A stretch of DNA of 64,000 nt from an uncultured Nitrososphaerales archaeon (GCA_963713605.1 CAVQMO010000010.1:544001-608000), one strand, 5' to 3'; shown: positions 1 to 64,000, numbered from the stretch's first letter. Numbers and translations are program-made. Notes: a model not told the origin generated them from the letters alone.

Positions 1-171
1 TTACAATTAGGAAACTTTTTTCCGGCAACTTTTGTATGTATCTATTAGTCATTTTGATATGAATGATGAGGTATTATAAATCATAATCTTTTGTTCAAAG
101 AAGGAGGATTCTCTATTAATCATACCCGGAATATACAAAACTTATTGAGCATCGCTCCTATATTAGAGATT

Positions 172-462
172 ATGAGTAAACTGATGTATGTAAAAAAACT
201 AGAAGTAAAGAAGGAACAAATACCTACAGATAAACACTTAACGACCAACCATAAGACATTGATGCACACGATCGTAGCCGTTGTAGGATTGTCAATACTG
301 ATAGGAGTCGGGTTCGCATTTATGGGATACACCTCAGGTCACTTTTCAGAGGCATATGTGTTATGTAAGAACGACGTGTTATCACAAGAAAGGATAGGTG
401 TATTCCAATCTGCAAACGAAATTACTGCGGCGCTACAATCATGTAATGGAGTAACCAATTAG
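172..462 (+). CDS. Small single-TM hypothetical protein
   Basis: ORF with hydrophobic segment IVAVVGLSILIGVGFAFMG; ATG at 172 preferred over TTG at 91. Confidence 0.5.
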   Translation: MSKLMYVKKLEVKKEQIPTDKHLTTNHKTLMHTIVAVVGLSILIGVGFAFMGYTSGHFSEAYVLCKNDVLSQERIGVFQSANEITAALQSCNGVTN

Positions 463-714
463 AGAAGTAGATTTTACGTCAAAGCATAAAGGCTGGATTG
501 GCTCGTCACAAACACGCATGGTAGGACGGCCAATTCACTTCTACATAGTCCTCGAGTCGGCCAGATGATCTGAATATCGCAATAATCTATCTTCCACCAG
601 TTTATTCACGTATCTGTTAAGAAATGGTCTGTCCATTTCTACTTTAGATGCCTCTATGAAGTATACTTTAGATGCCTATATGACATAGTTCAATAACAGT
701 GGACACAACTCGCC

Positions 715-845
715 CAGAAACTCATAGTATCTCTTCACACTGCAGTTGTGATAGATGAATGGAAGCTGACAAACAACAAACGTCCCATGATGATATATTT
801 GATTCATTTAGGCTTGCTTTATGCAACTATGAGCCAGCGGACTGA
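715..845 (+). pseudogene. 3' remnant of terminase large subunit-like gene (type B), copy 1
   Basis: Manual translation QKLIVSLHTAVVIDEWKL(D; 1-nt deletion)KQQTSHDDIFDSFRLALCNYEPAD*; HDDxxD-R motif typical of the TerL C-terminal nuclease end. Confidence 0.7.
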
Positions 846-1182
846 TCTTCCAAAAGATATATCTTTCAAGTTTACCCTAATGCTTTAAAGCTCAAATTTG
901 GTTGGATGCCTTTATTGCATTCAAGGGAAACAAAGAGAACATAAAAAGGACAAGTCAGTTAAGCTGCTGCATGTACTCTTAGACTCACGACATTTCTCAT
1001 ATTATTACTCGTACCTATGATGTTTACTGCTGACTTTTTCTAGGAATAACTAATCACACAAAAAGTAGGAACAAATTAATAATCACATCTTACTGAGCTC
1101 GGACACGCCGAGCTATAATAGATAATGATGTGGTATACATAGATAATCCGGAGAGGCAGCCCAACAACAATAATGGAATGAC

Positions 1183-1237
1183 AGGGCTAGTACACCAACT
1201 CCCATGATTGGAAGATAGATGCGGATGTACTAGCCCT
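1183..1237. repeat. 12-bp perfect inverted repeat (hairpin)
   Basis: AGGGCTAGTACA (1183-1194) / TGTACTAGCCCT (1226-1237). Confidence 0.7.
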
Positions 1238-1322
1238 AGGTATTACCGGATTCTACATCCAATACGAGACCAAAGTATTTAAGCTCTGATGAAGCCGTAG
1301 GATCTAATTACCTTCCCCTCAC

Positions 1323-1502
1323 TATAAAGGCGTACGTGGAAAGGGAAGCGTAAAGGTACATAGTGAGATCCATCTTAGATATTTGGGAAACCTAGAAAAT
1401 CCAATGGCACAGGAACTTATCGATGCAATTAAGAAAGGTCAATCAGTTGTTCTAGAGATTACTCCAAAGTATTACTCAACTTGGGATTACAGTAAACAGT
1501 GA
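1323..1502 (+). pseudogene. C-terminal fragment of pyridoxamine 5'-phosphate oxidase-like protein
   Basis: YKGVRGKG...LRYLGNLENPMAQELID...VVLEITPKYYSTWDYSKQ* aligns by eye to the C-terminus of 9142..9618, with an internal deletion and no 5' half. Confidence 0.75.
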
Positions 1503-1775
1503 TCATATTTTTCGCGCAATATGAACAGAAAATCTATTACTAAGTTGAGTTCTTGAAAAATGTCGCGGATCATGCGATACAAGAACATGGTGTGCACGCC
1601 GATGAAATCTACTTGAACGATCTTCCGGTCAATCTTTTGTATCATTCCTTTTAACGAATGTGAGGACATTCTGCAATTATTACTGCCTATTAGGAATTAG
1701 TAGAATTGCTTGGATAGTTAAATAGGAATAGTCGAAATATTTGTGTGCAACTTCGATTAGAAAGAGTCTTAAATC

Positions 1776-2213
1776 ATGCAAAACCATCATAATTATATGA
1801 AAAAAACATGTCTAAAATTTGTCTTAGGCGCAGGACTAGGGTTATTTATATTAAGTACTATTCAGGTGTCGGCTCAACCTCTAACAAAGGACACTTTAAC
1901 TGGAAATGTAACAGAAGTAGACATTTCAATAGATCCTGCAGAACCCCTGCCGCCAAACGGGACGGTAACTATCAGTACAGAAGGTGCAACAGATACAGAC
2001 ATGAATGCATTTCCACCTGAAGGAGTTAACGTCATTATCTCAAGTGATACCGTTACAGTAACGAATCAAACCGTAGATCTCGGAACGGCTGAGGGACAGG
2101 AAGATGGATCTGGATCCGGTGATGGAGGTTCTGATGAGGGATCTGGATCCGGTGATGGAGGTTCTGATGAGGGATCTGGATCCGGTGATGGTGGTTTCGA
2201 TGATGAGGAGTGA
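1776..2213 (+). CDS. Secreted acidic protein with Gly/Ser/Asp-rich tail
   Basis: Signal peptide ending VSAQ; GSGSGDGGSDE repeats. Confidence 0.75.
   Translation: MQNHHNYMKKTCLKFVLGAGLGLFILSTIQVSAQPLTKDTLTGNVTEVDISIDPAEPLPPNGTVTISTEGATDTDMNAFPPEGVNVIISSDTVTVTNQTVDLGTAEGQEDGSGSGDGGSDEGSGSGDGGSDEGSGSGDGGFDDEE
2106..2204 (+). repeat. 33-bp coding tandem repeat x3
   Basis: GGATCTGGATCCGGTGATGGAGGTTCTGATGAG: two exact copies plus one degenerate copy. Confidence 0.9.
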
Positions 2214-2744
2214 GTAGAGGAGTGAAGAATGCGATGACTATTGTCTGAGTATCCTCTTTATTTTCTGCGCGCAAATTTACATCATCCTGAATTGAAATTT
2301 GAATCGAAAAGGCAGGGCCATGGTAGATTGGATGCCGATAGAGTCGCCCGCCTTTATGGTGTGTGTTGCGATTAAGGGCCAACTATCTTCCTGATCGAAA
2401 ATTGACTTTTAGTGTGCAAGTTTCGTATTCCAATTTGTTTGTTGATTGAAATTAGAAAGGTTATCGATGAATCTCATCTAGGGTATACTCTGATATGAGC
2501 CTAGAGGAACCAATACTAACTGTGAGAAACCTTCAAAACTTTTTTAGCGTCAACTGAATCAATTTCTGTCAATGATGATGAGCCCCTTTACCTACGGGAA
2601 TCTAACCGTACAGGGGTAGAGAGAGCATCTTTCCGTAAGATGAGTATTTCGGAAAAGACAACGGATCTAGTCCAATTCAACCATGGTATGTCATCTCATG
2701 CTTGCATACAACATCTTTTAAAGTAGTGAGTCACTCAAGTCATC

Positions 2745-3467
2745 ATGCAAAATGCTTCCGGAGTAACTTTCATCGTGAAAGAGATGGTAAAGCACCTTGG
2801 TAACTTGCTATTTGTCAATGCTCTATTCATATTCCTTCGCAAAAGAACAAAATCAGGAGCAGAGTACAATATCAAGTTAATTGGACAGCCGACTAACTAC
2901 TTTAAAATTAGCGCCGCCGTTATCGGCATATCGTCTTCGGTTATTTCAATTTTGATTGTAATTGTATTCGATCAAAACATAATGATAGTAATTGCTGCCG
3001 TATTCATTTCTCTTGGGACGGGGCGACAGATCTTTGCCTCGGCACTGGATGTCGTAAATACGAACCTGAACGCCTTCTTGTCATCTTGGGCATCAACTCT
3101 TCTATTGCTTGCAAAGAATAGGCTGATGGTGACGACGACAGATTGGCGTTCCATAGAACGTCGAGTCGAGCTGATACTCATGAGCAGGGGGCTTGGGTAT
3201 AATTTGCCAGTTAAACTCGATGGGGTAAAACCAGAATCTCAGCAAATATTATTAGAGTATTTGGATGAGCATAAATTGGAGTTAGAGTATCAACAGGCTA
3301 TTACAGATGATGATTCTAGCTGCCTTGCTTTTGTCCAATACGCAACTAAACAGATGAAAGAAAAGTTTCAGATATATGATGAACTGGAAGAACTACAGGA
3401 AAGAAGTGGAGGCGTTAACGCAGTAATCCTGATAGCATTGGGAACGTTGATTTGGTTAATTTCATAG
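2745..3467 (+). CDS. Multi-pass membrane hypothetical protein
   Basis: 240-aa ORF with several hydrophobic helices; AT-rich TATA-like TTTAAA about 25 nt upstream. Confidence 0.65.
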   Translation: MQNASGVTFIVKEMVKHLGNLLFVNALFIFLRKRTKSGAEYNIKLIGQPTNYFKISAAVIGISSSVISILIVIVFDQNIMIVIAAVFISLGTGRQIFASALDVVNTNLNAFLSSWASTLLLLAKNRLMVTTTDWRSIERRVELILMSRGLGYNLPVKLDGVKPESQQILLEYLDEHKLELEYQQAITDDDSSCLAFVQYATKQMKEKFQIYDELEELQERSGGVNAVILIALGTLIWLIS

Positions 3468-3494
3468 TTTGGCAGTTCTTACAGCAGAATATGT

Positions 3495-3719
3495 TTGTCA
3501 TTTCAGTACCATTTAGCAAGGAACAAGAACATGTTATTCCATGTCAAAGAACTCATGGAGTATCAAACTGGATATGTGGCTATTCATCCAAGCCATAACA
3601 AACTAATAACATCCCTAAAAACTGCTGTAGAAAATGGAGAGGGCATGCTAGACAAGGAAGCCACTTCACATGATGACCTGTTTGATTCTTTCAGATTATC
3701 CCTTCAGTTCTGGCATTAG
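3495..3719 (+). pseudogene. 3' remnant of terminase large subunit-like gene (type A), copy 2 (longest)
   Basis: NKNMLFHVKELMEYQTGYVAIHPSHNKLITSLKTAVENGEGMLDKEATSHDDLFDSFRLSLQFWH*; no ATPase domain upstream. Confidence 0.75.
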
Positions 3720-3913
3720 TCTAGTCTGGCAAGACAAGGGAGATGGAATCTTGATATACATTTAGATCGGGGCACCCTGTGCTTTGTTGTCTGCAAGTCT
3801 GATTGAGCATGAACTGTAAGAGCTGCACCACAAAATAAGAAGGATATAGAATAAATGGAAAGGACCAACGCTAATATTTTCTGCGACAACACCATGCCAA
3901 ACTTTGAAGGCAA
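3720..3913 (-). pseudogene. Truncated N-terminus of a secreted protein
   Basis: Signal peptide ...LTVHAQ followed by SDLQTTKHR, then non-coding-looking sequence; sits between two terL remnants. Confidence 0.4.
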
Positions 3914-3949
3914 TATTTAATGATGTTTACCTATGATCGCCTTCAAGGA

Positions 3950-4075
3950 TTCAGTAAACTCATAACAGCATTAAGGACAGCAGTACAGAAAGGGGACGGT
4001 ACGCTGGATAAGGAAGCAACTTCACATGATGACTGCCTGGATGCTTTCAGGTTGTCTTTTCAGTTTTGGCATTAA
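3950..4075 (+). pseudogene. 3' remnant of terminase large subunit-like gene (type A), copy 3
   Basis: FSKLITALRTAVQKGDGTLDKEATSHDDCLDAFRLSFQFWH*, in frame and clearly homologous to copy 2. Confidence 0.8.
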
Positions 4076-4328
4076 CATGGTTAGAACTTGATTTAGGATT
4101 CGCCGCTTTTGTAGGCTTGTCAATCCTGTCCAATGCCCCAATACCTCCTTCTTTTTCTTTATGCAATTCATGGCCTTTGTCTGCGTCATGGTAACCTAAC
4201 CAATAACAAAGGTTTAAAGTCATACTCAGTAACCTCGTTGGGGGTGCCTCGGGATATTTCTGATTCTTCCTCGCAATGGGTTTACCTTCAGGATCTTGAA
4301 ACAATACGTCATAAGATTCTCCTGTCAT
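4047..4328 (-). CDS. Hypothetical protein (possibly truncated)
   Basis: ORF from ATG at 4328; its 3' end runs antisense into terL remnant copy 3. Confidence 0.3.
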   Translation of the reverse strand: MTGESYDVLFQDPEGKPIARKNQKYPEAPPTRLLSMTLNLCYWLGYHDADKGHELHKEKEGGIGALDRIDKPTKAANPKSSSNHVNAKTEKTT

Positions 4329-4468
4329 TATTTGTAACTCCTCGAAAGATTTCACAGGAACTATGACTAAGGGACGTAGATAAGAAAGCAACAAGCCACG
4401 ATGACCTCTTTGATCTTCCAATAAATATATCTTACAAGTCTGCCTTAACGCTTTAAAGCGTAGTTTGG

Positions 4469-5222
4469 ATGGATACGTTATTGCATTCACAAGGACAAGG
4501 AGAACTTAGAAAGAAAACGTCCGTGAGCGCTGCCGTCCGTGCTCTTAGATTCGCGTTATGTCTCATTTTACTAATTATACCTGTGATGTCAACTGCTTTC
4601 TCTGATAACGCGATAGGACAGACAGTACACCCACAAAGAGTGGAGATTACAAGAGTAATAGATGGAAACGGGGCCAACCCTTGTCCACCTTTTCAGGGCC
4701 CTGGACTTCCCCCCGCCGGAGAGTGTGATCAAGCAACAGTATCAAAAAAGATTACTATATCATTTAGAGCTGTAGCCGGTGTGCCCAATGTAGCTATGTA
4801 GTATAGATGGAAAGGCTTTTGCAAGCTGTACCAGTCCCATTACCTTCAATAATCTTGCTTTAGGTATTCACACTTTCATAGTAAAAGATAAATCAGCGGC
4901 GCCTCAAAACCCAGATTCTTACACTTGGACCGTACTAACGCCAGCTCAAGGAGTACAAAAACTGATCGATACTATAAGTACGATGAATATCAATCCCGTA
5001 TTCAAAAATAGTTTGATATCTCAGCTAAAAAGCGTCAAGACAATAATTACCGATGGCAGTCCTAGCAACGACGTCACAGCATGCGTTCATTTAGATTCAT
5101 TCTTGATACAAGTAAGGATCCAAAGTCAGCTGGGGATACTAACTACTTCTCAAGCTAACCAAATAATATACACTCTGCCGTTTTCAGCGCAGGCAATAAA
5201 GACGTCATTGGGATGTGCATAA
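4469..5222 (+). CDS. Secreted protein with Ig-like beta domain and helical C-terminal domain (one frameshift near 4790)
   Basis: Joining frames gives signal peptide...LCSIDGKAFASCTSPITFNNLALGIHTFIVK...YTWTVLTPAQGVQKLID, continuous with ORF 4983..5222. Confidence 0.7.
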
Positions 5223-5309
5223 AATACGAGCTAACGGTCTATAGACGCGACCAAACTTTCATTCAGTTATTAGCGTTACCCTAAAGCATTCATAGTTTCT
5301 GAAAGAATC

Positions 5310-5333
5310 TTACCATTGCAGTTGTGGCATTAG
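5310..5333 (+). repeat. Minimal terL 3'-end remnant
   Basis: TTACCATTGCAGTTGTGGCATTAG = LPLQLWH*, versus LSLQFWH* in copy 2. Confidence 0.55.
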
Positions 5334-5400
5334 TTGGCGGGGAGACTACCCTTAACACCGAATGGTGCAAATTGCCTAGACTTAAGTAGGATTAGCCACC

Positions 5401-5563
5401 GTTGCCGGCAGCGCCACTTTCGTTAACTATGCGGTTTGGGAATCTGTGGAAGTTTACAGAAATGCTGTCAACAAAGTTGGCGTTCGGCGGTCTAGACTAG
5501 CCACTTATCCTGACAGCACAGTCGTATCGCCACATTTGTTCGAGGGTTGCGGTTCCTGAGATC
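5401..5563 (+). pseudogene. C-terminal fragment of antibiotic biosynthesis monooxygenase (ABM) family protein
   Basis: VAGSATFVNYAVWESVEVYRNA...YPDSTVVSPHLF(fs)RVAVPEI; NYAxWES is an ABM-family motif. Confidence 0.65.
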
Positions 5564-5598
5564 TCCCAAGATTGAATTTGTTTGGCATATCTCCGTAA

Positions 5599-5610
5599 TT
5601 CTGGCACTAG
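5599..5610 (+). repeat. Minimal terL 3'-end remnant
   Basis: TTCTGGCACTAG = FWH*, followed by AGTCTAGTCT as after copy 2. Confidence 0.45.
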
Positions 5611-5863
5611 CAGTCTAGTCTAGTCTTATGGCAGTAGTCGTCAAGTGTGGTACTTTACTCTCGCCTCTTGAATGCTGTTTTTGTCGTTGTCGCTTTGCTT
5701 AATGAAGTCTGTGAAGTGCGTCCTATCCATTATGCTGTTACAGTGAATACATTCGAATCTCATCATCTCGTTTTACTGTAAAGTCAACTCATAACGTCAA
5801 CATTGTTTATATACATTCTAGTATAGCTCTGCTAGAATCTTTCACTGTCACGGTCATGCTGGG

Positions 5864-5890
5864 TTCAGATTGTCACTGCAGTTCTGGCAA
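5864..5890 (+). repeat. Short terL 3'-end remnant
   Basis: TTCAGATTGTCACTGCAGTTCTGGCA = FRLSLQFW; differs from copy 2 only at third codon positions. Confidence 0.75.
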
Positions 5891-6105
5891 CCTGATTTTA
5901 AACTGTATGCGTTAGTAGTCATGGACTCCACGTCTTTCCAGAAATCATCCCATATGATGTAGGACTTATCCCTTAGTTGCTTTCTACAAATATTACGGAG
6001 TCCTGAATCTAGGAAACCGTGAAGGATGAACTTTGAGCCCACAAATTGACCGACCTAAAAGAAGGCTAAAAGATAATAGTTGGTATCGTTAGTAATAGTA
6101 GTAGT

Positions 6106-6639
6106 ATGGTTACGCCGTGCTTCCAATCTTTTGTTGCAATAATCCTTGTTGCAACCGCTATTGTATTGCCAGTGTCAGTGTCGTTCGCAACGGAGCGAGC
6201 TATTCTACCTGAACCAGTACCTGAACCAGTACCTGAACCAGTACCTGAACCAGTACCTGAACCAGTACCTGAACCAGTACCTGAACCAGTACCTGAACCA
6301 GTACCTGAGTCAATACCTGAATTTTCCATATCGCCTTTCCCCTTCCCTTTTCCACCGAGTAGTAGTACCGGTTAAATCGAACCCACAATCATCCCAATGT
6401 GCATAAACAGTGTGTCTGGATTCATACCTTTGCAATCGTTTGGTGCTACAACATGTCCAGCCCAATATTTGGAGGTAATCTTGATAACTAATCCTTCAAA
6501 TACAGCAGTTACGTTTAGTGGTAGTACTAGTAGTAATGTAAATAATTTACCTCCCGGCAATAACTTGTGCACGTACGGTGTATCATACGTAGGTTACCCT
6601 AGACTGATTTTATATGAATGCCTTCGATTGCCTGCATGA
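6106..6639 (+). pseudogene. Secreted PEPV-repeat protein interrupted by an in-frame TAA (6373-6375)
   Basis: ORFs 6106..6375 and 6397..6639 are in the same frame, separated by a single stop; signal peptide plus Pro/Glu stalk. Confidence 0.55.
6208..6303 (+). repeat. 12-bp tandem repeat x8 (PEPV)
   Basis: CCTGAACCAGTA, eight perfect copies. Confidence 0.95.
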
Positions 6640-6689
6640 AAATGGTCGTGGGCGGAAATAATAGGAGATAAAAGAGACTGACTTCAATG

Positions 6690-6815
6690 TCAAAGAGGTT
6701 TATCAAGATCCATCCTTCGTTGCAGAAATTGATAGTATCTCTGCAGACGGCTGTTGTGATAGATGATTCGAAGCTGGACAAACAGCAGACATCACACCAT
6801 GATACCACATCTTAG
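6690..6815 (+). pseudogene. 3' remnant of terminase large subunit-like gene (type B), copy 4
   Basis: SKRFIKIHPSLQKLIVSLQTAVVIDDSKLDKQQTSHHD; closely matches copy 1, truncated after the HxD motif. Confidence 0.75.
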
Positions 6816-6844
6816 CGAAATAAATAATAAACAAATATGAGTAT

Positions 6845-7048
6845 CTAACGACGATTGCTACTGCTATCATTAGTATTACTTGTTTCAGCAGTGTCGCTGC
6901 TATTTAATGGGATTTGAGTTGGATTATCCTTATGTTGTTTAAACTTCATTATGGCGCTGGCATAGGCACTACTGGACGTCCCCATGAGTACCGAACTAGC
7001 TATTAGTGCTGAAGCAATCGCTGCTATAGCTATTGCCAGAATATTCAT
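6845..7048 (-). CDS. Small secreted protein
   Basis: MNILAIAIAAIASALIASSVLMG...AYA signal peptide plus Ser/Asn-rich tail. Confidence 0.6.
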   Translation of the reverse strand: MNILAIAIAAIASALIASSVLMGTSSSAYASAIMKFKQHKDNPTQIPLNSSDTAETSNTNDSSSNRR

Positions 7049-7137
7049 CTTCACTTCAGTTCTGGGTAACAGTATAGAGCGCAAATATATATACTGATTT
7101 TTCTGAAAATTTGTGAGCACTGGGATAGGCAGTGAGT

Positions 7138-7308
7138 CTTGCTCCTTGTAAACATATACTGGGGTACAACAACGGCAACGTAGCGATTCATCCCAAGTTT
7201 AAAAACTATCACAGTGCCGTAGAAAAAGGAGAAGGGACTTTGGATAAGGAAGCAACTAGCCATGACGACGTTATTGACGCACTCACTAATCATGATGCAA
7301 TGCATTAA
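7138..7308 (+). pseudogene. 3' remnant of terminase large subunit-like gene (type A), copy 5
   Basis: LAPCKHILGYNNGNVAIHPKF..(deletion)..AVEKGEGTLDKEATSHDDVIDAL...H*. Confidence 0.75.
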
Positions 7309-7397
7309 TCTGATGTACGACGGTCAATGTAACGGTTTACATAGCGTCAATGTAGTTGCCACCTTTGGAATCGATAAGATAAGATAAGACGAGCCCC

Positions 7398-7412
7398 CAG
7401 TTTTGGCATTAA
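7398..7412 (+). repeat. Minimal terL 3'-end remnant
   Basis: CAGTTTTGGCATTAA (QFWH*), a 15-nt exact match to 4061-4075. Confidence 0.65.
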
Positions 7413-7613
7413 TGCCATGTCTTTTACAGGAACTCACTTCTGACGGGCGTGTTTAGGGTGTCTCCTCAGTTTTTAGCACTGAAGTTCGTGACTGGGGTGA
7501 TGGATCTACCTACTCCACATCCTAAGGCTGTAAATACAGAAAATATATCTACAATGCTATTCTTGAAAACTCAAGTAGTACTTTTCGCCATATGGACCTT
7601 GGATCGTAATGTG

Positions 7614-9134
7614 ATGAGAGGGGCCAATATCATGACAATATCATTATTGTTACTAGTTTCTAGTTTGGCTATGCTCCTAGGAGAAGAAGCATTTGCTACA
7701 ATAGGGATAACGAATATGACTCAAACAGAACCCCCGTCAGGTTTTGCTCCTATTCAAAATGTTTCCTCGACCATGCCTATGCCTCTAGAACGCCTCACAA
7801 TGAGCGCACAATTTGCGCCAGATGGAAGATATCCTCCTGGTTCCGGATATTACCGAATGACAGCTTTAAGTCTCAGTCCAAACAGCAACCTATGCCCTGA
7901 TAATAATTGTCAATATGAATTTGAAGATGGGGAGCTTAGTCCTAATACATCTACAGGCGGATACCTTCTCGGTGGGATACTCCATGTCTCAACACAACAG
8001 AACAGAGGCAATGACACCAATCTATATAACGTAGAAGGAGAGCTTGATAGGGTCCAAGCTTTAGAGCAGCAGGATAACGTGACTGATTTCTTGACCGGTG
8101 AACTTAGAGTAGGAGCCGGAACAGGTAGTTTTGTAGATGACTTTGTTTACAGAATTCTGAATGGTTCGTTGACCCTTCTACCCGGAGGAGCCGTTCTTAC
8201 GCTACAAGGAGAGAGAAACCTTACTTCAGGCGTGCAACAACAGTCGTCCTCTCCTAATCTGACAACACTACAACAGCCCGCTAATCTGACAACACTACAA
8301 CAGCCCGCTAATCTGACAACACTACAACAGCCCGCTAATCTGACAACACTACAACAGCCCGCTAATCTGACAACACTACAACAGCGGCTGGAGCCGCCTA
8401 TGATTGAACAGACACCATCACAAACACCACTATCGCCACTACAACAATTAACCACCGCACCGCCTACAGCAGCACCGCCAACGACATCGTCTTCTGACCC
8501 ATTTAGTCAGACATCGGAAGTATTAGGTACTCAACAACAACAACAACAACAACTCTTCCCGTCTTCACCCTTAACATCTACACCTGGTGCAATACCATCA
8601 CAATCCTCGTACTACCCTCCTTCAAGTACAACATTTCCCCCAACTATTTATCCACCTTCGGGTACAACATACCCCTCAACCGGTTATCCACCTGTAGGCA
8701 CCTATCCAGGCACTGGTTATCCAATGGCTGCTGCCGGTGGCATAGGCGGCGTCTCTACATCCTCCCAAATTATAGCTCCATGGTTTCCGTCCCTTCCCGC
8801 CACTAATTGCGGTGGAACATTTGTCATGACAGTAGAAGGAATCCCAATAGGTGGTAATGGTAACGATAATGATAAGATTACTCCTTCTGATGAGAATGAC
8901 GATAATGGTGACAATGGTGATAATGACGACAAGCAGTACAGTGGCAAGAGCAATAGAAGGCTTGCAGTACAGATAAACTCTGATAACGGTCAAATAATCA
9001 CAGGACAACAGGATGCTATATTTGGTCAGCTATTTCAAGGACAGAAGAATATAGACCAGAACAAAGCTAATGACTTTGATATTAGATCAATATTCAACGA
9101 CTGCCAGGTCTCGATGTATAGTAAGCTAGATTGA
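7614..9134 (+). CDS. Secreted/cell-surface low-complexity (Pro/Thr/Gln-rich) glycoprotein
   Basis: Signal peptide after ATG at 7614; globular N-domain with CPDNNC; mucin-like linker; acidic C-terminal domain. Confidence 0.75.
   Translation: MRGANIMTISLLLLVSSLAMLLGEEAFATIGITNMTQTEPPSGFAPIQNVSSTMPMPLERLTMSAQFAPDGRYPPGSGYYRMTALSLSPNSNLCPDNNCQYEFEDGELSPNTSTGGYLLGGILHVSTQQNRGNDTNLYNVEGELDRVQALEQQDNVTDFLTGELRVGAGTGSFVDDFVYRILNGSLTLLPGGAVLTLQGERNLTSGVQQQSSSPNLTTLQQPANLTTLQQPANLTTLQQPANLTTLQQPANLTTLQQRLEPPMIEQTPSQTPLSPLQQLTTAPPTAAPPTTSSSDPFSQTSEVLGTQQQQQQQLFPSSPLTSTPGAIPSQSSYYPPSSTTFPPTIYPPSGTTYPSTGYPPVGTYPGTGYPMAAAGGIGGVSTSSQIIAPWFPSLPATNCGGTFVMTVEGIPIGGNGNDNDKITPSDENDDNGDNGDNDDKQYSGKSNRRLAVQINSDNGQIITGQQDAIFGQLFQGQKNIDQNKANDFDIRSIFNDCQVSMYSKLD
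8256..8385 (+). repeat. 27-bp coding tandem repeat x~5 (NLTTLQQPA)
   Basis: AATCTGACAACACTACAACAGCCCGCT: four full copies plus one partial. Confidence 0.95.
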
Positions 9135-9141
9135 AAAGAGT

Positions 9142-9618
9142 TTGAAAATCATTAACGCTAATTCTGAAATTCCCGGTATGAATGGCAGAGAAGAGGTCGA
9201 GAGTCTCTTAGGGAGCAGATTGAACTTGCAGCTAGCGACCATTGATGATACGGGTTATCCTAATATCCAGCCTGTGTGGTTCATATATGACAACGACAAA
9301 ACTAGACTCTATATACTAACTAGCGATACCTCAAAGAAGACTCTCAACATTCGCAACAACTATAAGGTCTATTTTTCCGTTGATGACTGCAACATTCCAT
9401 ACAAAGGTGTCAAAGGCAGAGGAAATGCAACTATCCTTAGCGATCCGGCAATTGTCATATCAACAGCAAATAAGTTAAGTATGAAGTACTACGGCTCACT
9501 TGATAGTCCGGCCGCAAAATCGTTGATAGACCGTTCAAAGCAGCAGGATGCGGTAGCGATCGAAATAAATCCCAAGTTCTTCTCCACATGGGATTTTGGT
9601 AAAATGCAATCAACATAG
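9142..9618 (+). CDS. Pyridoxamine 5'-phosphate oxidase-like (split-barrel flavin/F420-binding) protein
   Basis: LATIDDTGYPNIQPVWF, SKKTLNIRNNYKVYFSVD, YKGVKGRG motifs. Confidence 0.85.
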   Translation: MKIINANSEIPGMNGREEVESLLGSRLNLQLATIDDTGYPNIQPVWFIYDNDKTRLYILTSDTSKKTLNIRNNYKVYFSVDDCNIPYKGVKGRGNATILSDPAIVISTANKLSMKYYGSLDSPAAKSLIDRSKQQDAVAIEINPKFFSTWDFGKMQST

Positions 9619-9649
9619 ACAAACAGCCCAGACGTCTTTTTTTACTTAT

Positions 9650-9719
9650 TCTAGTTTATTGTTGCTAGGAGTACTTAACTTTGTAAAGTGAGGAAGATAA
9701 TCAATCTACATATACAATA
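9650..9719 (+). repeat. Duplicated upstream/promoter element, copy 1
   Basis: 34-nt exact match AAGTGAGGAAGATAATCAATCTACATATACAATA (9686-9719 = 10887-10920); similarity extends about 35 nt upstream. Confidence 0.9.
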
Positions 9720-9730
9720 GCTCAACTACT

Positions 9731-9937
9731 GTGTTTAAGATGAGGACGGCCGCTATCACATATTTAGATATTCTTCACCCCAGGTGTGATTCAATTGACT
9801 GTACACAAGATGCCAAGTGCGAGAGGGAAATAAAAGTCAGCGATAGATTAGGTCATTCCTTTATGTTTACAGCATTTTTCTGTGAAAAGCACAAAGGTGA
9901 GGCAAAGATGCCATGGGACGATAGACTAATCCAATAG
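9731..9937 (+). CDS. Small putative zinc-binding protein (Cx4C...CxxH), paralogue 1
   Basis: CDSIDC...FTAFFCEKHK; paralogous to 10949..11140. Confidence 0.7.
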   Translation: MFKMRTAAITYLDILHPRCDSIDCTQDAKCEREIKVSDRLGHSFMFTAFFCEKHKGEAKMPWDDRLIQ

Positions 9938-10178
9938 CAGACACTAGTCAGGGCCGTCTTATTCACTCACTCTATGATATCATAAGGAAAAATCTAAGAT
10001 AGTGTAAGATAGTGTAAAAAGTTGACTTCTTTACGTCCCACACGATTTCTAGATGATCAGGCTCAGTATGAGGCTTTCCCAACTACACCTTTTATTTCTT
10101 TATTGAGATAACCTGCCCTAATTCGTGCCTTACCCCACCTCACACTTTAGGCATAGAAATAGAGTTAAGACATAGATA

Positions 10179-10644
10179 AAATATGCAAGCAAAATAACTG
10201 AGTCTGTTGACACCATTCTCCTGGGACGGAAAATGACTGATGTCTTCATCTCTTCCTGGTTAGATGCGATGAACAAACCTGATGACCCCTGATATGCGTT
10301 CTCTAAAAAGATGATAGAAACCCCAAAAGTTGTGTTCACTAAAACACTGAACAAATCTAGGTGGATAAATACAGATATTGCAACAGGTGATCTCATAGAA
10401 GAAGTTAGCAAGATAAAGAGCCAAAACGGGTGACATTATCGTTTATGGTGGTGCCTCATTTGATTCTTCCTTGATTAAAGAAAAACTAATTGACGAATTT
10501 TATTTGTTTATTAATCCTGTGGCAATCGGAAACGGTATGACCATATTTAAGGACTTGAACGAGATTCAAAAATACTCTCTGATTGAATCAAAAGTGTTTA
10601 AAAGCGGTAAAGTATTGCTCCGTTATGAGCCAAAGAAATCTTGA
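10179..10644 (+). pseudogene. Dihydrofolate reductase/RibD C-terminal-like pseudogene
   Basis: DTILLGRKM...PKVVFTKTL...DIIVYGGASFDSSLIKEKLIDEFYLFINPVAIGNG; 5'-truncated, in-frame TGA at 10290, frameshift near 10430. Confidence 0.85.
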
Positions 10645-10850
10645 CAACAATAATAACGACAACGGCAAGAACTAGACCTTATTTAGACAGTGATCGATAG
10701 ACCTAAAAACTTGTTATACCCCAAGGACTAGTAATGACTTCGTTCGTGAGAACGCATGTCTTGGATTCGCCGACAGAAATCACGCCGCTGACAAATGGGT
10801 TCTGATACTGGGATGACAGGCGGACTTGGTATTTTAGCTGCATTAAGGAG

Positions 10851-10920
10851 TCTAGTCTATCGTTGCTAGGATTAGTTAACCTTGTCAAGTGAGGAAGATA
10901 ATCAATCTACATATACAATA
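10851..10920 (+). repeat. Duplicated upstream/promoter element, copy 2
   Basis: Matches 9650..9719. Confidence 0.9.
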
Positions 10921-10948
10921 ACACACTTAATGTGTGTAAGAATGTATT

Positions 10949-11140
10949 GTGTCGCCCTCAAATATAGATATTTTTAATCCTAGCTGTGATGCCATTGAAT
11001 GTGAAGAAGATGCCAAGTACGAGAGAGATATAAAAGTTCGCGATAGGCTAGGTCAACCTTTTATATTTACCGCCTTTTTCTGTGAAAGGCACAAAAACGA
11101 AGCTCAGACCCCATGGGATGATCATATGTGGGTTGAGTAG
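10949..11140 (+). CDS. Small putative zinc-binding protein (Cx4C...CxxH), paralogue 2
   Basis: CDAIEC...FTAFFCERHK...PWDD. Confidence 0.7.
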   Translation: MSPSNIDIFNPSCDAIECEEDAKYERDIKVRDRLGQPFIFTAFFCERHKNEAQTPWDDHMWVE

Positions 11141-11606
11141 GCGAGGCGCCTTAATGATAAGTAGCACTGATGGGATGGAAACCGTAAAAACACAGCCCCA
11201 TCGAGGTATCTAGATGGACGCAAATTATATGAAGAATGATTGCATAAGGTAGTGGGCCGTTAGGTCATGATCGCCATCCCTATTTCATCGTAGCAGAATT
11301 ACACCTGACTTGTTCCTAAAGCCTTGTTCTTTTCATATGCCTGAATAAATTCCTCGTCTTTGTAACCGAGACATCTGAATCTAACTTTCCTGCCATTTGT
11401 TCCAAGTCTTCAATCGATATGAAAACAATGGTATTATCAGTTGAGGGATTTGTAAACCCAGAGTCCTTAGGATATGACCTTACTGTCTCTTTCTGTAACT
11501 TGTCTGCAGTTTCAAGGGAGATCTCGTCTAATGCTGGAGTAGTGTTGCGTTGTCGATAGACATCGAGTTGGATAAATCTTAATTCAGTGTTAAATCTTTA
11601 GTAGCA

Positions 11607-11618
11607 TTCTGGCACTAA
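11607..11618 (+). repeat. Possible minimal terL 3'-end remnant
   Basis: TTCTGGCACTAA = FWH*; only 12 nt, so it may be chance. Confidence 0.35.
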
Positions 11619-11694
11619 GTTAGGTTTTCCTAGTCACGCGTCGACTGAAAACCCCGAAGTAATCTTTAAAAGAGTAATTGTTGCTCATCCACAA

Positions 11695-11919
11695 ATGTCA
11701 AATCCAGAAGAAAGGCGAAAAGAATTAGACGCTCTCTACAAAGTGGTTAACGACTCTCTAGATCGGAATAATGCTAGACTAAAGTATAATTTAATTCTGC
11801 AATTTAGAAATGAATTGGATTTGAGTAGGCTATGTGTAAATCAAGGCGATGCGGAAGGGGCATGGCTTCATAGTACGTTGGCTCAATCAATAGCTCAATA
11901 CCTGGACACAATGAAATGA
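11695..11919 (+). CDS. Small helical hypothetical protein
   Basis: 74-aa ATG ORF with TTTAAA about 25 nt upstream. Confidence 0.6.
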   Translation: MSNPEERRKELDALYKVVNDSLDRNNARLKYNLILQFRNELDLSRLCVNQGDAEGAWLHSTLAQSIAQYLDTMK

Positions 11920-12207
11920 CGTAAAAAGTTGTTCTGTAACCCGGCCTTCTCGTCTTTTTGGTCTGACACTCCGGTGGTCTGAATCCATATTTTAGTTAGC
12001 GCTGTTACTAGTTGGGAGTATCATTTCCTACCTCGTGATATCGTAAACGGACTATTTACTGTGAACTACAACAAAACTGGATGATGGTACCATTGTTGAG
12101 AGCTACAAAAATGGAGGTACACACGATTCAGCCAGATGGCACTTCAATTTTCATAAACAAAGTAGAGATTAAATGGGATAACCCAGCCAGATGGGCTGAC
12201 TAGGTCC

Positions 12208-12552
12208 TCATTGATTGTCACCATTTTCATTGTCGTTTGAACTGTCTTCTCCATTCCCATTACCGCTAGCATCACCATTTCCGTCCCCATTAGTCTCCCC
12301 ATTCGAATCGGTTCCTGGAGGCCCTTGTGATGGTGGACATCTCTCGATTCCTTCAGCATCAGCAGGACACCCTGATCTTCCAAGGAAATCAGGGTTGGTA
12401 TCGAGTGGGTCGACGAAACTTATTTTGCCGGTCATGTTTCCGCCGGTCATGTTTCCGCCGGTCATATTCTGTGCCATAACAGGTGTAGCAATCATCACTG
12501 TGCTAAGTCCTGCAACTATTGCTAGTATCATGAAGATTTGTTTTGAATTCAT
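12208..12552 (-). CDS. Small secreted protein with NMTGG repeats and acidic tail
   Basis: Signal peptide ...PVMAQ, NMTGGNMTGGNMTG, upstream TATA (TTATATAA). Confidence 0.8.
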   Translation of the reverse strand: MNSKQIFMILAIVAGLSTVMIATPVMAQNMTGGNMTGGNMTGKISFVDPLDTNPDFLGRSGCPADAEGIERCPPSQGPPGTDSNGETNGDGNGDASGNGNGEDSSNDNENGDNQ

Positions 12553-13151
12553 TGCCTACATTAACTGGGTATATTATATAAGGATGCCAACTGACTAAAT
12601 GGCAAGTGACAAGACAATACTCTTCAGCGATTGCAAAATTTGTCTTGCCTTGTCTCCATCTTCAGGCTCTTCATTAGGTTCAGATTCTTCCTCTTCTGAA
12701 TCCTTGTCTTCTGGTTCTTCTTCATCGGTTTAAGCAGATGAATGAATTCACTTTTGAAATAAACTATTGACGGGGGCGGATGCATTATGCATATTATAAT
12801 TGGATAAACCCTCAGCCCAAAAAAAAGAGAATTCCTACAGATATTTAGATGACGGTATTCGATACTGCTCTGCTGAAGGTTAACTAACTTTGTCATCGTT
12901 ACTAGTGAGTGAGTATCGTTTTTTCACGAATGAAATCACAAGCGATATATCACAGACGTAGGTATAAAATATTGTATCTGTTACTCAGATAGGCTAGATA
13001 TTTAAGTACCTTTTAGTCGTCCCTGTCCTCGTGTTTGCGTTTTCATCATTGTGATCTCCTACAATCAGCCTAGAGTTTTTGGCCTCCTTTTGAGAATTAA
13101 CGAATCCCAACAAAGAGAAGGGATAAATGATTCTTCTCCCAGTATACTCTG

Positions 13152-13574
13152 ATGAACGGTGACGAGACAAATAAGAAACAAGAAATATCTTTGACATTGC
13201 CTCGAAGGTTAGACTTTAAAGATATCTGTCCTGTTTGGTCATTAAAACTTAGGTCCGGATTTGATGCACAAGACGTGAAGACTCTCGTTCATGATTCAAA
13301 ATATTGTATTGTCGGTGAAGCGTGGGGATACACTGGAAAACATGCAGGATATTATATAGCTCCTTTAATTCCATTTGTAGGGTGCTGGGAATGTATAAAA
13401 TTAGGAAGAAAAATGGGCAAGATTGCTAAAGAATTTGGCCCCTTGGCTGCCCCAGACTATCTTCGACCAACAATTTACTACTTTGTTAAGCATTGGAATT
13501 TGAAGCATTCAACAATATCTGGGAAGTCAAGACGTCTAGAGATTAGGAAAAACTTGAAGTTCATTGCTACATGA
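13152..13574 (+). CDS. Hypothetical protein (Cys-containing)
   Basis: 140-aa ORF with CIVGEAWG and CWEC. Confidence 0.65.
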   Translation: MNGDETNKKQEISLTLPRRLDFKDICPVWSLKLRSGFDAQDVKTLVHDSKYCIVGEAWGYTGKHAGYYIAPLIPFVGCWECIKLGRKMGKIAKEFGPLAAPDYLRPTIYYFVKHWNLKHSTISGKSRRLEIRKNLKFIAT

Positions 13575-13627
13575 ATCTCCGTCATACATTGCAAATGAAT
13601 AATTATTGATGAGGCAGATCTCTAGCT

Positions 13628-14405
13628 GTGGTCAATATTGGCCTTATCCAATTGCAACAATATGATAAACTCGGCGCTGCTCCGAGAACTCGGCTGATAC
13701 TAGAGCACTTTAAAAGGCTCTTTCGTAAGGCATCTGATATATACGGCTCTAACATAGACCTCGTCTGCCTACCCGAGCTTTGGTACACTAGTATAGTAAG
13801 AGATTTTGAAAAGGAGTTTAAGGTCATTATCGAGGTAGCTAGGGAATATGACATCACGGTAATACCGGGGGCATTTAAAGAAAAAATTTGTGACAATATT
13901 TACGTGTCATGTCCTGTTGTTACGCCAAATGGAAGCGTATTAGGAAGGCAATTCAAAATTCATTTATTTGGGCATCAAAGGAAGACGCTAAAACCAGGCT
14001 CAAAAATAGAGGTCTTTGATATTGGTAAACTTAAGTTTAGTGTGCCTATTTGCTACGATTTAGTGTTTCCAGAGATAGCAAGAATCAGCTGTAAGTCAGG
14101 GTGCAGAGTTACTCTTCTTTCCATCAAAGATTCCCACTCCAGGTATTAATCCATGGCATTTGTATTTGCAGGTACGGGCCCTAGAAAATAGAATCCCTGT
14201 TGTCGCTTCGAATGTGTGCGGGGGCTTATTTGGTGGAAGGAGTATCATAGTGGACCTCAAGTATGATAGAGGCACAGATATTGCAACCCCCAAAATTAAG
14301 ACTGGAGCAGCTGTTAGAGAGCAAATAATAATTGTAGATATCGATCTAAAGAGATCTAGACAAATGCGTCAAAGGAGGTTTGCTGATTCGTTAATTACTA
14401 GCTAA
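13628..14405 (+). CDS. Carbon-nitrogen hydrolase (nitrilase family), one frameshift near 14090
   Basis: LPELW, KIHLF, ICYDLVFPE catalytic motifs; RALEN in the second frame. Confidence 0.9.
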
Positions 14406-14842
14406 ATGGTGAAACATTTACATACATATCGTTAGGTGGGATTGTTTGCTTACATTGATTTATGCTTCACTATTTCATTTAGCAGTCTGAGTCTTACTTT
14501 CACCAGTGGAAATCACATTCAGCATGAAGAATAATAATTAATTGCAATCATGATCATCCATTGATGCGTCTCATCCTTTCCTTGAGTGGGGTAGCTCATA
14601 ATTCCCGACTTTTTTCCCTACCTCCGCTGCAACGTCATTCTTCTATCAGCCTCATACTAATCTTCATTAAGCTTAAATCCGATTATGTGCTAAAACTGTG
14701 GTGTATTGATTGCAATGGTGATTGAACTTCCATATTGTAGATCAATTCGTAATTCTTCTTTATTTGATTGGCAATTTAATACGTCACATTTTGGCTCTCA
14801 TAATGGAGTTAGTTCATAGGATATCCGAGGACGGTCAGGAGC

Positions 14843-15334
14843 ATGATAGGCCTGAAGAACCAACAAAATCTAAAAATGCAAGGGTCAGACGGCGATTCGA
14901 TCCCTAAATATCGTGTAATGGTTGTAGATGACAATAAGGACATACTCCGAACACTAAAGTTGGGGCTAGAGGATGGTGGATTTTTAATAGAAGCATACTC
15001 TGAACCCCTTACTGTTCTTTCAATCTTTAAGACCATTTATGGTAACAGGGATGAATCACCTAATCACATGCCCTATGACCTGTTACTGATCGATGTAAAG
15101 ATGCCCGAACTCAACGGGGTGGAATTAACAAAAGAAATCAGGAAACTAGCAACTGATGCAAATGCAATCCCCCCACCTATTTGTTTCATTACCGCCTTCG
15201 ATGAGTACTATGAGATCCTAAAGGATTTGTTTCCAAAGAATAAACATGACACTGATATCTGTCTGATCCATAAACCAATTGAAATTGAGAATCTAACGAC
15301 AAGATTAAAACATGAGATCGCATTGCACAAGTAA
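14843..15334 (+). CDS. Stand-alone response regulator receiver
   Basis: VVDD, LLIDVKMPELNG, FITA, KP motifs. Confidence 0.9.
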   Translation: MIGLKNQQNLKMQGSDGDSIPKYRVMVVDDNKDILRTLKLGLEDGGFLIEAYSEPLTVLSIFKTIYGNRDESPNHMPYDLLLIDVKMPELNGVELTKEIRKLATDANAIPPPICFITAFDEYYEILKDLFPKNKHDTDICLIHKPIEIENLTTRLKHEIALHK

Positions 15335-15755
15335 TTGGAAATGTCCCCGATTGATCGTTTCCTGTGAGATTCAGAGCAATTCTTCCTGACCGGTCTTCAT
15401 CATAAATTTGCGAATAACATGCAATATACATTGCTAAAGTGCTAGGTATTGTCACTTTTCATTTTGTTGAATACATAAGAGCAAACTAAGATCGGCAGAT
15501 GCACTCGAACCAGATTCACGATTCGGACAGCTTTGCTCGGCTGGGGTGTCTGCAAGTGAAATCTTTAAAGGAAAAATGATGATCTGATTTGTGTTGTATT
15601 GTTGCATTATCGTAAATGCATGACCGTTTCAGATGTATGCTATAGAGTGTCGCTTCTCTCAGTTCATTCGTTGATTATGCATGTATCTCAGCACTACCAA
15701 AGGACTAAAATATAGCTGATTTCAAATTTCTCTTGAACTTTCTAGAAGATAAAAT

Positions 15756-16089
15756 TCATAACGGGCCAGGCCCGGTGGGCACGATGAGTCCGACTATTCC
15801 AGAAATAATCCAAATAATTAGAGCTATTATGAATGCCCTTATCCAACCGAAACTAAATAGAGCTTTCAGCGCGAGTAGCCATACAATACCCCCTGATACT
15901 GCAGCCAAGAAGCCGTGGCCAAAAATGAAGTAGACTACACCATAAACAGCCGAACCAATAAGAGCAGGCAGCAAATGCATGCTTTATTCCTTCTTTTTCT
16001 CCAAAGAGTTTAGTTACAATGTAAATAATGACTGTCGAAATTACCAGTCCTATGACAAAGAGAACCATGCTCCATAAAGTATCTGCCAT
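15756..16089 (-). CDS. Small membrane protein (frameshift near 15980)
   Basis: Two overlapping hydrophobic ORFs join into a 4-TM protein. Confidence 0.7.
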
Positions 16090-16723
16090 ATTAAGAGGTC
16101 AGATCCGGTTATTTTTATATCAATCGTAGATCTCTTCCAGTTGCTGCAGTCTATTGTATTCTGTTAAAATTCTTTGTACCTAGCAGAGATTACTTTGAGC
16201 ATTATTTTGATATTACAACAACAAATAAGACTAGACAAGTATGCACGAAAATCGAAGTAGTATTGCGAATCCGGGGAAAAGTAGGATGAACTTAATATTC
16301 AAAAGATATTTGAATATGCTTCACAACGCTTAGGGTAAACCTTCTGAGATATGGCCACGTAACATTGAAAGAATAACCAAAATCAGATACCCGATCCGGA
16401 TCCCGTCATCGTTATCCGTGTCGCCTGAAATGTCAACTACTCTTGTCTTTGCTCTGCGAATAATGTAATAGACGAATATTACTGAAGAGAAAATGCATTA
16501 ATAGATTATGAGATAAATCTCAAGAAAGCCCTTCTGAGGCACTTGTAAAGAGCGAAACAGAGAATTCGCTCTGAAATCACCTTACCTTGAAGCCGAAAGA
16601 GATAGCCTACCCACTTTGATACAACAGATAAGGGAGCGGGATAGAGGATGTTCCGTGATATGTCCAATCTTGATTTGCGAGCGGCTTTCATTAAGTTAAA
16701 AAGTTAGTCAGTACCTGAATTTC

Positions 16724-16978
16724 ATGACGTCACGGTTTAATGACCATCTGCATTATGACCAGGCACGAGCTAGGATCTTAATGCTTAATTTGAAGCTTGC
16801 GCAATATAGATTGTCTCATTACTTGACACAAAGAAACTGTGCTAGGTGCAATGTAGAATCCGGTGTTACTTACAATTGCGAGCACACCGGCCTAAGAGAT
16901 ATGTGCTCTGAATGCTATCAGTTCATTCACTGGATTGGCACTACCGATATGGTGAAGAATGAGGAACAAATGAAATAA
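16724..16978 (+). CDS. Small Cys-rich putative zinc-finger protein
   Basis: CARC...CEH...CSEC...H. Confidence 0.55.
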   Translation: MTSRFNDHLHYDQARARILMLNLKLAQYRLSHYLTQRNCARCNVESGVTYNCEHTGLRDMCSECYQFIHWIGTTDMVKNEEQMK

Positions 16979-17091
16979 ATGAATCCTTCTCCGAATTGTC
17001 AGTAACCTCACTCAGGAATTCATTGATACCAAAAAGGAGGACATAATTCTCGCTTGAATTTGAGTAATAACTAAAGTTTACACCATTTGTT

Positions 17092-17655
17092 TTATCTTTT
17101 GCTTATTAATCGGGTTTTTTCTCCTTTAATTCCCGCGTAAATTATCTCCGCTCCTTGAATGACCAGTGCCACAACCATCACTACCACCACCACAAATATG
17201 CCAAATTGTTGATTAGTGAGTACGAACCCAGCCAATACAATACATATCGCTCCAGTTGCTATACGAAACATTCGCTGGGATTGACGCGGAAAAGACTTTC
17301 TGACACCGTCTATTACTCGTATGACACCATTGAAGAGCAATGCTAACCCCACAATTAGAACAAGGAATTTTATACTATTTTGAGGGAAGGCAATAGTGAT
17401 AATTGCGAAGAACAATACCACAGAGCCAATCCCAATATTTATCATCCTTGACCTTCTTGAAAGATATTCTGTTCCAATTCCGCTTGCGATCCTCTCTACT
17501 CCAACAGTAAACAGAACTATTGCAAAAATAATCATTGCTGTCACAGGAGCAAGAGTCGGTACTGCAATCACTGATATTGACAAGATAATGGCTGTTGATC
17601 CTATTGCAATCTGAAGAATTCTAAGCCATAGAGACGGGGCTGATGCCTCTTTCAT
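17092..17655 (-). CDS. HdeD/DUF308 family membrane protein
   Basis: Six TM helices in a repeated hairpin pattern; WLRILQIAIG start. Confidence 0.8.
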   Translation of the reverse strand: MKEASAPSLWLRILQIAIGSTAIILSISVIAVPTLAPVTAMIIFAIVLFTVGVERIASGIGTEYLSRRSRMINIGIGSVVLFFAIITIAFPQNSIKFLVLIVGLALLFNGVIRVIDGVRKSFPRQSQRMFRIATGAICIVLAGFVLTNQQFGIFVVVVVMVVALVIQGAEIIYAGIKGEKTRLISKR

Positions 17656-18003
17656 CGATTTTATAAAGGCACTGCGTCGCCATTAATAATCGTATTCCTA
17701 TTTACAATTGGCATTTCGCACTGAACTAACTTCTCTACTACTACTATTTTTATTATTACTATTGAAAGAACATGATGAAATAAGAACAAGCGCTTAGTAA
17801 ACGAATATTTTTGGAAGATATTTGAAGGTGAACTTAAGAAATAATCATTATGTTTGAGTTTATGTCAGAAATAATAGGATGACGAATCGAATTCTTCTAC
17901 TTGATTGTATCTCCTTTTACTTGGAATCGGTTGGCCACTTCGTACTTTGCCTTGCTCTCGAAGAGTCAACTCAACTGATTTTATTTAGAGCTTGATCAAT
18001 AGT

Positions 18004-18567
18004 TCATCTTTTGAAGCCCGTAGTAGGTACCAGGCTTGTTTCCCTCCCAGAGAAACCTGAAACGATCATCTGGATACCAATTATGATCAACGCTAATCCT
18101 ATGAAGAAACCAGCAAGAACCACACCAAAGAATGGAGACACTAATATCATCACCGAAATGACCACCGCGAGAATGCCTACACCAATACTAAATCCTCTGG
18201 ACCATCCTCTAAGCTGTTTGTCCGCGAATCCGTGAATAATCCGTGCGAAGCCGTCGAACATCAATGCGAAGGCCATAAGAAATATCAGGAATAACGTTGC
18301 ACCGAGAGGGAAAGCCAAGGCAATCGAAGCAAGAATTATTACTATAACTCCTAAACCAACTGTTGCCCATTTAGACTTGTGCTGGATAAAAATGCCGCTA
18401 ATGATTTTTTCAATTCCTACGAAAATTAGCACCACAGCAAGTAGAATAACAAGTGAGATTACGGTTAGACCTGGGAAAAACAATGCTGCTCCTGAGACAA
18501 TTATTGCAAGAATACCCAACCCAATTTGTACTGCTCTTTTCCAACCCGGTGCCTTTACTGAACTCAT
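18004..18567 (-). CDS. HdeD/DUF308 family membrane protein
   Basis: KAPGWKRAVQIGLG...DGFARIIHG. Confidence 0.85.
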   Translation of the reverse strand: MSSVKAPGWKRAVQIGLGILAIIVSGAALFFPGLTVISLVILLAVVLIFVGIEKIISGIFIQHKSKWATVGLGVIVIILASIALAFPLGATLFLIFLMAFALMFDGFARIIHGFADKQLRGWSRGFSIGVGILAVVISVMILVSPFFGVVLAGFFIGLALIIIGIQMIVSGFSGRETSLVPTTGFKR

Positions 18568-19121
18568 CTTTTGATTTACGTTGCTTATGCATTCAGGACC
18601 TATTTAAGTAAATAGACAAAACAATATGATAGAATTGTCTAGATCTATTTCTCCAGTTGGTACCAATTCTAAATCATGGAGCTTAAGCTGTAGTTTAATG
18701 ATTCTTCAGAATCCTGAAACAATAATTAAGCTGCTGACTTTCACCACAGACATACCGATCTGATAGAAAATGGGACTATCAGCTGTCAAATTAAATATGA
18801 AATAATCCCCATTGTCGTACTCTATCTCCCCTTGAATTATTTCTCATTTTTCGTATCGTTCATGACCAAAGAAATATTTATGAAGCTTGGTGAAATTTGA
18901 AATTAGTAGTTGCCGGTGACTCAATTATCTTTGTTCCATCGCATTCAATCATTGATCAGATTGGGAACAAAAGCTAGGACGAGAGGAGAATCTACCTTTA
19001 AAGAAATTTTGAGATTTAACCAACAGCATATCTAGCAATCTACCAGATGATAAATAGATAATTAATACTGTATTCAATTTATCAAAAGCAATTTATACTG
19101 CCTCGATCCCTCATGTAAGTA

Positions 19122-19676
19122 ATGAGTGATTTAAAGGCTCCAGGATGGGTTCGTGCGGCTCAAATAGGTTTGGGAGCGATAGCCATAATCTTATCTATAA
19201 CGCTTCTTGTTATTCCAGGAGCCGTTTTGACTTCAATTATCTTTATTATAGGAATCCTTTTGCTAATACTAGGTATTGAGAGTGTTATCAGTGGGCTCTT
19301 TGTAAAGAGCAAATCTCGTATGGGAGGTGTCGGTTTAGGAATCTTAGTTATCATACTCTCACTAATAGTAATAGCATTTCCAGCGGCAGTAGGCGTGTTT
19401 GTGTTAATACTTATCGGAATTGTACTCCTTATAGATGGTATCTCAAGACTTGTGCATGGATTTGGAGACAAAGAGCGCCGGGGCTGGTCAAGAGGATTCC
19501 GTATTGGTGTGGGAGCATTGGAAATTGTCCTAGGCATCTTGATAATGGTTTCACCTGGATTTGGAGCTGCATTCGTAGGCCTCATAATTGCAATAGCCGT
19601 ACTGATAGTCGGAATAGAAATGGTTATAGCTGGATTTAAAGGAAGAAGAATGAGGCTGCCGACCTCTGGACGGTAA
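19122..19676 (+). CDS. HdeD/DUF308 family membrane protein
   Basis: KAPGWVRAAQIGLG...DGISRLVHG; close paralogue of 18004..18567. Confidence 0.85.
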   Translation: MSDLKAPGWVRAAQIGLGAIAIILSITLLVIPGAVLTSIIFIIGILLLILGIESVISGLFVKSKSRMGGVGLGILVIILSLIVIAFPAAVGVFVLILIGIVLLIDGISRLVHGFGDKERRGWSRGFRIGVGALEIVLGILIMVSPGFGAAFVGLIIAIAVLIVGIEMVIAGFKGRRMRLPTSGR

Positions 19677-19989
19677 CTATATTAAAATCTATTGACTCTC
19701 TAGATTCGTTATGAGGTCGTGAAGCTAACGATACAAGTCGACGTTGATGCAAGATGACTGTATTATTACGGTGAAGGTCACTCTACTCATTTTTGAATTC
19801 AATCAATAGGTTTGTTGTTGAGGCCGATGCCGACTAATCCAGAATTTAGCATATACTGTAAAGGACTAATTCTTGTCTATTGTATGATTGGTAAATGTTT
19901 CTACTCGACTTGTTAGGATTCAATTCTCTCCCGATTAACCATACCCAACATTGACGACGTAGACTTTTAAATGATCCAAGCGTGCCAAT

Positions 19990-20730
19990 TCATTCAGTTT
20001 TCTCCCGGATGTCCAGTAAATTGAACTCTTTCAAGAAATCGGTCATGACATCCTGCGAAATATCTTCAACCCTAACCTCTCCAGCCATAACTTTTTTCAA
20101 GCTATTTACTATCCGAAAGAATCGTTCTACCGTCATGACCAACCCATAGTAATCACGAACCCTTTCCAGTGTTGTTTCATAATGTTTACTAATACCTGAT
20201 GCTGTTGCGTCTGAGATAAGAATTACATCATATCCGATATTAAAGGCGTCTCGTAATGATGTTTCTACACATATCGAAGTATCGACTCCGCAGATAATTA
20301 GAGTATTTATTCCCTCGCTCTGTAACCAGACCCTTAGTTCGGTGTCTTGAAATGCAGAATCCCTTCTTTTGATAACGACATGATCAGAGTCCTCAGGTCT
20401 GATTTCATCAATAGTTTTCGCGTCCCATGTTCCCCTTACGCATATGGGTACTTTCAATCGTTCTTCCCGCGTTACTGGAAGCAGTCTGTGAACTCGAGTT
20501 AAGAGATCTATTCCACTGGGTTCTCTAATAGCTTCGGTATAAAAAACAGGAATTAGATTTGCCCTACAAAAATCTATCAGCTCCTTGGTTTTGGGTATAA
20601 TTTTCCTATACTCTTCGGTATTCATACCCAGCAGATCATAGGATCCTCCTTCACTAACGAATCCGTTTTGCATATCGACTACCAATAGTCCGAAATTAAA
20701 TGCATATTTACCAAGCTGAACTTCGAACAT
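19990..20730 (-). CDS. Isochorismatase-family cysteine hydrolase
   Basis: VVDMQNGF, KRRDSAF, GVDTSICVETS (Asp-Lys-Cys triad). Confidence 0.9.
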   Translation of the reverse strand: MFEVQLGKYAFNFGLLVVDMQNGFVSEGGSYDLLGMNTEEYRKIIPKTKELIDFCRANLIPVFYTEAIREPSGIDLLTRVHRLLPVTREERLKVPICVRGTWDAKTIDEIRPEDSDHVVIKRRDSAFQDTELRVWLQSEGINTLIICGVDTSICVETSLRDAFNIGYDVILISDATASGISKHYETTLERVRDYYGLVMTVERFFRIVNSLKKVMAGEVRVEDISQDVMTDFLKEFNLLDIREKTE

Positions 20731-20976
20731 TTGAAGAAAATTCTCTAGAGGTGTTTATAAGGATACTGTAGCGCAGTCGGACAGATCCAGTTTATGTAAA
20801 GAACCTGATCGGTTTTAGCATATAACATCTAGTCAGGAATGGCAGCACAAATAGTAGTAGAACAAAAACTAGTCCTTCATAAAGCACTATGAATATTCGA
20901 GTTTTGATCTTCGTGTGCACATTCATTATTCAAAGTGAACATTTAGAACCCTTCCCACGAGCTCACAGCTAGATCT

Positions 20977-22536
20977 CTAGATCTGTTTCATTTCAGCAGT
21001 ATTCAATGCCTTTACTGCAGGCCCGCGCATAAGCACTACAAGTATCGTAGCTACAACTGCTAAGACAAGACCCACAATGAAGACAATATTAAATGCAGTA
21101 GGACTTGGGTACTGGCCAGTAGTACCGTCCACCTCAATTGGTATTAGAATGGATGATATGATTACGATTGCTATTACCGGGCCTATAGCTCCACCGATTA
21201 TTCTCATGTCACTGGTTGCAGCAGAGGATATGCCAGTTAAATCTCTTGGAGTTAGAGCTATGATAATATTGATCAGTGTGACAGGTAAAAGCGCAGCTCC
21301 TACCCCAAAGAGGAAGAGTGACGCTGTGACGTCTGCCGAAGTGTCATGGAATATTGTAACGAGCAAAAAAGATACTGACATGATCACCATACTCGGAATG
21401 AGCAGTTTCGTATTGAGTTTACGTTTCTTCGCCAACAATACTCCAAAGACTGGACCAAATATCAACACTGCCAATGATAGAGGCAGCTGTAACAACCCTA
21501 CTAGGTCTGGATCAAGTCCAAGACCAGACCCCTGCGGCGCAGCACCTAATTGTGGTATCGCCGTTATGATGATATATTGTATTATGCCAAACATCAGCAT
21601 TGCTATATTTCCTGCAAATATGGCTGGCTGAAGTAGCAGCTTCAGCGGCACTAAGGGAGATTTCGTCCTTTTCTCTACTATAATGAACAGTACAAGTGAG
21701 ATAGCTCCTATTACTAACGGAACTGCGAACCCTAATGGATTTTCTGAGGCAGAGCCACTATTGGTTATTGCAATTAGAAAAGATACTAGTGAGACAGACA
21801 TAGTAACTATTCCTTTAATATCCAAACTTATCTTGGTCTTCTCCCTCATTTCTGCTCCATTTTTGTCTACACCTTCCTTCCTACCAGCATCAGTATCACT
21901 CGGACTTTGCGTACCATGCACCAGTATCTTGGCAGATTCATCGACTGGCAGTACCCGCCAACACATAAAGAGTAAAATGGCCGCAATTGGGGCACACATA
22001 AAGAAAATCGACTGCCAGCCAATGGTGGCTACTATAATCGGTCCTAATACTACCCCTATAGCCATTCCTCCTGAATATGCAGAAGTTACGATACCCTGAC
22101 CAATTGAGAACTTTCCCTTAGGAAACTGATCTCTTATGATTTTCAAAGCGATTGGCGTGTTCGCAATAGCGATTCCCTGAATTGCTCTTATGGTCAATAA
22201 AGTGGAAATGTCCTGAGAGAATCCTGCAACAGCAGTAGCAGCAGTATATATCACCATCATTAGTACCAACATTTTTTTTGCTCCAAAAATGTCACTGAAT
22301 CTCCCGATGAGTATAGTCATAACTGCTCCAGTTATCATGTAAATAGACATAACCCATGATGCTAGGGCTTGATCCACCTTGAAATCGTCAGCAATAGCTG
22401 GAATAGCAGGTGATAGAGATGTATGCATGAAGAGGATGAGTAATGTAGTCCCAGTTAGTATTATGGCTGATTTCCATGCCGCGAAAGAGATCTCCTCAGA
22501 TTTAATTGCACTACTGCTATCGTGTGCTGTTGATAT
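20977..22536 (-). CDS. MFS transporter (14-TM drug:H+ antiporter-like)
   Basis: GRFSDIFGAKK motif A; reading frame open upstream of ATG at 22428 through TM1 to ATA at 22536. Confidence 0.9.
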   Translation of the reverse strand: MSTAHDSSSAIKSEEISFAAWKSAIILTGTTLLILFMHTSLSPAIPAIADDFKVDQALASWVMSIYMITGAVMTILIGRFSDIFGAKKMLVLMMVIYTAATAVAGFSQDISTLLTIRAIQGIAIANTPIALKIIRDQFPKGKFSIGQGIVTSAYSGGMAIGVVLGPIIVATIGWQSIFFMCAPIAAILLFMCWRVLPVDESAKILVHGTQSPSDTDAGRKEGVDKNGAEMREKTKISLDIKGIVTMSVSLVSFLIAITNSGSASENPLGFAVPLVIGAISLVLFIIVEKRTKSPLVPLKLLLQPAIFAGNIAMLMFGIIQYIIITAIPQLGAAPQGSGLGLDPDLVGLLQLPLSLAVLIFGPVFGVLLAKKRKLNTKLLIPSMVIMSVSFLLVTIFHDTSADVTASLFLFGVGAALLPVTLINIIIALTPRDLTGISSAATSDMRIIGGAIGPVIAIVIISSILIPIEVDGTTGQYPSPTAFNIVFIVGLVLAVVATILVVLMRGPAVKALNTAEMKQI

Positions 22537-22643
22537 GTCGCCGGTTAAGAACGTATAATATATTAATCTTGTGTCAAAGTTGCGGGCTGGTGAGATACTT
22601 ATATAGGACCGCCTGATGCTGTGGTAATAGAAGAATAAAAATA

Positions 22644-23286
22644 ATGCAAATTTTGAGGACCCCTCCGTGGTTGCGAATGCTCCAGATTGTTCTGGGTTCG
22701 ATTTCTGTTTTGTTAGCTGCGATTATCTTGTTTGTTCCAGGCTCCTCTATTTCAACAACTGTTCTTATTTTATCCATCACTTTACTACTCATAGGAATCG
22801 AAAGAATTTGCTTCGGAGTGGTTAGAACAACAGCAGCATCTATGACAACTACCTCAACTACGACAACTATAACAGCTGGCAGCAGCAGCAGCTACAACGA
22901 AGCCATCAAAGTACAACTCTTCAAGAATCGCGAATATTGCGCTAGGACTTTTGATCATCGCCCTATCAATTGTGCTTATGGAGTTTCCAGTATTTAGTGC
23001 AGCTTTATTAATAGTTTTAGCCGCAATAGCCCTTCTAGTTATTGGAGTTGCTCGCATTATTCATGCGTTTAGGGAAGAAGATATTCATCGGGCCACCAGG
23101 AAATACCTCAGCGTGGGCGTCGGAATTCTTTGTATCGTGGTGGCTATTCTGATAATTGCCAATCCAACCACCTTCGGTTTGATGCTTCTCGTTTTCATGC
23201 TTTCTATCACGCTCATAATAGTAGGGATCAGCATGATAGTGAGGGGAGTTAAAGGCGAAGGTTACCTTGCGAAGAAAATTTTCTGA
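22644..23286 (+). CDS. HdeD/DUF308 family membrane protein with Thr/Ser-rich loop insertion (frameshift near 22880)
   Basis: PPWLRMLQIVLG...; second half in ORF 22951..23286. Confidence 0.75.
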
Positions 23287-23650
23287 GAATTTTCTGTTCC
23301 TATTCTTCCTGTCAACCCAATAAAATTATCAAGTATGTTCATAGGGGGCGAACTATAATTCCCCATCCACGTATAGTTACTAGCGCAAGGAACAAATAGC
23401 CTTAGCTAATGCTCGCTGCATGCGCTCATAATACATATACATAACGTCGGGTATTGAGATGAATCACCTGGAGATTAAATCACTGAATATACAAGTATGA
23501 GAGGGTATCGATCTCGCAGAGCAGAGGTTGTGATAGGACGATTACTAGACCAGTATACTATGTGTATCTTAATGTATGAAAACTGAACAAAAATTAACAT
23601 GTACACAAACTCACTTTGAAATCTAACTCCACCAGCATTACTGATCCTTT

Positions 23651-25417
23651 TTATTCAAATCCTCCAAAAGGAGTCAAAGTTGAGAAGATCCCGCTAACTT
23701 CTTTGGGAAGCTTACTGACTTGGACGTCGTCCCTTTCTGATATGACTAGAGTGTTATTGTCCAGCTCCTTGGACGGCTTCCAGTACAAAAGTTGGTCATC
23801 AGCAGCCCATTCTACAGACTCTTTAGTAGTTGAAGTTGACCACACGTAGAATCCCTTCTGATAGTGTGTATTTTTAGGTACAAATATCACAGTAGGTTCG
23901 TCCATTACCGTACCTTCAAGGATCACTGAGAAGTATTTGTTTTTGGTATCAAAGGAGAGAAATGCTGGTTTGGCAGAACTCAGTAAAGGATAGGGTCTGG
24001 TAGCAAGATCTAAGTGTCTTGGTTTTCTTTGAGGACCTAGTAGAGAAAAATTCTCGAGATTCCAATTATCCTTCCCATCCTTGGTATTATAAAGGTCATA
24101 ATTCCAGTAAGTAGAATTCAACAGCTGAGATTCAACTTGAATGTATTGCAAATTAATGTATGGTCTAATTTGTTCCGACTCTTGGGTTCCGCCGAACTCT
24201 GTTAGAAATGGAATTAGATCTCTTTCATACCCTGCTGATACAATCCGTTCAAATACATCAGGCCAATCCTGCTTGTATTTTGATATATTGTCGGGGATCA
24301 TGCCAAAGGATGACATTATAGCCCGAGTATCGTAATAATGGAACGAAAATACTCCTCTTTCCAGAAATTCAGCCGGCCAATCAGTTCTCCCAGGAAGATA
24401 CGTATTTATCTCCTTGGGAGGATCCATGAGTCCTTTCTTTGTATATGTGCCTTCATCTAGAGGCGAGCGTACCATTTCCATATCACCAATGCGCAGAAAT
24501 CTTCTCAAATCAAATTTCTTAGCCTTATCCCAGCCGGTCAATTTCTTGTTCATCTCTTCTGAAGAAAATGCAGTCCAATCAACCCGCGGCTCAATGAACA
24601 CAAAAATCTTGTCATCGTATTTTCTTATTTCATGGAAAGCATTTAGATAGTACTCCTTTAGCAGCTTTGATTCAAATTCAAGTTTGTCGATCCCTGCAGG
24701 ATGAGGCTCGTTAAAAAGGTCAATACCTAAAATGGCAGGGTGACCTTCACCACCTTTTGCATTCTTGAAGAATTTTATAGTCTGTCCTATGGTTTTTTCA
24801 AGGTGAGTCCTTATTGGATAGTGAGAGAGCTTCATTTCGTCATTGGTTAAATCGTTACGATAAAATGAATAGAGCGTGTTTTTGACGAGTTTATTCATTT
24901 GGTATGACATAGCCCACAGTTTATTGTTTTTCACTGGCTTTTCTGGCCTCTTGACATCCTTATTCAATGCCAGAGCCCAATCAGGAAATCCGTCTCCGCC
25001 ACATACTTCGTGAGCGATATCCTGATGGAAATCAAGCAAAACCAGGAGATTACGTGAGTAAAGCTCGTCAATGATCTGCAGCACGAGTCTCAGATATTCT
25101 TCTCCCTCTGGCAGAATCCGATCCAGGTCTGGATTAGGCGTAGGTTCTATGGCTTTCCAAGAGAGAACCAATCTAATTACATTAAATCCCGATTCTTGTA
25201 AGAGGTCAAGTTCTTTAGCTACAGACTCAATTTCACTTGTAAGCTCTTGAGTAGATATCTTCTTAGCATTAAGCGGAGAAATGGGTAGGTAAGGAGGAAG
25301 CTTGCTCCTTGATCCAAAATTTACGCCTCTGAACATGACATATCTTCCGAAAGGATCCCGAAACCAGTTGTCCTTCTTATAAAGGAGCCTAGAATCGAGC
25401 ATATTTTTCTTATTCAT
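23651..25417 (-). CDS. Glycoside hydrolase family 5, endoglycoceramidase-like
   Basis: FRGVN, GFNVIRL, LDFHQD, GDGFPDW, NEP (acid/base), FHYY, TEFG (nucleophile), RPYP plus beta-sandwich C-domain. Confidence 0.88.
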   Translation of the reverse strand: MNKKNMLDSRLLYKKDNWFRDPFGRYVMFRGVNFGSRSKLPPYLPISPLNAKKISTQELTSEIESVAKELDLLQESGFNVIRLVLSWKAIEPTPNPDLDRILPEGEEYLRLVLQIIDELYSRNLLVLLDFHQDIAHEVCGGDGFPDWALALNKDVKRPEKPVKNNKLWAMSYQMNKLVKNTLYSFYRNDLTNDEMKLSHYPIRTHLEKTIGQTIKFFKNAKGGEGHPAILGIDLFNEPHPAGIDKLEFESKLLKEYYLNAFHEIRKYDDKIFVFIEPRVDWTAFSSEEMNKKLTGWDKAKKFDLRRFLRIGDMEMVRSPLDEGTYTKKGLMDPPKEINTYLPGRTDWPAEFLERGVFSFHYYDTRAIMSSFGMIPDNISKYKQDWPDVFERIVSAGYERDLIPFLTEFGGTQESEQIRPYINLQYIQVESQLLNSTYWNYDLYNTKDGKDNWNLENFSLLGPQRKPRHLDLATRPYPLLSSAKPAFLSFDTKNKYFSVILEGTVMDEPTVIFVPKNTHYQKGFYVWSTSTTKESVEWAADDQLLYWKPSKELDNNTLVISERDDVQVSKLPKEVSGIFSTLTPFGGFE

Positions 25418-25863
25418 GCGGCTACCTAACAGTAAATTGCAGGCGGTAATATAAATTTCGATCAGAGTGATGTTGTCAGCCTGACTTTCAATTCCCCCAT
25501 TATGTCGAAAAGAGACAAGTTAGATGTCAAAAGTGCAAGCAATAAGTTTTTTTACCTAGCATCTGTAAATGAAATGAAGTCTAAGCGGATAAGAAAGCCT
25601 GAAGCATCACATGAAAGTTCAGCTTACAAATGAAAGAAATACAACTTTAAATTGGAAGGATAGTGGCAACTCCCGATATAGACGTCGAAATTGCATTATG
25701 ATCATCATTATAGTCATTATAGATGTTACGATGCTTGGGCTTGTTCTTGTTTTTATCAATATTCTACGCTCTTTACGTTATTCCCTGATTATTTCATGGA
25801 ACGTGTCCTTTGTAATTACCGATGAACAGGAACAAAAACGACCAGATGATAGGATAAGGGTTT

Positions 25864-27261
25864 GTGTGCGTGTACATGAGTAATGGTATAGGGATCCCAG
25901 ATTCTACTCAAATCAATGAGTTTGCGAATAGTAGTAACCCAGGACCGAGCAGTGACATCAGTCAGTCAGGTTCATGGAATACCAAGAGGATTGTAATCCA
26001 TGTTGATCTAAATTCATTTTATCCCTCGTGTGAAGAGTTACGTTTGCCGCTGTTAGTGGGTAAACCACATGCGGTAATTATGACACATGAAGAGCAAGGC
26101 CGAATCACAAAAGGAGTGGTAGCCTCATGCTCGTACGAAGCAAAGAAACTGGGAGTAAAATCTGCTATGCCCCTACCCTCAGCGTTAAAAGCCTGTCCCG
26201 ACCTTGTCCTTAATCGGGTAGATATTCCGTACTACGCAACGATCTCTGAGAAGGTAATGAACGTATTGCAGGATTACTCTGATATTTTGGAACAGACCAG
26301 CATCGATGAAGCCTACTTAGACTGTTCTGACAAGATCCATGCTCTAGCCATACTTAAGGATCAAGGGAATGATCCTGGTGATTCGACCCTAGCATCTCGG
26401 CCAACAAAGCGAGAAAGTGAGTCAATATCCAATTTGAGCGATTCACATCTAATCGAGGACTTTGCGAGATTGATCAAAAATAAGATAAAGATAGAATGTG
26501 GTCTTCTAACTTCAGTTGGGGTAGCTCCTACTAAATCAATTGCTAAGATTGCTTCCGACTTTAGAAAACCAGACGGACTCACGATAGTTCCTCCAACAGC
26601 GGTTCCTAATTTCCTTGAAAACCTCGAAGTAGAGAGAATTTCAGGTGTCGGGACCATAACTAAAAAATCATTGAAACGGATGGGTATCGAAACGATCGGA
26701 CAACTTGCAAGAGCTGATGTCCAAACCCTTGTGCAGGGATTCGGTAATAAGTATGGGATACGTATGTGGAAGATTGCCAAAGGCCTAGACGAGGATCCGG
26801 TTCGATCTAGAGGTGAACGTATTTCTTTGAGTACCGAATACACATTACCTGATTTTACAAGAGATCAACAAAGGTTACTTGTTTATTTTAATGCATTAAC
26901 AGATGAGCTGTTTAGGAGGATACAAAGAAAAGGGTATCAATTTCGTACGGTAGGTATTAAACTGGTACATGCAGATTTTGTAGTTGAAACAAGAGAGAGA
27001 TCATATTTACGCCATCAGGAGACCAAACAAAGTATTAGCAACGCTATACCAGGACTTCTACAGAGGTTCTATTCCACAGTCGCAGAAAGACAAGAAGGGC
27101 AAGTTGCCAATAACATCATGGAGAACGGGCCCTCAAATAGTGGTACTGAGCTTTTCATTAACGTTCCTATTAGAAAGATCGGCATAAAGATATCAAACCT
27201 GATACCAAAGAGAGGATCAGGCCTGGAAGAAGGCCAATCAAGTATACTTGATTATCTTTAA
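25864..27261 (+). CDS. dinB: Y-family DNA polymerase IV (DinB/Dpo4)
   Basis: HVDLNSFY, SYEAK, SIDEAYLD, AKIASDFRKPDG. Confidence 0.95.
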   Translation: MCVYMSNGIGIPDSTQINEFANSSNPGPSSDISQSGSWNTKRIVIHVDLNSFYPSCEELRLPLLVGKPHAVIMTHEEQGRITKGVVASCSYEAKKLGVKSAMPLPSALKACPDLVLNRVDIPYYATISEKVMNVLQDYSDILEQTSIDEAYLDCSDKIHALAILKDQGNDPGDSTLASRPTKRESESISNLSDSHLIEDFARLIKNKIKIECGLLTSVGVAPTKSIAKIASDFRKPDGLTIVPPTAVPNFLENLEVERISGVGTITKKSLKRMGIETIGQLARADVQTLVQGFGNKYGIRMWKIAKGLDEDPVRSRGERISLSTEYTLPDFTRDQQRLLVYFNALTDELFRRIQRKGYQFRTVGIKLVHADFVVETRERSYLRHQETKQSISNAIPGLLQRFYSTVAERQEGQVANNIMENGPSNSGTELFINVPIRKIGIKISNLIPKRGSGLEEGQSSILDYL

Positions 27262-27321
27262 ATTCTGCAAACGTGATCTAGATACCAAAACCAGTAATAA
27301 TTTTTGGGAAAACTCTTCATG

Positions 27322-27642
27322 TCACATACCTGTTATCTCAGGCTTCTTCAGCTCAATCAAAACTTTATCACCTACCTTTAGGCCAAGATCTTCATACTCT
27401 CTCATACTCAGCTTGAATGTTGGTGCATCAGCTACCCCTATACCACTGCCCAGAACGTTTGACATAGCTTTAGGTAGGTTTTTCATTAACTCTTCTGGAG
27501 AGGAAAAGGTCATTGCCTTAACTCCAAAAGGGTTCATTGACTGTTGCCTGTCCCCTGGCGCCTGGTCCACGAAGCTAACGTGTACGTAGGGCTTCCCATC
27601 GTGAGACGCTTCTATTCTTGATACGATAAATTCTTTAATCAT
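27322..27642 (-). CDS. Conserved-looking archaeal hypothetical protein
   Basis: 106-aa ORF ending EYEDLGLKVGDKV; upstream TATA (TTATAAG). Confidence 0.7.
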   Translation of the reverse strand: MIKEFIVSRIEASHDGKPYVHVSFVDQAPGDRQQSMNPFGVKAMTFSSPEELMKNLPKAMSNVLGSGIGVADAPTFKLSMREYEDLGLKVGDKVLIELKKPEITGM

Positions 27643-28092
27643 TTAACTACACTACAAGAAGAGAGAATAACTTATAAGCCTTGACTATTGCGGAAAATGT
27701 ATTTAATTGTTATCTATAAATTTATATTTCAGATGGATTTTCCAATGGGGGATAAATTGAGTTGGTCGAGCATCAATTCTTTGGAAGACAACGGAGGTAC
27801 TTACTTTGAATTTTACAATGTCTTTTCATTCCTTTAATATCGGCACTAATAGCATTCCTCAATTATTACGATAACGTCAATGGTGTTTCCTTTTTTGTTG
27901 GACATTCACTATTTTTTGTTATTTGATCCTAATTGCTTTCTATGACTGCCAGGTCAAACCAGAATTTCAGCAATTATGAGTATATGTTCGCTCTTATTGT
28001 CACTGAAAAGATATTATAGTAAATATTTATTCACATTCCATATTGAAGGGAGTGAATACATTATTCATGAACTTGCAATTAGGCTATAGGTA

Positions 28093-28621
28093 GTGATAAC
28101 TACCATATTAGCAGCTGGGACTTGGCAGCGATGTCCTCAATTTGTTCGGCCTACTTTTGCTAGCAATTTCGAGATATCTGAAGTATTTCGCACCTCCCTT
28201 ACTAGCGATGTAGATATTACTAGGGTAAATACAGATGCGACCGGGGAATCTCAATTCGAGTCGAATGCACAAGCAGCTGCATTGGGAGAATTAGCTACAG
28301 CTACAGCTGTCAAGCAGTGACAATTCAAATGAAATAACGTCCAAAATATCGAAGGAGGTTACTGCCATTCGTATCCATGAGGGGCGGAGCAATGAAAATG
28401 GTCCAGTAATTGCGTCGTTATTTGAACCTCAAACACCACCTGGGAATATAAGCGGAGGACTGGGGAGAGGAACGGTAAGTGCTGACATTCTAGAAGGCCC
28501 CCTGGTAGACAAGTAAATTTCAGATCTACTCAATCCTTTCGACGGCGACGAGGCCTATGCCAACATTCACACAGCTGCTAATCTGGACGGTGAAATCAGG
28601 GAAACAATTCAGCAAGGTTAG
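28093..28621 (+). pseudogene. CHRD-domain secreted protein pseudogene
   Basis: VTAIRIHEGRSNENGPVIASLF...LEGPLVDK*ISDL...AYANIHT...GEIRETI; in-frame TAA at 28514 plus frameshifts. Confidence 0.8.
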
Positions 28622-28809
28622 CTAGCGTGTAATACATCTAATATCTGTAGCTCTCGATTAATAGTGGCTAATTTGATAAGTAGTATTGTAGTATATCGCC
28701 CTCTCGAGCAGGCTAGAAAATTATATATGTTATTGAATCACGCCAAATAAATACGTCATCGAAATAAACACTTTTAAGTTGATTACTTGAGCAGCAGAGG
28801 TGTCGTAAT

Positions 28810-29631
28810 ATGATTGAAGCACGGTTTGAATTAATTTATCCCAACTCTTCATTGCCTGACTCTAAATTCCCCAACCTTATTTGCGGCTTCCCCGGGAGTG
28901 GTTATGTAGGCAAACTTGCAGTAGATCATCTAATAGATGAATTGAGCGCAAAACACTTAGTAGATATTTACTCAAATACATTTCCACCGCAAGTTCTGAT
29001 TAAGCCAGATGGGACTGTGGATCTTATCAGAAACGCGATATTCTATTATGAATCACCAATCTCACCGTCTTTGAACATGATGTTCTTGACTGGAGACTCA
29101 CAACCTTCTAATCCTGATGCGGGATACCTCTTGGCCGAGACAATTCTCGGAATTGCATCTAAATTTTCTGTTCTACACGTATATACGTTGGCAGCATATA
29201 TCACTGGAGTATTTGTCCAGAAGCCTCGAGTATTTTGTACGGCTTCCGACATGGAAAGTCTTAGAGATATCAATACTGCTGATATTGCCGTTATGGATAG
29301 TGGGGCAGTAACAGGCATGAACGGACTGGTAGTGGGATTGGCCAAATTGAAAGGGATGCGAGGTACATGTCTACTGGGCGAGACCTCCGGCTATGTTGTT
29401 GATGCAAAAGCATCAAGGTCATTGTTGGAAGTCTTGACGACGAGACTTGGTGTTGAGATTAGTATGGACGCCCTAGATGCGAGAGCGAAAGACACAGAAA
29501 CGTTGATAAAAACAATTGAACAGCAGATGGGGGAGGCTTCAGGCGTAAGACATGAAGGGGGAGAGCAAACCTCACAAACTAATCCTCGTAACACGGGGTA
29601 TATCAGACTGAAGGCGATTAGTTGCAGGTAA
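28810..29631 (+). CDS. PAC2-family proteasome assembly chaperone
   Basis: GFPGSGYVGKLAVDHL, CLLGETSGY; true stop probably near 29610 (1-nt insertion). Confidence 0.9.
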   Translation: MIEARFELIYPNSSLPDSKFPNLICGFPGSGYVGKLAVDHLIDELSAKHLVDIYSNTFPPQVLIKPDGTVDLIRNAIFYYESPISPSLNMMFLTGDSQPSNPDAGYLLAETILGIASKFSVLHVYTLAAYITGVFVQKPRVFCTASDMESLRDINTADIAVMDSGAVTGMNGLVVGLAKLKGMRGTCLLGETSGYVVDAKASRSLLEVLTTRLGVEISMDALDARAKDTETLIKTIEQQMGEASGVRHEGGEQTSQTNPRNTGYIRLKAISCR

Positions 29632-29683
29632 TATTGGGCTCCAATATTGAATGCTCCATTATGGCGTCGAGATGCGTAAATTG

Positions 29684-29971
29684 CTATACCTTCTTAAGCT
29701 TTCCATATCGACCTATGTTCAGGCTGTTATCTCCCCTGAAAGCTTGAGTATATCCATTCTCAATAACGACAGTATCACCCTCTTGGACCATATCTATTTG
29801 GTCATCCCAAAGTGACAGCTTTATACTTCCACTATCATCTGTTATAACAGCATCTGCTACTCGTGCAGTGCCTCCCGCTCTTAAGTTTACGGTTCTTGGC
29901 TCTGCTATGCTTTCTATCTTTCCTTCTACACTTACACCCCTAATGCCAGGCGTTAGTTCAGTTATCTTCAT
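29684..29971 (-). CDS. ssb: Single-stranded DNA-binding OB-fold protein (SSB/RPA)
   Basis: VADAVITDDSGSIKLSLW, NGY...LNIGRYG. Confidence 0.9.
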   Translation of the reverse strand: MKITELTPGIRGVSVEGKIESIAEPRTVNLRAGGTARVADAVITDDSGSIKLSLWDDQIDMVQEGDTVVIENGYTQAFRGDNSLNIGRYGKLKKV

Positions 29972-30119
29972 TTCTTTAATTAGCTATTGGTCATCCAAAA
30001 TAAATATTACGTCCCCAAATCTATGCCATTTATACCAAATTTGAATTCGATTAAATTTTTATCAAGGGACCTTCTCAGTATAATGGAAACAAAACCTGAT
30101 GCTTCAAATCACGCATTGA

Positions 30120-30225
30120 GGAGGGGTAGCGAAGCCTGGTCAACCGCGCAGGACTCAAGATTAGACGATTCAGATGGGTGATCCCGTCCCTAAGGGGTTC
30201 GTGGGTTCGAATCCCACCCCCTCCA
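30120..30225 (+). tRNA. tRNA-Leu(CAA) with 21-nt intron (30160-30180) at canonical 37/38
   Basis: Acceptor GGAGGGG/CCCCTCC-A, long variable arm, GTGGG-TTCGAAT-CCCAC T arm, BHB helix CTCA/TGGG. Confidence 0.93.
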
Positions 30226-30440
30226 ATCCTTAAAAAGGCAATTGATTCGCTGCAGATCAATTCTAGCTCACGAATTCTTTCTCTTATGCGCCTTAATTAT
30301 CAGATGGGAGCGGTCTAAGTGCTAGGCTGAGACAAGGTTATCTTATTGAGATGAATGATAGTAGATCTTTACCGATTCCAAAATATACCACCTGCCGACA
30401 TAGACTTTCCCTGTCAGTTAGAAGCGGCCGCAGTAGCCAC

Positions 30441-31853
30441 TCACTTCTCTATAACGTAGAAATCGTAAATCGGTGTCCCCTCATTTCGGTTGTTTCTGAA
30501 CGTATATTCTATAATTGAATAAAAAGCTGGAAATGTCTCTACAAGACCTATAATTGGGCATAAAAATAGAGTTTGAAAGTGAAAGAGAATTTTTTTCGAT
30601 AACGAAATCTCACTAAAGCGAAGATTCTGGAATAATCCGAATTGATATGAGAACAACCATGTAACCGACGAGAACAGAAGGAGTAACCCTGTAGCGAACT
30701 CGATTGGTCCTGCGGTAGTCCAATTATGTAATGCAGAATTGGAATAGAATTGCTGGAATGCTAGGTTAAGATTATCTATAAAAGAATTTAAGATACTCTC
30801 ACTCGCAAGGCCATCACCAGTATGAGTACCGGCAAAAGTAAAAAATGATATTATGATTGGTAGATTTACATAAAGGGAGATAATTGTTGATAGGAGCCCA
30901 GCAGCAAATCCTAAGAAATACGTCAGGAGCTTGTATGATAGCTTGACTCTGTGAATAATTGAAAATTTATCAACATTTTGAAGGCTTCCTAGAACCCACC
31001 TTCTACGCTGCATAAAATGATCCTTAATATTAAGGGGAGGTTGCTCCAGTAAGACTCCACCATGCCAGCCCAAAGAATTTGAACCATACTTCTCATATAC
31101 TAAGTAGCCAAACAACTGATCTTCAGCCAGCGTGGGACCAAAATTCCACCCGATGTTGTCCTCCACATCAGATCGTACCAGGAGATTGCTACCATGCATA
31201 TGTAATGGTGGAGTCTTGATCACAACTTTGTTTGTCATTTGAGAGACACAATCATAACATGTGAACGGTCGAATCGATTCTGCCAACGCAGTTAAAACAT
31301 TGGCATTTTCAAATTTGAGAGGGTAAAAGATGGGTCCCTCGGAGGCTACTCCCTTTCCATCTCGTATAAACTTCAAGAGGGACAAAATTGTTTGAGAGGT
31401 AACAAAGCTCTCATCATCCATATGATAAATCCAGATTTGTTTCTTGTTTTCGTCCCGGGATTTTCTATATAGAAGCGCATACTGAAGCGCTCTTCCTTTC
31501 TTAATAGCAGACGTTCTGAACGATTTCGGAACGACCACCACCTCACAACCGAATTCTTCAAGTTCTAAATTATCGGCAGGGTCATCAGTAATTACTGATA
31601 TCTTAAATTTATCATACTCTATCTCCCTGCATGATTCAATTATTGATTGTATTCCTCTCTTGACTACCGGGGTTTTTGTCGCAGACCTCGTAGTAATTTG
31701 AAATATAATCTTAGGGTCATTCCTGATCCTCCTAAGATCAGAGGTTATAAACACGCTTCTGTTTGTAATAAATCTTAAGACGGCAAGAACTGCAATTGGG
31801 ATATTGACTAACCATAAAAAGGTTAACAATCCAGCTAAAAGAGTCTCTTGCAA
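30441..31853 (-). CDS. Membrane GT2 glycosyltransferase (egghead/beta-1,4-mannosyltransferase-like)
   Basis: KGRALQY, HMDDES, HGSNLL, AED, QRRRW motifs; C-terminal TMs. Confidence 0.88.
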   Translation of the reverse strand: MQETLLAGLLTFLWLVNIPIAVLAVLRFITNRSVFITSDLRRIRNDPKIIFQITTRSATKTPVVKRGIQSIIESCREIEYDKFKISVITDDPADNLELEEFGCEVVVVPKSFRTSAIKKGRALQYALLYRKSRDENKKQIWIYHMDDESFVTSQTILSLLKFIRDGKGVASEGPIFYPLKFENANVLTALAESIRPFTCYDCVSQMTNKVVIKTPPLHMHGSNLLVRSDVEDNIGWNFGPTLAEDQLFGYLVYEKYGSNSLGWHGGVLLEQPPLNIKDHFMQRRRWVLGSLQNVDKFSIIHRVKLSYKLLTYFLGFAAGLLSTIISLYVNLPIIISFFTFAGTHTGDGLASESILNSFIDNLNLAFQQFYSNSALHNWTTAGPIEFATGLLLLFSSVTWLFSYQFGLFQNLRFSEISLSKKILFHFQTLFLCPIIGLVETFPAFYSIIEYTFRNNRNEGTPIYDFYVIEK

Positions 31854-32086
31854 GTCTGCATCTCATTTAATCTATAAGCAATAAGAGTACATCTTTTCTA
31901 GAACCGAGTTGCGTGAGTTTCCTAAAATGCGTATCGCACAAGAATTAGTTTGAATACCTAAGTATAATCCATTTCGGATAAGAAGAACAATAGTAAAATG
32001 TCAACTTTATTAGATATCTCTGATTTCTAGAAAAAGTATGGATAAAAACCGTTGGAGCTTTTTTTCCGAGTGGAGCCTGTGATACT

Positions 32087-33017
32087 GTGGTGCCGTCTGA
32101 AAGTAAGCTAAATGACAATATGGATGCGGCTTTTTGCAATCAATGTCAAAGTTACACAGTCATTTTTGATATGGTATCGAATGAGTTTGTTTGTAGCTCC
32201 TGTGGATGTGTCGTTGCAGACGAGTTAATGAGTTCTGAGCACGCGGGAAGTTTTCCGTCTAGATCGGGCTACAGCGACCGAGCAAGGACGGGCATGCCTG
32301 AGTCTCTGGCAGTGCATCATAAAGGCTTATCGACTTTAATAGGGATAGGTGATACTGATGCACGAGGTAAAGCACTAGAACCTTCACAAAAGGTGAAGAT
32401 GCAAAGGCTAAGGACATGGAACAATAGATCTCAACTAAATGATTCCATTTCTAGAAATCTCGAAAAAGCTCTTAAATTCTTGAATAACTTTGGTGATAAA
32501 CTCTATTTAAGCCAAGCCGTTATCGAAAGTGCAGCTTACATATATAGAAAAGCAGCTGTGAAAAAGCTCGCAAAAGGAAGATCTACTCTTGGGCTTGTAG
32601 GGGCAGCACTCTACGCGAGCATGCCGAGAAACAGCTACGCCCAAGACTATATCGGATATTGCAACAGTTTGTAATCTTCCTACGAAGGACGTTATGACGC
32701 ATTACAAACTCATTTTAAAGGAATTATCGCTACAAGTCCCCGTTCTACATGGTCCTGATTATGTCACCCTTATTGCAAATAGACTAAGTCTCTCCGAAAG
32801 AACAAAGAGAGAAGCCTTGCGAATCTACTCAGACGTTCAGGAGAATCGGATATCCATTGGTAAGAATCCTAGAGCTCTTGCAGGGGCAGTTATTTATCTC
32901 GCTTCACAGAATTGCAATGAATTTCTACGTCAGGTTGAAATATGCCAAGTCGCCGATATTTCGACAGTGTCTCTTAGGAAGCGCTGCAAGGAAATTAAAG
33001 TCACCCTCGGTATTTAG
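32087..33017 (+). CDS. tfb: Transcription initiation factor IIB (frameshift near 32620)
   Basis: Zn ribbon CNQC/CSSC, ARTG, HHKGLST, two cyclin repeats (KGRS; GKNP). Confidence 0.92.
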
Positions 33018-33026
33018 CGATTTAAC

Positions 33027-33980
33027 TCATACGTATTTCATATGTGGCCGGAGATCATACCCATTTTTTAAATGAATCATTTCGTCAAAAACAATGTCCA
33101 AATAGGCTGCCTTTGACATCGGATATGACTCTTTGCAGGTGAAAATTGTAAAGACTAGCCCTTGATGATCGATTTTGTAACCTTCACAAGGTTCATGTCC
33201 TCTCAAGATCACTTTAGCGTCAAGTCTTTTCAACCACGTATTGCTTACCGACCGACCAAAATGCTTACCAATTCCTCTTCTCGACCGTTCAAATTCCCCG
33301 TTATCCATGATGGAATCTCGTGGATCATTCCAGAGTATCTCTTCCATTGTTTCGCTAGTCATATGTTCGGCCTGAGCGTTAGACAAAGTCTTTATTGCTT
33401 CTGGGCCATTGTGGGGAAGATGGGCTGGTAAACCACCATGCACAATAACAAAACAATTTTTGATCACTACAGATAAGTAAAGTGCATGAAAAAAGGGCAA
33501 AATCTTATGATAATACAAAGCCATCGATTGGTCTTGCCCGAATAAATCCATAATTCTATATGGGAAATCATGAGAAGGAAATGGGAATTCGTCTGGTGCT
33601 TCATGATTTCCACGCATTAGGATTACCGACTGGGGAAATCTGGCTTGAAGAAAACATACAGTATATAAGACTTCTGGAGATCTTCGACCTCTATCAATGT
33701 AATCGCCCAAGAAAACGAGCTTGTTATGTTCGTCTGATAAGTATCGCTCGTAGTCAATCTTGGTCAAGATAGAATTTAGGGCACCATAATCACCATGGAT
33801 GTCGCCAATCACAACTAACCTTTCAGGGATCTCTAATTTGACCAACGATCCAAGTACTCTGCCTCCTGAAATTTGTCCACTTTCATTTTGATTTTTCAGA
33901 ACCCTGATGCTGGCATCCAGTACGTTACAGAAATCTGTTAGAGGGAGATCCTCATTTAGTTCTTCTAGACCTCTTACCAA
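33027..33980 (-). CDS. PPP-family Ser/Thr protein phosphatase
   Basis: GDIHG, GDYIDRG, RGNHE, HGG, LWNDP, RGHE. Confidence 0.93.
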   Translation of the reverse strand: MVRGLEELNEDLPLTDFCNVLDASIRVLKNQNESGQISGGRVLGSLVKLEIPERLVVIGDIHGDYGALNSILTKIDYERYLSDEHNKLVFLGDYIDRGRRSPEVLYTVCFLQARFPQSVILMRGNHEAPDEFPFPSHDFPYRIMDLFGQDQSMALYYHKILPFFHALYLSVVIKNCFVIVHGGLPAHLPHNGPEAIKTLSNAQAEHMTSETMEEILWNDPRDSIMDNGEFERSRRGIGKHFGRSVSNTWLKRLDAKVILRGHEPCEGYKIDHQGLVFTIFTCKESYPMSKAAYLDIVFDEMIHLKNGYDLRPHMKYV

Positions 33981-34361
33981 TTAGCGTATTGAAGCGTCTG
34001 GCCAGCTGACCAATAAATATATTGCTGGGAAGACTAGCAATAAATTTGAAAGTAAAGCTAACCGTCGGAATTCAAACTTTTGACTTACGATTAAATTGGC
34101 TTATGTTCCTAATTTACAATTGTTTTTAGTGACTGGACAAGAAAAGCAGAAGGCACCATCCCAACCCCTAGGCCCCGCATAACCTCCTCAATTTTCATTT
34201 CAGTTCCCGGCCATTAGGCTTACTCGTTAATACATTGAAAAGAATAAAAAGCTCATGAGAACGACAACACAATTAACGTAACAACAGGAGAGTTGCTCAA
34301 AATGAATGTTAACAACACATTACACTACTGCAGCTAGCAGATGTGCCGTTCAAAATGACTT

Positions 34362-35835
34362 CTAAACCAAAACTTGAAGATTTACACGTGGAATTCCATC
34401 TATCTTGTATGGAGTCAGTCCAAAAATAGGTCCTACCGGTGAAACAGGCCTTAAGAACAAGGTACCGTTAATTAGATTGACCTCTAGTTTCAGATATGCA
34501 TGAGCTTCTACAGGAGGATAGACCGCTTCTCCAATAGTCCCAACAAAAAACGAAAGATCTGTCTTCTCACTAAGAAACGAAAGCACGCTTGTCTGATTTT
34601 GCCTGAGTTCGCCTTCAAGCGATTTCAAATGTTCACAATTGAAGATACTTAACATCAAGGATTCCGGATAATTCTTTCGTGCCATTTCCACACTCCTCTC
34701 AATCATGGCAAATTGAGAGTTATTTAGTTGAGAATTCTGAGTAGGATCGATATGCTGCTTGAAATCTGAGTCTTCGAAGTCAGACCATAATCCTGTGAAA
34801 ATGTTATTGTTAGGGAAAAATCCCAAATAGGATCTTAGAATCGCCATGATCGTCTGTGGATCGGCTTGGCCAATGGGTTGGAGAAGGACTGGATTATTTC
34901 GTTTTATGAAATTAGATATTATTTTTGCAAGAAAAGTTGTTATCGCAACTATATGGATACTGGGATCAAATCTGAAGATTACAATTCCCTTTCTGGGGAA
35001 TCCACCTTCCAATACTGCGTCCAACTCGGGATATCCTGTCCGAATCCGTCCAACCCCTCTAACGGAGTAAGGCTTCAATGGATGATCCTTTCGCCTAGGT
35101 GAGCTCATTTTGTGAAACCATCTTGTTAAGAACATATTCAGAAGGTTTGTAATTTTGAAAACTGGCAAAGATACTATTATTTAGTGAAAAATTATAAATC
35201 TGGTTTAGAATTCTCACTCCTCTTAACTTAATCATTTTTATTTGTCGCAATCTGTATGTATCGTGCACATTTTGATCCAATTCCACGATGCCGTCAACTA
35301 AAAAGTCAAGTGTACTATACGAAGTATCCTCACTAATGAAGATTAGCTTAGCGCCTGCCCTCTCACGCCATGTTTGTAGGACTCGTTCATTGTTTAACCT
35401 GGCCTCCTTATCCATAAATGAAGCTATAGCATCCCAACTATCGATAATTATAATTGGAGCCTTGACATCCATCAACTCGTTAGTTATGCGCTCAAACAAC
35501 GATTCAGGTTCATCAAGGCGTGCATCTTCGAACATAGACATCTTGTATATCTGTTCTTCATTGTCCGAGGTGGGTTGAGGTTTTATTGTTTGAACAAAAT
35601 GTTCCAACCATGGATAGTAAGTGAAGAGCTGTCTAGGAGATACTCTAGTAGAAATATAGAAAAAATTGCTTGCTTGACCTAAGGTTTTGAGAATAGTCAA
35701 TGAAAGAGTCGTTTTGCCTGTACCAGCCTTTCCCTTAATAAGAAGAGCATAGGTATCGCGCCTAACAAAGCGCTCTAATTCATCAGGAATTCGGTCTGAT
35801 TTGGTGGCAGAACTATGTCTTGGAGGTTCATTCAT
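34362..35835 (-). CDS. KaiC/GvpD-like two-domain P-loop ATPase (frameshift near 35115)
   Basis: GKAGTGKT Walker A, IIIDS, KLRG; second domain begins RIRTGYPELDAVLEGGFP but lacks Walker A. Confidence 0.8.
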
Positions 35836-35968
35836 CGGCTACTAGGGGATAAGTAAGTCGTGCTACTACTAAAACCATTTCAGCTGCAACGGCCCCATTA
35901 TTTGTATTAATGTAGGTACCTTGAAAATTTTCCTTTTCAGATAAGCATGGCTTCGGAGTCACCTTTGG

Positions 35969-37036
35969 CTACCATGGATCCAATCCTCTTTGGAAGGAAA
36001 TCGCATCAATTAGACCTTCAGCATAGCCTACACTCAACACAGCTAATTCATTTTTTCCCTGATTTAGAAATTTCTCAGCATCTTGAACATAGCATTCTGC
36101 GTTGTCAAGCACGGCGCTAATTCCTTTGTATTGTGTTGAATCTATGGGCAGTCGTTTTCTTAGCTCATTCACTGTCTTCTTAACAGACGGAACATACTTT
36201 TCAACCATTCTCGTAGAGATTCTCGTAACATGCGAAGAGTTTTCAATTGGCTCATTTAATACTGAAGTCATATAGGAGATTGCTTCCATTTCTACGAAAT
36301 GAAGCCGTCCAGGCACTATTAGAGAGTGAGGGCCAATCCCATAATTTATTTCCAGAAGTGATCGAATTTGACCTGAAATTATCTTTTTATCAGTTCTTCC
36401 AATCCTCGACGCAACAGGTACAAAGGTCTCTTCAGTTAATGCTCGACTTCTTTGATCCTTTTCGACGTCCAATAACATCTTCATGGCAATATTAGGATCC
36501 AAAAAGAAAGGGGATATGTTTTCCTTTGTCTCGCTATATTCGGTCAATATAAGGGTATGATTTCCCAGCAATAAGTTATCCATCAGCGTGTTGTAAACAC
36601 TGATAGCTGACTGAGGTTCAGACATTATAGTTGAAGTCCTGCCAAACTTGTAAATTTGTAACCCGCTCTCGGCGATTAGAGATGTAATGCCGGACGCGGA
36701 ATGAATCACCTCCACCTTAATGCCTCTCTTTGTGGCTCGTATGAATAATTCAATGTAAGTAGTAGCGATTAGAGGGTCGCCATACACTATTAGAGCCACC
36801 TCATTGTTACCAGCTTGTTCAAGTATGTCACGGCCATCTTCTACGAATGATCTTCCCACAACGTTTACAACATTGTCATCATGCTTACAGTAGAGTGCCA
36901 ATTCACTTAGATCGATATCTGACAAATAACCTGTGAATCTCTCTATGTGGACGAGGTTGCATGTTTTTAGGACTTCTCGCCCTTTCATATTCATCCCCCC
37001 AAGGCCTTCTATTCCGAGTCCGATTAACCATAACAT
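35969..37036 (-). CDS. dph5: Diphthine synthase with C-terminal DUF357-like domain
   Basis: LWLIGLG, GDPLIATT, GLQIYKFG, PHSLIVPG; C-terminal AVLSVGYAEGLIDA. Confidence 0.92.
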   Translation of the reverse strand: MLWLIGLGIEGLGGMNMKGREVLKTCNLVHIERFTGYLSDIDLSELALYCKHDDNVVNVVGRSFVEDGRDILEQAGNNEVALIVYGDPLIATTYIELFIRATKRGIKVEVIHSASGITSLIAESGLQIYKFGRTSTIMSEPQSAISVYNTLMDNLLLGNHTLILTEYSETKENISPFFLDPNIAMKMLLDVEKDQRSRALTEETFVPVASRIGRTDKKIISGQIRSLLEINYGIGPHSLIVPGRLHFVEMEAISYMTSVLNEPIENSSHVTRISTRMVEKYVPSVKKTVNELRKRLPIDSTQYKGISAVLDNAECYVQDAEKFLNQGKNELAVLSVGYAEGLIDAISFQRGLDPW

Positions 37037-37060
37037 TGTAGTCTATCCTTTCTCCACCAA

Positions 37061-38195
37061 TTATCTGGTTCCTAAATGCAAATCTTTCTTTAGGTGATGT
37101 ATCCTTGAGATGTGGAATAACGCCCTTGTATAAATTTCGATGCTTGATATGTATTCTTGAATCTTTATTCTTTCGTTGGTAGTATGGGAAGAATGAGGGT
37201 CGCCCGGTCCATACGTCACCGCAGGCATTTTAAGAGCGTTTCCCAAAATGTTCATATCTCCAGTTCCGGTCTTGCGAATTAGTAAAGGTCTTACATTGCA
37301 TATGTCCATGATCGATAAGGAAAGTCCCCGAACCAGCACCGACGTAAAATCAGCTTCAAAAGGTTCTGTCTTATCTTCAGTCCTGTATTTTATAACACTC
37401 CCGTTAGATTTGGATACTTTGTTTACTATAGAATCTACTCTTGCCAGAATTTCATCGCAAGTAGTTTTCACTGGTATCCTGATATCTATTGTTGCTTTGC
37501 ATCGCTGGGGAGTGACATTGTGACTAGATCCTCCTTCTATTTCGGTGATCGCGCAGGTCACCGAATCGGATCCACCTAATAGAGACTCTCTTCCGCATAA
37601 CTCAGCCCTTAATTCATTCCACAAAGCAGACATCTCTTCAATAGAGTTCCTTGCCAGCCAGGGTGCGCTAGCATGAGCACTGTTCATTACGTCGCATACA
37701 AGTCTTATTGCTAGCCTTCCTTTATATGCGATAGTGATCTTGTCAATACCGCTAGGCTCACCGAAAATTGCATAATTCACATCTAGGTTCTTTGAAACTA
37801 GATGCTTTATCCCCGTCGCATTTCCTTCTTCATCGACAACTGCAGCAAAGATAATCGTTCCGCGCTGTTTAGGAAACTCCGAAGCCGCAAGCAACATTGA
37901 GATTAGTGGAGCCTTTGCGTCAGAGGCTCCTCTACCGTAGATATATCCATCTTGTATTCTAACTGGAATACTTCCAGGAACAGTATCCATGTGACCACAA
38001 AGAAGGATCCTCGGTGCTCCATTGCCCTTGGTGGCGATCATGTTTCCGACACTGTCTATGTATGCCTCCTCAAATCCTAAGCTCATCAATGCATTTTTCC
38101 TTAAGGAAAATCGCAAGTGACGACTCCGACCTAGAGGGTGTATACTTTTCAAGAGAACCCTTTAGAAATTCTACTGCATAGCCGTATGACACCAA
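37061..38195 (-). CDS. lysK: LysW-lysine/ornithine hydrolase (M20); frameshift near 38080
   Basis: GHMDTV, GRGASDAK, DEE, GEP, GTGDMN, YGPGD; N-terminus MVSYGYAVEFLK...YTPS in an alternative frame from TTG at 38195. Confidence 0.9.
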
Positions 38196-38197
38196 TT

Positions 38198-39088
38198 CTA
38201 TCTATTTCTTGGTCCTGTTGAGTATTCAACAGCAAGCGTGGGGATATCAACGCCAGTTACACGTACTGTATTCTTGAATTCTGTGGTGCTATTAACTTCA
38301 TGTACCAATAATCCAACCTCGTCGCTCTCCATTAGATCCACTCCAACAATTTCTCCTCCAACTGCATCTGATGCCTTTAGGCATAGGTCTTCTAATTCAT
38401 TGGTAACTGCGCATGGTTCAGCCCTGCCTCCAAGAGCCATGTTTGTTTTCCATTCTTCATGTCCAGAATATCGATAGATAGCCGCTGCGACTTGGGTGCC
38501 AATTACTATCGCTCGGATATCTCTAGGTGGCCGTTTCACAAACTCTTCAAAAAAATAAATGCGGTATAATGGAAACATGTACTCTCTGCTTTCAATAACG
38601 GCTTCTGCAGCGTTCCTGTCACGTAGTAATCCAATCAATCTTCCCCAACTTCCGACAGTAGGTTTTATGACAACAGGATATCCTATTTTCTCTATAGCTG
38701 ACAAAGCAGACTCAGCTGAGAAAGCTGTAATAGCCTTAGGTGTTTTGACACCGTTCTTCCTCAAAGTGACGTGTGCAAATAGTTTGTTGCCACAAATGTT
38801 TGATGTTTCAAATGAATTTATGACTCTATACCCTAGGCCTTCCAGCATTGATGTGGAATGGATACTCCTGAAATAGCTAACACAGCGCTGGATAATAGTA
38901 CCGTTCGATAAGATATCATCATCTCTTCTGCCTTCTAGTTCTAGAGATAAAGCTTTACAATCTAACATCGTGACGTTCGTACCCCTTTTCTTTGCTGCTT
39001 CGAATAGAGCCTTTTCTTCCCATCTAATGTTGTCGTAAAGAATTGTGAGAGAAGGTGTAGGCGTAGAATTAATTTTCTCTTTGTTCAC
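38198..39088 (-). CDS. lysX: LysW ligase (ATP-grasp, RimK family)
   Basis: RWEEK, QRCVS, KPTVGSWGRL, WKTNMALG, HEVN. Confidence 0.93.
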   Translation of the reverse strand: MNKEKINSTPTPSLTILYDNIRWEEKALFEAAKKRGTNVTMLDCKALSLELEGRRDDDILSNGTIIQRCVSYFRSIHSTSMLEGLGYRVINSFETSNICGNKLFAHVTLRKNGVKTPKAITAFSAESALSAIEKIGYPVVIKPTVGSWGRLIGLLRDRNAAEAVIESREYMFPLYRIYFFEEFVKRPPRDIRAIVIGTQVAAAIYRYSGHEEWKTNMALGGRAEPCAVTNELEDLCLKASDAVGGEIVGVDLMESDEVGLLVHEVNSTTEFKNTVRVTGVDIPTLAVEYSTGPRNR

Positions 39089-39252
39089 TGACCCCAGTCC
39101 TCACCGACAACTTGGGCCGGCTTGATGTCAAACCCTTCCTCACGTTTTACCAGTTCGTAACTTGCACCACAGTCTGCACAAGTCACTATCTCTCCTTGCA
39201 TCGAATCTTCTGGTATCTTTACTTCAGCATCACATTCTGGACATTTTACCAA
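39085..39252 (-). CDS. lysW: Amino-group carrier protein LysW (55 aa, ends EDWGQ)
   Basis: Not in the ORF track; MVKCPECDAEVKIPEDSMQGEIVTCADCGASYELVKREEGFDIKPAQVVGEDWGQ*; stop overlaps lysX GTG. Confidence 0.95.
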   Translation of the reverse strand: MVKCPECDAEVKIPEDSMQGEIVTCADCGASYELVKREEGFDIKPAQVVGEDWGQ

Positions 39253-40476
39253 TTTTCTTTTCTTTCCTCAGTCTTAACTTTTGCAACAGCATCATTAAGT
39301 ATCTTTCTCTCCAGCCTGTCGTCTAAGTATAACTCGAGTACATCTCCCATTCTAAGTTCCTTTAGACCTAGAGGCTAGTGTTTCAGCTTCTCCCCTGTCT
39401 GTATTCAATCCCAAGAGTGACAGCAAGTAGCCGGCACCATTCTTCCCTGCCAATTCCCCAAAAACTATCTTACGTCTATTTCCAACTAATTTGGGCTCGA
39501 TTATCTCATAGGCAGAAGGGTTTCTTAGGATTGCGGCAAGATGTGTTCCAGCTTTATGTTTGTATGCGCTGTCGCCGACGATAGGTTTCGATTCAGGTGT
39601 TTCCAGATGTGTATATTGGGATATCGTTCTGGAAAGGTCTTTTAACATGTGAAGTCTCAAGTCAGTTCTGCATTCATATATGAAAGTTAATGCTACTGCA
39701 GTTTCAGCCAACGATGGGATACCAGTTCTCTCCCCAAATCCGTCAATAGTAGTATGAATTTGATCAGCCCCTGCGTCACACCCAGACAATGCATTAGCCA
39801 GAGCTAGTCCGACATCATTGTGACAATGAACGTCAAGAGAAGTCTTGGTTGCATCTATATGATCAAGAATCAATGTTACCATTTTGTGCATCCCTACCGG
39901 CCTCATTATGCCTACGGTGTCAGGCAGGCTTATCCTTTCAATTCCTCTCTTATTCATCTCGACACACATTTCCACCAAAAAGTCTGGGTCAGTTCTACTT
40001 GCATCCTCCATTGTGAACCGCGATTTCAGACCATGCGATTTAATGTAATCTGCAACTTCTAAAGCTCGAACCTTGGCTTCCTCTCTTGAAATTTTTAACT
40101 TGGAAGCAAGGTGAATGTCTGAAATACCTAAATAAGTGGCTACCCACGTCGCACCAGAATCTATTGCACGATCTACATCAGATTTAATCGCACGGACATG
40201 GGCTAGGATGTCTGCCTTAAGTCCTTGTCTGATAATGGTCCTGGTAGCCTCGAAGTGATCGTTGGAAACAATTGGGCTTATCTCTATCTGATCAACGCCA
40301 AAAGAATCAAGCATCCATGCAATCTGTATTCTCTGTTTTATTGTGAAGGATACACCGGGATGCTGTTCACCTTCTCTTAGGGTTGAATCTAGAATTCGAA
40401 TTCTTCGCTTTCCAAGCTTTTTAGATTCATTATAAAGATTCGCGAAATGATTTGGATCCTCTGATTTTAGCGACAA
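39230..40476 (-). CDS. Homocitrate synthase (LeuA/DRE-TIM family); frameshift near 39370
   Basis: DSTLREGEQ, LPDTVG, HCHND, GERTG, HKAG; lys cluster context. Confidence 0.88.
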
Positions 40477-40629
40477 CTAATAACAATAAGTTCATCTTTC
40501 GCACATGTTATAAACCTTTTCGCAACTGAATCGACTAATTACGTTGGAAACAATGACAATTCTCGATAACCTATCACTGAAAATTGACTATAACCGCAAA
40601 AGAAATAATACTTGATATCGATTTCAGGT

Positions 40630-41056
40630 TCACCTAATTGTCTTTAAAATAATCACTGTGTTCGTATCAGATACTCCTTCAGTTTTTCGAACTTCGTCGA
40701 TACACTTGTTAATCTCAGATATAGATGGTGCGGAAATAACAGCGGCTATGTCTGTACTGTCCTGTGATTTCATAAATGACTTCTACGCCTGCTAGACCCA
40801 TCAGTTTTCCAGAAACAAATGAGGTATCCGAAGTTGAACTGACAGAAATCAATGTGATGGCACTTGTTTTATCGCCACTATTTATTTCAACAGTAAATTT
40901 CTTGATGATTTCCCGTCTGGTTAAGTTCTTGACCCGTCTCCTAACCGCAGATTCTGATAAGCCTATTTCATCTGCTATTTCGACAAAGGCTTTTCTAGAA
41001 TCCGACTGAAGGATCTTGATTATCTTGGCATCCGTAGGATCGATGGACTCAAACAG
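40630..41056 (-). CDS. lysM: Lrp/AsnC regulator LysM (frameshift near 40753)
   Basis: Not in the ORF track; FESIDPTDAKIIKILQSDSRKAFVEIADEIGLSESAVRRRVKNL...YEITGQYD...TNTVIILK. Confidence 0.9.
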
Positions 41057-42227
41057 ATCTTTTTACTTCCTCCAATGATAACAACCTATCCAGGGTTGTA
41101 ACGAATTTCAAGACCAATTCTCTATCAATTAACAAAGGCGGTAGCAGTCTGATAATATTTCGGCCCGAATACAACATTAAGATACCATTTGAAATGCCGT
41201 CCATAAGTATATTTCTCACATCAAATCGCAGTTCTAGTGCCAGCATCAACCCTAATCCCCTTACTTCTCTTACTATTTTGTGTTTTTCTTTAAGCTTAAC
41301 CAACAAATCCTTGAAATAGCGTCCAGTTTCCGCCGAGTTGTCGATCAATCCGTCAAGAACCAGGGCGTCTATAGACGCACTCGCAGCAGCACAAGCTAGT
41401 GGATTACCTGCAAAAGTAGAAGAATGTTCACCAATTTTCATACTCTCAATAATTTCGGTTTTTGTTATAGTCAATCCCATAGGAAACCCTCCTGCTATAC
41501 CTTTTGCGACGCAGACGACGTCAGGAATGGTATTCCAATTCTCAGCCGCCCACATCTTTCCGGTTCTACCAAATCCGGATTGTATCTCATCGAAAATCAG
41601 AACGAGAGAATGCCTCGAACAAATCTCCCGAACTTCTTGAATAAACCCTGGTGGTGGCATTATGATTCCGCTTTCGCCTTGAACCGGTTCCAAAATAACA
41701 GTTCCAGTCTTATCGTCTATCGAGTCTACTAGTTTGCGACTATTTCCGTAAGGGACAAAACTAATGTGGTCCAATAATGGCTCAAAAGGCCTCCTATATT
41801 TTTCGCTAGAGGTTATGGATAGAGCGCCTAGAGTTTTTCCATGGTAGCCTCCATTCATTGAAATTATGCCAGGTTTGCCACTAAATTTTCGTGAAAACTT
41901 GAGCGCTGTTTCCACCGCCTCTGCGCCGGAATTTGAGAAAAAAACCTTGTCTAGCCCAGTAGGGACTACTTTTGATAGTTTCTTAAGCATAATTGACCTG
42001 GCAGTATTATAAGTTGACATGTGGCACACCATCAGCTTTTCTACCTGATCTTTGATAGCAGCGACAACCCTGTCATTGCAATGCCCCACCAAGGCTACTC
42101 CATACCCTGCCATACAATCAATATACTCCCTTCCTGCATCATCCCATACCTTCGCACCCTTTCCACGGTCGATGACAATAGGAAAACGTTGGTACAGGTG
42201 GCCCACGAAGTCATCCTCACTATACAT
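41049..42227 (-). CDS. lysJ: LysW-aminoadipate semialdehyde/glutamate semialdehyde aminotransferase
   Basis: Class III PLP motifs NSGAEA, EPVQGE, DEIQSGFGRTG, AKG. Confidence 0.93.
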   Translation of the reverse strand: MYSEDDFVGHLYQRFPIVIDRGKGAKVWDDAGREYIDCMAGYGVALVGHCNDRVVAAIKDQVEKLMVCHMSTYNTARSIMLKKLSKVVPTGLDKVFFSNSGAEAVETALKFSRKFSGKPGIISMNGGYHGKTLGALSITSSEKYRRPFEPLLDHISFVPYGNSRKLVDSIDDKTGTVILEPVQGESGIIMPPPGFIQEVREICSRHSLVLIFDEIQSGFGRTGKMWAAENWNTIPDVVCVAKGIAGGFPMGLTITKTEIIESMKIGEHSSTFAGNPLACAAASASIDALVLDGLIDNSAETGRYFKDLLVKLKEKHKIVREVRGLGLMLALELRFDVRNILMDGISNGILMLYSGRNIIRLLPPLLIDRELVLKFVTTLDRLLSLEEVKRSV

Positions 42228-43029
42228 GCGCTGTGATCACCGTACAATTTTCATGATTCAATAATTTGGATATGGGATTTTCTCTTGAACCATTGCCGAC
42301 TATGGCCTCTCCGACGCCTAGCTCCAAAGCCTCTATGCACGCTAAAATTTTCTTTTCCATTCCAAAACCGATCTTGGGGTGCATCATTTTCGCTTCACCT
42401 AGAGTCAGGTTTTCAATCAGTCTCCCATCAATTAGTAGACCTGCTACATCAGTGAGAAATATAACTTTGTCTGCCCGCATATTCCCTGCTATGTGAGCAG
42501 CCGCTCTGTCCCCGTCAACATTAAGATATTCAAATTCATCTCCTAATGCAATTGGTGAGATTACGGGTACAAAATCCTTGTCAAGTAGGACATCAATAAG
42601 AGAATTGTTTACGTGGCTGATTTTACCAGTATAACCTCCATCGATAGACATTTTCCTACCTTTGTCATTTAGGATCAAGAGTTTCTTCTTACGCTCGGCT
42701 CTTAGAAGGCAACCATCTACCCCTGCAATGCCGACTGCATTTATGCCCTGTTTAAGCAACTTTGTCACAATGGATTTGTTCACTTGGCCCGACATGACCA
42801 TTGTATATACTTCCACTGTGTCTCGATCCGTGTATCTACTCTTGATGCCTCCAGGGGACACTATGAATTGTTGCTTTACGCCTAGCTTGTTAGCAACACT
42901 TGTAACCTGTTTCCCTCCCCCGTGAACAATCACTATCTTTTCATTTTGCAATAATGTTGCGAGGTCATCAAAAATAGAAGCATGCATACTATCTGACACG
43001 ATACTACCGCCAATTTTAACTACTATCAT
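42220..43029 (-). CDS. lysZ: LysW-aminoadipate/glutamate kinase
   Basis: VKIGG, VHGGG, SRYT, NVDGDRAA. Confidence 0.93.
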   Translation of the reverse strand: MIVVKIGGSIVSDSMHASIFDDLATLLQNEKIVIVHGGGKQVTSVANKLGVKQQFIVSPGGIKSRYTDRDTVEVYTMVMSGQVNKSIVTKLLKQGINAVGIAGVDGCLLRAERKKKLLILNDKGRKMSIDGGYTGKISHVNNSLIDVLLDKDFVPVISPIALGDEFEYLNVDGDRAAAHIAGNMRADKVIFLTDVAGLLIDGRLIENLTLGEAKMMHPKIGFGMEKKILACIEALELGVGEAIVGNGSRENPISKLLNHENCTVITAHV

Positions 43030-44078
43030 ACCGGAGTAATCGGTGTGAATCTTAATCCATCTGCTTCGTTGAACCCGAACATCACGTTCATATTTTGAAT
43101 TGCAGACCCAGCAGCGCCTTTCATCAAATTATCTGATGCTGATAATGCTACAATTCTCTTGTTGTCCTCATCGATGTCAAAACCGATATCGCAAAAGTTT
43201 GAGCCAATAAGAAACTTGGGATCCGGGAATTTGTACAGTCCCTTTTTATCTCTTATTAGTCGTACGAACTGTTCAGTATTATATGATGCACGATAAATTT
43301 TCCATAGCTCCAATTCCGTGACCACTTTTTTCATAAAAACGTGGTTAGTTGTAAGTATTCCTCTTACAATGTTAACGGCGTGAGGGCTCATGCTTACTTT
43401 TATAGGGCTCTTTGTGACTGCTTCCAATTCCTGTTTTATCTCTGCCGTGTGTCTATGTTTGGCTGGTTTGTATGGTCGTATTACTCCGTAACGCATGGCA
43501 TGATGCGTACCTGCGTTTTCAGTTGCACCGGCTCCCGATGAGCCAATCTTACTATCAACTATGATGTGGTCCGTGTCAATTAGATCTTTTTCAACAAGGG
43601 GTCTTATCGATAGAAGTGACGTTACAGCCATGCATCCTGGGCAAGAAACTAATCTTGACTCCTTTATTTTTTCCCTATTGTATTCCGGAACTCCATATGT
43701 AGATAGAGAGAGCATTTCGGGGAAAGGATGCTCCCATCCGTACCATTTGACGTAATCCCTAGGATCCTTTAGACGAAAATCAGCCGAAAGGTCAATAATT
43801 CTCATACCGCGATCATAGAGATCCTTAACAATACTACTTGATTTGCCATGCGGGAGTGAGGTAAAAACTAGATCGCATTTATCAGATAGCTTTTTTGTAT
43901 CTAGGTTTGAAAAAGTTAGATCTATGAACCCCTTAAGACTTGGATGAACGCGATGAACAAGCTCACCAGCTCTCTGTCTAGAAGTTATCATATTCACCTC
44001 AACTTTTGGGTGAGTAGATAACAGCCGCAGAAGCTCACCACCTACGTAACCTGATGCTCCGATAACACCTACCTTCAT
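43026..44078 (-). CDS. lysY: LysW-gamma-phosphate reductase (ArgC-like)
   Basis: GASGYVGGEL, DLSADFR, PGC, DNLMKGAAG. Confidence 0.93.
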   Translation of the reverse strand: MKVGVIGASGYVGGELLRLLSTHPKVEVNMITSRQRAGELVHRVHPSLKGFIDLTFSNLDTKKLSDKCDLVFTSLPHGKSSSIVKDLYDRGMRIIDLSADFRLKDPRDYVKWYGWEHPFPEMLSLSTYGVPEYNREKIKESRLVSCPGCMAVTSLLSIRPLVEKDLIDTDHIIVDSKIGSSGAGATENAGTHHAMRYGVIRPYKPAKHRHTAEIKQELEAVTKSPIKVSMSPHAVNIVRGILTTNHVFMKKVVTELELWKIYRASYNTEQFVRLIRDKKGLYKFPDPKFLIGSNFCDIGFDIDEDNKRIVALSASDNLMKGAAGSAIQNMNVMFGFNEADGLRFTPITPV

Positions 44079-44475
44079 ATACTATTTTCATCAGTATAAT
44101 CTTTTTAATCGGTTTATGAATTTTTATATCTTGATCCTGTGTAGAAGGGGTATAATTAACACCCAACTATCTCATTTATTCGAGCAAATCATAGACCGAT
44201 ACATCGTTTGCCTCTTTTTGTGGCTATGAATGTCTATATTAAGTCCTCAACATCATATTCGCGGGTCATTCTTTTCAGTGCCTGACTTTATGCAATGAAA
44301 CCATTAGAGTAAATCATGATGAAAATCTTCACTTTTCCATGACGTAACATTTTATTGGAATTCGAGATACATCTGCAGAATCTGATGATTGGTCTAGCAA
44401 GAATTTGCACAAATTCTTATTTCATTAAGTATCATTCACCAAATTTGTCAGAATGCACATCGCTACAATCTTCGC

Positions 44476-45675
44476 TTACGATTCGGAGCTTGACATTATT
44501 TGGTTAGAAACGACTGATTGTTTTCCCCATAATTCTATGAAACCCTTTGCAAGCCTTTGATCAAAAACTGATCGGCTGGAATAGGTAGCTACCGCTGGAT
44601 CGTAAATGGCATTTTTTGAGCTCCTTCCTACGACTCGACAAGAGCCATTTTGAAGTTTTAGTTTCACTTTTCCATTTACCCTTGATTGAACTGTATTTAT
44701 GAATTCATCCAAATCTCTTCTCAAAGGTTCAAGCCAAAGACCTGCGTAAACTAGCCAGCTCCATTTTTCTTCTATTATTCGCTTAAAATTGATCTCATGA
44801 TCAGTAAGAACTAAATTTTCAAGATCTTTGTGACATTCAATAAGTGAAATAGCAGCAGGTGCTTCGTAGACCTCGCGAGACTTTATACCTACAATCCGAT
44901 TCTCAATTAAATCAACTATACCTATCCCATGAGAGCCCGCTATCTTGTTCATTTCTACAATTAAATCTTGTAGCTTAAGCAGATTACCATCCAGTGCTAT
45001 TGGTACGCCTGATTTAAACTCAATCTCCACGTATCTTGCTTCACTGGAACGGTTTTTGACAAAGTGAAATATGTTTTCAGGGGGTTCTATGCTTGCGTCC
45101 TCCAATTCTCCGCCCTCAATGGCCCTCCCCCACAAGTTAACATCAATACTGTACTTTTTCGCTTCCAACGAGATGGGTATTTTTTCCTCCATGGCAAATT
45201 TGAGCTCTTCGTCACGAGTCAAATTCATGTCTCTTATGGGAGCTAGGATATAGAGCTCTGGATTAAGTGATTTTATAGTTATATCAAATCTAACCTGGTC
45301 GTTCCCTTTACCAGTACATCCGTGTGCTACTACGTTTGCACCTTCATTTGACGCCACTTCGACCAATTTTGAAGCTATTAGTGGACGAGCCAAAGCAGTT
45401 GCTAGTGGATACTTTCCCTGGTAGAGCGCATTCGCTCTAATGGATCTGCTAACATAGTCGTTTGCAAATTCTTCAGTTGAATCAATGTGAATATGCTTAG
45501 AAGCTCCAACCGCAATAGCCCTATTCTCGATTTCATTAAAGTCTTCATCTTGGCCACAATCCACTGTTACGGTCGTAACTAGAGCATCATGAAACTTCTG
45601 CAAATACCTTATGCATACAGATGTATCTAGACCTCCTGAGTATGCTAGAACAACTTTTTTCTTGACCATTACCAA
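44476..45675 (-). CDS. argG: Argininosuccinate synthase
   Basis: AYSGGLDTS, HGCTGKGNDQVRF, KSREVYEAP. Confidence 0.97.
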   Translation of the reverse strand: MVMVKKKVVLAYSGGLDTSVCIRYLQKFHDALVTTVTVDCGQDEDFNEIENRAIAVGASKHIHIDSTEEFANDYVSRSIRANALYQGKYPLATALARPLIASKLVEVASNEGANVVAHGCTGKGNDQVRFDITIKSLNPELYILAPIRDMNLTRDEELKFAMEEKIPISLEAKKYSIDVNLWGRAIEGGELEDASIEPPENIFHFVKNRSSEARYVEIEFKSGVPIALDGNLLKLQDLIVEMNKIAGSHGIGIVDLIENRIVGIKSREVYEAPAAISLIECHKDLENLVLTDHEINFKRIIEEKWSWLVYAGLWLEPLRRDLDEFINTVQSRVNGKVKLKLQNGSCRVVGRSSKNAIYDPAVATYSSRSVFDQRLAKGFIELWGKQSVVSNQIMSSSES

Positions 45676-45902
45676 CGCATGCGATTTATGACTCTAGATT
45701 TATGTTTTTTGGTCTTAAACCATCTCTTAGATAGGCAAGTCATAGTCTATTCGGCCCGACCGTCAACCAATCATAAGGTATTTTCTCCCCTGAGTATCCT
45801 TTTACTAGTTCGGTTTTGGGAAATACTATCGCGCAATTGAAACCTTTTTGTGTACCAGTTAAGCTCAGAACAGATTTATCATCCGCAGGTCGTTAGGTTA
45901 TC

Positions 45903-46806
45903 GTGTATAGAAGATATACATTTGAACAGGTCAAAAGGAAAATCTTCACAATTCTCGAGTATCAAGCGACAGGAATGTCTGGCGTAGAACTGGCGAACAA
46001 GACTGGTATTAATAGAATGACGATTACCAAGTATCTGCATCTATTGTATTCAATTGGATTAATTAGAAAGAAGAAAATCGGCACAGTCAATATATGGTTT
46101 CTTGAATCCGGATTGAACTATCCTGGATCTTCTATCAATTACAACGATTTGGCAGCAGAGATTTATGAATGCACTTTTGGCCGGCAGTGATGAATTATCG
46201 TCGAAATTGATCATTAACGCAATGAACTCGGGCGCAGAAAAACTGAAGCTTCTTACAGATGTTTTCCTGCCTACAGTCAATACTGTTGGCGAACTTTACA
46301 GTAGAGGTAGACTTAACAGGACAGAGCGAATTAACCTTCAAAGTGTCTTAATAGAAATATTGGATTTCGTCAAGTATAGTATTTACAATGGGGAGAAGAG
46401 ACCTGATATTTCTGCGCTAATTATCTGTGGTTCTGAAGATGCGATTATACATTCAAAAATGATCGATTTGTCACTTCGCTTGGAGAATTGTGATACACGA
46501 TATATTGGCAATGTACAAGGTGCGCTTGATCCATTCTTCGATATCGATTTTCAACGCTACGTAACTAGATTATGGGGAAATAAAACCGGGCTCGTCATCT
46601 TGTGTATTTGCTCATCTGTAGAGAGTTCCCTTCGCTTTTTATATTCAGCGGCTCATGTGCTTCGGAGCAAGCTCGCGGCACGCCTCATCTTATGTTTGAT
46701 GACCAATAGTGAAATAAGGAATGCATATGATTTTGAAAACGCAGATCACGTTGCCGCTAGCCCGCTTGATCTACTCTTGTGGTTACGAGACTTGATTCAA
46801 AAATAA
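45903..46806 (+). CDS. HTH transcriptional regulator with B12-binding-like cap/Rossmann domain (frameshift near 46150)
   Basis: GMSGVELANKTGINRMTITKYL HTH; VGELYSRG cap-like helix. Confidence 0.7.
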
Positions 46807-47064
46807 TACTACCTGCCCCCCCATTTCACTCCTCAAAGACGTAATCGTCATACCACCCAGACACACAAATATTTCAAGTGTATTAGCTTATGAACATAAT
46901 ATTGGTATGATTATCAGGTTCTCTAGAGCTATCAATACTCGAAATAATTGTGCATGATCCGAAACTATGGGCAGTACAAAATTAAATTGATTCGGCGACT
47001 TGATCAATTACGATGTATTATCAATTTAATACTAATTGGAGCAAAAATAATACTACGCTTTAAT

Positions 47065-47883
47065 TTAAAAGCCTAGCTTTACCAATTGTTTAAGACCTTT
47101 CTTTTTGAAGCGTATAAAGGTTATATCCACTGGATATCGAGATATCAAAATATTCTGATTTGAATGAATCGGATATATTTCCTGTCCATCTATAATTAGG
47201 TTCGTGTCATGGTTGCTTTTAATAACGATATTCTCAACAGGAACGACAATACTAGGCATTCGATTAACTGAACCTACTGGAACAATTACTAAAGATTCCA
47301 GATTCCCTTGCAATAAGGGACCACCGAAAGAATAACAATGACCGGTAGAGCCGGTCGGAGTTGATACTGCGACACCATCCATTCTTTGATTAATTTCATC
47401 GTCTAAAGTTCTTATGGAGAAATATGGGGTTCTCATTACGTTCGATCTCGTGCAGAAGATCTCGTTTAATGCAGGAAAGGTTTGTTGTCCATTAGTGGCA
47501 GCAAAAATTCTGAGTCTTCTCTCCAAGAGGTAGTCGCCGCTGAGAATGTTGTGTATCGACTTTTCTATCATGTCTGCGCCTATCTCAGATAGAATGCCTC
47601 TATTTCCGCCAATATTCATGGGTAGGATCGGCGTGTTAGGTGGCATTCCTCTACACGCTCTCAGTGTAGTCCCATCACCGCCGATTGCAATCGCGATATC
47701 TATACTAGTTTTTGCTAACTCTGCATATGCTACTGGAATGGATCCATCAATGGTTAAAGGCAAGATTGAATATGAGCTGACGTCATGCGAACCTAAGATC
47801 TTGACGATAACTTGAGCAGTCTCCTGAGCTTCCTTGCTATTCAATTTTGTTGCAATGGCCACTCCGTGGATGTCATTAGGCAT
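47065..47883 (-). CDS. nadK: NAD(+) kinase
   Basis: GGDGT, ALNE, DG..STPTGSTG. Confidence 0.93.
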   Translation of the reverse strand: MPNDIHGVAIATKLNSKEAQETAQVIVKILGSHDVSSYSILPLTIDGSIPVAYAELAKTSIDIAIAIGGDGTTLRACRGMPPNTPILPMNIGGNRGILSEIGADMIEKSIHNILSGDYLLERRLRIFAATNGQQTFPALNEIFCTRSNVMRTPYFSIRTLDDEINQRMDGVAVSTPTGSTGHCYSFGGPLLQGNLESLVIVPVGSVNRMPSIVVPVENIVIKSNHDTNLIIDGQEIYPIHSNQNILISRYPVDITFIRFKKKGLKQLVKLGF

Positions 47884-48016
47884 TCGCTAATGGAAAATAT
47901 CAGAGTATACACTTAAATGCATTTACATCTGCCACTTAAAAAATTGTTTCAATCTGTTTTCTTAGGGAACCCACACGAATAAATAACGCAGGATTTGAAC
48001 ATCAATACCACATAAT

Positions 48017-48090
48017 GGGCCGATAGCTCAGCTTGGTGGAGCGTTCGACTGATAATCGAAAGGTCGAGGGTTCAACTCCCTTTCGGCCCA
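48017..48090 (+). tRNA. tRNA-Ile(GAT)
   Basis: GGGCCGA/TCGGCCC-A acceptor; TTCGA-CTGATAA-TCGAA anticodon arm. Confidence 0.97.
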
Positions 48091-49034
48091 TTGTATGTAT
48101 GACTTCATATATTTTTGAAGGCACTATTGTATCAATGTCTGTAGATAGAGGAACGAAGAGGGTATTGATAAATTTAATGCCAACTACTTTGACTATTACA
48201 GTTCGTCATATTACCGATTCGGTACCCATCAACAAAGCGCATTGGTCCGTATTCGAAGCAGATTGTACACCACAGACATCAGCAAAGTGCCGCTTATACT
48301 GTCTACATAAGGACTTTTTTCAAGTTAAATAGTTTGATGACTGCTAAACATTTAGAGGAGTTACCATTCCTCTAAATATCTTTTTGACTATACCTCTTGC
48401 GATTATGGGTAAAGGACTTTCTCCAGCCGCTACTATGTCTGCATCACTAATTAAACTTTAACAACAATTATGTAGTTCGTTCGTCACCTATATTTAAAAG
48501 TTTCTGCTAATATCAGTATATACCATTCGTAGTGACTGGTGTTCAATTGTTAGACCCTCTCAGGATGTTTTGATCAAGATATTGCCAGATATACAATATG
48601 CAGTAGATTCCATGCATCTACTAGTTCATTTTTAGTATCTCTTAGTATAAGGCCTATCAATGATAAAAGACGGATTCTATTGAAGTGTTCCTGAATTTGT
48701 ACTTGGGTGCACTCGAGATAGGATATATGAGAGAACAGAAGATGGGATTATGTTAGATTTATACAAAGCTCACAATCACTTGTTCGTACGTCTCTGATTA
48801 ATTTAACACGATACAAACAAATTTGTATGAGTGATGAGCTGGGTAAAACCGGCTAACTCAGTGGTAAATCCTACTTACCCACTAAGTCTTTTAGTAATGA
48901 TACTATATAACTAATTATAAATTGGAAAATGGGTATTTTGATAGCAGATACTTTGTAAGAACTTACCAATCCAATGGCCGGCGCTTTACAAAAAAAAATA
49001 GGTTCGAAAGAAGGCAGAGAACAAAACCGGCTTT

Positions 49035-49400
49035 ATGCGTTATTCCTCTAGTCAGAGATCTATGCGTACATACCTCCCTGAGAACATTCAATACTATTAT
49101 CGATACCTGCCAAAACATCTACACAATGCAGACATTGTTTACCAAGTGGATATACTCCCACGCAAACATGGCTAGCATTCTGAAAGAGCTGGAGTGGCTT
49201 TATTTTAGGTAAATTAAATGGTGAAGTTCAAGATATGAAGGAATATGTAGGACAATTTAGAAAGCTTTCTAAGGATTTAGGATATGAACCAAATGACTTT
49301 GCAGATACTTTTGCATCTGAATAAATAGATGAGATCGACAGAAAGTACTATTATGAGAATAATGAGGACGCCCTAATGATACGTTATGGAACCACCATAG
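49035..49400 (+). pseudogene. Possible highly degraded RimI-like N-acetyltransferase
   Basis: Fragments MRTYLPENIQYY and KYYYENNEDALMI resemble RimI N- and C-terminal motifs; multiple stops. Confidence 0.3.
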
Positions 49401-49773
49401 GAGCTAAATTCTTGATTTTCAATTCAAGATCCTCTGATCCCTATCCTTGGCAGATTCGAGGAATCTGTCTACGCTGTCCAATTCAATCTTTGATTTGTTG
49501 TTTTCCTTCGTATCGGGGTTGGATTCCGATTATCTATTATACTAATAATTCATTTTTCGATAAATGATATACAGAGGGGATCGCCAGAAAAGATTATCCA
49601 AAACAAGCTGACGCTGTAACTCTTACTAGATAAGTTTTGAAAAATTTTGCCTTGTATTGTATCTCAAGACTCTGAACTAGAATCAGGTCCAAATAATTTA
49701 GTTTATTACACAATATCAATTTACACCTAAATAATTCAAAGTGGCACACTAATTCCAAACGATTATAGTTATT

Positions 49774-51034
49774 ATGAGTCTTGCCCCACAGGAACTAGAA
49801 AATACTGCTAGCAAATTCGCTGCTGAAGCTATTAGCTTTGACACGCAGGGTTCTAGAGGAATGGCTATTCAATCCTATCAGAGAGCCATAGACGCATTGG
49901 TGAAATTAGTCCAAATATATCCAGAATATAGGCTAAATAGAGTATACAGAGAGCGAGCAAATGCATACCAGAATCGAATACGTACACTCCAGCTTTCGTC
50001 AGACCTTAATTCGAAAACCCCGGCTAGAATCATTTCCCCATTAACAAAGGATTCTACGGGTCAGGATTCTAACGAATTCCGTAATGAGAGAAAATCTAAG
50101 AATCAGTCTGTGAACTTCACACATCAAGGCTCCGCATCAGATTCAGCCACATCTTCAGATCCGAATTTCGACGATCTTGTGCTGAAAGAGAAGCCGCATG
50201 TGAGGTGGGATGAAGTGATTGGTCTAGACGACGCAAAACGAGCAATACGTGAGTCAATTGTCTATCCTACCAAACGTTCTGACCTGTTTCCCCTGGGATG
50301 GCCGCGAGGGATACTATTATTTGGCCCACCTGGTTGGCAAAACCCTGCTGGCGGCAGCCGCTGCTGCTGAAATTGATGGGTATTTCCTGAATGTCGATGC
50401 AGCCAGTATGATGAGCAAATGGCTAGGAGAAGCAGAGAAAAACGTATCTAAACTATTTATGCTGGCGAGGCGGCTCCAGGAGAATGAAGGTGTTCCCGTT
50501 CTTTTGTTTATTGATGAGATTGATTCATTACTCGGAACCAGAACTAGCGAAAACGGTGGAGAGGTACGAGTAAAGAATCAATTCCTTACTGAGATGGATG
50601 GTATAAATGTCAAGTTGAAAGATTCTCAGTTATATGTAATTGGAGCAACAAACAAGCCTTGGACATTAGAGTCAGGATTTCTTCGAAGGTTCCAGAAGCG
50701 CATCAACGTTTCACTTCCTTCTCTTCCATCTAGAGTAGACTTATTTCGTCAATATACTCGTCCTCTCAATCGTGAAAAAACGTTAAAACCAGACGATTTG
50801 GCCAAACTATGTGAGGGTTATAGTGCCAGCGACATAAAGGACATTTGTCAAGCTGCTCAGCTTAGGGTTGTTAACGAACTATTTGAAAGTGGCATGGCTA
50901 TGGATACCAATTCAAATCCGAGGACTATAAGTGTAGTCGATTTCAAAGAAATTTTTAAGGTTCGAAAACCTAGTGTTAGCGCAGAAATGCTAAAGGCTTA
51001 CGTTAAATGGAGTGACCAATTCAAAGCGCTTTAA
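49774..51034 (+). CDS. cdvC: Vps4-like AAA ATPase CdvC (MIT + AAA); frameshift near 50335
   Basis: MIT helices, LGWPRGILLFGPPG(C)GKT, MSKWLGEAEKNV, FIDEID, ATNKPW, RRFQKR. Confidence 0.92.
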
Positions 51035-51595
51035 GGATTCCTTGCTCGCATATCTGTCAGTCGCCTCCTTTATTTTTTGCCTTGCAATCTGATCATTGGC
51101 ATAGCCAACTACATTTACAAACTTTCCTGGTTCTAATTCTTTGTAATGTTCAAAAAAGTGTTTAACCCTATCCAATGTGCTGGCTGGAATATCTGATAAT
51201 TGTTTTGTATTCGAATAGGTTGGATCTACCTTCGGACTAGGCACAGAAATTATCTTGGAATCCTTTCCTTCCTCGTCCTCAGTTAACAATACTCCTAGAG
51301 GAGTCGCACGTACAACTGACAAAGGAAATAGGCTTTCCTCACCTAACAATAATACATCTACTGGGTCTCCATCTTCTTCCAATGTTCCAGGCAAAAACCC
51401 ATAGTTGAATGGATATACCATGGAAGTGTACAGTTTTCTATCCACAAACAAAACTCCTGTTTCGTGATCTAACTCGTACTTGATCCTGCTATCCTTAGGA
51501 ATCTCGACAACTACGTTAATTTCTCCTAAAGGTTCAGTCATTGCCGATATTTTATTTACAATAGACAATTTTGGTAACAAATCATTGTGAGACAT
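50990..51595 (-). CDS. ppa: Inorganic pyrophosphatase
   Basis: KYE, YPFNYG, DGDPVD, FFEHYKELE. Confidence 0.95.
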   Translation of the reverse strand: MSHNDLLPKLSIVNKISAMTEPLGEINVVVEIPKDSRIKYELDHETGVLFVDRKLYTSMVYPFNYGFLPGTLEEDGDPVDVLLLGEESLFPLSVVRATPLGVLLTEDEEGKDSKIISVPSPKVDPTYSNTKQLSDIPASTLDRVKHFFEHYKELEPGKFVNVVGYANDQIARQKIKEATDRYASKESLKRFELVTPFNVSL

Positions 51596-51662
51596 TATTA
51601 TGTTTCTATTGAAGGCATGCCAAAAATATAAAGAGGGTTAAAGAAAGATTGCTGCCATAGAA

Positions 51663-54600
51663 TTGGATTTGCTTCCTACTTTCGACGCCAAAGCTATAGA
51701 AAAATTTGTAAAAGAACATTGGGAAAAAGTAAATCTAAAGCAACTTATCCAAAAAGAATTGGAAGCCCAAAACTCTCCTCTACTAGGCTTTATCGAAGGT
51801 CCTCCTACCATGAACGGAGACCCGCATCTCGGCCATTTACGGGGACGTGTTATAAAGGATGCATGGTTCAGGATTAAGACACTTCAGAAGAACAGGGTGG
51901 TGTTCCGGGCCGGTTGGGATACCCAAGGATTGCCAGTGGAGTTACAGGCAGAGAAGGAACTGGGTCTAACCGGTAGCAAGATCGAGAACATACAAAAAGT
52001 GGGTGCGGAGAGGTTAGTGCAGGCGTGTATAGATCTTATTCACAGATATAATGCCAAGTGGATCCAATCTGATAATTTACTTGGAATGTCATTTGACTAT
52101 TCAGGAGCATACTGGACCTACAAGGATGAATATATAGAACGGGAGTGGAGATATCTCCAAAGGGCTTGGGAACAAGGCATATTGAAGGAAGGTTTCCGCG
52201 TAGTACCCTTATTGTCCATCATGTCAAACTTCACTTAGTAACGCAGAAGTTAACCAGGGCTATGAAAATGTGGAAGATCCATCTCTCTATTACAAGGTCA
52301 GGTTAATAGACCAGAATGTATTTTTAGTAGTGTGGACAACAATGCCCTTCACGCTTGTTACCGACGAGTTAGTTGCCGTGAATCCTGATGCAAAATATGC
52401 ATATGTCAAAGTAGGTCAAGAGATTTGGGTCTTGGCGAGAGAAAGACTAGAAGAGCTATTTGACTATTTGGATATTCGGGAATTTGAAATAATGAAAATT
52501 GCATTAGGAAAGGAACTTGAAGGGCAAAGGTACATGCATCCTTTCCTGGCGATGATACCTGGACTAGAAACGTTAGCAAAAACAGGAAAAATACATTTAG
52601 TTGTCGCTGAAAGCTTTGTTGATACCAACACAGGGAGCGGGATAGTCCATTTGTCTCCAGCCAATGGAGAGATGGACTTTCAAATTGCTACGAAGCGGGG
52701 TATTCCTCTATTTTCTCCAATTGACGATAGAGTAATGCTTACAGAGGATGCAGGTATATTCAATCAGTTATTTGTTAGGGATGCTGATCCGCTTGTCATC
52801 GAGAAATTAAAATCTACCGGTCATTACGTTAAAGCAGGACGAATCAAGCATCAATACCCTACGTGTTGGCGTTCTCATCATAAATTGGTATGGTTAGCCA
52901 GACGGGAATATTTCTATATGACTGAATTTTTGGGCTCGAAACCCCTGGACGCAGCTCAAAGTGTTAGATATTTTTTCAACTCTTCTAGGAATAGATTCAT
53001 TGAGATAATCAAGGAAAAAGTACCGTGGTGCATTACCAGAGAACGATTGTGGGGAACTCCTCTTCCTATATGGTCGTGTGTAAATTGTAAAAAGAAGGAT
53101 TTGTTATATTCAAGAAAGCAAGTTGTAGAAAGGGCAATTAGTCTGCCAGACGGAGAACAATTTCCATTACACAGGCCCCAGTTGGATAGAATTAATCTTA
53201 AATGTGACTCGTGTGGGTCGATAATGCAGAGGGAGCAATTTGTTCTGGATACCTGGCACAATAGTGGAGCTGCTCCCTATGCTTCATTAACTGATTCTGA
53301 ATATTACGAACTTGTTCCAGTCCAGTTCCTTACTGAAGGAATTGATCAGACCAGAGGATGGGCCTATACGATGCTGCTAGAAAACATAATTCTATCTGGG
53401 CCGTCTATTCCCCCTTATCAATCATTCCTTTTTCAAGGTCACGTGTTAGATGAAAAGGGTAACAAAATGAGCAAGAGTTTGGGGAACGTAATCGACTCTA
53501 TACAGTTCCTAACCAATAATCCGGTGGACGTCATTAGATACTACTTCTTGTGGAAGTCTTCCCCCGCTGAATCCTTGAACTTCGATGTAAAAGAAATGTT
53601 GAGCCGACCCCATCAAATCATTAGCACCCTTTACTATCTACACATATATTTTTCTCAAAACAGTACTTATGACAAATACAATCCAAAAAGCCATAGTCTT
53701 GATTGGACAAAAAGTAGAAATCATTTATCAATTTCTGAAGTATGGATCCTGTCAAAGTTTCAAGATCTAATTTCCGATTTTACAGCGAGCTTTGGATGAA
53801 TGTAGATTTCATGAAGCAGCAAAATTGCTTGCGGAATTCATAATTAACTTTCTCAGTCAAACCTATATTCCTATTGTCCGGAATGATTTATGGGACGACA
53901 GTCAAGAATCGTGGGAAAGGCGAACATCTGTATACTCTGTGTTAAATTATATACTAAAAACCCTTGATATCATGCTTCATCCAATTTCTCCTTTCGTGAC
54001 GGAGTACCTATACCTGATGTGCTTTAAGGATAATGAAAGTGTAATGTTAGAGAAATGGCCACTGCCCAACAATGACTACGTGGATCGTGATGTGGAATCA
54101 GGATTTGATCTCCTGAAGAACGTTATTTCCCTTTCGAATGCAGCTAGAATGAAAGCCAAACTCAAACGAAGATGGCCCATCAATGAAGTTCTAATATTCT
54201 CCACCGATATTCGTTTTCTTAATAATCCTGACCTAATGGAAATCTTGAGAAACCAAATAAACGCCCAGAACTGTCGACTCATTGAGATTCCATCCTTCAA
54301 GTCTCAAACCTCAAAACTGAATTCGTTAATAGCAAAAGGGGCCCCAATCAATGTGGAGATGCATATACTTACAAAAAGCGTAGCACCAAGAGTTAAGAGC
54401 AAGATAACTCCTCTAGTACGAGATTTTGAGGAGATTGATAAGATCAAGGTCCTTCGTTCCTTGGATGCAGAAGGCAAGCTAACTGTTAATGTCTTGGATG
54501 AGAAGATCGAACTAGAGGAAAATGATCTTATTATGGAGTATTCCCCGTTAGATGGCTATTCAAGTGTAGAACTTGATGGTCTTGTAGTCTTTATTTCGAC

Positions 54601-54880
54601 CTCCCGATCGAATCACTTGATAAAGATGGGTTTTCTAAGAGATTTAGCTAGGAACTTGCAACAACTGAGAAAGGAACAAGGACGCAACCCTACTGACATT
54701 TTACCCGTTGCTCATGTAGCGGGACTTAGCGAATCAGAAATGAATGATCTTTCTCCGTTAAAAGATGAACTGAAATTCCTGGTAAGAGTCAACGATATTA
54801 TATTCTCATTGAACGCCTTAGATGGTGCTAACTATAAGACGATTGATTTAGATGGACGGCAATTCCTGATCTCTATATGA
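51663..54880 (+). CDS. ileS: Isoleucyl-tRNA synthetase (frameshifts near 52208 and 53790)
   Basis: EGPPT, HLGH, GWDTQGLP, WTTMP, EGIDQTRGW, KMSKS. Confidence 0.95.
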
Positions 54881-55008
54881 AAATTAACTGAGGGAAAGCA
54901 TGACAATCATGAACAATTTTAGCTTTCGGTCAAGTATTGTAAGCGTGGTAAATTAAATACAAAAAGCTGGAAAATGGATGCCATTGATTAATAATAAGCA
55001 GATTGCTC

Positions 55009-55347
55009 TTGATAGCGGGCAGGTCACCTTAGATGAATGGCTCGTAGAGAGACTTCGAGTTAAACTAGCAAAAACTTCGCTTCTTGCCGGAAGACTACGC
55101 CGTCCAATTCTATTGTACAGAAAAACTATGGAAGAATCTGAGCAATCAGTCTGAGGAAGAAATCGCTACAGTCTCTAAAGATTTTATCATCGTGCAGGTA
55201 ATTGTATACGGTGGTTTTATTCCGCCAAATTTTCATCAGCAATATATTTTTACTCCAGACAAATTTGCATCATGGGTCATGCATCGCAGCCGTGAGCTAG
55301 TGATGCAATGCCTAGAAAATATTGAAGAGCTTTCTCAAAAGTCTTAG
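55009..55347 (+). CDS. Hypothetical protein (frameshift near 55145; start uncertain)
   Basis: DSGQVTLDEWLVERLRVKL...LLYRKTMEE joins EEEIATV...GGFIPPNFHQQY. Confidence 0.6.
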
Positions 55348-55437
55348 GTCATTAAGTAAATATTCGGAAATGAGAACTTACTATTAGAGATCTTACGTTC
55401 CTGGGAGATTTGGATTGTACGTTTGCCTAACTAGCGA

Positions 55438-55632
55438 CTATTGCCACGGCTCATTTCCAAGTACGCCCATTGGGGTATTCAATACAGATGTGATACGCCT
55501 CGTCATTTGATAATTGCTGGAGTGACAAGGACACATACAAAGTCCTATGTTGTAAGTTGGTTTAGATCCTCTAGTAATTCCATCACATGATGGATGTTGC
55601 TGTCTTTTACAATCAGACGATCTATTCTCCAA
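55438..55632 (-). CDS. Small Cys/His-rich protein
   Basis: C..QQH..C...CMCPCH. Confidence 0.4.
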   Translation of the reverse strand: MENRSSDCKRQQHPSCDGITRGSKPTYNIGLCMCPCHSSNYQMTRRITSVLNTPMGVLGNEPWQ

Positions 55633-55721
55633 TACTTTGCTTTTTGTTGAAAATTCCTTTAATTAAAGTATTATGATCATACGAGCTAACCACTTTTAAA
55701 CATGACCTCCCTTTCAATATT

Positions 55722-56087
55722 ATGAAGATATATTCAGAAGATAGACCGTGGGGCAGGTTCGAAAAATTTCATGAAAATAAGATGAGCACGGTTAAATTAA
55801 TTTATATCACTCCTAACCATCGATTGAGTCTCCAATACCATAGACACCGAAATGAATTCTGGAGGATAGTAAGTGGAACTGCAGAAGTTGAGATTGATGG
55901 TCGGGCCTTTAGTGTAAAGGAAGGAGATGATATCTCTATTGGTTCAAAAAGTCACCACCGAATCAAAGCATTGTCAAATGGCTGTACTGTGCTTGAGATT
56001 TCCTACGGCCACTTTGATGAAGCAGACATCGTGCGCATTGAAGACGACTTTAACAGAGTCGATCCTAACACCCCACGATCACCGTAA
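55722..56087 (+). CDS. Cupin, mannose-6-phosphate isomerase type II C-terminal-like
   Basis: RPWG, LSLQYHRHRNEFW, HR, EADIVRIEDDF. Confidence 0.9.
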   Translation: MKIYSEDRPWGRFEKFHENKMSTVKLIYITPNHRLSLQYHRHRNEFWRIVSGTAEVEIDGRAFSVKEGDDISIGSKSHHRIKALSNGCTVLEISYGHFDEADIVRIEDDFNRVDPNTPRSP

Positions 56088-56140
56088 CTTTACTAACGAT
56101 CAACGAAATACAAATAAAGCCCTCTTAATGTTCTACCGTT

Positions 56141-57456
56141 ATGAGCGCAAGCAAGAAACCCCACATGAACCTAGTTGTTGTAGGTCATGTTGATAATGGT
56201 AAATCTACTACTGTTGGTCATTTAATGGTGGACTTAAAAGTTATTGATCAACGGACTATTGACGCATATGCGAAGGAATCCGAAGCGACAGGAAAGGGTG
56301 ATACCTTCAAGTATGCTTGGGTCTTGGATAGCATTAAGGAAGAAAGGGATAGAGGTGTAACCATAGACCTTGCCTTCCAGAAATTTGAGACTCAAAAGTT
56401 CTTTTATACTCTTATTGATGCCCCAGGTCATAGAGATTTTATCAAGAATATGATTACCGGAGCTTCCGAAGCCGATGCTGCTGTTCTTGTTGTTTCTGTG
56501 AAACCGGGTGAGACCGAAGCTCGCCACTGATCCTGGAGGTCAAGCACGTGAGCATGCATTTTTATCCCGTACTTTAGGCGTGAGCCAAATAGCTGTAGCT
56601 TTAAACAAGATGGACGACGTTGCATATTCCGAACAGAGATATAAGGAAGTGAAGGACTTGGTAGAAAAAATGCTGAAGTTAGTAGGATATAACACCAGCA
56701 AAGTTCAATTTATCCCAGTTTCTGCTTGGAAAGGTGATAATTTGGTTAAGCTTTCTGAAAATACACCATGGTACAAAGGTCATACACTTGCAGAAGCTCT
56801 CGACATGTTTGAGGCCCCAGAGAAACCAATCGGGAAGCCTCTTAGAATTCCAATTCAAGACGTGTATACCATTACTGGGGTTGGAACGGTACCTGTAGGC
56901 CGAGTTGAGACAGGAGTCGTTCGGGCTAATGACAAGGTGATAGTGATGCCGTCTGGAGTGACTGGTGAAGTAAAGTCGATAGAGACTCATCATACTCAAA
57001 TGGATTCAGCTGAAGCGGGCGATAACATAGGGTTTAACCTACGAGGAGTTGACAGGAAATCAATAAAGCGCGGGGATATACTGGGATCTACTGATAAGCC
57101 ACCTTCTGTCGCTAAAGAATTTGAGGCACAGATAATTGTGATTCATCACCCCACCGCGATGGCTCCGGGATACACACCTGTTCTACATGCCCACACAGCT
57201 CAAGTAGCAGGCTACTCTTTCAGAGTTTGTAGCAAAGATAGACGCTAAGACGGGGGCAATAGTAGAAGAAAAGCCAAAATTCTTAAAAACTGGCGATGCT
57301 GCTATAGTGAGAGTGAAACCTACTCGACCACTTGCAATTGAGACCTTCAAAGAGTTCCCCGAAATTGGAAGATTTGCGCTTAGGGATATGGGAACTACAA
57401 TCGCGGCAGGTGTGGTGAAAGCGATTGTGGAAAAGTATGATCCTAGTAAGAAATGA
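56141..57456 (+). CDS. tuf: Elongation factor 1-alpha (frameshifts near 56522 and 57210)
   Basis: [39 protein letters not shown]. Confidence 0.97.
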
Positions 57457-57465
57457 GTGATTTAG

Positions 57466-57777
57466 TTGCCTCAAGAAGCAAGAATAAAACTAACCAGTAC
57501 CAATCTCTCTACCTTGGAGACTGTTTGCTCTGAAATTAAGGGACTTGGAGAGAAAAACGGAATCAGGCTAAAAGGACCCCATCCGTTACCTACAAAAAAA
57601 ATGAAGGTGGTAACAAGAAAATCGCCTTGTGGGCAAGGAACAAATACCTATGATAAGTACGAATTAAGAATCCATAGACGTGTCATTGATTTGGGAGCAG
57701 ACGATAGAGCAATTCGGCAGTTAATGCGTTTAAAAATACCGGATGATGTGTATATTGAGGTCTCTTTAACTCAATAG
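57466..57777 (+). CDS. rps10: 30S ribosomal protein S10
   Basis: GPHPLPTK, RKSPCGQG, RIHRR; follows tuf. Confidence 0.97.
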   Translation: MPQEARIKLTSTNLSTLETVCSEIKGLGEKNGIRLKGPHPLPTKKMKVVTRKSPCGQGTNTYDKYELRIHRRVIDLGADDRAIRQLMRLKIPDDVYIEVSLTQ

Positions 57778-57876
57778 CCCCTTCACATTCAGATTGCCGA
57801 ATTAAAGCCTCACTATTCTTCCGCCAGCATAAATCAGACTATCTATAGACATCATCAGTTCATTGCAAACCATTTT

Positions 57877-58203
57877 TTAATGAAGATTCACCAGCTTCTG
57901 CGCACTGCTAAACAATATTTTAAGTTCTGAGACAGGTCCGTGGATTTCTAGTTTCTCTGTTCCTTGTATGCAGATCTTGGCCTTTCTAAATAAAAATCCT
58001 TTCTCTGAGTATTCCAAGCCATGCAGTCTGTCTAGCCTCTCGCTGACTATATCATTTGACTTGTGGATATGGCCTCGTTTAGCAAATAGAATAATCCTGC
58101 GGTCGGTCATTAATAATTTATATTTCTTTCCAGAATATTCAACGGGACACTTGCCATAAAACTTTACATTCTCGACAGGTAAGAGAAAATCGTTTAAGGT
58201 CAT
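57877..58203 (-). CDS. PH-like domain protein
   Basis: LLMTDRRIILF...KGFLF pattern of bacterial PH domains. Confidence 0.65.
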   Translation of the reverse strand: MTLNDFLLPVENVKFYGKCPVEYSGKKYKLLMTDRRIILFAKRGHIHKSNDIVSERLDRLHGLEYSEKGFLFRKAKICIQGTEKLEIHGPVSELKILFSSAQKLVNLH

Positions 58204-58374
58204 GATTTTACTTGTACGTATGGTGTAGATTCCAGAATATATATCAAAACAAGTCTCAATTAATTGCTGACATGATAGACAAAAATTGATAACAGATTTA
58301 TTGATTTAAGATAGCTTGCTAAGTCCATTGTCTCATATACTGAACATTTTATATCCGTCATTAAAGATTGAGAT

Positions 58375-61115
58375 ATGTTGGAAAACACGCCGCCCATGAC
58401 ACTATTTGAAAAAAAGAAAAGATTCCATGATTTGCCAGAGCTTCCAGATGGTCGGGTTGGGCTACTCCTTTCATCAGTTTATGTAGGTGATGAGCAGACG
58501 GTCTACCTTTTGTTTTATGACTTGGAGGAGAATGGACTTGCTGCCTGGAGAGATAGAACCAATCATAGACCCTATTGCTATACGAAGATGGAATACAAGG
58601 ACAGAGCAGAGGCGATATGCAATGAAGATAAGAAGTTATCACTTCAGCTGAACAAACAAGCGAGATTTGATCAATGATCAGATTATTGAAGTTTTAAAAA
58701 TCGTGGCTCCAGACCCACTATCAATTGGTGGAACTGACAATAGCGTAAGAGAAAGAGTGCGATCTTGGGAAGCAGACATCAAGTACCATGAAAACTATCT
58801 ATATGATTCTGGCCTTATTCCGGGTTCATACTATAGACGAAAAGGTGATTCCATTGTCAATGAGGATTACGGTATTTCTGAGACAGTTAAAGAGGCGTTA
58901 AAACGTCTTATTTTGAATAATAGTGACAATAATAATAAAAATGAAAATGAACATATTTCAATTAATGCTTACCAGGACCATGTTACCAATTGGGCCAATC
59001 TCCTAAACCAACCCGTACCGGAACTTAAAAGAGTTGCACTAGATATCGAGGTAGAATCGGAAGAAGGTCAAATGCCTACGCCTCGAGAGCATGAAAGAAG
59101 AATAATCGCCGTGGGGCTAGTTGGTACGGATGGTTTCAAGAAAATTCTTGTTTTGGGGGGAAGAAATTCAGATACAGTTGAGAAGGTGAATATACCTGAA
59201 GCCGAGCTGTGTCTCACTGAAAAGGAATTGATAGAAAAGACGTTTAAAGTGATAAACTCCTATCCGATAGTTATCACTTATAATGGCGATGATTTTGATC
59301 TTCCCTATCTGTACTTCCGATCTCAGGATTCCAGGATCGATCCGACTTCGCATTCTACCATCCCAAAGGAACAAGTACCAATTCTAGTAAAGAGAGATAG
59401 TTTTGTGAAACGAGGAACATTAGCGGAACCAGTTCGTTTAAAGAACGCAATCCATCTTGATCTGTTTAGGACATTTCAGAACAGATCAATACAGATTTAT
59501 GCATTTGGTAATAAATATTCTGAGTATACACTCAATGCTATCTCTTTTGCCCTGCTGGGTGAGGGTAAGCTCGATTTAGATTTGGACATTAGTGAGTCTA
59601 CCATTACAGAAGCTGGCAGAATACTGTCTTAGAGACGCGGATCTTACATTCAGACTTACTAGCTTTGGTAACAATCTCCTTATTAAACTTCTTTTAGTAA
59701 TAGCCCGAATTGCCCGATCATCACTTGACGATGTTTCTAGATTTGGTGTCAACCAATGGATCCGAGGAATGCTATACTATGAACATAGAAAAAATAATTT
59801 TCTTATTCCAAGACGAGAGGAACTCGGTGCGAAAGGATCCTCGTCAACCGTTGCTATCATTAAAGAAAAGAAGTATCGTGGAGGACTTGTGGTAGAACCT
59901 AAGTTAGGAATTCATTTCAATGTGGTAGTGGTTGACTTTGCTAGTCTTTATCCAAGTATTATTAAAGTATATAATTTATCCTATGAGACGGTCAACTGTC
60001 CCCATCAGGAATGTAAAAATGACGCGGGCCAGCTGATAGCGGGCACAACGCATTGGATTTGTAAGAAGAATAGGGGACTTACATCACAACTTATCGGATC
60101 TCTAAGAGATCTGCGTGTCAAGTATTACAAACAATTATCTAGGGAAACATCAATTGGTTTAGAAGAACGTCTGCTTTACAGCGTGGTAAGCCAGGCAATT
60201 AAGGTGATTCTCAATGCAAGCTATGGTGTGATGGGAGCCGAAATATTTCCGCTTTATTGCCTACCTGTTGCTGACGCTACTGCTGCGCTCGGGAGAACGA
60301 CTACCTATTCTACCATCGAAAAATGTAGAGAAGTCGGTATTGATGTAATTTACGGGGATACCGATTCTTTATTTCTTAAGGGTCCTTCGCCTACTAAGGT
60401 AGATGAAATTACGAAATGGGCGAGAGCTAAATATGGAGTCGATTTAGAGATTGATAAAACATATAGGTATGTTGTGTTCAGTGAATTGAAAAAAAATTAT
60501 CTTGGAGTCCTGTCTGACGGAACGGTAGATGTTAAGGGCCTCACTGGAAAAAAGTCTCATACTCCTCCTTTCATTAGAAATGCTTTTTCGCATATGTTAG
60601 ATATCTTGAGTAAAGTAGATTCTGAGAATGATTTCGAATCGGCAAGAGAGAAGATAAAAAGTATTCTTCAGGAGAATGCAAAGAATTTAGTAAGCCGTCG
60701 GATCCCGGTGCAGGATTTGAGCTTTAATGTTATGATAAACAAGTCGCCTGATAAATATGGAAAGAAAATTACCACTTCGACTGTAAAATCAGGCTCAATC
60801 GATGGCATCGATGTCATCGGAAAGGACTCTCATAAAGGTCTTCCGCAGCATATCAAGGCAGCAAGACTACTTGTCGAAAAAGGACGGGAAATAAAGGCAG
60901 GCGGCATAATTTCCTATGTGAAAACTAGAACAGTGGAAGGTGTGAAGCCAGTCGAACTCGCAAAGCCGGAAGAAATAGATACCGACAAATACCTTGAAAC
61001 TATGGAAGTTACATTCGACCAGATACTTGCATCTTTAAACTTTAATTTCAAATCATTGGTCGGACAACCGCGCCAATCCAATTTGGATGAACTTTTTTGG
61101 GGAGGATCAGTCTAG
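58375..61115 (+). CDS. polB: Family B DNA polymerase PolB1 (frameshifts near 58660 and 59590)
   Basis: DIEV, YNGDDFD, DFASLYPS, KVILNASYG, YGDTDS, KKNY. Confidence 0.95.
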
Positions 61116-61260
61116 GTTCTTGGAAATGATGTTTAATCAAATATGAACAAACCTTTTCGGTCACAAGACTTTATCCAAAATGTTTCACCACGAAGGATTT
61201 CTAGTTATGCTTTAGGGAAAAATAAGAAAAGAGAGAGTGTATCTCTAACTGAAGTTACTC

Positions 61261-62083
61261 TTAATCGTCTCCTATATGACTATCCACGAACCCCGACTTC
61301 AGACCTGTCCTATCAATTATTGTAGAATCCTTGCCCGATTTCTGAGTATAAACATAGACCTGGATATCATTTCCTTCTGGTCCAGGTATCATGTAACTAT
61401 CTTCGATATGATATCCCAATGTGTTGAAGTGTTGGTCAAAATAATCCTTCTCATCTGCCTGTACCACAAACAAGCCTGCTGTAGCCTGACTTGAATTTGT
61501 CGATAAATTATCTGGTGCGTTGGCAGGGGCAATGACATTGATTTTACCCTTAGGAGCTGCTGGATCTGTGTTCGTGGGATCTGAAAATGTATACGTCCCT
61601 GCGGTGTCAAAGGTATATTCAGTCCGCATCCCCAAATGGTATGCTCCCATTGGTGAGAAGAACCTGATTATCGCTGTCTTGGACAAGTGAAATACCATGG
61701 ACAACACCCTGAGGACTCTCTGTGCTATTGTCGGCGTTGGACCAGATTACTTTCGTCCCCTCTACAATGGTTGAATCAAGAGGAAGGAATCCCTGTGTTA
61801 TCAATCTCTTATCCGGTATCAAAACGACGAGATTGTGTACGTCAGAATCTAACTTCATGGAATTAGTCTGTGCGATGTCGCCAGCATTGAAACGTAGACC
61901 TGTAGCGGGAACTGTACTAGAACCCCCCCCACTTGAAGTCGTATTTGCAGGCTCATCGGAGCCGGGCATAACGTTTACCTGAGCGTAAACTGGCTCAATT
62001 GAGCTATAGGTACCCGCGCCTAACACGATCAGAATAGCAGCGGCAGAAACTGTAAGCGCTACGACACTCAAACTTATATTCAT
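61261..62083 (-). CDS. Secreted protein with cupredoxin-like domain (frameshift near 61628)
   Basis: Signal peptide ...VYAQ; GTKVIWSNAD..HGI..YTFDTAGTYTFSDP..KGKINV. Confidence 0.65.
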
Positions 62084-62176
62084 TTGGAGGCTGTAGGCAG
62101 ACTCCCATTTATAATGCATTGTGTTTGAAAATATTGACCTTCATATCATAGTACCTATGCAAATTGTTGGATTAGC

Positions 62177-63205
62177 ATGGTTTCGATCAAAAAAATGTCG
62201 ACGATACATCAACATTTATACCATAATTTGGTTCGACCATATCCAATGTCTACCCTGGAGGAGGTTCAATCATTTTTTATCTCTCCTGAATTAGGAGATG
62301 TTGGAGTATCTTTCGCTGATTTTCCCAGGAAAGTTTCACTTATCGACTCAAACGTGATAGTCTATGGAGTTCCATTGGATCTCACAACTTCTTTTGGGAA
62401 GGGAACGAGGGAAGGACCCAATTCAATCAGATTGACTTCTGCAAAACAAATAGAAACGTACCTATTTGAAGAAAGCACCGATTTGACTGACGAGGTCAAA
62501 ATTTATGATTTGGGGGATATGGAGATGCCGCAACTATATTCAAACTGTAGTCTGAGCTCCATCATTTCATCTATCGGATCAAACATCAGTATGACTGCTG
62601 GTCGTATAAAATCGAGTGGTAAAATTCCGATTTTATTAGGGGGCGAGCACACTATCTCATACTACCAACTTAAGGCGTTTGCTGATACAAGGCCTTTGAT
62701 TCTTCATTTCGATGCACATAGAGATCTGAAGCCTGAATACGGTGGTATGGTGATGTGTCACACAACCCCTTTCTACCACTTAATTAACGACGGACATATT
62801 CTTGGTCACGATCTAGTTCAAATTGGAATTAGACAATGTGATAGAGAGGAGAATCAAATTGCACTAAATAAAGGCGTCATTACATTCGATGCATGGACCA
62901 TTCATGACAACATTGATAAGTTGTTGTTATATCTAAAAGAAGTTACCTGCAATAGAGTTATCTATATTTCATTTGACATAGATGTTTACGACCTATCATA
63001 TGTTCCCTGCACCGGATGTCCTGAACCCTATGGTTTGGACCCCTTTCAGGTGGCTAAAATAATTAAAAGTATAAGCTCCTCTGCCTTGCTCATAGGTACG
63101 GATATGGTGGAAGTAGCAGCCAGAAATGGCGATTATAGGGAAGGTACATTGGCTGTCCAAACTCTTTATAGAATATTGGCTAATTTGCAAAAGGCTTATT
63201 CATAG
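62177..63205 (+). CDS. speB: Agmatinase/ureohydrolase
   Basis: GGEH, DAHRD, SFDID, PCTGCPEP; start may be ATG at 62246. Confidence 0.88.
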   Translation: MVSIKKMSTIHQHLYHNLVRPYPMSTLEEVQSFFISPELGDVGVSFADFPRKVSLIDSNVIVYGVPLDLTTSFGKGTREGPNSIRLTSAKQIETYLFEESTDLTDEVKIYDLGDMEMPQLYSNCSLSSIISSIGSNISMTAGRIKSSGKIPILLGGEHTISYYQLKAFADTRPLILHFDAHRDLKPEYGGMVMCHTTPFYHLINDGHILGHDLVQIGIRQCDREENQIALNKGVITFDAWTIHDNIDKLLLYLKEVTCNRVIYISFDIDVYDLSYVPCTGCPEPYGLDPFQVAKIIKSISSSALLIGTDMVEVAARNGDYREGTLAVQTLYRILANLQKAYS

Positions 63206-63248
63206 TTACAAAAATCAGACATAAATGGGGAATTTATATAGCGATGGG

Positions 63249-64000
63249 CTAGCTGGCGAATTGAGGTCTCTTCGATAGTAACAAAGGGAGGTTCAAAGGC
63301 AGATACGGCTTATCTGCGGTTTTGTTTGTTATCTCATTGACCAATCCATCCATTGTCATGGTCATTCTTTCACTAGGATTCAAACGATCCCGGATTTGAA
63401 ACCTTGCTTCTTCTACTTCGGTATCCCCTACAACAACAATGTAATTAATCCATTCCATTTCTGCATCTCGAATTTTTTTTCCTACTGATTCATCTCGATC
63501 ATCTATATCCACTCTAATGGATTTGTTCGAAATTGCATCTGCTATCTCCTTACAATAGCCGGTATGATTTGAGGTTACAGGGATCAAACGCATTTGAGTT
63601 GGCGAAAGCCATAGTGGCAAAGTGGGCTTAATTGCCAGTTTTTGAGCTTTTTCGCAGCCTTTTCTAGTAATGCAAAGATAACGCGTTCAATTGCTCCACT
63701 TGGTGAATTGTGTAAGATTACCGGATACTTTCTCGATCCATCTTCATCGACAAATGTTATGTTGTACCGTTCACTGTTTTCAATATCGATCTGGTCTGTG
63801 GAAAGTGCAGAAGCCTTTCCTTGATTGTCTATAAAGTTAAACTCCCATTTTAATATAAAATAGAAGAATCGCTCCTTCCAAACTTCTACTAAAACAGGTC
63901 GATTAAATTTCCTCAGCTAATTCGATAATCATATCCTTATTATCCCTGAGGCTTGCCTCGGTAAACCGTATTGCCATCTCGATGTCGTTAGAGGTTGAAA
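63249..64000 (-). CDS. thrS: Threonyl-tRNA synthetase, 3' part (frameshifted, runs off window)
   Basis: [38 protein letters not shown], anticodon-binding domain. Confidence 0.93.

Follow-up and report, generated by a model that had tools for sequence, protein, structure and literature searches.

The described systems closest to the locus considered here are thaumarchaeal elements with tyrosine recombinases. In the part of the survey by Krupovic et al. (2019, PMC6563490) drawn on here, these elements target the 3′-distal parts of protein-coding genes and show tandem re-use of sites and piggybacking. The same part of that survey counts only five hits to the terminase large subunit (TerL) in thaumarchaeal genomes, treats terminases as otherwise unknown in non-viral elements, and describes NitKor-E1-type cryptic integrated elements, in which a TerS-like gene is paired with TerL and capsid or portal genes are undetected. 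Integrons have also been reported in Archaea, according to the portion of Ghaly et al. (2022, 10.1101/2022.02.06.479319) drawn on here.

We analysed a cassette-like array at positions 715 to 11,618 of a 64,000-nucleotide stretch of DNA from an uncultured Nitrososphaerales archaeon (GCA_963713605.1 CAVQMO010000010.1:544001-608000), referred to in full as the window. Set against the same portions of those sources, the array has in common with the tyrosine-recombinase elements a short attachment site over the end of a protein-coding gene, inserted DNA that supplies the stop codon, co-oriented accretion, elements within elements, and the host group. An earlier note on this DNA had recognised no described system, a claim of novelty that does not hold for 3′-distal integration, tandem re-use or piggybacking. 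The target here is, however, a multi-copy mobile-element gene (TerL-like) rather than a host gene, with more than 100 remnants per genome and many sub-kilobase inserts lacking an integrase. With the NitKor-E1-type elements the array shares the TerS-like and TerL pair and undetected capsid and portal genes, whereas the family is here highly multi-copy and mostly decayed, and its gene end appears to be a recombination point. Small co-oriented modules between recurring sites, a tyrosine recombinase adjoining in at least one relative, and recurring modules resemble integrons; the sites derived from coding sequence, the mixed orientation, the much broken cargo and the lack of an IntI-type integrase, of hairpin-forming attC sites and of any integrase in the window do not.

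Remnants and cargo of the array

The remnants are 3′ pieces of a gene for a TerL-like protein of about 490 aa. The earlier note had assigned them to one gene; they belong instead to one family with two subfamilies, A (C-terminus ...FRLSLQFWH-stop) and B (...LCNYEPPKN-stop). Subfamily A carries an 8-nt core, TTCTGGCA, within its final codons (..CAG TTC TGG CAY TAR); subfamily B has a different gene end and shares no core. The features are as follows, in window positions.

715..845, + strand: subfamily-B TerL-like 3′ remnant, frameshifted, about residues 446-491, own stop region kept
843..1031, + strand: start of a secreted-protein module after a B-type end; repeats at 4411-4597 and C10:997689-997882
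2662..3474, + strand: module present in four copies in the genome, encoding a 240-aa membrane protein (2745-3467)
3476..3719, + strand: subfamily-A TerL-like 3′ remnant, 65-74 codons; core and stop TTCTGGCATTAG at 3708-3719
3950..4075, + strand: subfamily-A remnant, 40-42 codons; terminal TTTTGGCATTAA at 4064-4075
4370..4410, + strand: remnant piece LDKKATSHDDLFD with about 14 last codons deleted, joined to the module from 4411
5310..5333, + strand: possible short remnant PLQLWH-stop, one mismatch to the 12-mer, from reading the sequence
5455..5613, + strand: decayed remnant ..FGISP-stop-FWH-stop; terminal TTCTGGCACTAG at 5599-5610
5611..5860, no strand given: 'type-1' segment, in many copies the native sequence after the TerL-like stop; 13 paralogues
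5864..5890, + strand: nine-codon remnant FRLSLQFWQ; 8-nt core at 5882-5889 abuts the module 5891-6012
6681..6815, + strand: subfamily-B remnant cut at both sides, without about 15 last codons; homology match 6681-6806
7132..7308, + strand: subfamily-A remnant, 3′-truncated after HDDVIDA (blastn/HMM against paralogues)
7398..7412, + strand: short core QFWH-stop (TTTTGGCATTAA) within the palindrome TGGCATTAATGCCA
7413..11606, + strand: 4.2-kb cargo interval with a 561-aa repeat-rich secreted protein, a PNPOx-like gene and a RibD_C pseudogene
11607..11618, + strand: short core AFWH-stop (TTCTGGCACTAA), then the 'type-2' downstream motif ..GCGTCGAC..

Of the ten remnants listed in the earlier note, nine proved real, the long ones being checked by blastn/HMM against paralogues, and every one lies on the + strand as it had claimed. 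The tenth, 5310-5333, is plausible and not significant alone; an eleventh, at 4370-4410 and with an internal deletion, had been overlooked, and the remnant given as 3495-3719 begins at 3476. For the 715-845 remnant, homology spans 715-841, with about 20 paralogues (blastn) beginning at 715-763 and stopping at 831-841, and an HMM match at 765-836; the decayed remnant 5455-5613 has a paralogue, C3:66378-66221, with an identical end point. The exact 12-mer TTYTGGCAYTAR occurs five times in the window (in 5599-5610, 7398-7412 and 11607-11618, and at 3708 and 4064) against 0.09 expected, a count reached in none of 100 shuffles. The remnants grade from 7 codons up to 81 without falling into separate size classes, a distribution that erosion fits as well as site-specific events do.

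Among the cargo ORFs of the array, 10 of 14 are co-oriented with the remnants; module orientation is mixed overall, many modules are pseudogenes or fragments, and the same modules recur across different arrays and genomes. A Pfam scan of 20 ORFs from 91 to 14146 named only the PNPOx-like gene (9142-9615) and the RibD_C fragment (10471-10641) within the array, and CN_hydrolase (13628-14146) outside it; Bromodomain matched only weakly at 5854-6039, below cut-off, and the labels 'Ig-like' and 'ABM' given earlier to cargo were not reproduced. The 4.2-kb interval also holds two small Zn-ribbon-like genes inside a 273-nt repeat. The module at 2662-3474 ends in the core-like TTTGGCA (3468-3474), its paralogues carry core-like TTCTGGCT or TTGCTGGCY some 35 nt ahead of the left edge of homology, and its summed depth is very high in four metagenome runs. 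The 'type-1' segment, which opens with a second TCTGGCA-like hairpin, contains a convergent 41-aa ORF (5641-5766, - strand).

A divergent terminase-large-subunit-like gene

As the earlier note had proposed, the gene whose tail ends make up the remnants is terminase-large-subunit-like; it is also divergent. Full-length relatives match phrog_2 'terminase large subunit' (E 4.7e-22 and 1.3e-19), and Foldseek with an AlphaFold model of the protein (pLDDT 83) retrieves T4 gp17 (E 4e-17), Sf6 gp2 (4e-13) and HK97 TerL (1e-12), as well as isolated ATPase (T4 gp17 2o0h, TM 0.48; P74-26) and nuclease (5m1f, TMt 0.67; 2wc9) domains. Across 42 sequences the motifs WIKKATGLGITE and LDEADFF of an N-terminal ASCE ATPase are kept, with Walker B residue E204 invariant and D203 present in at least 90%, while the acidic residues D328, D388, D494 and D497 of an RNase H-like nuclease are invariant. 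The Pfam profile Terminase_6C matches weakly (E 0.01-0.1, below cut-off). TerL of head-tailed thaumarchaeal viruses (IMG/VR contigs L096-L134), likewise phrog_2, is 31-45% identical over nearly the full length. Three of the five scanned viral contigs carry virion genes downstream: L100 shows a portal match, and L096 and L097 each match a major head protein. The chromosomal copies, by contrast, lack detectable homologues of those genes: tblastn (E 1e-4) with 10 proteins of the viral relatives, comprising the portal and major-head-protein matches together with unnamed neighbours and ORFs lying upstream, found nothing in the source genome or at 45 related loci, in a search whose sensitivity is limited by divergence.

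The earlier note envisaged one array built on one anchor gene. Instead, fragments are spread over the genome at 133 sites (72 on +, 61 on -) in 63 clusters. Both strands are used, as random scatter would have it; neighbouring sites, however, are co-oriented (60 same-strand pairs against 10 opposite), which random scatter would not give. HMM coverage is strongly biased towards the 3′ end, rising from 4-6 hits at positions 5-225 to 48-60 at positions 455-485, and in the genome the exact 12-mer occurs 60 times against about 6 expected. We found no intact copy in the source genome, all copies being broken; where the earlier note had suggested looking for a full-length + strand gene, to the left of the window, there is only a 5′-truncated one (C10:540716-541493).

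Breakpoints and arrays at the gene end

The 72 core sites yielded 10 non-duplicate paralogue pairs with at least 88% identity, partly non-independent and representing about six separate events. Three lose homology at the core (0 to +2), six gain it 1-32 nt before the core, and one spans it. One site, C10:468683, is chimeric, matching C14:29331 upstream and window position 5882 downstream. In metagenome contigs from two studies, 3707 is joined to 5599 with 1891 bp skipped, the eight letters common to both sides being the core. The cores at 3708 and 5599 form direct repeats bracketing the DNA missing from other strains, by what could be either an insertion or a deletion. This join is known from assembled contigs rather than raw reads, so that a close paralogue in another strain could yield it; in the source genome no paralogue reaches 92% identity on both sides. 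These breakpoints, the contig join and the modules at L024 described below support the earlier proposal that the TerL-like 3′ end acts as a reusable recombination point, though not as a single anchor gene.

Intact TerL-like copies in relatives are preceded by a TerS-like HTH gene, and the HTH-TerL pair is kept at 18 of 45 loci, mostly with no detected integrase; one large protein adjoins the TerL-like gene in four contexts. Tyrosine integrase hits lie near the gene at 12 of the 45 loci. At L024 and L054 the order is integrase, 124-aa gene, TerL-like gene, so that the integrase stands upstream of the TerL-like gene and outside the inserted modules; elsewhere hits lie up- or downstream. Behind the intact gene of L024, which ends in TTCTGGCACTAG, lie three modules (about 690, 640 and 390 bp), each with one small gene. 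Modules 1 and 2 end in the 12-mer with a remnant of about eight codons, the gene end and the two 12-mers forming direct repeats around the inserted DNA, and module 3 directly adjoins the segment usually found downstream of the gene, at its TCTGGCA-like start; the 'type-1' segment lies 1.7 kb behind the gene. Similar arrays of modules bounded by a recurring site occur at L074, L068, L076 and L084. Remnants within 1.5 kb of the TerL end were seen at only 4 of 16 ends (from 15 loci with at least 1 kb of downstream DNA; the copies were full-length, whether intact or frameshifted, apart from one that was nearly full-length).

Origin of the array

On balance, we consider it somewhat more likely than not that the array arose as mobile elements accreted and modules were exchanged at an attachment site that overlaps the stop of the TerL-like gene. 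A TerL-like element family would have multiplied within one Nitrososphaeraceae genus, and DNA would have been inserted, removed and exchanged repeatedly, exactly at the core, most likely by the elements' own tyrosine recombinases. Many of the inserted pieces would be small deletion derivatives carrying some cargo and their own TerL-derived end, so that co-oriented 3′ remnants of all lengths would pile up between small cargo modules, which may have moved singly; at L074 and C10:465796-466864, the 5′ part of an integrase is fused to the 3′ part of TerL, as in such derivatives. Because all TerL-like copies in the genome are broken, the window would be a fossil record rather than a working machine. 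Counting against this reading, a complete element flanked by two TerL cores was not found, no integrase lies in the window or between any two examined cores, subfamily B shares no core, and only 4 of the 16 TerL ends have remnants nearby. A recently copied 816-bp unit (C10:852755 and C15:139803, 99.4% identical) has a subfamily-B remnant at its 3′ end, and its left junction shows neither a core nor a target duplication nor an inverted repeat. The contigs examined held no circular single-module junction.

It is unlikely, yet worth serious weight, that the array is a passive graveyard, in which capsid-less TerL elements with the TerL-like gene last integrated in tandem at ordinary sites such as tRNA genes and were eroded by random deletion and segmental duplication. 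The TerL end would then have no special role in recombination, and tails would survive by chance or through overlapping convergent neighbour genes, as where a convergent ORF (5854-6042) runs through the remnant 5864-5890. Three arrays do lie downstream of tRNA genes, each with an adjacent integrase: behind tRNA-Lys, tRNA-Arg and tRNA-Met all seven remnants within 15 kb downstream are co-oriented, and an island of about 33 kb has tRNA-Met 3′ repeats at its borders, which indicates that some accretion took place at tRNA sites and not at the TerL end. At the head of the window array there is no tRNA gene (C10:516000-544000 or window 1-30000), the nearest being tRNA-Leu at 30120. The continuous remnant lengths, the 3′ fragments and pseudogenes of unrelated genes in the array (PNPOx-like, 1366-1509; RibD_C, 10176-10653) and a 9649-to-10851 variant mediated by a repeat and not by the core also suit passive decay. 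It accounts poorly for the roughly tenfold enrichment of the 12-mer, the modules set apart by short cores directly behind the intact gene of L024, the breakpoints within a few nucleotides of the core on both sides and in one chimeric site, and the core-to-core length variant in two studies.

True integron-like gene capture, with a dedicated recombinase, the TerL end as primary site, single-gene cassettes with TerL-derived secondary sites, and a benefit to the host, is improbable. The gene order at L024 and L054, the sub-kilobase one-gene modules, their recurrence across arrays and genomes, and the majority of co-oriented cargo ORFs all recall it. The integrases, however, are not of IntI type, three associated ones scoring 28.8-30.4 bits with TIGR02249 against a cut-off of 265; nor are there attC-like hairpins, since in 100-nt stretches ending at six cores, folded as DNA on both strands, 0 of 12 strands was more stable than shuffles and z-scores from -1.3 to +1.9 let no site stand out. 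A PF00589 search of the window was empty, in line with the earlier note, and no inserted interval in the window carries an integrase; orientation is mixed, and many modules and all TerL-like copies in this genome are broken. The array is integron-like in its working, yet it is not an integron, the label that the note had leaned towards.

We think it still less probable that mobility is the work of the TerL-like protein itself, which, by means of its ATPase and RNase H-like nuclease and together with the HTH partner, would cut at or near its own gene end; copying or packaging from the cut would give 5′-truncated copies with downstream DNA, in the manner of a new kind of transposon or of lateral transduction. 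A 3′ end that stays fixed while the 5′ truncation varies, the conserved HTH-TerL pair, mostly with no detected integrase, the failure to find capsid or portal genes, and units of remnant plus downstream segment common to several loci would fit. Terminases, however, are not known to have strand-transfer activity. In addition, the nearest relatives among viruses are conventional TerL genes with portal and capsid genes behind them, terminal repeats and target duplications were not seen, and tyrosine integrases lie near the gene at 12 of the 45 loci.

Chimeric repeat joins in assembly are hardly credible as the source of the array: the genome is metagenome-derived (87% complete, 4.5% contamination) and has near-identical contig ends (C2 against C12, 99.5% over 11.5 kb; C2 against C13, 99.4-99.7% over the compared 4-kb windows), but the same pattern is seen in each of 13 further genomes from the genus, including the unpublished G013, as well as in public contigs from several projects and in contigs of four separate sequencing studies.

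Terminase-like remnants in the window and the genome

Reading and translating window positions 1–12000 made visible the remnants named in the earlier note, which had described some ten co-oriented 3' pieces of a terminase large subunit-like (TerL-like) gene and had proposed that this gene anchors an integron-like gene-capture array. The observation is confirmed, while the interpretation attached to it is supported in part. By translation, the longer remnants belong to two subfamilies, A (ENGEGxLDKEATSHDDxxDAFRLSxQFWH, then stop) and B (LIVSLxTAVVIDDxKLDKQQTSHxD).

Remnants and related pieces in the window
715–845: subfamily B remnant
3476–3719: subfamily A remnant
3950–4075: subfamily A remnant
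4370–4410: additional piece, overlooked in the earlier note
5310–5333: only plausibly a remnant
6681–6815: subfamily B remnant, end missing
7132–7308: subfamily A remnant, cut after HDDVIDA

The short remnants comprise the final 4–9 codons of subfamily A, whose last codons hold an 8-nt stretch, here called the core. Core and stop together form the 12-mer TTYTGGCAYTAR, which occurs five times in the window, always on the + strand and within the first 12 kb, against 0.09 expected occurrences and no shuffle out of 100 reaching five; the 8-nt core alone has 10 matches in the whole window against 5.5 expected, an enrichment that is not significant. Discrete size classes were sought among the remnants, and their lengths instead form a continuum. 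Synteny conserved with relatives begins near position 12997, and the array is therefore the right-hand end of a variable island. Rfam yielded no match over positions 1–13500.

The window corresponds to C10:544001–608000 of the studied genome (G000, a Nitrososphaeraceae genome of 4.09 Mb in 15 contigs, C1–C15). Searching the six-frame translation of this genome with the family HMM gave 102 hits, 49 on the + and 53 on the – strand, with coverage rising towards the 3' end of the gene.

Coverage of the family HMM by hits in the studied genome
Profile positions 5–225: 4–6 hits
Profile positions 275–375: about 14 hits
Profile positions 455–485: 48–60 hits

HMM hits together with core sites bearing a recognisable remnant amount to 133 sites in 63 clusters, counts to which a few assembly duplicates (C2, C12 and C13) contribute. 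Thirty-three clusters hold at least two sites, the window's being the largest in the genome, and 60 pairs of adjacent sites are co-oriented, against 10 in opposite orientation. The contig ends C2:78568–89999 and C12:377833–389318, and also C13, are duplicated at ~99.5% identity, probably through assembly redundancy or strain mixture, which slightly inflates copy counts. No copy in this genome is intact: the longest ORF has 230 aa, and near-full copies carry stops or frameshifts. The gene family occurs in all of 13 other genomes from the genus (the unpublished G013 among them) and in 17 out of 18 from the taxonomic family, with at least five intact copies in one relative (G005); it was absent from all 12 sampled genomes of other families of the order.

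Identity and neighbours of the TerL-like gene

Against Pfam, the remnants alone gave weak Terminase_6C matches below the cut-off (E 0.07–0.12), and the short ones, searched against Pfam and PHROGs, gave sub-threshold Terminase_6C matches and nothing better, which made full-length relatives necessary. On C3, a paralogous ORF of 230 aa retrieved 585 longer proteins of ~490 aa, for which the source names given were Nitrososphaeraceae. Over residues ~60–500, full-length members of the family hit PHROG 2 'terminase large subunit' (E 4.7e-22 and 1.3e-19). An AlphaFold model (alignment of 42 sequences, pLDDT 83) matches T4 gp17 (E 4e-17), Sf6 gp2 (E 4e-13) and HK97 TerL (E 1e-12), as well as the D6E and P74-26 terminases and isolated nuclease domains; a sequence-only profile search of the PDB found no terminase. 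E204 of Walker B is invariant, as are the acidic D328, D388, D494 and D497; D203 is nearly so. The HDDxxDAFR motif pointed out in the earlier note contains the last of the invariant acidic residues.

Relatives with 31–45% identity are encoded by 39 IMG/VR viral contigs. Scanning five of these revealed a portal match behind TerL in L100 and major-head-protein matches behind TerL in L096 and L097, and no homologues of these virion proteins were found in the studied genome or in 45 related chromosomal loci. Even if the fragments are no more than a graveyard, they demonstrate that a terminase gene is able to survive and increase in number away from viruses.

Directly upstream of the TerL-like gene, 18 of the 45 loci carry a sigma-70-region-4-like HTH gene, which sits where the small terminase subunit would be; some loci encode, still further upstream, a large protein of 884 aa that has no family match. 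Tyrosine integrases were hit in 12 of the 45, either in the co-directional order integrase, 124-aa gene, TerL-like gene (L054, where the DNA upstream of the integrase holds no core) or downstream and convergent (L038, L060, L062 and L069). Three arrays of the studied genome are located downstream of tRNA genes, with an integrase next to them. An island of ~33 kb (C10:850575–883403) begins at tRNA-Met, beside a 403-aa integrase, and has at its other end two repeats of the tRNA-Met 3' end, 20 and 23 nt long (at 881201 and 883381); at least four terminase-like remnants in a common orientation lie within it. When direct repeats were sought near integrases and intact genes (L037, L062, L069, L052 and L057), no element flanked by TerL ends emerged. 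In L057, on a contig of 1.19 Mb from another genome of the Nitrososphaeraceae, 5.25 kb behind an intact terminase-like gene are flanked by a direct repeat of 47 nt (91% identity; 8558–13858) and contain six tandem 177-nt repeats (8936–10121).

The core as a candidate recombination point

Four observations point the same way, suggesting that the core serves as a recombination point. Among subfamily A copies, homology ceases at the stop codon, beyond which several alternative downstream segments follow. At the related locus L024, the intact gene terminates in TTCTGGCACTAG and is followed by a module of about 690 bp ending TTCTGGCATTAA, a second of about 640 bp ending TTCTGGCACTAG, and a stretch of about 390 bp leading into the usual post-stop segment (equivalent to window 5611–5860). 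Each module-end 12-mer is preceded by ~8 recognisable codons, and two such 12-mers within 3 kb are very unlikely to arise by chance. Similar stacks occur at L074, L068, L076 and L084.

Comparison of 72 core sites with 2-kb flanks gave 10 non-duplicate pairs at ≥88% identity, representing about six independent events: homology ends 0 to +2 nt from the core in three pairs, starts 1–32 nt before it in six pairs and spans both sides in one. Upstream, the site at C10:468683 is homologous to C14:29331; downstream, to window 5882. Furthermore, in contigs from two metagenome studies that are independent of each other, window 3707 is connected directly to 5599, and 1891 bp with three modules are skipped; the 8 letters common to both sides are the core, and the genome holds no paralogue similar enough to both sides to account for this join. 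Joins with short sides (3718 to 5673, 3593 to 4169 and 3643 to 4007) and window parts not covered by contigs were excluded from the evidence. A module encoding a 240-aa protein (2662–3474) has four copies and ends in TTT(T)GGCA, and its paralogues carry the core-like TTCTGGCT or TTGCTGGCY near the left edge.

Several sequence features accompany the core. At 7403–7416, the core and following bases make up a perfect palindrome, TGGCATTAATGCCA; other copies have a direct repeat of TGGCA 4–20 nt downstream, and a GTCTG-GCAA-CAGAC hairpin opens the 5611–5860 segment. The anticodon arm of tRNA-Lys (C1:551042–551135), TCTGGCTCTTAA, resembles the core with its stop, TCTGGCACTAA, and also TTCTGGCTCG, a variant found at module left ends, a likeness that may be due to chance.

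The most economical account is accretion and exchange at an attachment site overlapping the last codons of the TerL-like gene, with the elements' own tyrosine recombinases as likely agents. Internal deletions would yield small derivatives, consisting of cargo and a TerL-derived end, that could still recombine, and gains and losses in the array would be bounded by TTCTGGCA. Deletions of the required kind do occur, as shown by fusions of an integrase 5' part to a TerL 3' part at L074 and C10:465796–466864.

Several observations fit this account poorly, among them the continuum of remnant lengths and the absence of hairpin folding at the sites. Subfamily B has a different end, and its copies lose homology 0–36 nt from the stop region in 44 of 48 pairs and share no evident common core. 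An 816-bp unit that was copied recently (99.4% identity) ends on its 3' side in a B remnant and has neither repeat nor core at its left junction; no empty site was found for it, its flanks being mosaics of multi-copy pieces. The strain variant joining 9649 to 10851 goes through a 273-nt repeat, not the core, the array also holds fragments of unrelated genes, and no complete element was found between two TerL cores.

Comparison with known systems and cargo of the array

According to a published account (PMC6563490), thaumarchaeal elements use short attachment sites, are integrated in 3'-distal parts of protein genes in 14 of 68 cases, re-use sites in tandem and piggyback on other elements. Our account agrees with this behavior and differs from it in target, in its larger scale and in the miniature modules. 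The array works like that of an integron, but two defining integron features fail here. The associated integrases are generic, scoring far under the integron-integrase cut-off, and core sites form no hairpins in an attC-like folding test. In the literature searched, we found no description of the TerL-like family or of terminase-end arrays, of a capsid-less terminase-derived family with >100 fragments per genome, of a recombination point on the stop codon of a terminase-derived gene, or of sub-kb modules recurring in different arrays and strains.

We consider it rather unlikely that soil ammonia-oxidising archaea own a non-IntI integron analogue, in which a tyrosine recombinase beside a domesticated, capsid-less terminase gene would recombine the 8-nt stop-codon core with terminase-derived mini-cassette ends, so that small genes for secreted and membrane proteins would be captured and shuffled between islands, between elements and between strains; terminase-driven packaging into the capsids of helper viruses might spread them further. 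Nitrososphaeraceae are major soil nitrifiers, and to our knowledge little is known of their mobile DNA. Should exchange take place in genomes that hold intact copies, it would allow the small surface-protein genes of soil archaea to turn over rapidly and represent a second, independent way of building cassette arrays; the TerL-end model offers a concrete 8-nt site and candidate recombinases.

Two cargo proteins have no family match: a secreted protein of 561 aa (7449–9134), which combines Q/P/T-rich tracts with five PANLTTLQQ repeats in tandem, and a protein of 89 aa (6106–6375) with eight PEPV repeats. A 34-nt stretch (2574–2607), without Rfam match, is 100% identical on C11, C13 (twice) and C3, and contigs from three metagenome runs show loose ends at either side of it, indicating a small independent multi-copy piece. 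The 273-nt repeat (9650–9922 and 10851–11122, 78% identical) carries in each copy a small cysteine-rich gene of 63–68 aa; one study's contig, joining 9649 to 10851, lacks the intervening 1.2 kb, which includes a RibD_C pseudogene 90% identical to C10:873422–873901. Finally, the translation of 1366–1509 resembles, by eye and in an unaligned comparison, the 3' end of the PNPOx-like gene (9142–9618; ending ITPKYYSTWDYSKQ, then stop), and the stretch matches four other places in the genome; the terminase-like gene is thus not alone in having tail fragments.
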